A DNA stretch of 24,000 nt from Alteribacillus bidgolensis (GTDB taxonomy: Bacteria > Bacillota > Bacilli > Bacillales > Marinococcaceae), in assembly GCF_002886255.1 (NCBI RefSeq), contig NZ_KZ614149.1, positions 476,646 through 500,645 of the forward strand. The letters are read 5' to 3'. The position numbers and the translations under genes were made by a program. Position 1 is the first letter of the stretch; each line of letters starts with the position of its first letter. The notes below the pieces were generated by a model that was given only the letters and a program-made list of their open reading frames with translations, ran no database searches and was not told where the DNA came from. Below, one piece after another: positions 1 to 24,000 of this stretch.

Positions 1-1
1 T

Positions 2-229
2 TTTGGGCACGGCCTTGGACACGGTTTAGGGATGGAGGTTCATGAAGGGCCGCAGCTCTCTCCTAAAGGCAAAAATATATTGAAACCGGGAATGGTTGTA
101 ACCGTTGAACCTGGTATTTATGTTCCTGAGGTTGGGGGAACTCGTATTGAAGATGATATTGTGATTACGAAACAGGGGAATGAAAGACTTACCCGTTCTC
201 CAAAAGAATTAATCATAGTTGGAGAATGA
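2..229 (+). CDS. Xaa-Pro dipeptidase/aminopeptidase, M24 family (3' fragment; 5' end outside window)
   Basis: The frame is open from the window edge: [17 protein letters not shown]...[23 protein letters not shown], matching the C-terminal metal-ligand motifs of M24B peptidases. B. subtilis has the Xaa-Pro peptidase yqhT/papA directly upstream of efp. Confidence 0.85.
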
Positions 230-299
230 TTCGTATATAAACGATACCTATGTTATAGTAGAACGGAATGAATGATTTGGCAGATATGGAGGAAATGTT

Positions 300-857
300 A
301 TGATTTCAGTAAATGATTTTAAAACGGGCCTAACAGTAGAAGTAGACAATGACATTTGGCAGGTCATTGATTTTCAACATGTTAAACCTGGAAAAGGTGC
401 AGCGTTTGTAAGGTCCAAATTGCGCAGCCTTCGGACCGGCAACATTCAAGAAAAAACATTTCGTGCCGGAGAAAAAATAAACCGGGCACACATAGAACGC
501 CGCAAAATGCAATATTTGTATTCGAGCGGAGATGACCATACTTTCATGGATAACGAAACATTTGATCAACTGGAACTAACGAGTAAGCAAATTGAACAGC
601 AGCTTAACTTTTTGAAAGAAAATATGGAAGTACAAATTATAACGTACGGATCAGAAACACTTGGAGTAGAAGTGCCAAATACAGTAGAACTAGAAGTAAC
701 TGAAACAGAGCCTGGTATTAAAGGAGATACTGCTTCAGGTGGAACAAAACCAGCTGTACTTGAAACAGGCTACACGGTTCAAGTTCCTTTCTTTGTTAAT
801 GAAGGTGAAAAACTTGTTATAGATACTAGAAGCGGTGAGTATGTATCAAGGGCATAA
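300..857 (+). CDS. efp: Translation elongation factor P
   Basis: 185 aa with [12 protein letters not shown]...[15 protein letters not shown], including the conserved loop lysine in KPGKG. Length and sequence are typical of EF-P; RBS GGAGGAA lies upstream. Confidence 0.97.
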
Positions 858-870
858 TTATATTTTTTAG

Positions 871-901
871 AGGAGCTATTTAAAAGAATAGTTCCTTTTT
901 T
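871..901 (+). terminator. Rho-independent terminator after efp
   Basis: Stem aggagcta (871-878) pairs with tagttcct (889-896) over 8 bp including one G-U, followed by a T-run from 897. Confidence 0.7.
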
Positions 902-1252
902 CGGTTTTAGAAAAGGATAAAATTATATTTGCACATAAAGACTCGGTGGCAAGCCGTTTTTTCTACACCATTTAAACGAACATATGTTCTTGAAACGTAG
1001 TCCTCAGTTACATAAAAAAAGGAAGTTTGTCTGAGTATATGCTCTGAAGACAAAGGTGTATCCGTTGTTAAGAACCGTTACTTCTTATTGCGTCTGGAAG
1101 ATCTTTTTTCCATTTTAAAGTATTTACTCTCAATAGTTAGAAATTAAACCATTTCCCTTTTGGTTAACCCCCTTGCCATGATGTCTTTCCAGTTCTATAA
1201 AGAAAAAAGATGAATAAAGTGTACAAACAGCAGGTTGGGAGGAGGAGAAGAA

Positions 1253-2176
1253 ATGGATGACATCTTTGCGCTGTTGCCTGAAAATCTACAACAATTATTT
1301 GATAAAATTTCTAATTGGTTTTCCATAGAAGAAATTCGGATTAGAATATTTTCTCCCGTAGAGATCATAACGTCAGAAAAAGCATTTTATCTTTGTAACA
1401 ATGATAATGACCCGTATGTCATTACGGAGGAGGATATTGAATATATATTAAACCAGTTAAGCGAATTTTCGATGTATGCATTTCAGGAAGAATTGAAGCA
1501 AGGTTTCATAACGACCAGAGGAGGACATCGGGTTGGTGTCGGAGGACAAGTCATCCATGAAAAAGGGATTATACAAAGTTTAAAACATATTCGATATTTT
1601 AACATTAGAGTTGCGAAAGACCATAAAGGAGCAGCTAAGCAATATTTAGACAAGCTATATGCAAATGGTTATGACGATACATTAATCATTGGTGCTCCTC
1701 AATCGGGTAAAACAACCTTCCTTCGTGATCTTGCTAGATGTGCTAGTAAAGGTATGCCCGAAATAAATCTGCCTTCAAAAAAAGTAGCGATTGTTGATGA
1801 ACGTTCTGAGCTGGCCGCGTGTTATAAAGGAATCCCTTCTTTTGATGTTGGGCCGAGGACAGATGTGTTAGATGGCTGTCCAAAAGCTGTAGGAATGATG
1901 ATGATGATTCGATCGATGAGTCCTGAAATGATAATTGTAGATGAAATCGGGAGACCAGAAGATGCAGAAGCGATTATGGAAGCCATACATGCAGGTGTAA
2001 CGATTGTTTGTTCTGCACATGGAACTTCACTTAATGAGATTAAAAGACGTCCCATTCTACAAGAATTATTGACTAATGGAATTTTTAGTAATATTGTTAC
2101 GCTCACTCGAAGGCAAGGAGCCATGAATGCAAATATAGACAGCTTTGTAAAATGGCAAAAGGCGGCTGAAAAATGA
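1253..2176 (+). CDS. spoIIIAA: Stage III sporulation protein AA (AAA+/secretion-ATPase-like)
   Basis: Walker A GAPQSGKTT and Walker B-like IIVDEIG; first gene of an eight-gene block in spoIIIA order. ATG 1253 sits behind RBS GGAGGAGGAG (1238-1247) and is preferred over the ORF-track TTG at 1235. Confidence 0.93.
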   Translation: MDDIFALLPENLQQLFDKISNWFSIEEIRIRIFSPVEIITSEKAFYLCNNDNDPYVITEEDIEYILNQLSEFSMYAFQEELKQGFITTRGGHRVGVGGQVIHEKGIIQSLKHIRYFNIRVAKDHKGAAKQYLDKLYANGYDDTLIIGAPQSGKTTFLRDLARCASKGMPEINLPSKKVAIVDERSELAACYKGIPSFDVGPRTDVLDGCPKAVGMMMMIRSMSPEMIIVDEIGRPEDAEAIMEAIHAGVTIVCSAHGTSLNEIKRRPILQELLTNGIFSNIVTLTRRQGAMNANIDSFVKWQKAAEK

Positions 2177-2685
2177 GCTGGCTTGGTGCTTTATTTATAT
2201 TAACCGCATGCACGTGGATTGGTTTTGAAATTGCAAAAAAACTGACAGAAAGGCCGAGGCAGCTGCGCCAATTAAAAGTTGCGCTGCAAAGTTTTGAGGC
2301 AGAAATAATGTATGGAATGAGTCCGCTCGCTGAGGCAAGTGAAAAAATTAGTAAGCAGCTTCCGGCACCTGTGTCTTACTTGTTTAAATATTTTGGGGAT
2401 TATTTAAAAAACGGGGAACGTAATGCTCAAAAAGCTTGGACGAAAAGCCTTGAAGAAACATGGCCGTATACAGCTATGGGAGCACAGGAAAAAGAAGTAA
2501 TGATGCAATTTGGGTCCACGCTTGGAAAACACGAAAAAATGCAGCAGCAAAAACACATCAGACTAGCAATGGTCCATTTAGAAAAAGAAGAATCAGAAGC
2601 TAAGGAGAAACAAAACCGATATGAAAAGATGTCAAAAACACTTGGATTTTTAGCAGGATTGCTGTTAATTATACTGTTTTTATAG
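2173..2685 (+). CDS. spoIIIAB: Stage III sporulation protein AB
   Basis: 170 aa with N- and C-terminal hydrophobic segments. ATGA start/stop overlap with spoIIIAA; size and position match B. subtilis SpoIIIAB (171 aa). Confidence 0.9.
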   Translation: MSWLGALFILTACTWIGFEIAKKLTERPRQLRQLKVALQSFEAEIMYGMSPLAEASEKISKQLPAPVSYLFKYFGDYLKNGERNAQKAWTKSLEETWPYTAMGAQEKEVMMQFGSTLGKHEKMQQQKHIRLAMVHLEKEESEAKEKQNRYEKMSKTLGFLAGLLLIILFL

Positions 2686-2731
2686 TTGGATCAGTCCAGC
2701 CTCATTTTAGAGGACAAAGGGGGACACAGCA

Positions 2732-2938
2732 TTGGCCTATGATGTAAACACTATATTTCAAATAGCAGGCATTGGGATTATCGTAGCTATGATCCACACA
2801 GTATTAAAGCAAATGGGGAAAGAAGATTGGGCGCACTGGGTCACTTTAATTGGATTTGTCGTTGTTTTGTATATGGTTGCAACCATTATAGATGATCTTT
2901 TTCAAAAGATAAAAAGTGTTTTTTTGTTTCAAGGATAG
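2732..2938 (+). CDS. spoIIIAC: Stage III sporulation protein AC
   Basis: 68-aa two-TM protein ending ...DDLFQKIKSVFLFQG, close to my memory of B. subtilis SpoIIIAC. TTG start behind RBS AAAGGGGGA. Confidence 0.9.
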   Translation: MAYDVNTIFQIAGIGIIVAMIHTVLKQMGKEDWAHWVTLIGFVVVLYMVATIIDDLFQKIKSVFLFQG

Positions 2939-2944
2939 GAGGCG

Positions 2945-3346
2945 ATGGTTATTGAAATCGTGCAAGTGGTCGGTTTCGGTCTCATCGCCACTTTTTTAAT
3001 TATGGTCATTAACGAACAAAAACCTGTTATCGCATTAGCTATTGCATTAGTAACAGGAGCAATGATTTTTTTGTTTATAATGGCTCCATTGCAAGCTGCG
3101 TTAGAACTCATCTCAACTCTCTCGGGACAAGCTGGCATTAATAATATGTATATTCAAACACTTTTAAAAATTATAGGCATTGCTTATTTATCTGAGTTTG
3201 GAGCTCATATAGCAAGAGATGCTGACCAGGAATCGATTGCTTCTAAAATTGAACTTGCAGGGAAAATGATGATTATTATGATGGCGATTCCAATCTTTCA
3301 AGTATTAATTGAAACGGTACTGGCTCTTATACCCGGCGGAGCGTAA
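2945..3346 (+). CDS. spoIIIAD: Stage III sporulation protein AD
   Basis: 133-aa polytopic membrane protein behind RBS AGGAGG; size and order match SpoIIIAD. Confidence 0.9.
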   Translation: MVIEIVQVVGFGLIATFLIMVINEQKPVIALAIALVTGAMIFLFIMAPLQAALELISTLSGQAGINNMYIQTLLKIIGIAYLSEFGAHIARDADQESIASKIELAGKMMIIMMAIPIFQVLIETVLALIPGGA

Positions 3347-3358
3347 GGATGTGAAATT

Positions 3359-4561
3359 ATGGTAAAAAAAATGTCTCTATGCATCCTTTTTATCATGTTG
3401 CTTTTACCTGGAATAGACACGTATGCAGAAACAGAAAACGAAGAGAAAGTTGATGGTGAAGAAAATACTGGGATTGAAGAGTTAAAAGAACAACACTTGG
3501 AATCTTTAGGGCTGGAAGAGGTAACGAAATTTTGGGAGCAGCTGTCAAGGGAGTACGGAGTTTTTTTACCAGAATCACAAAAAGGGTCCATTAAAGATTT
3601 CTTAACTGGTGACAAGTCGTTTCATCCCAAAGAATGGGGTATAGCTTTCATTCGTTTTTCGCTGCATGAAGTAACAGCAAATGGGCAATTGATGGGGACA
3701 TTGCTGCTGCTGGCTGTATTTAGTGCGATATTAAAGGCATTACAAAATGCTTTTGAAGAGGAATCGGTTAGTAAAGCAGCATACGGTGTCATTTTCATTG
3801 TATTAATAATTATTGCCCTAAACAGTTTTTATATTGCAATGAATTATGTGCAAGAAACCGTAGCTGACATGGTCCATTTTATGATTGCTCTACTGCCTTT
3901 AATGCTTGCTCTTTTAGCTTCTAGCGGATCATTTGCTACCGCTGGTTTATTTCATCCTCTCGTTATAATGCTCGTACAATCGAGCGGTATATTAATACAG
4001 TACGTTATTTTACCTTTTTTATTTTTCTCGGCAGTACTTAGCATTGTAAGCAGCTTAAATGAACACATCAAAGTAACTAAACTTGCTGAATTACTAAGAA
4101 ATGCTGCTATGGGTGTACTGGCTGTATTTTTTACCGTTTTTCTAGGAGTAATTTCAGTTCAAGGGGCAACCGCAGCTGTAACAGATGGAATTGCTATCCG
4201 GACTACTAAATTTCTAGCAGGTAACTTTGTTCCAGTAATCGGGAGAATGTTTACGGACGCTGCAGATACAGCGCTTGGCGCATCTGTACTTCTTAAAAAC
4301 ACAATTGGACTTGCCGGTGTAGGGATACTTTTTATTATTTGTGCGTTTCCAGCTATTAAAATTTTAGTTATTGGATTTATTTTTCACTTAACGGCAGCAT
4401 TAATACAGCCTTTGGGCGAAGGTGCGTTACTTGATGCCCTTTCTACACTGGGAAAAACAGTACTTTCCATGTTCGCGGCATTAGCAGCTGTATCTTTCAT
4501 GTTTTTCCTTGCACTTACATTAATTATAGCTTCAGGGAATATTTCTTTGATGGTGAGGTGA
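3359..4561 (+). CDS. spoIIIAE: Stage III sporulation protein AE
   Basis: 400 aa with a signal-like N-terminus followed by multiple TM segments; size and order match SpoIIIAE (399 aa in B. subtilis). Confidence 0.92.
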   Translation: MVKKMSLCILFIMLLLPGIDTYAETENEEKVDGEENTGIEELKEQHLESLGLEEVTKFWEQLSREYGVFLPESQKGSIKDFLTGDKSFHPKEWGIAFIRFSLHEVTANGQLMGTLLLLAVFSAILKALQNAFEEESVSKAAYGVIFIVLIIIALNSFYIAMNYVQETVADMVHFMIALLPLMLALLASSGSFATAGLFHPLVIMLVQSSGILIQYVILPFLFFSAVLSIVSSLNEHIKVTKLAELLRNAAMGVLAVFFTVFLGVISVQGATAAVTDGIAIRTTKFLAGNFVPVIGRMFTDAADTALGASVLLKNTIGLAGVGILFIICAFPAIKILVIGFIFHLTAALIQPLGEGALLDALSTLGKTVLSMFAALAAVSFMFFLALTLIIASGNISLMVR

Positions 4562-4567
4562 ATCACA

Positions 4568-5185
4568 ATGGATTGGTTAACCAGCTGGATGAGCAATTTA
4601 ATTGTTTTTTTGCTTGCTGCGTTCTTATTAGAAATGCTGCTTCCGGCCTCATCATTGCAAAAATATGCCAGGCTGGTGCTTTCTTTTATATTAATGCTTA
4701 TAATTATTGAACCTCTTTTATCGTTAACAAATGGACAAGTAGAAGATATATGGGAGCAAGAATTAGCAAACTTGAATTTCCAGCCAATTCAATCGGCATC
4801 GATAGAATCTAACATGAATAATAAGAAAAACGAAATAGAAGAGGGACAAGATGCATATATTTCTAAACAAGTATCTAACCATCTAAGAGAACAAGTAGAA
4901 GAAACAATAAAAGAACGTTGGGGGTGGGAAATTGAAGAGCTCCAAACAGAATGGGAAGGAGACGATCCAGAAGAAATGAAGGTTTATCTTTCCCTTGCTA
5001 GATTTTCACCTGAAGAAAACAAGACGGATATTGAACCAGTAAACATTCAGGTGGAAGAAACGGAAGAAATAGATGACAAAGAAAAAATTTCAGCAATAGA
5101 ACAGGACGTATACTCGTATTTGACGCAAACATGGGAAGTAGATGAAGAACAAATTCACATCACAACAGCAAAGGAGGGGGGATAG
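4568..5185 (+). CDS. spoIIIAF: Stage III sporulation protein AF
   Basis: 205 aa with two N-terminal TM helices and an acidic C-terminal domain; RBS GGTGAGGTGA; position within the operon. Confidence 0.85.
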   Translation: MDWLTSWMSNLIVFLLAAFLLEMLLPASSLQKYARLVLSFILMLIIIEPLLSLTNGQVEDIWEQELANLNFQPIQSASIESNMNNKKNEIEEGQDAYISKQVSNHLREQVEETIKERWGWEIEELQTEWEGDDPEEMKVYLSLARFSPEENKTDIEPVNIQVEETEEIDDKEKISAIEQDVYSYLTQTWEVDEEQIHITTAKEGG

Positions 5186-5853
5186 TGGCTGAACACAACG
5201 ATAAACAAAACGTAAAAGAGCGTTTTAAAAAATGGTTCGATAAAGAAGAGAAAACAACTTCGAAAAAACCGGTTCCCATTTACCTCGTCATCATCTTAAT
5301 ATTTGGGATTATTTTAATGGTTATAGGGACTTTGGGTAAAGAAAAAGAGGAAGAACCTTCTGATCAACAATGGGTTCAAGATAAACAAGAACAAGAAGAA
5401 TCTTTAGAAGTGAATTCTAAAACGTCCGAAAAATCCGATATGTCTGATGCAGAAAGAGCTATTCAAACCAGATTAGGTGAAATGCTTGAAAAAATTTCAG
5501 GAGTTTCAGAGGTAACCGTAATGGTGAATTTACAAGGAACTGAAGAAAAAGTGTATGAAAAAGATACTACGATACGTCAACAAATTACTTCAGAAGAAGA
5601 TCGTGAGGGTGGAAAAAGAGATTTAGAAGACGGAACGAAAGAGGAACAAGTTGTGATTATAAGACAAGGTGAACAGGAAGAACCACTTCTTATTCATACA
5701 AAAAAACCAGAGGCAAGGGGGGTGCTTGTCGTTGCTGAAGGGGTGGAAGACATAAAAGTAAAGGAATGGGTGGTTGAAGCGGTAACAAAAGTAATGGATA
5801 TTCCACCGCATAAAGTATCTATATTGCCAAGGAACAGGGAGGAAGGAGAATAA
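5185..5853 (+). CDS. spoIIIAG: Stage III sporulation protein AG
   Basis: 222 aa with one TM helix, an acidic linker and a C-terminal ring-forming domain (...GVLVVAEGVEDIKVKEWVVEAVTKVMDIPPHKVSILP). GTG start overlaps the spoIIIAF stop by 1 nt; RBS AAGGAGGGGGG. Confidence 0.9.
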   Translation: MAEHNDKQNVKERFKKWFDKEEKTTSKKPVPIYLVIILIFGIILMVIGTLGKEKEEEPSDQQWVQDKQEQEESLEVNSKTSEKSDMSDAERAIQTRLGEMLEKISGVSEVTVMVNLQGTEEKVYEKDTTIRQQITSEEDREGGKRDLEDGTKEEQVVIIRQGEQEEPLLIHTKKPEARGVLVVAEGVEDIKVKEWVVEAVTKVMDIPPHKVSILPRNREEGE

Positions 5854-5855
5854 AT

Positions 5856-6521
5856 ATGGTATTAAAAAAACAAACCGTATGGTTAATGACGATGCTTAGT
5901 TTAACAATTGTTCTAGCCGTTTATTATATTACGTCGCCAAGCGAGGTCGCAGAGAACGACCCAGAAGCGGATGAAACGAGTGAAATGACTGCTGCAACAG
6001 AAGATGAAGATTGGGTAGAGTGGCTTTCAGAAGAGGATATGGAAACGGCAATTGAAGAAACAGAACCTCCAACAGAAGGGGGAGAAACTGGAGCTGAAGA
6101 GGAAGAAGAAGTTCCAGCGGAGGAAGCAGAAATACACAATGAAAACCAGGAAGCAAACACACAAGGGAACTTATTTAGTGAGCTGCGCTTAGAAAGGGAT
6201 GAATCAAGAAGCAGATTACGAGAAGAATATACGGAGGCGATTGCGTCTGAAGATTATTCTGCTGCAGAGAAAAGCGAAGTCTTTGATAAGAGAGAACAAT
6301 TGCAAGAGAAACAGCAGAATGAAAGTATGCTTGAAAGCTTAATTCAATCAGAAGGATATGAAGATGCCGTTGTCATTTCAGAAGAAGATAGAACTAGAAT
6401 TATTGTCCAGGCAGAAGAGTTAACACGAGAAGATGCAGTGATGCTAAATCGGCTTGCTGCCGAACACTTAGATGTGTCTGATGTGGTCATTGGACACCAG
6501 GCAACAGCAGCAGGACAGTAA
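5856..6521 (+). CDS. spoIIIAH: Stage III sporulation protein AH
   Basis: 221 aa with an N-terminal TM helix, a long acidic low-complexity linker and a C-terminal YscJ/FliF-like domain; last gene of the operon. Confidence 0.85.
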   Translation: MVLKKQTVWLMTMLSLTIVLAVYYITSPSEVAENDPEADETSEMTAATEDEDWVEWLSEEDMETAIEETEPPTEGGETGAEEEEEVPAEEAEIHNENQEANTQGNLFSELRLERDESRSRLREEYTEAIASEDYSAAEKSEVFDKREQLQEKQQNESMLESLIQSEGYEDAVVISEEDRTRIIVQAEELTREDAVMLNRLAAEHLDVSDVVIGHQATAAGQ

Positions 6522-6526
6522 GAAAA

Positions 6527-6570
6527 AGCCTGTGGGACAATCTAACATTGTCTTACAGGCTTAATATTTT
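6527..6570 (+). terminator. Terminator hairpin after the spoIIIA operon
   Basis: A 14-bp stem pairs 6527-6540 with 6548-6561 (two G-U pairs, 7-nt loop), followed by the AT/T-rich tract ttaatatttt. Confidence 0.7.
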
Positions 6571-6710
6571 AAATACATATTTTAAACACACATGTTTTTA
6601 TCATATAGACGTGTTTGAAGGGGATAATGAAAAATAGACTTCACCATGATATAATTTTAGTATACGTTTAAAACTTAGTGTTAACTAGCTGATGAGGAGC
6701 GATTTTATTC

Positions 6711-7079
6711 ATGGAATGGAACGATTTAACAGACGGAGCTAAAGCTGTATTAGAACAAACGCGAAACATAAAAAATGACCACATACAGATCGTTGAATTT
6801 GAAGTTGGTTTTGAGCATGAATATGGAGAAGGTGAAAACACCTATACCGTTTCCATACAAGAAGAGGATTATGAGAATTTGAAACGTTTCACTAAGGAAA
6901 ATGAATATGGAGATAAATACCATATGGCAAGAAATAAAAACATCGTAAAGATCATTTTGCTAGAAAATGGAAAAATCCCCGATAATCTTTCGGAGTTTCC
7001 TGTTTTTCGTCAATATAAGTTTGATTACGTCCAAAAACAAGCTGAAAAAGCCGAGGAAGTTAATACAGAAGAAGATTGA
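6711..7079 (+). CDS. Hypothetical acidic cytoplasmic protein (122 aa)
   Basis: Clean ORF with GAGGAG 11 nt upstream and a candidate extended -10 promoter (TGaTATAAT, 6647-6655). No family recognised; no TM or signal sequence; Glu/Asp/Tyr-rich. Confidence 0.55.
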   Translation: MEWNDLTDGAKAVLEQTRNIKNDHIQIVEFEVGFEHEYGEGENTYTVSIQEEDYENLKRFTKENEYGDKYHMARNKNIVKIILLENGKIPDNLSEFPVFRQYKFDYVQKQAEKAEEVNTEED

Positions 7080-7129
7080 TTTGGAAAGTAATTGGTGTTT
7101 TTATTGTTTAAGCCATGGAGGTGAGAAGC

Positions 7130-7525
7130 ATGAATGAATACCGCACGATTGATTTGGAAGAAGAAAAGAATGAGTTAGGTAAAATAGAAATATCTCCTGA
7201 AGTCATTGAAGTTATTGCCGGACTCGCTGCATCTGAAGTGGAAGGAGTCCACTCTTTAAGAGGTAACTTTGCTGCAGGAGTTGTGGAGCGGCTCGGTCGT
7301 AAAAATCATGGCAAAGGCGTAAAAGTGGAACTTGGCGAAGAAGGGATTACTATTGAATTATCTGTAACGCTGCGTTACGGGGTTTCTGTACCGGAAGTGG
7401 CGAGAAATATTCAGACTAATATTCAACAGGCGCTTCAAACTATGACTTCTATTACTTTAGATTCCATTAACATTCATGTGCTCGGTATCCAATTTGAGGT
7501 GCAAGATGAAGAGGGAGAACAATAA
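7130..7525 (+). CDS. yqhY: Asp23/Gls24-family envelope stress protein
   Basis: KIEISPEVIEVIAGLAASEVEGVHSLRGNFAAGV...KGVKVELGEE is the typical Asp23 (DUF322) core, and the gene sits immediately upstream of nusB as B. subtilis yqhY does. ATG 7130 behind GGAGGTG is preferred over ATG 7115. Confidence 0.9.
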   Translation: MNEYRTIDLEEEKNELGKIEISPEVIEVIAGLAASEVEGVHSLRGNFAAGVVERLGRKNHGKGVKVELGEEGITIELSVTLRYGVSVPEVARNIQTNIQQALQTMTSITLDSINIHVLGIQFEVQDEEGEQ

Positions 7526-7573
7526 ACGAGGCTTTTTATTGCAATTCATTTGCTAGTGCAGAATTATTGTTAA

Positions 7574-7626
7574 GGGGCTGATAAGTGATGGCTGGAAAAA
7601 GTGCTGTCATTGCAGCCTCTTTTTTT
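7574..7626 (+). terminator. Rho-independent terminator after the Asp23 gene
   Basis: Outer stem ggggctg (7574-7580) pairs with cagcctc (7613-7619), with an inner tgatggc/gctgtca pairing, followed by T7 at 7620-7626. Confidence 0.65.
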
Positions 7627-7738
7627 CCCTGCGAAGAAAGTATAAAATATTACTGGTGAACAAGTATAAGTAAAACTACGGCATTCAACGTACAAAATGT
7701 ATGAGTTGCGATAGTTTTTTTAAAAAGGAGAATAGAGT

Positions 7739-8137
7739 ATGAACCGACGTCTAGCACGATTAAGAGCTGTTCAGGCATTGTATCAAATGGAGCTCACAGA
7801 TGCAGGTTGGCAAGCAGCATTAAACAACTCTCTTGAAGAAGATGAAACAGCTGATGAATTTTTAACTACATCTGTAAAGGGAACGTTAGATCATTTAACT
7901 GAAATAGATAATAAGATACAAAATCACTTAGAACACTGGACTTTGGAGAGAGTCGGAAATGTTGACCGTTCTATTCTTCGAAAAGCTGTGCATGAAATGT
8001 TGTATATGGAAGATATTCCGCTGCATGTCAGTGTTAATGAGGCAATTGAACTTGCAAAAGCTTTCGGGGGCACGGAATCTGGAAAATTTGTCAATGGCGT
8101 ATTATCTAATATATTAAAACAATGTGAAAGTGATTAA
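7739..8137 (+). CDS. nusB: Transcription antitermination factor NusB
   Basis: 132 aa: MNRRLARLRAVQALYQMEL...AIELAKAFGGTESGKFVNGVL, the canonical NusB pattern; RBS AAGGAGA. Confidence 0.95.
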   Translation: MNRRLARLRAVQALYQMELTDAGWQAALNNSLEEDETADEFLTTSVKGTLDHLTEIDNKIQNHLEHWTLERVGNVDRSILRKAVHEMLYMEDIPLHVSVNEAIELAKAFGGTESGKFVNGVLSNILKQCESD

Positions 8138-8155
8138 AACAAGGAGAGGATAAGA

Positions 8156-9004
8156 ATGAGTGCAACTATTATTAGCGGAAAAGAAGTAGCTTCAAGTTTA
8201 CGAGAAGAAATCAAGAAAGAAGTGAATTCTATTAGTATTACACCAGGACTAGCTGTGATTCTTGTAGGGGATAATCCTGCTTCTAGATCATATGTGAAAG
8301 GCAAGGAAAAAGCTTCAAAAGAAGTAGGCATTTATTCAGAATTAAAAGAGCTGTCTTCTGATATATCTGAAAAAGAATTGTTGGATATAGTTGATTATTA
8401 TAACGAAAAGCCTTCCATACATGGCATTCTTGTACAATTACCTCTACCAGGCCATATTTCAGAAAAGAAAGTGATTGAACATATTTCACCAGAGAAAGAC
8501 GTGGATGGCTTTCACCCTATAAATATAGGGCGGATGATGACAGGTAAGGATGCTTTTTTACCTTGTACACCATATGGTATATTACAAATGTTAAAATATA
8601 AAAATATCCAAACCGAAGGAAAGCATGCTGTCGTAGTTGGAAGAAGCAATATTGTCGGAAAACCTGTTGGACAGCTCCTTCTAAATGAAAATGCTACGGT
8701 TACATATTGTCATTCTAGAACCCCTGACTTAGCTTCTTTCACCTCAAAAGCTGATATCTTAATTGCAGCTGCAGGCAGAGCAGAATTTATAGACGCTGCA
8801 TACGTAAAAGAAGGAGCAGTTGTCATAGATGTAGGTATGAATCGCAAAGATGACGGAAAACTTTGCGGGGATGTAGCCTTTGAAGACGTGAAAGAAAAAG
8901 CTTCGTTTATAACTCCTGTACCAGGAGGAGTAGGCCCTATGACCATTACAATGCTGCTTTATAACACTTTGCAGTCAGCAAAGAAGCATGCAGAAAGGGT
9001 TTAA
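8156..9004 (+). CDS. folD: Bifunctional methylenetetrahydrofolate dehydrogenase/methenyl-THF cyclohydrolase
   Basis: 282 aa with [37 protein letters not shown] and [11 protein letters not shown] motifs. Confidence 0.97.
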
Positions 9005-9009
9005 CTGTA

Positions 9010-10410
9010 ATGCTGTTTGAGCAAGGGAAATGGACCACGGTTTCACAGCTTACTACACATATTAAAAAGACAATAGAGATGGAGTCTAATCTTCAGCAAG
9101 TATGGTTAAGAGCTGAGATTTCAAATTTTAAAAAGCACAGTCGCGGTCATATGTATTTTACCTTAAAGGATGAAAAATCAAGAATTTCAGCTGTCATGTT
9201 TGCTGGTAATAACCGCTTTTTAACCTTTCAGCCCGAAAATGGAATGAAAGTTTTAATAAAGGGTCATGTTTCTGTGTATGAGCCATTCGGGCAGTATCAG
9301 CTGTATGTGAAAGAGATGGAACCAGACGGTATTGGCCAATTGTACATTCAATATGAAAAATTAAAAAAACAATTAGAAACTGAAGGCCTTTTTGCACCAG
9401 AGCGTAAAAAGTCATTGCCTGTATTTCCGCGCGAAATAGCTATCATTACTTCTCCAACTGGTGCAGCAATCAGAGATATGATTACAACGCTGAAAAGACG
9501 GTTTCCCTTAATTAGAATTACACTGTTTCCTGTCCTCGTTCAGGGCGAAAACGCTCCTGTATCGATTTCTTCTGCAATGGAAAAAGCCGAATTAATGGGT
9601 GGATTTGATCTAATTATTTTCGGCAGAGGCGGAGGTTCCATTGAAGAATTGTGGGCATTTAATGAAGAAGCCGTGGCAAGAAAAATTGCATCTCTGTCTA
9701 TTCCGACTATTTCTGCAGTAGGGCATGAAACAGATTTCACTATTGCCGATTTTACAGCTGACTTAAGAGCAGCAACACCAACAGCAGCAGCTGAAATGGC
9801 TGTCCCGGTACTTAAAGAACTTGAAAAACAGCATAACCAGTTGAAAACACGTCTTCAAAAAGCGTTGAAAGACCAAGTTAAAAGAGAAAATGAAAAGCTT
9901 GAGCGAATAAAGCGATCGTATGCCTTTAGGTATCCAACCCATTTAATAAAGCAAAAAGAACAAGAATTAGATCGTTTATTAGAAAGGTTAAATAAAGCAC
10001 TATTTGACAAAAAAGAGCTTCGTAGAGAGCAGCTTCTTACGTTTAAAAAGCGCCTTGAACGACAGCATCCTTATCGGCTGTTAGAAGGTGAAAGATCGAA
10101 ACTGAATCATATGGATGAAAAGACCTTTAAAGCAATGGAACGTTATTTAACAGGGAAATATGAACGTTTCAAACATACGCTGCAAAAGCTTAATATTCTT
10201 AACCCTCTCGAAGTGATGCAAAGAGGATATAACGTCACCTATAATCAGAAGGGGCAGTTGGTGAAGTCCATCAAACAAATTGAACCAGGTGAAGAGATTT
10301 CCATGCATATTCAAGATGGAACTGTTCACGCCAAGGCTGAATCTGTTTCAAAGGATTCACTATGGTTTGGTAATAAGTCGGATAAGGGAGATGGAGTACG
10401 TGACAGATGA
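9010..10410 (+). CDS. xseA: Exodeoxyribonuclease VII large subunit
   Basis: 466 aa with an OB-fold N-terminus ([19 protein letters not shown]), a catalytic core ([22 protein letters not shown]) and a coiled-coil C-terminus. Confidence 0.95.
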
Positions 10411-10642
10411 TAATTTGAAAAATGTATCGTTTGAAGAAGCTATGGAAAAATTAGAAGGCATTGTAGAAAAACTCGAAGAAGGTGAGGTTCCTTTAGAGCA
10501 GGCAATTGTTATGTATCAAGAGGGGATGAGCCTTTCTAACGTTTGTCATGAAAAACTGCAGCGTATTGAGAAACAGATGGACAGAGTAGTAGAGGAAGAT
10601 GGGGAAGTAAAACCTCTCTTATCTGAGGAGGATGAAGAGTGA
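10400..10642 (+). CDS. xseB: Exodeoxyribonuclease VII small subunit
   Basis: [45 protein letters not shown] is the XseB signature. A GTG 10400 (or ATG 10391) start gives ~80 aa. The ORF-track start at 10280 lies inside xseA and is an over-extension. Confidence 0.9.
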
Positions 10643-11526
10643 GCATCACAGAACTACAAGCTTTTATTTCTCAATTTAAAAATGAACTGGAAAAAAGACT
10701 TCCGGCATTTTTGGAAAAACTGGAATGTCCAGATACCTTGAAAGAAGCGATGCTTTATTCTGTTAATGCCGGTGGAAAAAGGGTCCGTCCTTTGTTAATG
10801 CTCGCGGCTGTCCAGTCATATCGTAACGTAGAAGAATCTGATTATGCGGTAGCTTGTGCAGTCGAAATGGTTCATACGTATTCTCTTATTCATGATGACT
10901 TACCGTCTATGGATGATGATGACTATCGGCGCGGAAAACCAACAAACCATAAAGTATTTGGAGAAGCATTTGCCGTTTTGGCTGGTGATGCCCTGCTAAC
11001 CAAAGCATTTGAAGTTATTAGTTCACTTAAAGAGTTAGAAAGTCATAACAAAATATTATTAATAAGAGAATTAGCCAAATCGGCAGGGGCTGAAGGAATG
11101 GTCGGTGGACAGGCTGCAGATTTAGAGGGAGAAGGAAAAGATCTTTCATTAGAGCAGCTTGAATATATTCATCACCATAAAACAGGAGATCTTTTAAGTT
11201 TTTCCGTTGTGGCAGGCGGGATATTAGGTGAAGCTCCAGACAATGATATGGATTATATCAGAGGGTTCGCCAGAGAGCTGGGCCTGGTTTTTCAAATTAA
11301 AGATGATATATTGGATATTGAAGGCGATTCAATAGAAATGGGAAAGGCAGCCGGTAGTGATGAATGCCGAGAAAAAAGCACATATCCAAGATTATTAACA
11401 CTTGATGGTGCCAAAGAAAAACTCATCACTCATGCGGATAATGCAAAAGAATACTTACGTTCTGTATCAGGTAATCCACTATTACTTGAGGATTTTATAC
11501 ATTATATTACGGAGCGGACCAAATAA
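10639..11526 (+). CDS. ispA: Farnesyl diphosphate synthase ((2E,6E)-FPP synthase)
   Basis: 295 aa with the first and second Asp-rich motifs [17 protein letters not shown] and [12 protein letters not shown] start overlaps the xseB stop. Confidence 0.95.
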
Positions 11527-11546
11527 TTTTGTGATATTTCAATTAT

Positions 11547-11576
11547 TTGTGCTAAGTTTTTAGATCGTGGTATAAT
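11547..11576 (+). promoter_or_regulatory. Candidate sigma-A promoter (extended -10) for OLE RNA/oapA
   Basis: TTGTGC (11547-11552), an 18-nt spacer, then TGgTATAAT (11568-11576), located about 10 nt before the first OLE helix. No terminator separates it from ispA. Confidence 0.45.
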
Positions 11577-11583
11577 ATATATA

Positions 11584-12176
11584 CAAAATATCGGATGGTG
11601 CAGTATTCTAGTCGATTCTCCATTCTCGAGGGCGGGCCTAAAAATCCGCTGAAGGGCACATCGATGAAGTTCCTGATGCCGGCTCGAAGCGCCCAGCTTT
11701 GGGTCGGTGTTGGGAGTAAAGGTGTAAGGGCGATCCACAAAGGCATGTGGGCGTGAACCCTTTCACCGCGGAGGCCTCTTATTTTATGGGTAAATAAGAG
11801 GTAAGACCTGCAAGGCATGCCAGAGGGAAGGTATGTGTGCAGCGTAGCCTGCCTTGAGTGGAGCAGCGGGGAAGGTAAAGTCTAGGATGATTACCGTAGG
11901 CCAACGGATACTTTCCTATCACCTGAAACCTGCTCTGCAAAAGAGGCTAAGAGAGTGGCACGGAATTGTTGAGGAAAACTCCTAGACTGTTCATATAGAC
12001 GAATGAAGTGGATTGCAGTGTGTGCTGAGTGGCAATCCAGTCTGATGTCCGGCGACGGCATCAAGCTGTTTTTAAAGGGAAACCACCAAGGCGGCGACGC
12101 TTTGGCAAGCAGCTGGGAAATCCTACTGGACCTAAGACACAATGTTTACGCTTTATATCGGCCATCCGATATCTAC
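11584..12176 (+). ncRNA. ole: OLE (ornate, large, extremophilic) RNA, Rfam RF01071-type
   Basis: About 590 nt with no credible ORF. G+C is visibly above the AT-rich flanks. Many perfect helices are present: 11588-98/12162-72 (11 bp), 11721-30/11758-67 (10 bp, one U-U mismatch), 11775-84/11792-801 (10 bp), 11811-17/11850-56, 11879-87/11980-88 (9 bp) enclosing 11912-17/11972-77, and 12009-16/12032-39 (8 bp). The position ispA-[RNA]-small membrane protein-dxs is the hallmark OLE context. Ends are approximate. Confidence 0.85.
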
Positions 12177-12220
12177 ATATATTTATTTTAACCAACATTC
12201 TTAAAATATATTAGGTGATT

Positions 12221-12829
12221 ATGCAAATAATGAAAAGTATATGGAAAAATTCTATACGTTGGAGCGTTTTAATTGCCGTTATCACACTGGTGTTAGCGGC
12301 TATTTTTTCAATTATTTCCACTGCAGTTCTTAGTGGAGTAGACTGGGCCGTTGGAATGATTATAGTGCTTGTGATCGTTCTTGTTGGTGTGTTTTTTGAT
12401 ATGATTGGAGTAGCGGCCACCGCAGCGTCTGAAAAACCATTTCATTCGATGGCTTCAAAAAAGGTACCCGGTGCTTATCAAGCAATGAAGGTCACAAGAA
12501 ATGCAGATAAAGTAGCAAATTTTTGTGCGGATGTTATTGGTGATATATCCGGTGTAGTAAGCGGAACAGCAGCTTCAGCTGTTGTATTGCAATTTACATT
12601 TGCTTTAGGTTCTAGCGATGGAAGTACGCTTCAATTTATACTAGGTGTAATATTTACAGCTGTGGTAGCAGCATTAACAGTAGGTGGAAAAGCATTAGGC
12701 AAAACATTTGCCATTACTTTTTCTACCGCAATAATTTTTCAAGTTGGACGTATCTTTTATATACTTGAACATAAATTAAAAATTAAATTATTTAACAAAA
12801 AGACGACCAAGAAAACAAAGAAAGTTTAA
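12221..12829 (+). CDS. oapA: OLE-associated protein A (small polytopic membrane protein)
   Basis: About 200 aa with about four hydrophobic helices, a conserved-looking [13 protein letters not shown] segment and a Lys-rich C-terminal tail. It lies immediately 3' of the OLE element and 5' of dxs, as oapA does. The start is ambiguous (GTG 12215, ATG 12221 or ATG 12230; weak RBS AGGTGA 12213-18). Confidence 0.8.
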
Positions 12830-12855
12830 AACGACTGAAAGTGAGGGTTCGCTTC

Positions 12856-14745
12856 ATGGATTTAAAAACAATAAAGGACCCGGCAATTGTACAAGCATGC
12901 AGCCGACAAGAACTTGAAAGTCTAGCTCAACATATTAGAGAGTTTCTTATTCAGAAGCTGTCGGTTACAGGCGGCCATTTAGGCCCTAATTTAGGTGTAG
13001 TAGAATTAACACTTGCTTTACATCATCTGTATCAAACACCAAAAGACAAAATCATTTGGGATGTTGGGCACCAAGCTTATGTTCATAAGATACTGACTGG
13101 ACGAGCTGGTCAATTTGACAGTCTGCGTAAATATAAAGGATTGTGCGGTTTTCCAAAACGAGATGAGAGTGAACATGATGTTTGGGAAACTGGCCACAGC
13201 TCTACCTCACTTTCTGCAGCTATGGGGATGGCGGTAGCTAGAGACTTAAAAGGAAGTAAGGATCAAATAGCAGCTGTTATTGGTGACGGTGCTTTAACGG
13301 GTGGAATGGCACTTGAAGCATTAAACCATATCGGTCATGAACAAACAAATTTGACCATCATATTAAATGACAATGAAATGTCCATTGCACCAAATGTTGG
13401 AGCTCTTCACAGCATTCTTGGCCGTCTCAGAACAACAGGTAAATATCAAAAAGTTAAAGATGATATAGAATTTTTAATCAAAAAAATCCCTGCTTTTGGA
13501 GGGAGACTTGCGTCAACTGCTGAACGAGTAAAAGACAGTTTGAAATATTTACTTGTATCGGGAATGTTTTTTGAGGAAATGGGATTTACCTATCTTGGTC
13601 CTGTTGATGGTCATGATTTTGACGACCTGTTGTCTAATATTAAATATGGACGAGATACAAATGGTCCGGTAATCGTTCATGTGTTAACCAAAAAAGGAAA
13701 AGGCTATGCTCCAGCTGAAAACGATGCTAAAGGTACATGGCATGGGCTCGGGCCTTATAAAATCGAATCGGGAGAAGTAGTGAAAAAACCGGGACCTCCT
13801 GCATACAGTGCAGTATTTAGCAGTACATTACAAAGACTCGCTCATAAAGATGAGAGAATTGTAGCTTTAACAGCTGCTATGCCCGGCGGTACCAAACTGG
13901 ATCAATTTGGTGCTGAGTTTCCGGAAAGAATGTTTGATGTAGGTATAGCTGAACAGCATGCCACCACTATGGCAGGCGGATTAGCTACACAAGGGATGAA
14001 ACCTGTATTTGCCGTGTATTCCACGTTTTTGCAGCGAGGTTATGATCAACTTGTACATGATGTATGCAGGCAAAACTTGAATGTATTTTTTGCGATTGAC
14101 AGGGCCGGCCTTGTTGGAGCGGATGGAGAAACGCATCAAGGGGTTTTTGACATTGCTTATTTACGGCACCTTCCTAACATGAAAGTGTTAATGCCAAAAG
14201 ATGAGAATGAATTACAGCATATGATTTATACAGCTTTACGATATGATGACGGTCCCATTGCAGTTCGTTACCCCCGCGGTAATGGCTATGGAGTTAAAAT
14301 GGATGAGGAATTAAAAGAGTTAGAAATCGGAAAATGGGAAATCCTTAAGGATGGCAAAGATGCAACAATATTATCTTTTGGTACTATGCTTCCGGTAGCT
14401 GTTGAAGCAGCTAAGACGCTTTCTGAACAAAATGTCCATGTTCGTGTCGTAAATGCCAGATCGGCTAAGCCGTTAGATGCAGATCTTTTGAAAGAACTGC
14501 AGGAAGAAGGACAGCCTATTCTTACTTTGGAAGAAGCAGTTTTAAAGGGAAGTTTTGGAAGTGCAGTTCTTGAGCACTTTCATGATACAGGCTGTCATAA
14601 CATGGTAATAGAACGGATGGGCATACCAGATAGATACATTGAACATGGCAGTGTACCGGAATTATATGAGGAAATAGGATTGACTGCAGAAGAAGTTATA
14701 AATAAAATTTTTACACTTGTCCCTAGAAGACGGCAAAGGGCGTAG
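12856..14745 (+). CDS. dxs: 1-deoxy-D-xylulose-5-phosphate synthase
   Basis: MDLKTIKDP..., [14 protein letters not shown] and the TPP motif [18 protein letters not shown] 12856 behind GTGAGGG is preferred over the ORF-track GTG at 12841. Confidence 0.97.
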
Positions 14746-14748
14746 ACC

Positions 14749-15579
14749 ATGAAAAAAGAACGAATAGATATATTATTAGTCGAACAAGGTTTTTTTGATT
14801 CACGAGAAAAAGCAAAGCGCTCGATTATGGCAGGTTTAGTATTAGCTGACAATGAACGTATTGACAAACCCGGCACTAAAATTGACAGATCTACCTCTAT
14901 TCGTATAAAAGGAGAAGCAATCCCTTACGTCAGCCGCGGGGGATTTAAACTTGAAAAAGCGTTAAATGTATTCCCGTTAAACCTGCAAAACAAAATTGTG
15001 CTGGATATAGGAGCTTCTACTGGAGGCTTTACGGATTGTGCTTTGCAAAATGGGGCTAAAATGGTTTACGCTGTGGATGTTGGATACAATCAGTTATCGT
15101 GGAAACTGCGTAATCACGATAAAGTTGAAGTAATGGAACGCTTTAATTTTCGATATGCAGCACCCGAACATTTTAAAGATAAACCTGAGGCAGCGGTAGC
15201 TGATGTATCTTTTATATCTTTAAAACTTCTTTTGCCTCCATTAAAAAATATATTAACGAAGGATAGTCAAGTATGTTTGTTAATAAAGCCTCAATTTGAA
15301 GCAGGACGTGACAAAGTTGGAAAAAAAGGTATTGTTCGTGATCCAAACGTCCATCGTCAAGTTATTTATGATATTCTTTCGTTTGCAACATCCACAGGGT
15401 TTACTCCGGTAGATATGGATTTTTCTCCAATAACTGGAGGAGACGGTAATATCGAATTTTTATTGTTTATGCAATGGCACCCTTTGCCTCAAAATGAAAA
15501 TTTAATTACGGAAAAGAATGTATCTTCTGTTGTTGAAAAAGCCCACTCCCACTTTCATGCCGTTCAACGGGGTGAGTAA
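14749..15579 (+). CDS. tlyA: TlyA-family rRNA (cytidine-2'-O)-methyltransferase (YqxC homolog)
   Basis: 276 aa with an S4-like N-terminus (RIDILLVEQGFFDSREKAKRSIMAG) and an FtsJ-type SAM fold (LDIGASTGGFTDC). Same position as yqxC in B. subtilis. Confidence 0.9.
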   Translation: MKKERIDILLVEQGFFDSREKAKRSIMAGLVLADNERIDKPGTKIDRSTSIRIKGEAIPYVSRGGFKLEKALNVFPLNLQNKIVLDIGASTGGFTDCALQNGAKMVYAVDVGYNQLSWKLRNHDKVEVMERFNFRYAAPEHFKDKPEAAVADVSFISLKLLLPPLKNILTKDSQVCLLIKPQFEAGRDKVGKKGIVRDPNVHRQVIYDILSFATSTGFTPVDMDFSPITGGDGNIEFLLFMQWHPLPQNENLITEKNVSSVVEKAHSHFHAVQRGE

Positions 15580-15756
15580 GTATTTCTCATCCCCCTGTTG
15601 AATGAATACCCCTTCAAATCCTAAACATATGTTTTCACCTTCTCTTCTCTATATTTTTACTCGTATGTTTGTATAAATATAAAAAATTAGTTATGATACA
15701 ATTAGCACTTTTACTATATAGCCAATGATATTGGAAGCATCAAGAGGAGGTTGCAC

Positions 15757-16206
15757 ATGAATAAAGGGCAGCGTCATATTAAAATTAGAGAATTAATAAC
15801 AGACTTGGATATAGAGACACAAGATGAATTGGTGGATCGGTTAAAAAAGGGCGGTTATAATGTAACTCAAGCAACTGTTTCTAGAGACATAAAAGAACTG
15901 CATCTGGTTAAAGTACCGATGATGGACGGAAGATATAAATACAGTTTGCCGGCAGATCAAAGATTTAATCCTTTACAAAAGTTAAAAAGAGCGCTTGTTG
16001 ACAGCTTTATCGGAGTTGATCAAGCTGACAATCTCATTGTTATGAAAACCCTTCCTGGAAATGCTAATGCTGTTGCGGTATTAATCGATAATTTAGATTG
16101 GGAAGAGATATTAGGTACCATTTGCGGAGACGATACGATATTAATTATTTGCCGTGATAAAAAACAAGCTGGTCCTATTGTGGATCGGTTCCTTGAAATG
16201 CTTTAA
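15757..16206 (+). CDS. argR: Arginine repressor
   Basis: [15 protein letters not shown]...[18 protein letters not shown], a winged-helix N-terminus with the GDDTILII C-terminal motif. ATG 15757 lies 6 nt after AGGAGG. Confidence 0.95.
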
Positions 16207-16231
16207 TTTAAAAGATGATCGAGGTGCTTTC

Positions 16232-17953
16232 ATGCTCGAAGAACTTTCAATAAAAAATTTCGCTATTATTGAAGAATTAACCGTTCCATTCGGTGAAGGA
16301 CTGACAGTATTAACTGGAGAAACAGGTGCCGGTAAATCAATTATTATCGATGCTATTGGCTTATTAATTGGAGGGCGCAGTTCAGTAGAATATGTACGTC
16401 ACGGGGAAAAACGTGCAGAAATAGAAGGATTGTTTCGAATTAATACTTCACATCCTTCAAGAAAGAAGCTTGAGGATGCCGGCATTGAAGTAGAAGAAGA
16501 TATGGTGGTATTAAGAAGAGATATTACAGATCAAGGAAAAAGCGTTTGCCGTATAAATGGAAAATTAGTAACACTAGCTATACTGCGGGAAACAGGACAA
16601 TCTTTAGTCGATATACATGGTCAACATGAACATCAGGAATTAATGCAGCCAGAAAAACATATTACAATGCTTGATCGTTTCGCAGGAAAAAAACTGTATG
16701 AAACACTTCAGGATTACAAATCGCGGTATCAAACCTTTACAAAACTTCAATCAGAATTAGAAAAATGGAAAGAAAACGATCAAGAAACGGCAAACCGCCT
16801 TGATTTTATCCAATACCAATTAAATGAGATAGAAGCAGCAAGTTTAGTCCCTGGAGAAGATGAAGAATTAGTGAAAGAAAGACATATTTTATCGAATAGT
16901 GAAAAATTATTCAGTCAGCTGAATAACACCTATGAAAGCCTCTATGGTGAAGGAAAAGCATTAGACTGGGCAGGGCTGGCTATGTCACATTCTGAAGATG
17001 CTGCAGCTATTGATAGTGACATGGAGAAAGTTAATGAATCCATTCATACAGCTTATTATATGCTTGAAGAAGCAGCTTTCTCATTAAGAAACCATGTAGA
17101 CTCTTTATTATTTGATCCTGAACGTTTAAATGAAATTGAAGCAAGGTTAGAGGAAATTAAAAAGTTAAAACGAAAATACGGCAATTCTGTCATGGAAATA
17201 CTTGAATTTTCCTCAAAAATTGAAGAAGAAATGGAGCACCTTACCAATAAGGACGAAAAAATTCAGGAATGTCAAGAACAGCTAAAAATAGCAGCTCTAG
17301 ATTTAAAAGCAGAAGCTGATACGTTAACGGATTTGCGGTATCAAGCTGGAAAAGAGCTATCGGACAAAGTGAAAACGGAACTTAAAGAGCTGTATATGGA
17401 TAAAGCTGAGATGGAAGTAAACGTAAAAAAATTAAAAAAAGGAAAGCAGTACGAATGGGAGAATGGACGAACCATTTTTAATGACAATGGAAAAGATAAA
17501 GTTGAATTTTTAATGGCCACCAATGCCGGCGAACCTTTAAAGCCACTTGCCAAAGTCGCCTCTGGCGGAGAAATATCAAGAATTATGCTTGCCATGAAAA
17601 CGATTTTGTCAGGTTTCCAGCACGTTACCTCCCTAATATTTGATGAAGTGGACACCGGAGTAAGCGGACGTGTGGCCCAAGCCATCGCACAAAAAATATA
17701 CCACGTTTCGGTTGGTTCTCAAGTATTATGCATTACCCATCTTCCGCAAGTAGCTGCGATGGCTGATAACCATTTATTCATCGAAAAAAGAGAGAAGGAA
17801 AACCGGGTAATAACTACTGTAAAACCAATAGATGGAATGAAGAAAGCGGATGAAATTGCCAGAATGATATCAGGGGTAGAAATAACGGAATTGACACGAA
17901 AAAATGCAAATGAATTATTGGCTATGGCCGAGAAGATTAAAACCAAATCATGA
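16232..17953 (+). CDS. recN: DNA repair protein RecN
   Basis: MLEELSIKNFAIIE..., Walker A GETGAGKS, a long coiled coil and the C-terminal LIFDEVDTGVSG. ATG 16232 behind GAGGTG gives 573 aa. The ORF-track start at 16154 overlaps argR and is an over-extension. Confidence 0.96.
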   Translation: MLEELSIKNFAIIEELTVPFGEGLTVLTGETGAGKSIIIDAIGLLIGGRSSVEYVRHGEKRAEIEGLFRINTSHPSRKKLEDAGIEVEEDMVVLRRDITDQGKSVCRINGKLVTLAILRETGQSLVDIHGQHEHQELMQPEKHITMLDRFAGKKLYETLQDYKSRYQTFTKLQSELEKWKENDQETANRLDFIQYQLNEIEAASLVPGEDEELVKERHILSNSEKLFSQLNNTYESLYGEGKALDWAGLAMSHSEDAAAIDSDMEKVNESIHTAYYMLEEAAFSLRNHVDSLLFDPERLNEIEARLEEIKKLKRKYGNSVMEILEFSSKIEEEMEHLTNKDEKIQECQEQLKIAALDLKAEADTLTDLRYQAGKELSDKVKTELKELYMDKAEMEVNVKKLKKGKQYEWENGRTIFNDNGKDKVEFLMATNAGEPLKPLAKVASGGEISRIMLAMKTILSGFQHVTSLIFDEVDTGVSGRVAQAIAQKIYHVSVGSQVLCITHLPQVAAMADNHLFIEKREKENRVITTVKPIDGMKKADEIARMISGVEITELTRKNANELLAMAEKIKTKS

Positions 17954-17987
17954 AAAGCTGACCAAAACAGGTCAGCTTTTTTATTTT
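17953..17987 (+). terminator. Rho-independent terminator after recN
   Basis: aaaagctgacc (17953-63) pairs perfectly with ggtcagctttt (17970-80) over 11 bp, followed by a T-rich tract. Confidence 0.85.
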
Positions 17988-18071
17988 TACCTGCTTATAA
18001 ATCCTTTGTCAGGAGGCAATTATATGAATACAACAGATAATTTTAAATAGGGGACGAGGAGGATTTAATGC

Positions 18072-19325
18072 ATGGATTGGGGGAGAAGAATTACTGGTGT
18101 TGTGCTATTATTATTATTTACCATAGGAATAACAAATCATACGGTCCAAACATTAATAAATATACCGGATGAATTCATTTTTTTTGAGTCCGATTGGCAA
18201 AATGACAATATAGTCAGCGGTATACAAAACAAATTAAATATAAAAGATAAAAACGATGTGCAAATCACTGAAAATCAAGAAAAATCAAACGCTTCAATAA
18301 AAGTCACGTCTATGCCAAAAAAACAAAGTAAAATAAAAACAATACCAGATATCAAATTAATTCCAGGCGGTGATTCTATTGGGGTGAAACTGCAATCAGA
18401 TGGGATAATGATTGTAGGTTTTCATGAAATAGCTGCAGAAAAAGAAAGAATTTCTCCGGCAAAAGAGGCAGGCATGAAAGTAGGCGATCGGATTATTTCT
18501 ATAAATGGCAAGAAAGTGAATCAGTTAGAAGATGTTGTGCAAATCTTAGAAAGTTCAGATACAAGTGATTCACTTCAAGTTAAAGTAAAAAGAAACAATG
18601 AAGAACGAAATATAAATGTAAAAATCCATCAAGGAAAAAAAGGAAATGTCATTGGAGCTTATATTCGCAATGCAGCATCAGGAGTAGGTACATTAACGTT
18701 TTATGAACCTAAAAGTGGGAAATTTGGCGCTTTAGGTCACGTGATTGCTGACTCTGATACTAAAAAGCCTATTATCGTTGAAAATGGAACGATTGTCCGT
18801 TCTTCCGTCAAGTCTATTGAAAGAGGGGCCAATGGAAAGCCTGGGGAAAAGCAAGCTGTTTTATCGTCTGACAACGATATTCTAGGAAAAGTGACAAAAA
18901 ATAGTTCGTTTGGTGTATTTGGCCAATTAGATACAGACAAACTTTTAAAAAAGCCATCTAATTCGAAGCCGCTTCCTATAGCATTTGCTCATGAAGTAAA
19001 AAAAGGACCTGCAGAGATATTAACTGTTGTAGAAGGTGAAAAAATCGAAAAGTTTGATATTGAAATTGTACAATCTGTCCCTCAAATGCACGCAGCTTCA
19101 AAAGGAATGGTCATAAAGGTGACAGATGATGAATTATTAGAAAAAACAGGAGGGATTATTCAAGGAATGAGCGGAAGTCCTATCATCCAAGACGGAAAAA
19201 TCATCGGAGCGGTTACACACGTATTTGTAAATGATTCAACTTCAGGGTACGCTTCTCATATTGAATGGATGCTTGAAGAAGCAGGGATTGACACGTTTAT
19301 AAAAGAAAGGAAAAAAGCGAGTTAA
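18072..19325 (+). CDS. spoIVB: SpoIVB peptidase (S55 signalling serine protease with PDZ domain)
   Basis: 417 aa with an N-terminal TM helix, a PDZ domain (GMKVGDRIISINGKKV) and S55 motifs GTLTFYEP...GALGHVI and QGMSGSPII; RBS GAGGAGGA. Confidence 0.93.
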   Translation: MDWGRRITGVVLLLLFTIGITNHTVQTLINIPDEFIFFESDWQNDNIVSGIQNKLNIKDKNDVQITENQEKSNASIKVTSMPKKQSKIKTIPDIKLIPGGDSIGVKLQSDGIMIVGFHEIAAEKERISPAKEAGMKVGDRIISINGKKVNQLEDVVQILESSDTSDSLQVKVKRNNEERNINVKIHQGKKGNVIGAYIRNAASGVGTLTFYEPKSGKFGALGHVIADSDTKKPIIVENGTIVRSSVKSIERGANGKPGEKQAVLSSDNDILGKVTKNSSFGVFGQLDTDKLLKKPSNSKPLPIAFAHEVKKGPAEILTVVEGEKIEKFDIEIVQSVPQMHAASKGMVIKVTDDELLEKTGGIIQGMSGSPIIQDGKIIGAVTHVFVNDSTSGYASHIEWMLEEAGIDTFIKERKKAS

Positions 19326-19326
19326 G

Positions 19327-19354
19327 GGAAAACTGGAAGCAGTTTTCCTTTTTA
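19327..19354 (+). terminator. Rho-independent terminator after spoIVB
   Basis: ggaaaactg (19327-35) pairs with cagttttcc (19340-48) over 9 perfect bp with a GAAG loop, then T5. Confidence 0.85.
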
Positions 19355-19430
19355 TAAATTCGTTAATGAAATATTTGTGGTACGATAATATACATAACTA
19401 TATGAATGTATCGATTCCATATATTTTTAA

Positions 19431-19544
19431 TTTTGTCAAACGTCAAAAAACGACAAAAAGGTAGAAAATGAAAGATGTAAGGAGCTGGATTTTATTTTCT
19501 AAGAATTTTGAATTAAGGAAAGGGTATTAGACAGTCTTGTCGAA
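19431..19544 (+). promoter_or_regulatory. spo0A upstream control region with 0A-box-like sites
   Basis: An exact 0A-box consensus TGTCGAA lies at 19538-19544. Degenerate copies sit in an imperfect palindrome tttgtcaaacgtcaaaaaacgacaaa (about 19431-19458). Promoters were not confidently placed. Confidence 0.35.
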
Positions 19545-19591
19545 AACAATATACAGACATGTGAAGAAAAGTATAATAAGGAGGTACATTT

Positions 19592-20380
19592 GTGAATAAA
19601 ATTAAAGTTTGTGTAGCTGACGATAATAGAGAATTGGTCGGTTTGTTAAATGAATATATTGGGGCACAAGAAGATATGGAGGTTACTGGCAGAGCCTATA
19701 ACGGGCAAGAGTGTTTAAAGATGGTAGAAGAAACGCAGCCAGATGTTCTTGTTCTTGACATCATTATGCCTCATTTAGATGGGTTAGCGGTTTTGAATAA
19801 AATCAATTCTGGCCAGCACAACCCGCGGCCTAAAATTATTATGCTAACAGCTTTTGGTCAAGAAGATGTAACAAAGAAAGCAGTTAATCTTGGTGTTTCT
19901 TATTATGTTTTAAAACCTTTTGACATGGAAACCTTGATTTCTAATATTAGAGAAGTGTGCAGTGGCGAAACATCTGTGGTTCAACAAGCGTATAGTTATA
20001 ATAATGAAAGCAAAGAAGAACCTGAGATTAATTTAAATCAAAGTATTACAAATATTATTCATGAAATCGGAGTGCCTGCTCATATTAAGGGATATATGTA
20101 TTTAAGAGAAGCGATTTCTATGGTTTATAATGATATCGATTTGTTAGGTTCCATTACGAAGGTATTGTACCCTGATATTGCTAAAAAATACAACACTACT
20201 TCAAGCAGAGTAGAACGAGCCATCCGACATGCTATTGAAGTTGCTTGGAGCAGAGGTAATTTTGAATCGATTTCGCGTATGTTTGGGTATACAATAAATG
20301 TTTCAAAAGCAAAGCCTACTAACTCTGAATTTATAGCAATGGTTGCAGATAAGCTGAGACTTGAACATAAAGTAAGTTAA
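19592..20380 (+). CDS. spo0A: Sporulation master regulator Spo0A
   Basis: 262 aa: [23 protein letters not shown], and the nearly invariant C-terminal [50 protein letters not shown] start lies after AAGGAGG. Confidence 0.98.
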
Positions 20381-20394
20381 GAACGTTGTTAGAA

Positions 20395-20427
20395 GGAGCC
20401 GCCCTAATAAAGGACGGCTTCCTTTTT
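20395..20427. terminator. Terminator hairpin between convergent spo0A and the small - strand ORF
   Basis: ggagccgccc pairs with ggacggcttcc (about 9 bp plus one mismatch), then T5 on the + strand. On the - strand the same hairpin follows the 59-aa ORF stop. Confidence 0.7.
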
Positions 20428-20455
20428 GTGAGCATATAAGAGTAAGCCCGAAAGA

Positions 20456-20635
20456 TTAATTTTGATCAGAAATGTATGACTCAAAAAGCCGTGAAACCAT
20501 GGAAGAACTTTCTGTATAAGGTCGTAATTGATTAATTCTTTTAGACGAAGGTTCGTATTGAATCACATATTGTTCACCATTATACGATGCCAGATACATA
20601 TCAAACCCATGTCTAGATTCAATAAACTGAAACAA
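20456..20635 (-). CDS. Hypothetical small protein (59 aa), absent from the ORF track (below 60 aa)
   Basis: - strand TTG start (20635) lies 6 nt after a strong RBS AAGGGGGA (20649-20642). Hand translation gives MFQFIESRHGFDMYLASYNGEQYVIQYEPSSKRINQLRPYTESSSMVSRLFESYISDQN with a TAA stop at 20458-20456. Composition is protein-like; no family recognised. Confidence 0.4.
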   Translation of the reverse strand: MFQFIESRHGFDMYLASYNGEQYVIQYEPSSKRINQLRPYTESSSMVSRLFESYISDQN

Positions 20636-20922
20636 TTTGGTTCCCCCTTATCATTTTTCGTTGGTACTTCCACTTTACAGTTTAAATTCCTCGAAAAAAA
20701 TTTTTTCTTTATAATTATCTTTTTCCTCATTCCTATATCTATGCATGTAATCCCTCCGATTTGGACCATACTAGAAAAAGGTATTAGAAAAACTTGGCTT
20801 GGCACCACGGTCTGTGGCACGAAATTGGTACGTCCTGCATGCTGGAAGCCTTAGTCTTTTCTTATACTTGATTCCTTTAGAAAAGTCACTTTCCTAAAGT
20901 ATAAAAAAGGGGTGAAAGCAGC

Positions 20923-22035
20923 GTGGATAAGATTCAAGGAAAAGCGCACTTTCATGAAAAAACAAAAATTCTTGCAAATCAAATTGAAAAAAAACAAATT
21001 GCTGTAATTGATCATGAAGACATAGATCCGATTGCTGCAGAAAGTTTAATAAAAAAGAATGTCAAAGCCGTCATAAATTTAAAACGTTCTATGAGCGGAG
21101 AATTTTTTCATGAAGGTGTCAAAAGGCTGTTAGAGCAAAACATAAAGGTATTTGATATTCATCCAAATAGTGATATAGGTAAATGGATACATGGACGAGA
21201 GATTGAGATTAATCATAATTATTTGTTTGTGATTTATTCTCAAAAAAAATATGATGTTGGACCATTAAAAGAATACAATATGCCATTTGTACGCTTATTA
21301 GAAGAAAAAGGAAAGAAAAATCTTCCTATTACTTTTGAGAAATTTAGCAGCAATAGTATATCGTACGCAGAAAAAGATTTAATACAGCTGTTAGAATGTT
21401 GGAAAAAATGGGAACATGGATCAGCTTTACAAGGAAAAGATGTGTTAATTGTTATTCGGGGAACTGATTATGAAAAGGACTTAGATTGCGTGAAAAAATA
21501 CTTTATAAGAAATGGTAATAATATTTCATTGATAGCAGTTGATGGAGCAGCTAATGAGATGCTTCATAAGGATATGCATCCTGATTACATTATAGGAGAC
21601 ATGGACTCTGTTAGCAGTAAAGTATTACAATGCGGAGCCAAGCTTATTGTGCATCAAGGCGCAAAAGGTCATTCACCGGGTATGCAAAGGGTAAAGGATC
21701 ATCAATTATCAGCTAATACTGTAACGTTTATCGGTTTGAGTGAAGATGCTGCCATTGCTTTTGCTTTAAAAGAAGGAGCGAAAAAAATTTATTTGCTTGG
21801 CGGTCATCGTGATATGGAAGAATATCTCAGCAAAGGAAGAAAGGGCATGGGGTCCTCTTTGTTAATAAAAATGCTTGCAGGCAGTAAAATTATTGATTTA
21901 AAAGGGATACATCACCTTTATGATAATAGCAGAAAATCACAGTCTTTATTTTGGCATTTTAGAAAAATATATCATTCTTTACCATTTTTACGTGGTTCGA
22001 AATCAGAAAAAGAAATGAGGGAAATGAAAGCGTGA
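20923..22035 (+). CDS. steA: SteA-like protein (thiamine-pyrophosphokinase-like domain; putative cytokinetic-ring protein family)
   Basis: 370 aa. The N-terminus (G.A......TK.L...I...QIAVIDHEDIDPIAAESLIKKNVKAVINLKRSMSGEF) resembles actinobacterial SteA/Rv1697 as I remember it. A central TPK-like motif is present: LIAVDGAANEML...PDYIIGDMDSVS. GTG start after AAGGGGTGA. Confidence 0.65.
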   Translation: MDKIQGKAHFHEKTKILANQIEKKQIAVIDHEDIDPIAAESLIKKNVKAVINLKRSMSGEFFHEGVKRLLEQNIKVFDIHPNSDIGKWIHGREIEINHNYLFVIYSQKKYDVGPLKEYNMPFVRLLEEKGKKNLPITFEKFSSNSISYAEKDLIQLLECWKKWEHGSALQGKDVLIVIRGTDYEKDLDCVKKYFIRNGNNISLIAVDGAANEMLHKDMHPDYIIGDMDSVSSKVLQCGAKLIVHQGAKGHSPGMQRVKDHQLSANTVTFIGLSEDAAIAFALKEGAKKIYLLGGHRDMEEYLSKGRKGMGSSLLIKMLAGSKIIDLKGIHHLYDNSRKSQSLFWHFRKIYHSLPFLRGSKSEKEMREMKA

Positions 22036-22703
22036 AAACAAGTGTTATTATTCCAGCTTATAATGAAGAGCGACATTTAAAATCAACATTGCAAACTCTA
22101 CGCAAAGCTGGCTGGGCAAACGAATTAATTGGAGTAAACGATGGGAGTTCTGATTCTACTGGAAGAATTATGGAAAAATATTGTGATGTATCGATTTCAT
22201 TTATTAAAAATCATGGAAAAACAGCTGCAGCAAAAGCAGGATGGTTAGCCAGCAAAGGAGAGTTTATTGTAATTTTAGATGCAGATTTAAGAGACAGTGC
22301 AATATACGGCAGCGAATTATTATATCCATTGGAATCAAATGAAGCTGACTTAGTTATTGGTACAGTAATGGGAAGTGGAAAAAATGGTTTTGGACTTGTT
22401 AAGAGAAGGGTACAGCGTCTTATTCATAGAAGAAGTGGTCTGCTTTTACAAATGCCATTGTCAGGACAAAGAGCTTTTCGAAGAAAACATATTGAACATT
22501 ATCATCAATTACAGGCAGAAGGTTTCGGTCTAGAGACGATGATGACATTAAAAGCTGTAGAAGAAGGATTTAGAATTAAAGAAGTAGAAGTGCCATTTGT
22601 ACATGACGGCAAAGGATGGGGAATTCAAGGTATGTGTCACCGTGCCAAGCAATGGCTGGAGGTGGAAAGGTGCCTATGGAAATATGGAAAATCATACTCT
22701 TAA
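22032..22703 (+). CDS. Family 2 glycosyltransferase (polyprenyl-phosphate sugar synthase-like)
   Basis: 223 aa with the GT-A signatures VIIPAYNEE, NDGSSDST and ILDADL. GTGA start/stop overlap with the steA-like gene. Confidence 0.85.
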   Translation: MKTSVIIPAYNEERHLKSTLQTLRKAGWANELIGVNDGSSDSTGRIMEKYCDVSISFIKNHGKTAAAKAGWLASKGEFIVILDADLRDSAIYGSELLYPLESNEADLVIGTVMGSGKNGFGLVKRRVQRLIHRRSGLLLQMPLSGQRAFRRKHIEHYHQLQAEGFGLETMMTLKAVEEGFRIKEVEVPFVHDGKGWGIQGMCHRAKQWLEVERCLWKYGKSYS

Positions 22704-23485
22704 GTGCAATGGTGCCGATCTTTTGGCCTGTATTGAGAAACAGCTCTGTAAAATTTGGGTGGACGGCTGTTAATTATAAAAATATGTACATTCCATTTAC
22801 ACTCGGAATTGTTTTGTTACTTTTTGTTTTTAATTTTATTCTTTTATGGCCACCCGATCATTTATTAGCTTTTATGGTATATATAGTAGGAATTTGGACC
22901 GCCGGATGGATTGATGATGTACGTGGAAGTGATTATCCAAAAGGAATAAAAGGACATATGTATTTTTTTATAAAAAAAGGAGAGTGGACGACAGGGCTTA
23001 CAAAAATTGTAATTATTGTCATTTCTGCAAGTGTCAGTCTCCTTTTAGCAGAAGCAACGATGCAAATAGGTACGGTGATTACATTTATGTTGTTCGTATT
23101 ATCGCCACATGTGTGTAATTCTCTCGATACACGACCACTTAGAGTTTGGAAATGGGTAAGCATTCATGTTTTAATGTTGCTTATATTTCTGTCTGTAAGG
23201 CCGGTGCCAGGCATGCTTTTCTATATAGTGGTGGCAATGGGGGTATGGGGGTATTTAGAAATAACGAAAAAAGGAATGCTTGGAGATAATGGAGCTGCTT
23301 TGGCCGGAGGAATCATAGCATGGGTGGGAATGCAGTTTTTTCCCTTTAGTATTCAACTTTTTTTTATGGGCATTCTTGTTGGTATTACTTATTTAGCAGA
23401 AAAAATTTCGATTCATGCTTTTATTGAAAAAGTTCATATTTTGAAGGAAATTGATCATTTGGGGAGAAGGGAAAGGATGGAATAA
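22676..23485 (+). CDS. Short, divergent polyprenyl-phosphate N-acetylhexosamine-1-phosphate transferase-like membrane protein (MraY/WecA superfamily, GT4)
   Basis: Polytopic membrane protein with GWIDDVRG (the DD motif), NSLD and MLGDNGAALAGG (compare GDxGSxxLG). ATG 22676 behind GGAGGTGG is preferred; the ORF-track start at 22616 overlaps the GT2 gene by 88 nt. Confidence 0.6.
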   Translation: MEIWKIILLSAMVPIFWPVLRNSSVKFGWTAVNYKNMYIPFTLGIVLLLFVFNFILLWPPDHLLAFMVYIVGIWTAGWIDDVRGSDYPKGIKGHMYFFIKKGEWTTGLTKIVIIVISASVSLLLAEATMQIGTVITFMLFVLSPHVCNSLDTRPLRVWKWVSIHVLMLLIFLSVRPVPGMLFYIVVAMGVWGYLEITKKGMLGDNGAALAGGIIAWVGMQFFPFSIQLFFMGILVGITYLAEKISIHAFIEKVHILKEIDHLGRRERME

Positions 23486-23497
23486 AATGGAATAATA

Positions 23498-23528
23498 AAA
23501 GGGCTGACTCTAAATAGTCAACCTTTTA
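23498..23528. terminator. Bidirectional terminator between convergent genes
   Basis: ggctgact (23502-09) pairs with agtcaacc (23516-23) over 8 bp with one mismatch, flanked by an A-run 5' and a T-run 3'. It abuts the stop of the - strand gene. Confidence 0.6.
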
Positions 23529-23777
23529 CTTGCTGCTCGGGCCCGTTTTTGATTGATACCGAATGCCTACTTTTTTATTTTTACGATCCCGGTAAAAAAC
23601 AAAACCGGAAATAAACCAAATCCCAAAAACAAGCATTAACAAACCAGTTAAAAATTGCAGCCATAAAAAGGGAAAAGGAGGCTGTAAAATTTGAAAAAGC
23701 ATATCCCTCATTAACTTTATGCCTAAGGCTGCCATTATACCAGGAATAACTAAAATTAATAACGCAATCAGCCGCAT
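23526..23777 (-). CDS. Small two-TM membrane protein (DUF2627/YqzF-like from memory)
   Basis: 83 aa: MRLIALLILVIPGIMAALGIKLMRD..., with two hydrophobic helices and a basic tail. RBS AGGAGAG lies upstream on the - strand. Confidence 0.6.
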   Translation of the reverse strand: MRLIALLILVIPGIMAALGIKLMRDMLFQILQPPFPFLWLQFLTGLLMLVFGIWFISGFVFYRDRKNKKVGIRYQSKTGPSSK

Positions 23778-23810
23778 GAGTTATTTCTCTCCTAAATAAT
23801 AACTATAAAG

Positions 23811-23836
23811 GCTTGGCTTTGCCAAGTTTCTTTTTT
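23811..23836 (+). terminator. Terminator-like hairpin with T-run of unassigned function
   Basis: cttggc (23812-17), loop ttt, gccaag (23821-26), followed by tttctttttt. No + strand gene ends here, so the role is unclear. Confidence 0.35.
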
Positions 23837-23975
23837 ATACTTTAAGGACGTTTAACTTTATTAAAGGATTAAAGTATAAGAAAAATTAAGGCTTTCGCCA
23901 TTAAGGACTTGGCGACAAGCCGAGTCTTTACTAATTGTACTCTATTTATACAATGTTGTCCAAAGGGGGATATTT

Positions 23976-24000
23976 GTGAAAACAGCTGTTATTGTTGGTG
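23976..24000 (+). CDS. Possible 5' end of a CDS continuing beyond the window
   Basis: GTG start lies 5 nt after RBS AAGGGGGA. The first residues VKTAVIVG resemble the start of a Rossmann beta-strand. Only 8 codons are visible. Confidence 0.3.

Follow-up and report, generated by a model that had tools for sequence, protein, structure and literature searches.

OLE, the ornate, large, extremophilic RNA, is a family that was described in 2006 and has a model in Rfam. Among the bacterial noncoding RNAs without a known biochemical function it is one of the largest and best conserved, and it was recently proposed to form a membrane-spanning dimer. The OLE of Halalkalibacterium (Bacillus) halodurans is the experimental model of the family, and members have been catalogued in 2,846 assemblies (PMC11332333). 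Knock-outs of OLE and of MpfA are both Mg2+-sensitive, and the genes for the two anticorrelate (PMC11332333). ROOL, GOLLD and the raiA motif are also large structured noncoding RNAs of unknown function and form RNA-only multimers (PMC12286853).

A sequence-only reading of the window, the whole stretch of 24,000 nucleotides that was analysed, had proposed an OLE RNA in the gap between ispA and dxs and had named a covariance-model search as a check. The Rfam search matched RF01071 at 11579-12181 on the + strand with 501.8 bits (E 1.2e-144) over model positions 1-616, i.e. at full length, with the gathering threshold of the model at 50 bits. Since 20 relatives score 474-537 bits, the copy in the window is a typical one. 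By the limits of RF01071 the gene is 603 nt long, and its functional core probably extends from the 5' strand of P1 to its 3' strand (11588-12172). Standard pairs are formed at 142 of the 151 model pairs, and 19 of them are G.U, which fixes the strand of OLE as +. ROOL, GOLLD and the raiA motif had no match in the window in the Rfam search. The segment is almost certainly the gene for the OLE RNA of an Alteribacillus-like halophilic member of the Bacillaceae, the best explanation overall. It is a full-length, typical + strand member of RF01071 with the conserved architecture of the family, including P1, P2 and P3/P3.1. We found nothing that speaks against the identification. The call of the sequence-only reading was right, and the find is a rediscovery of an already catalogued kind. 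Because the family was described in 2006, is modelled in Rfam and is listed for so many assemblies, one more ordinary copy adds nothing on its function.

The order of the genes is folD-xseA-xseB-ispA-[OLE]-oapA-dxs-tlyA-ahrC-recN-spoIVB-spo0A, which is canonical for OLE. The context xseAB-ispA-[RNA]-small membrane protein-dxs-tlyA had been read correctly, and the small membrane protein is an ortholog of OapA. The upstream neighbour ispA (10639-11526, +) encodes farnesyl diphosphate synthase (NF045485, 404.7 bits). Its end at 11526 was borne out, and the next credible start is the ATG at 12221 or, better according to the N-termini of homologs, the ATG at 12230. The dxs gene (12841-14745, +; TIGR00204, 914 bits) begins 12 nt past the oapA stop. 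Related genomes were collected via OapA homology, and in all 80 of them OLE lies directly 5' of oapA. The nearest is Alteribacillus sp. YIM 98480, with 94.1% nucleotide identity over 6.6 kb and 98.7% within OLE, and other near genomes are those of A. persepolensis and Salibacterium spp. The genera Alteribacillus and Salibacterium are halophiles. With the sporulation genes spoIIIA, spoIVB and spo0A in the window, the nearest genomes point to an extremophilic host among the Bacillota, in keeping with OLE. No oapB, oapC or mpfA was found within the 24-kb window.

Fold and covariation of the RNA

The G+C content is 0.50-0.53 within the region and 0.31-0.42 in the flanks, a difference that had been seen correctly from the letters. 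The minimum free energy is -236 kcal/mol, compared with -191 +/- 6 in shuffles (z = -7.3). Perfect helices of 8 bp number 11 in the region versus 2.3 in dinucleotide shuffles, and those of 9 bp 6 versus 0.58; a single perfect helix of 7-9 bp can thus be a chance product here, with about 9.5 expected at 7 bp and about 0.6 at 9 bp. When 79 OLEs were aligned, 86.4% of the cells of the consensus structure were paired, whereas slid controls reached 40-47%. Compensatory changes occurred at 109 of the 151 consensus pairs, so that covariation among relatives, which had been proposed as a further check, supports the consensus fold. The names P1, P2 and P3/P3.1 were taken from the text of PMC12265935. 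These long-range stems are all fully paired in the window. The structure line of RF01071 does not contain them, and the covariation seen here clearly backs them.

The 5' strand of P1 (11588-11598, +) pairs with 12162-12172 in 11 of 11 Watson-Crick pairs, and we assign this helix to P1 from its position in the published model. Its core, 11592-98/12162-68, is conserved. Across 78 sequences, pairing of the inner 6 pairs is about 100%, with AU, GC and GU swaps; the 7th pair covaries, and the outer 4 are lineage-specific. Two core pairs gave Fisher p values of 4e-11 and 1.5e-18; all such values for the P1 core and P3 (3e-7 to 6e-19) ignore phylogeny. The 5' strand of P2, GCAGU AUU CUAG (11600-11611, +), forms 9 of 9 pairs with 11982-11990 (CUAG ACUGU). 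P2 is 99.7-100% paired among relatives, and since it is invariant there is no covariation to judge. P3 (11613-19/11962-68, +) reaches 92% pairing; 5 of its 7 pairs show compensatory changes, with p values down to 6e-19. P3.1 (11620-27/11951-58, +) is 65% paired on the MAFFT alignment, and 7 of its 8 pairs covary. Both stems together form 15 of 15 pairs in the window. This long stem closes domain 1, and a membrane-spanning role has been proposed for it (PMC12265935).

The P4 hairpin (11631-11650, +) has 6 of 6 pairs in the window, and its helix is 99.6% paired in relatives. Its A-rich loop CUAAAAAU (11638-45), invariant in 79 of 79 sequences, corresponds to a dimer contact in the cryo-EM structures (PMC12265935). 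The adjoining P4a/J4a-5 segment CAUCGAUGAAG (11659-11669, +) combines the palindrome AUCGAU with GAUGAAG, one strand of the putative OapC k-turn; GAUGAAG is again invariant in 79 of 79 and CAUCGAUG was found in 71 of 79. The roles assigned to this segment, an OapA site and the OapC k-turn, are taken from PMC12265935, PMC9723947 and PMC12286853. The sites of OapA were mapped to palindromes within or close to P2 and P4a (PMC12265935). By analogy, CUAG in P2 is a candidate for one of them, and AUCGAU, as the palindrome of P4a, may be the second. Both candidate k-turn strands, GAUGAAG (11663-69) and CCGCGGAGG (11766-74), are present and conserved. Whether the partner strand is J5/6 or J6/7 is disputed between PMC9723947 and PMC12286853.

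The P5/P5.1 hairpin (11670-11716, +) has 20 of 20 pairs; its pairing in relatives is 96%, and 9 of the pairs covary. Its L5.1 loop CGCCCAG (11690-96) is conserved in 77 of 79 sequences and, judged from related structures, probably kisses the L6.1 loop of a partner RNA. L6.1 is CAAAGGCAUG and caps P6.1. P6 (11721-30/11758-67) and P6.1 (11735-39/11746-50), both on the + strand, are Rfam pairs that are 88% and 100% paired; they were the second and third helices of the sequence-only reading. The P7 hairpin (11775-84/11792-801, +) has 10 of 10 pairs and covaries at the base of its stem. P7 is short in this lineage, and relatives hold 20-45 nt more; the variable length of P7 has already been published (PMC11332333). 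The P8 hairpin (11808-21/11830-42, +) forms 12 of 13 pairs and is 79% paired, with 11 of 13 covarying. The P9 arm follows the Rfam model with the stems 11851-55/11943-47, 11858-68/11929-38, 11874-78/11919-23 and 11883-97/11904-18 (+), and its outer stems are 81-92% paired in relatives. The distal loop AGGCCA (L9.3) holds the palindrome GGCC (11899-11902), which occurs in 66 of 78 relatives and corresponds to a symmetric kissing-loop dimer contact (PMC12286853). Two small hairpins on the + strand flank the 3' strand of P2, 11971-73/11979-81 (GAG/CUC) and 11991-93/11997-99, and are 100% and 81% paired. From their order they are likely to be P10 and P11.

In the core of domain 2 (12000-12160, +) the window forms 46 of the 47 pairs; among relatives the stems are 91.5-100% paired, and compensatory changes are extensive. 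The core consists of P12 (12000-10/12149-60), P12.1 (12019-23/12137-41), P12.2 (12036-41/12125-30), P13 (12043-51/12056-63), P14 (12064-71/12107-14) and P14.1 with a GCGA loop (12085-93/12098-106), all on the + strand. P13, the OapB site, reads UGAUG-U-CCG GCGA CGG CAUCA with the bulged U12048 and the GCGA loop at 12052-55. [quoted passage not shown] The five commonest variants of the P13 loop, which cover the 79 sequences, all fit GNRA.

The sequence-only reading had listed ten helices as perfect. All ten are complementary as listed, 11721-30/11758-67 with one mismatch and 12086-91/12100-05 with one G.U. Five are consensus stems and the terminal 11-bp helix has the conserved, covarying core that fits the published P1, whereas the other four are not helices of OLE. 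The complements 11811-17/11850-56, which wrongly takes the 5' strand of P8, 11879-87/11980-88 and 11912-17/11972-77 were rejected since they clash with consensus stems; 50-63% of their cells are paired in the 79 relatives, with almost no compensatory change. The fourth, 12009-16/12032-39 (GGAUUGC/GCAAUCC), was weighed as an alternative pairing owing to an apparent swap from A-U to G-C in the window and was also rejected. Its variable columns are independent, with 4 G-C observed, 3.5 expected and 13 A.C mismatches (Fisher p = 0.74), and it is 85% paired only because it is nearly invariant. It competes with P12.2, which is resolved in the OapB-bound crystal structure (PMC7936274). All four are complementary by chance and are incompatible with stems that covary or are invariant. 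Also absent from the list are P2, P3/P3.1, P4, P5, P8, the outer P9 stems and the greater part of domain 2. Helix lists from a single sequence are unreliable even within a true structured RNA, with 4 of 10 wrong here.

OapA and the possible role of the ribonucleoprotein

The oapA gene (12230-12829, +) encodes 199 aa from the ATG at 12230, to which the N-termini of the homologs align as the second ATG. The longest ORF runs from the GTG at 12215, and the ribosome-binding site is AGGUGA at 12213-18. The start lies 49 nt past the 3' limit of OLE on the same strand. Homologs had E values of 2.5e-92 to 1e-68 among the 120 matches listed, none with a curated name. The protein shares 95% identity with an Alteribacillus sp. 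protein and 68% with its H. halodurans counterpart (P0048). With a crude hydropathy window, which is not a topology predictor, hydrophobic segments were seen at about residues 7-41, 27-68, 102-120 and 131-157; a fifth, at 161-179, was borderline. On this measure OapA has the four predicted transmembrane helices, and a basic cluster is found in its last 25 residues, which contain 9 K/R. The search of solved structures gave no match for OapA. The match to CNNM (PF01595, CNNM/DUF21) was 17.5 bits (E 0.0034) with the Pfam threshold at 28.4, and because it falls below this threshold OapA is not a member of the CNNM family by the Pfam criterion. Among 22 OapA homologs, 16 match CNNM at E up to 1, the best at 1e-5. 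This suggests at most a weak, distant likeness of OapA to CNNM, as already described in PMC11332333.

The window contains the functional elements CUAAAAAU, CAUCGAUG, GAUGAAG, CGCCCAG, CAAAGGCAUG, GGCC and the P13 GCGA loop with its bulged U. By analogy with the work on H. halodurans and Clostridium OLE, from which the steps for the dimer, OapA, OapB, OapC and bS21 are taken, the RNA of about 590 nt would dimerise via the A-rich loop of P4, the kissing of L5.1 with L6.1 and the GGCC loop in P9. It would bind the four-helix membrane protein OapA at the palindromic sites near P2 and P4a, by which it may be held at, and possibly across, the membrane. It would further recruit bS21, as well as OapB through the GNRA loop and bulge of P13 and OapC through a k-turn located at the base of P5. 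In the most likely mechanism, OLE would then be the regulatory or sensor module of a CNNM-like divalent-cation transporter, in which it would take the place of the CBS and CorC domains, present in MpfA but not in OapA. In this way Mg2+ homeostasis, together with alcohol, cold and carbon-source signals, could be coupled through OLE to the responses of the cell (PMC12265935, PMC12286853, PMC7936274, PMC9723947, PMC11332333). The biology outlined by the sequence-only reading, a membrane RNP with OapA, OapB and OapC, phenotypes with alcohol, cold and Mg2+, and an unknown function, agrees with PMC12265935 and PMC9723947. Against the mechanism stand the subthreshold CNNM match of OapA and the coexistence of ribozyme, signalling-hub and transmembrane models in the literature.

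The first of these models, raised in PMC12265935 and PMC11332333, holds that OLE is primarily a ribozyme whose size, conservation and complexity serve chemistry, for example c-di-AMP synthesis, with OapA as a mere anchor. Among the 79 Bacillaceae OLEs, 201 positions (33%) never vary and 292 (48%) show conservation of at least 90%, and many of the highly conserved ones sit in junctions and not in helices; known large ribozymes look alike in this respect. However, no catalytic activity is described in the OLE papers cited here (to 2025), and many of the conserved nucleotides that are unpaired can now be assigned to dimer contacts or to protein sites (PMC12286853, PMC7936274, PMC9723947). We regard a primarily catalytic OLE as unlikely.

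The lineage-specific features could also mean that the halophilic Alteribacillus and Salibacterium have a sub-type of the RNP that differs in function. These features are a minimal P7, a shortened J7/8, a P9 with a rebuilt base, a P1 of 11 bp and the perfect 9-bp complement 11879-87/11980-88, which is common to the window and its closest relative (L001). As an alternative pairing between the P9 arm and the 3' strand of P2, this complement could switch domain 1 from domain 2. We consider such a sub-type very improbable.

Transcription and coding potential of the gap

A probable promoter, predicted from its motifs, is located at 11547-11576 (+). It consists of the -35-like TTGTGC at 11547-52, an 18-nt spacer and the extended -10 element TGgTATAAT at 11568-76, and would start transcription at about 11583-85, just ahead of the 5' strand of P1. 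Of 79 related loci, 77 have a -10-like hexamer 18-29 nt 5' of the conserved anchor GUAUUCUAGUC, in most of them with the extended -10 TG. The consensus promoter scan passed over this promoter because the -35 element matches at only 3 of 6 positions. [quoted passage not shown] The terminator scan found no terminator between OLE and oapA. It marked a terminator-like site at 12043-12073, formed by the P13 hairpin and a U-run; this was rejected because it is made up of P13 and the 5' half of P14, and both of these stems lie within OLE and covary.

A cis-acting 5' leader, either a riboswitch or an attenuator, that controls oapA-dxs and is not a free RNA would agree with several of these observations. 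The RNA is on the strand of oapA and ends shortly before its start with no terminator between them, the adjacency is kept in every related genome, and the promoter lies 5' of the RNA and not between it and oapA. However, an expression platform is not visible, the only terminator-like element is the internal one at P13, and the fold is already complete with the 3' strand of P1, ahead of the oapA ribosome-binding site. Moreover, the H. halodurans OLE is among the most abundant RNAs, binds OapA and localises to the membrane (PMC12265935). A leader function is scarcely credible.

Five ORFs of at least 60 aa (61-88 aa) overlap the gap on both strands, exactly the number that had been counted, and none is conserved. 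Their described richness in Arg, Pro, Cys and Trp holds for four (0.21-0.24) and less for the fifth (0.11). That one or more of them encode small proteins is effectively refuted, with a probability close to nil, since they are free of in-frame stops in just 3-40 of 78 relatives, most length differences are not multiples of three, conservation tracks base-pairing and not codons, the composition is atypical of proteins and no ribosome-binding site was noted. A protein-only annotation leaves about 700 nt blank here or fills them with spurious ORFs, and any Rfam-based annotation can detect the OLE RNA.

Comparison with known systems

ROOL, GOLLD and the raiA motif show no relationship to OLE in either sequence or structure. 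Unlike OLE, they do not associate with the membrane, and no dedicated membrane protein is encoded beside them. The MpfA/CorB/CorC transporters for Mg2+ with CNNM, CBS and CorC domains are the proposed all-protein counterparts of the OLE RNP. OapA is weakly CNNM-like, but at 199 aa it lacks the CBS and CorC domains of MpfA-type transporters, and its partner is an RNA.

The OLEs of C. acetobutylicum and C. botulinum were seen as dimers by cryo-EM in 2025. All of the reported dimer-contact elements, the A-rich loop of P4, L5.1/L6.1 and the distal GGCC of P9, are present at the expected positions in the window, a likeness at the level of the reported elements, and on this analogy the window OLE may dimerise as well. 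The Clostridium hosts are anaerobic, whereas the host here is an aerobic halophilic member of the Bacillaceae.

The closest described system is the H. halodurans OLE, which belongs to the same family and the same 'full-length' type. It shares ispA upstream, oapA, dxs and tlyA downstream, an OapA that is 68% identical, the GNRA loop and single-nucleotide bulge of P13 and the invariant GAUGAAG of the putative k-turn. In contrast to H. halodurans, the lineage of the window (Alteribacillus, Salibacterium and 'Bacillus' piscicola) has a shorter P7, a J7/8 that is 2 nt shorter (GGUA--AGACCUG versus GGUAUGAACCUG) and a longer P1 of 11 bp, and the base of P9 is built differently. The P13 tetraloop reads GCGA in the window, compared with GUGA in H. 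halodurans. None of these differences touches a known functional determinant.

OLE family membership and relatives

[quoted passage not shown] The sequence-only reading had proposed an OLE RNA locus between ispA and dxs, at 11584-12176. When the whole window was scanned against Rfam 15, only one match was obtained: RF01071 (OLE) at 11579-12181 (+), with 501.8 bits (gathering threshold 50 bits, E 1.2e-144) and not truncated, spanning model positions 1-616. This confirmed the proposal, and the segment belongs to the OLE family. Standard pairs were present at 142 of the 151 model pairs; 19 of these are G.U, which turn into A.C on the opposite strand.

The gap downstream of the ispA ORF (10639-11526) is genuine, and its G+C content exceeds that of the flanks (0.50-0.53 versus 0.31-0.42), as had been noted. 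The 593-nt core folded at -236 kcal/mol, compared with -191 +/- 6 for dinucleotide shuffles (z = -7.3). It contained 11 perfect Watson-Crick helices of 8 bp and six of 9 bp, against 2.3 and 0.58 in the shuffles; in such a sequence, chance alone should yield single perfect helices of 7-9 bp.

Relatives were collected with an alignment of OapA (an OLE-associated protein), taking one genome per species. In all 80 loci, oapA was directly preceded by an OLE homolog in the same orientation. The closest relative is Alteribacillus sp. YIM 98480 (OapA 95%, OLE 98.7% and DNA over 6.6 kb 94.1% identical), followed by A. persepolensis, Salibacterium spp. and 'Bacillus' piscicola. Since 20 checked relatives scored 474-537 bits, the OLE of the window is typical. 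It is an ordinary copy of an already known kind, catalogued in 2,846 assemblies of GTDB R08-RS214 (PMC11332333).

Fold and helix map

The structure was tested with a MAFFT alignment of 79 OLEs. The Rfam consensus pairs were paired in 86.4% of cases, compared with 40-47% in controls with the partners slid by 1-3 columns, and 109 of the 151 pairs showed compensatory changes. The ten helices described earlier as perfect were complementary at their positions, except for a single mismatch and a single G.U. Stems of the Rfam consensus account for five of them: P6/P6.1 (11721-30/11758-67 and 11735-39/11746-50), P7 (11775-84/11792-801), the tip of P9 (11894-97/11904-07) and P14.1 (12086-91/12100-05). 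The terminal 11-bp helix (11588-98/12162-72), missing from the Rfam structure line, corresponds by position to P1 of the published model. The six inner pairs form in essentially all sequences and show AU/GC/GU exchanges, the seventh covaries, and the outer four are specific to the lineage of the window. Two pairs gave Fisher p values of 4e-11 and 1.5e-18, not phylogeny-corrected. Judged by the alignment, we take this helix to be genuine.

The other four helices found no support. Three of them (11811-17/11850-56, 11879-87/11980-88 and 11912-17/11972-77) were paired in just 50-63% of cells with almost no compensatory change, and their strands compete with the covarying P8, P9 or the invariant P2 3' strand. 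The fourth (12009-16/12032-39) was 85% paired, solely through near-invariance. Its two variable columns are independent (G-C 4 observed, 3.5 expected; 13 A.C mismatches, p = 0.74), and it competes with P12.2, a stem that the crystal structure with bound OapB resolves (PMC7936274). The list also lacked the genuine stems P2, P3, P3.1, P4, the 20-pair P5, P8, outer P9, P12, P12.1, P12.2, P13 and P14.

P2 (11600-04/11986-90 and 11608-11/11982-85), P3 (11613-19/11962-68) and P3.1 (11620-27/11951-58) are fully paired in the window. Among the relatives, P2 is invariant and always complementary; pairing in P3 reaches 92%, and five of its seven pairs show compensatory changes. In the cmscan output, the structure line of RF01071 has no annotation for P1, P2 or P3/P3.1 and draws the ends unpaired. 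Because P1 and P3 covary strongly in the 79 sequences though left unannotated, the model under-uses long-range structure. In the published model, P1, P2 and P10-P15 form 'domain 2' (PMC12265935).

Expression signals and gene neighbourhood

A candidate ole promoter was found at 11547-11576, with the extended -10 TGgTATAAT (11568-76) and a weak -35 TTGTGC (11547-52). From this -10, transcription is predicted to begin at about 11583-85, a few nucleotides ahead of P1. An equivalent -10 element (TGnTATAAT), often accompanied by a -35-like TTGAG/TTGTG, was present in 77 of 79 related loci, 18-29 nt ahead of the conserved GUAUUCUAGUC anchor. OLE would therefore seem to be transcribed from a promoter of its own, besides any read-through from ispA. 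A terminator scan found none between OLE and oapA; the sole nearby match was P13 with its U-run, internal to OLE. dxs begins 12 nt after oapA. Both observations would fit the polycistronic transcription and processing of the cluster in H. halodurans (PMC12265935). Inside oapA, towards its 3' end, a 6-bp palindrome that contains G+C and is flanked on each side by a T-run (12698-12712) looks terminator-like on either strand and is probably incidental.

The 199-aa protein encoded after OLE matched no Pfam family above threshold, and CNNM only below it. It has 4,588 homologs at E up to 0.001, with no curated name among the matches listed, and is 68% identical to the H. halodurans protein and 79-84% to Salibacterium proteins. 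Its four to five hydrophobic segments, lysine-rich C-terminal tail and sub-threshold CNNM match agree with the published description of OapA (PMC12265935, PMC11332333).

The gene order is efp, spoIIIAA-AH, Asp23/yqhY, nusB, folD, xseA, xseB, ispA, OLE, oapA, dxs, tlyA, ahrC/argR, recN, spoIVB, spo0A; the context claimed from xseAB to tlyA is correct, and the canonical neighbourhood extends further both ways. Between spoIIIAH and Asp23/yqhY, a 122-aa ORF (6711-7079, +) had no Pfam or NCBIfam match; in B. subtilis this position is presumably held by accB and accC, both absent from this place in the window. For recN, the longest ORF opens with GTG 16154, so that 53 nt are shared with the end of ahrC. 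Its match to the RecN family model begins only at residue 27, which puts the probable true start at about 16232. Downstream of spo0A, two ORFs (20528-20854, +, 108 aa; 22616-23485, +, 289 aa) flank steA and a glycosyltransferase gene, one per side, and had no NCBIfam match. The Breaker laboratory links two of the ole neighbours to OLE: ahrC/argR (15751-16206), whose product ArgR is a candidate protein partner (unpublished), and Asp23/yqhY (7115-7525), as yqhY ranks high among the associated genes (PMC12265935).

Interaction motifs and proposed function

Every sequence element tied to a function in the literature is present. The P4 loop, which is A-rich and invariant (CUAAAAAU), the P5.1 loop CGCCCAG, the P6.1 loop CAAAGGCAUG and the GGCC palindrome of distal P9 are dimer contacts in cryo-EM structures, the GGCC as a symmetric kissing loop (PMC12286853, PMC12265935). 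OapA sites were mapped to palindromes in or near P2 and P4a (PMC12265935), to which CUAG in P2 and AUCGAU in P4a would correspond. The putative OapC k-turn strand GAUGAAG is invariant (PMC9723947). The OapB determinants (PMC7936274) are also there: P13 is capped by a GCGA (GNRA) loop and has one bulged U, and P14.1 carries a second GCGA loop.

Distal P9 is shortened to 42-61 nt, compared with 72-94 nt in the others, in 11 of 78 Bacillaceae OLEs (loci L007, L011, L013, L021, L034, L039, L042, L044, L051, L060 and L063, about 2600-2700 in each; Alkalicoccus, Alteribacter, Salisediminibacterium, Salipaludibacillus and MAGs). The GGCC is missing in 12 of 78. OLEs with either feature still reach 474-518 bits.

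The analysis establishes that the RNA belongs to the family and has its fold, that oapA is linked to it, that a probable promoter precedes it and that the interaction motifs are present. By analogy with model organisms, the RNA would dimerise, bind OapB, OapC and bS21, and associate with the membrane through OapA, possibly with P3/P3.1 crossing the bilayer. In the most likely mechanism, which is still an inference in the field, OapA would form a divalent-cation transporter of CNNM type, and OLE would act as its regulatory module. Taking the place of the CBS and CorC domains found in MpfA-type Mg2+ transporters, OLE would couple Mg2+, alcohol, cold and carbon-source stress to the responses of the cell (PMC11332333, PMC12265935). 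That OLE is a ribozyme we consider improbable. A purely cis-acting leader is unlikely, as the closed OLE fold and the H. halodurans data speak against it. Protein coding by the gap is refuted: the five overlapping ORFs called on both strands (61-88 aa) were indeed found, but are without in-frame stops in just 3-40 of 78 relatives, and the length differences are mostly not multiples of three.

In the lineage of the window, OLE has a minimal P7, a short J7/8 (the junction between P7 and P8), a rebuilt P9 base and the 11-bp P1; a 9-bp P9/P2 complement is shared by the window only with its closest relative. It is very improbable that these peculiarities define a functional sub-type, and shorter P7-P9 variants have already been published for other clades (PMC11332333).

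What the first reader, a model, noticed from the sequence alone, without database searches (positions are those of the whole stretch)
20923..23485. Translationally coupled steA-like / GT2 / MraY-like operon directly downstream of spo0A
Three genes overlap head to tail: GTGA at 22032-35, and a 28-88-nt overlap at 22616-22703. The first encodes a 370-aa protein with a thiamine-pyrophosphokinase-like core (VDGAAN...IIGDMDSVS) and an N-terminal region resembling actinobacterial SteA, which is described as a cytokinetic-ring/septal protein. The second encodes a small GT-A family 2 glycosyltransferase. The third encodes a polytopic membrane protein with MraY/WecA-type motifs. Together they look like a module that builds a polyprenyl-phosphate-linked sugar under a division-associated regulator or scaffold. 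As far as I know, no function is established for this combination in Firmicutes. From memory, actinobacterial steA lies just after tlyA-nadK-recN. Here the homolog follows tlyA-argR-recN, with spoIVB-spo0A interposed, which suggests an ancient conserved neighbourhood.
Basis: partly seen in the sequence, partly recalled or inferred. Interest (0 to 1): 0.6.

Follow-up and report, generated by a model that had tools for sequence, protein, structure and literature searches.

The report
SteA operon with two sugar transferases
Three overlapping genes after spo0A form a stripped-down copy of an old, widespread cell-envelope cluster: the division protein SteA, a small glycosyltransferase and a miniature MraY-like membrane enzyme. 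This copy lacks SteA's usual partner SteB and appears to be switched on inside the developing spore.

Summary
Gene 1 is a true SteA: 298 bits against a 150-bit cut-off, and E 7e-25 to the solved SteA cores. Gene 2 is a TM-less GT2 closest to polyprenyl-phosphate glycosyltransferases (ArnC, GtrB, DPMS) and GpgS.

Gene 3 gets no Pfam hit, but it is a shortened PNPT. Its 25 best fold matches are all MraY or DPAGT1, the catalytic Asp residues are conserved, and orthologues pass PF00953.

The trio is a unit. Of 401 related genomes, 113 have SteA, 113 have this PNPT, and 112 have both, adjacent in every locus inspected. The cluster also occurs in clostridial lineages. In Actinomycetota it reads steA-steB-PNPT, usually followed by a MurJ-type flippase.

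This scan found the cluster before in at least 23 other genomes. Its likely C. difficile counterpart is published as essential but unassigned.

This copy differs in three ways:
- it has no SteB anywhere in the genome;
- its SteA has no membrane anchor;
- it carries a conserved sigmaG/F-type promoter, shared by many Bacilli loci and absent from clostridial and actinobacterial ones.

Best reading: a forespore-expressed module that makes a polyprenyl-(pyro)phosphate-linked sugar, with SteA as the nucleotide-binding partner. The chemistry and timing are inferred.

The parts
20391..20428 (+). Intrinsic terminator hairpin of spo0A, followed by UUUUUGU. It marks the upstream boundary and separates spo0A from the steA operon.
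   Evidence: RNA fold gives -19.8 kcal/mol, z -3.4 against shuffles. Sequence read.
20743..20773 (+). Predicted forespore-type (sigmaG/sigmaF-like) promoter: GCATG, 19 nt, CATACTA.
   Evidence: The block is invariant in four Alteribacillus/Salibacterium species. GHATR-N17-19-CATnnTA lies upstream of steA in 18 of 45 loci, against 0.5 in shuffles. The pattern occurs only 44 times in 1.55 Mb of locus DNA. In this genome the same motif precedes gpr, spoVAA, two gerA genes, sspI, fin, lonB and a ClpP-like gene. That it acts as a promoter is inferred.
20780..20895 (+). Leader insertion of about 115 nt, G+C-richer, between the predicted promoter and the steA ribosome-binding site. It is absent from three close relatives.
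   Evidence: Alignment gap. Its 3' half has 36-62-nt copies at 87-95% identity elsewhere in the genome. No Rfam match.
20923..22035 (+). steA: the cytoplasmic SteA core with a TPK-like nucleotide pocket. It has no C-terminal transmembrane helix.
   Evidence: NF040608 scores 298 bits (cut-off 150) but covers only profile positions 1-338 of 369. PDB 9hmy/9hmz SteA cores match at E 7e-25 and 3e-16. The tail has no hydrophobic segment.
22032..22703 (+). Soluble GT-A family 2 glycosyltransferase of the polyprenyl-phosphate-GT / GpgS type. Its start overlaps the steA stop (GTGA).
   Evidence: PF00535, E 3e-22. Best PDB sequence hits are ArnC (2e-10), DPMS and GtrB. The AF2 model has pLDDT 91.6. Foldseek gives ArnC at E 1e-14 and GpgS at TM 0.74-0.80. 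Invariant residues include D83/D85 (DxD), G145-Q146-R147 and H203-R204.
22676..23485 (+). Miniature, diverged PNPT (MraY/WecA/GPT fold) membrane protein of 269 aa. It overlaps the GT2 gene by 28 nt.
   Evidence: The AF2 model has pLDDT 91.1. The Foldseek top 25 are all MraY or DPAGT1 at probability 1.0, and the next hit is at E 0.4. Invariant residues include D80, D81, N148 and D151; D204 is in at least 90% of members. The family profile hits canonical PF00953 genes at 1e-8 to 3e-11. A Thermacetogenium orthologue passes PF00953.
23502..23523 (.). Hairpin shared with the convergent DUF2627 gene; the likely 3' end of the operon.
   Evidence: Terminator-like site (8-bp stem, 4 G-C pairs). The T-run is clear on the - strand and only TTTT on the + strand.

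Best explanation
The three genes are a reduced copy of an ancient envelope cluster whose constant core is SteA plus a short PNPT-fold membrane enzyme. In Bacillota and a few deep lineages a small soluble GT2 is added.

Proposed mechanism:
- The mini-PNPT (D80/D81/D151/D204) binds polyprenyl phosphate and Mg2+ at the inner face of the membrane and transfers a sugar-1-phosphate from a nucleotide sugar.
- The TM-less GT2 docks on it and adds a second sugar, or glycosylates the lipid phosphate directly.
- SteA's pocket resembles the phosphonucleotide site of thiamine pyrophosphokinase, and C. glutamicum SteA is stabilised by UDP and GDP. SteA therefore binds the nucleotide product or substrate and acts as the regulatory or organising subunit.

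In most other lineages SteA also spans the membrane and, through SteB, controls a wall hydrolase. In this Alteribacillus-type lineage SteB and the SteA anchor are gone, so only the cytoplasmic/enzymatic part remains.

In Bacilli the operon sits behind a sigmaG/F-type promoter. Here the lipid-linked sugar would therefore be made in the forespore, for spore-envelope (germ-cell-wall side) assembly.

Shown: the gene identities, the folds, the conserved catalytic residues, the near-perfect co-inheritance and the conserved promoter motif.
Inferred: enzyme activity, the substrates, the SteA-enzyme contact and the forespore timing.
For: Identities.

PNPT fold and homology. hhalign lines up DD, NxxD, GDxG and AE..S with the genome's own MraY. 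The family profile finds canonical PF00953 genes, and orthologues carry PF00953.

Functional unit:
- SteA is over its cut-off in 113 of 401 genomes and the strong PNPT match in 113; 112 have both. The two exceptions lie at contig ends.
- 39 of 40 fetched loci keep the order steA-(steB)-GT2-PNPT.
- Three clostridial-type loci have the same order.
- 74 of 80 PNPT loci across phyla have steA just upstream.

Lipid-linked export pathway: a MurJ-family flippase gene (PF03023, 125 bits in Arcanobacterium) directly follows the PNPT gene in 26 of 34 actinobacterial loci.

SteA ligand: PMC12977500 reports a TPK/CstII-like pocket and stabilisation of C. glutamicum SteA by UDP and GDP.

Envelope role: knock-down of the likely C. 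difficile cluster gives chained, short, swollen cells, like the teichoic-acid and elongation genes in the same study (PMC12157513).

Forespore promoter. The motif was not found in about 36 clostridial-type loci or in any actinobacterial locus.

SteB is absent from a genome that is 99.94% complete.
Against: - No expression data could be obtained. The promoter is a consensus match, its spacer in this clade is 19 nt rather than the usual 17-18, and spoIVB upstream regions, tried as a positive control, did not show the motif.
- The window's PNPT fails PF00953. It lacks the last helix and the loop that recognises the nucleotide sugar in MraY/WecA, and the second Asp of the DGxDG motif is Pro, so it may not be catalytic.
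- The GT2 resembles soluble GpgS as closely as it does lipid-phosphate GTs.
- No flippase, polymerase or ligase is encoded next to the operon here.
- In C. glutamicum the SteA cytoplasmic domain alone is diffuse and non-functional (PMC6705760), so an anchorless SteA may do something else.
- The C. difficile cluster is needed for vegetative growth, not sporulation.
Confidence: 0.5

Rival explanations
1. Split polyprenyl-phosphate glycosyltransferase. The GT2 is the only catalyst, making a polyprenyl-monophosphate sugar as ArnC, GtrB and DPMS do. The PNPT-like protein has lost transferase activity and serves as the GT2's membrane anchor and lipid-phosphate-presenting subunit, much as DPM3/DPM2 serve the TM-less human DPM1.
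For: The GT2's best sequence and E-value matches are ArnC, DPMS and GtrB, yet it lacks their TM helices. The PNPT-like protein lacks the nucleotide-sugar recognition loop and the last helix, and fails PF00953. The two genes overlap in this window and its close relatives, and overlap or abut in most other loci.
Against: In 34 actinobacterial loci the PNPT-like gene occurs with steA-steB and no GT2, so it has a role of its own. The Mg2+/phosphate-binding Asp residues are invariant or nearly so across phyla, which is hard to explain for a mere anchor.
Confidence: 0.2
2. Sensor rather than pathway. The PNPT-like protein binds, without turning over, the lipid carrier or a lipid-linked precursor. 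SteA binds UDP/GDP-type nucleotides. Together they report precursor supply to the wall-remodelling machinery, and no dedicated glycan is made.
For: SteA is a regulator in Actinobacteria, and its ligand is unknown but nucleotide-like (PMC12977500). The PNPT is truncated. No polymerase or ligase gene is linked in Bacillota.
Against: A conserved DxD glycosyltransferase and, in Actinomycetota, a MurJ-type flippase are linked to it, which points to a real flux of product. In this window the output arm (SteB, the SteA anchor) is missing while the enzyme-like parts are kept.
Confidence: 0.12
3. The chemistry is as in the best explanation, but the module works in growing cells at the division septum, as in C. 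glutamicum and C. difficile. The sigmaG/F-like motif is not the main promoter.
For: The likely C. difficile counterpart is essential for vegetative growth. SteAB is septal in C. glutamicum. The position next to spo0A is inherited gene order shared with non-sporulating Actinomycetota. The spacer is 19 nt in this clade.
Against: The motif is invariant in four species. It is at least 30-fold enriched upstream of steA in Bacilli. It marks hallmark forespore genes in this genome. It is missing where the cluster is known or expected to be vegetative. Many spore-forming Bacillaceae have lost the cluster altogether, which fits a dispensable, non-vegetative role in Bacilli.
Confidence: 0.18

Closest known systems
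SteA-SteB (C. glutamicum Cg1603/Cg1604; M. tuberculosis Rv1697/Rv1698-MctB), the septal transmembrane regulator of the RipA/RipC endopeptidase (PMC6705760, PMC12977500)
   Same: It has the same SteA cytoplasmic core (E 7e-25 to the crystal structures) with the TPK-like pocket motif. It sits in the same ancient neighbourhood, tlyA-(nadK/argR)-recN-...-steA.
   Different: There is no SteB in the genome and no SteA transmembrane helix, which is required for function in C. glutamicum. The gene is fused into an operon with two transferases that the studied mycolata lack. The predicted promoter is forespore-type rather than vegetative.
C. difficile CDR20291_1053-1057, an essential cluster not assigned to a pathway (PMC12157513)
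   Same: The annotation, order and sizes match for three members: pyrophosphokinase-like 373 aa, GT2 230 aa and 'glycosyl transferase family protein' 274 aa. Peptostreptococcaceae loci fetched here show steA-steB-GT2-PNPT after spo0A.
   Different: The window lacks the 291-aa exported protein (SteB) and the DUF3866 gene. Orthology to the C. difficile genes was inferred from the table and from relatives, not from a direct alignment. Essentiality here is unknown and unlikely, because many Bacillaceae lack the cluster.
PNPT superfamily: MraY, WecA/TagO, eukaryotic GPT/DPAGT1 (PF00953)
   Same: It has the same fold and the same order of conserved motifs: DD, NxxD, GDxG and AE..S on helix 9.
   Different: It is about 90 residues shorter, ending after helix 9 without the HHH/nucleotide-sugar loop and the last helix. 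DGxDGL has become DTRPLR. It scores below the Pfam threshold. It is never found alone in a wall-polymer locus but is tied to steA.
Polyprenyl-phosphate glycosyltransferases ArnC, GtrB and DPMS, and the soluble GpgS
   Same: It has a GT-A fold with a DxD motif. These are its best sequence and structure matches.
   Different: It lacks the transmembrane helices of ArnC, GtrB and DPMS. It is far below every NCBIfam equivalog cut-off. Its own invariant motifs (PLSGQRA, HRGKQ) define a separate subfamily.

Membership tests
SteA (NCBIfam NF040608) | Whole-protein score above the curated cut-off | tested here: met
   298 bits against a cut-off of 150, E 9e-89.
SteA (NCBIfam NF040608) | Homology to the solved SteA cytoplasmic core, with the TPK-like pocket motif | tested here: met
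   PDB 9hmy at E 7e-25 and 9hmz at E 3e-16, over residues 22-333. PF04263 scores 36 bits against 30.7.
SteA (NCBIfam NF040608) | C-terminal transmembrane anchor (SteA-like_C), required for function in C. glutamicum | tested here: not met
   The profile match stops at position 338 of 369. PF12555 did not hit. The tail has no hydrophobic stretch.
SteA (NCBIfam NF040608) | Adjacent SteB/MctB partner (PF11382) | tested here: not met
   No PF11382 match at E <= 10 in the whole genome, which is 99.94% complete.
SteA (NCBIfam NF040608) | Septal localisation and control of a wall endopeptidase | not testable with these tools
   Needs microscopy and genetics.
PNPT superfamily (PF00953; MraY/WecA/GPT) | Pfam gathering threshold | tested here: not met
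   No hit for the protein or in six frames at E <= 10. A Thermacetogenium orthologue scores 31.6 bits against 27, and many orthologues carry PF00953.
PNPT superfamily (PF00953; MraY/WecA/GPT) | Ten-helix PNPT fold | tested here: met
   The Foldseek top 25 are all MraY or DPAGT1, at probability 1.0 and TM 0.50-0.59; the next hit is at E 0.4. The last helix is missing.
PNPT superfamily (PF00953; MraY/WecA/GPT) | Catalytic Asp residues (the DD pair and the Asp of GDxGS) | tested here: met
   D80 and D81 are invariant, and D204 is present in at least 90% of 47 family members. They align with FLDD and FMGDTGS of the genome's own MraY.
PNPT superfamily (PF00953; MraY/WecA/GPT) | NxxNxxDGxDGL motif | tested here: inconclusive
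   N148 and D151 are kept. The first Asn is His in this clade and the second Asp is Pro154.
PNPT superfamily (PF00953; MraY/WecA/GPT) | Cytoplasmic loop that recognises the nucleotide sugar (HHH in MraY) | tested here: not met
   The protein ends about 25 residues after the AEKIS segment that aligns with AETLS of MraY.
PNPT superfamily (PF00953; MraY/WecA/GPT) | Phospho-sugar transfer to polyprenyl phosphate | not testable with these tools
   Needs an enzyme assay.
GT2 polyprenyl-phosphate glycosyltransferases (ArnC/GtrB/DPMS type) | PF00535 GT-A domain with a DxD motif | tested here: met
   PF00535 scores 79.7 bits against 23.3. D83 and D85 are invariant.
GT2 polyprenyl-phosphate glycosyltransferases (ArnC/GtrB/DPMS type) | Closest solved relatives are lipid-phosphate GTs | tested here: inconclusive
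   ArnC is best by sequence (2e-10) and by Foldseek E-value (1e-14). Soluble GpgS has higher TM-scores, 0.74-0.80.
GT2 polyprenyl-phosphate glycosyltransferases (ArnC/GtrB/DPMS type) | C-terminal transmembrane helices | tested here: not met
   The protein is 223 aa. The model ends in one long helix, 198-222, with no membrane span.
GT2 polyprenyl-phosphate glycosyltransferases (ArnC/GtrB/DPMS type) | Any NCBIfam equivalog cut-off (AglJ, ArnC, PpgS ...) | tested here: not met
   The best scores are 68, 45 and 40 bits, against cut-offs of 325, 529 and 370.

The most novel reading that the evidence does not exclude
SteA plus the mini-PNPT is the core of a previously undescribed lipid-linked glycan pathway that predates the split of Actinomycetota and Bacillota. 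It is flipped by a dedicated MurJ-type flippase in Actinomycetota and extended by a GT2 in Bacillota. SteA's unidentified ligand is the nucleotide or nucleotide sugar of that pathway. In Bacilli the pathway has been rewired to sigmaG/F, so the forespore makes its own special lipid-linked sugar for spore-envelope assembly. The SteB-less, anchorless copy here shows that this enzymatic core works without the hydrolase-control arm.
Probability: 0.25. Interest if true: 0.8.

Novelty: new variant of a known kind. Interest (0 to 1): 0.6.

Why it matters
SteAB controls the main cell-separation hydrolase of M. tuberculosis. The ligand of SteA's conserved pocket is unknown.

Outside the mycolata, steA is almost always welded to a miniature MraY-like enzyme, and usually also to a glycosyltransferase or a flippase. 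This gives a concrete, testable candidate for what SteA senses.

The likely C. difficile counterpart of the cluster is essential and has no assigned pathway, so its chemistry is of practical interest as a drug target.

This window adds two things:
- a natural minimal version (no SteB, no anchor), which separates the enzymatic core from the hydrolase-control arm;
- evidence that in Bacilli the cluster belongs to the forespore programme, where no dedicated lipid-linked-sugar enzyme is known.

Tried and rejected
- PF00953 against the protein and the whole genome gave no hit for gene 3.
- A profile of the 25 closest homologues against PDB sequences gave no hit.
- hhalign against the genome's TagO-like PNPT gave only a spurious C-terminal match. 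Against MraY it gave a full-length but low-probability alignment. Fold search and a wider profile settled the question.
- spoIVB upstream regions, tried as a positive control for the forespore motif, gave 1 of 26. They were replaced by a whole-genome scan, which recovered gpr, spoVAA, gerA, sspI, fin and lonB.
The island is an insertion absent from relatives, and part of it is a dispersed repeat.
- Rfam search of the leader gave nothing.
- The 'decaying remnant' idea was rejected. All three frames are intact, and the catalytic residues are invariant across Alteribacillus, Salibacterium, Anaerobacillus, Alkalihalophilus and Halalkalibacter.
Full report
WHAT IS THERE

The window lies at G000:C1:476646-500645 of a 4.7-Mb genome. 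The closest named relatives of its proteins are Alteribacillus and Salibacterium.

Downstream of dxs-tlyA-argR-recN-spoIVB-spo0A lie three overlapping + strand genes:
- 20923-22035, 370 aa;
- 22032-22703, 223 aa, with a GTGA stop/start overlap;
- an open frame from 22616 to 23485.

The best start of the third gene is ATG 22676, 10 nt after GGAGGTGG. That gives 269 aa and a 28-nt overlap. Homologues start at the same MEIW residues. Annotators chose the same overlaps in two Alteribacillus genomes, and a fourth genome (Salibacterium) keeps the three-gene order.

spo0A is closed by its own terminator hairpin at 20391-20428 (-19.8 kcal/mol). The operon ends at a hairpin at 23502-23523, which it shares with a convergent DUF2627 gene.

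IDENTITIES

Gene 1 is SteA.
- NF040608 scores 298 bits against a cut-off of 150, and PF04263 passes.
- It aligns over residues 22-333 with the crystallised SteA cores 9hmy and 9hmz, at E 7e-25 and 3e-16.
- The match stops at profile position 338 of 369, and the tail has no hydrophobic helix. The membrane anchor is therefore missing.
- No SteB/MctB gene exists anywhere in the genome, which is 99.94% complete.

Gene 2 is a GT-A family 2 transferase (PF00535, E 3e-22).
- Its best solved relatives by sequence are ArnC, DPMS and GtrB.
- A confident model (pLDDT 91.6) matches ArnC best by E-value and soluble GpgS best by TM-score.
- It has no membrane span.

Gene 3 has no Pfam or NCBIfam hit, and a narrow profile found nothing in PDB sequences. 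Four lines of evidence still place it in the PNPT superfamily:
- Its model (pLDDT 91.1) matches only MraY and DPAGT1 in the top 25 fold hits. All are at probability 1.0, and the next hit drops to E 0.4.
- hhalign places WIDD on FLDD, N..D on NLTD, MLGDNGA on FMGDTGS and AEKIS on AETLS of the genome's own MraY.
- A 47-member family profile keeps D80, D81, N148, D151, P154 and R156 invariant, and D204 in at least 90% of members. That profile finds canonical PF00953 genes in other genomes at 1e-8 to 3e-11.
- The Thermacetogenium orthologue passes PF00953 (31.6 bits against 27), as do many others.

It is therefore a shortened, diverged PNPT. It lacks the last helix and the nucleotide-sugar loop.

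IS IT A UNIT?

In 401 genomes sampled across the class:
- SteA is over its cut-off in 113;
- a strong match to the PNPT-like family is in 113;
- 112 have both.

The two exceptions sit on contig ends. All SteA carriers checked also carry Spo0A, which occurs in 335 of the 401 genomes; none of the 20 Spo0A-negative genomes listed by name carries SteA.

Of 40 fetched loci, 39 read steA-(gap)-GT2-PNPT. Most have dxs-tlyA-argR-recN-spoIVB-spo0A upstream and a convergent DUF2627 gene downstream. Where there is a gap it holds a SteB/MctB gene, and SteA then keeps its anchor. Where SteB is absent SteA has usually lost the anchor, as here.

Thermacetogenium, Natroniella and Anaerosolibacter show tlyA-nadK-argR-recN-spoIVB-spo0A-steA-steB-GT2-PNPT.

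A scan of one genome per species with the PNPT profile returned 80 loci, which I annotated with local HMMs:
- 40 have GT2-PNPT after steA(-steB). These are Bacillota, one Rubrobacteraceae and one Chthonomonadaceae.
- 34 high-G+C loci (33 Actinomycetota and one Armatimonadota) have steA-steB-PNPT with no room for a GT2; most show recN, and usually tlyA, upstream.
- 5 have the PNPT alone. Three of these are on short contigs; the other two (Phycicoccus elongatus and a Slackia MAG) have full flanks and no steA.
- One is ambiguous.

In Arcanobacterium every gene was Pfam-checked: FtsJ/S4, NAD kinase, RecN, SteA with SteA-like_C, MctB, the PNPT-like protein, then a MurJ-family flippase. A MurJ-like gene directly follows the PNPT gene in 26 of the 34 high-G+C loci. 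This is the strongest hint that the PNPT product is a lipid-linked sugar meant for export.

WHAT IS KNOWN

PMC6705760 and PMC12977500 report the following.
- SteA-SteB is a septal transmembrane complex that positions and activates RipA/RipC.
- SteA needs its own membrane helix.
- Its conserved pocket resembles the phosphonucleotide site of thiamine pyrophosphokinase and of CstII.
- UDP and GDP stabilise C. glutamicum SteA.
- steAB follows spo0A in some Bacillota.

Neither of the two SteA papers mentions a glycosyltransferase linked to steA, and PMC12977500 mentions no MraY-like gene.

PMC12157513 lists C. difficile CDR20291_1053-1057, with products of 373, 291, 230, 274 and 355 aa. The cluster is essential and has no assigned pathway. 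Knock-down gives chained, short, swollen, phase-bright cells. The match to this cluster rests on annotation, sizes, order and the Peptostreptococcaceae loci, not on a direct alignment.

This scan noted the cluster earlier in at least 23 other genomes.

WHAT IS NEW IN THIS COPY

(a) It is a minimal version, with no SteB and no SteA anchor. The same is true of Alteribacillus, Salibacterium, Thalassorhabdus, Alkalihalophilus, Alteribacter and Halalkalibacter. Anaerobacillus also lacks SteB but keeps a hydrophobic SteA tail.

(b) It has the most diverged PNPT.

(c) It has a conserved promoter-like block.
- Upstream of steA, TATGCATGTAA ... TTGGACCATACTA is invariant in four species, whereas the flanks are not.
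- The pattern GHATR-N17-19-CATnnTA occurs upstream of steA in 18 of 45 loci, against 0.5 in shuffles.
- 15 loci are perfect with the canonical 17-18 spacer, against 0.3 in shuffles.
- The pattern occurs only 44 times in 1.55 Mb of locus DNA.
- In this genome the same motif precedes genes for Gpr, SpoVAA, two GerA-family proteins, SspI, Fin, a LonB-type protease and a ClpP-like protease. From my knowledge of the B. subtilis sigmaF/sigmaG regulons, these are hallmark forespore genes, and the pattern equals the published sigmaG consensus.
- The motif is missing from about 36 clostridial-type loci (apart from one weak match) and from all actinobacterial loci.

I therefore infer that in Bacilli the operon belongs to the forespore programme. 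In this clade the spacer is 19 nt, one more than usual. A repeat-derived insertion of about 115 nt lengthens the leader. No transcript data could be obtained.

MECHANISM

Most likely, the mini-PNPT loads a sugar phosphate onto polyprenyl phosphate. The anchorless GT2 then extends that product, or alternatively glycosylates the lipid phosphate itself. SteA binds the nucleotide involved and organises or regulates the pair.

Elsewhere SteA also signals through SteB to a hydrolase. Here only the cytoplasmic and enzymatic part is kept, and it is probably made in the forespore.

The rival readings are a split lipid-phosphate GT with a non-catalytic PNPT, a pure sensor, and vegetative rather than forespore timing. 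None is excluded, and each is scored separately.

VERDICT

The find is a new variant (SteB-less, anchorless, forespore-promoter) of a cluster that is recognised in the literature only as SteAB and as an unassigned essential cluster.

Noticed in passing
window 20456-20635 (- strand): A 59-aa ORF (LFQFIESRHGFDMYLASYNGEQYVIQYEPSS...) lies divergent from steA. It is highly conserved in Alteribacillus persepolensis and recognisably in Salibacterium salarium, where it is annotated as a 64-aa gene. It has no Pfam family.
   Followed up: partly
window 20780-20895: An insertion of about 115 nt in the steA leader is absent from three close relatives. Its 3' half recurs as 36-62-nt copies at 87-95% identity at several other places in the genome, so it looks like a short dispersed repeat. 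There is no Rfam match.
   Followed up: partly
L132:6775-8364, and 25 other actinobacterial loci among L091-L163: A MurJ-family (PF03023) flippase gene directly follows the PNPT-like gene, on the same strand, in 26 of 34 high-G+C steA-steB-PNPT loci (33 Actinomycetota, one Armatimonadota).
   Followed up: partly
L060:7683-8708 (G328, same family as the window's genome): A diverged SteA-like gene (97 bits, under the cut-off; only a weak MptE-like hit) sits next to DUF2627 with no GT2 or PNPT gene. It may be what is left after the partners were lost.
   Followed up: no
L077:7953-8834 (G040): A stray 294-aa relative of the short PNPT family (83 bits, no Pfam hit) lies away from any steA, between a class IV aminotransferase gene and an ECF sigma factor gene.
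   Followed up: no
window 23526-23777 (- strand): A DUF2627 membrane-protein gene lies convergent to the operon and keeps this position in more than 25 Bacilli loci. It is thus a stable right-hand border of the cluster.
   Followed up: partly
L074-L076: In clostridial-type loci the cluster is followed by DUF3866, NUDIX and spoIIM genes, with an M20-type peptidase in Thermacetogenium and Natroniella and a XerD-like integrase in Thermacetogenium. From memory, NUDIX and xerD also follow steAB in M. tuberculosis, which would extend the ancient synteny to the right. This was not checked.
   Followed up: no
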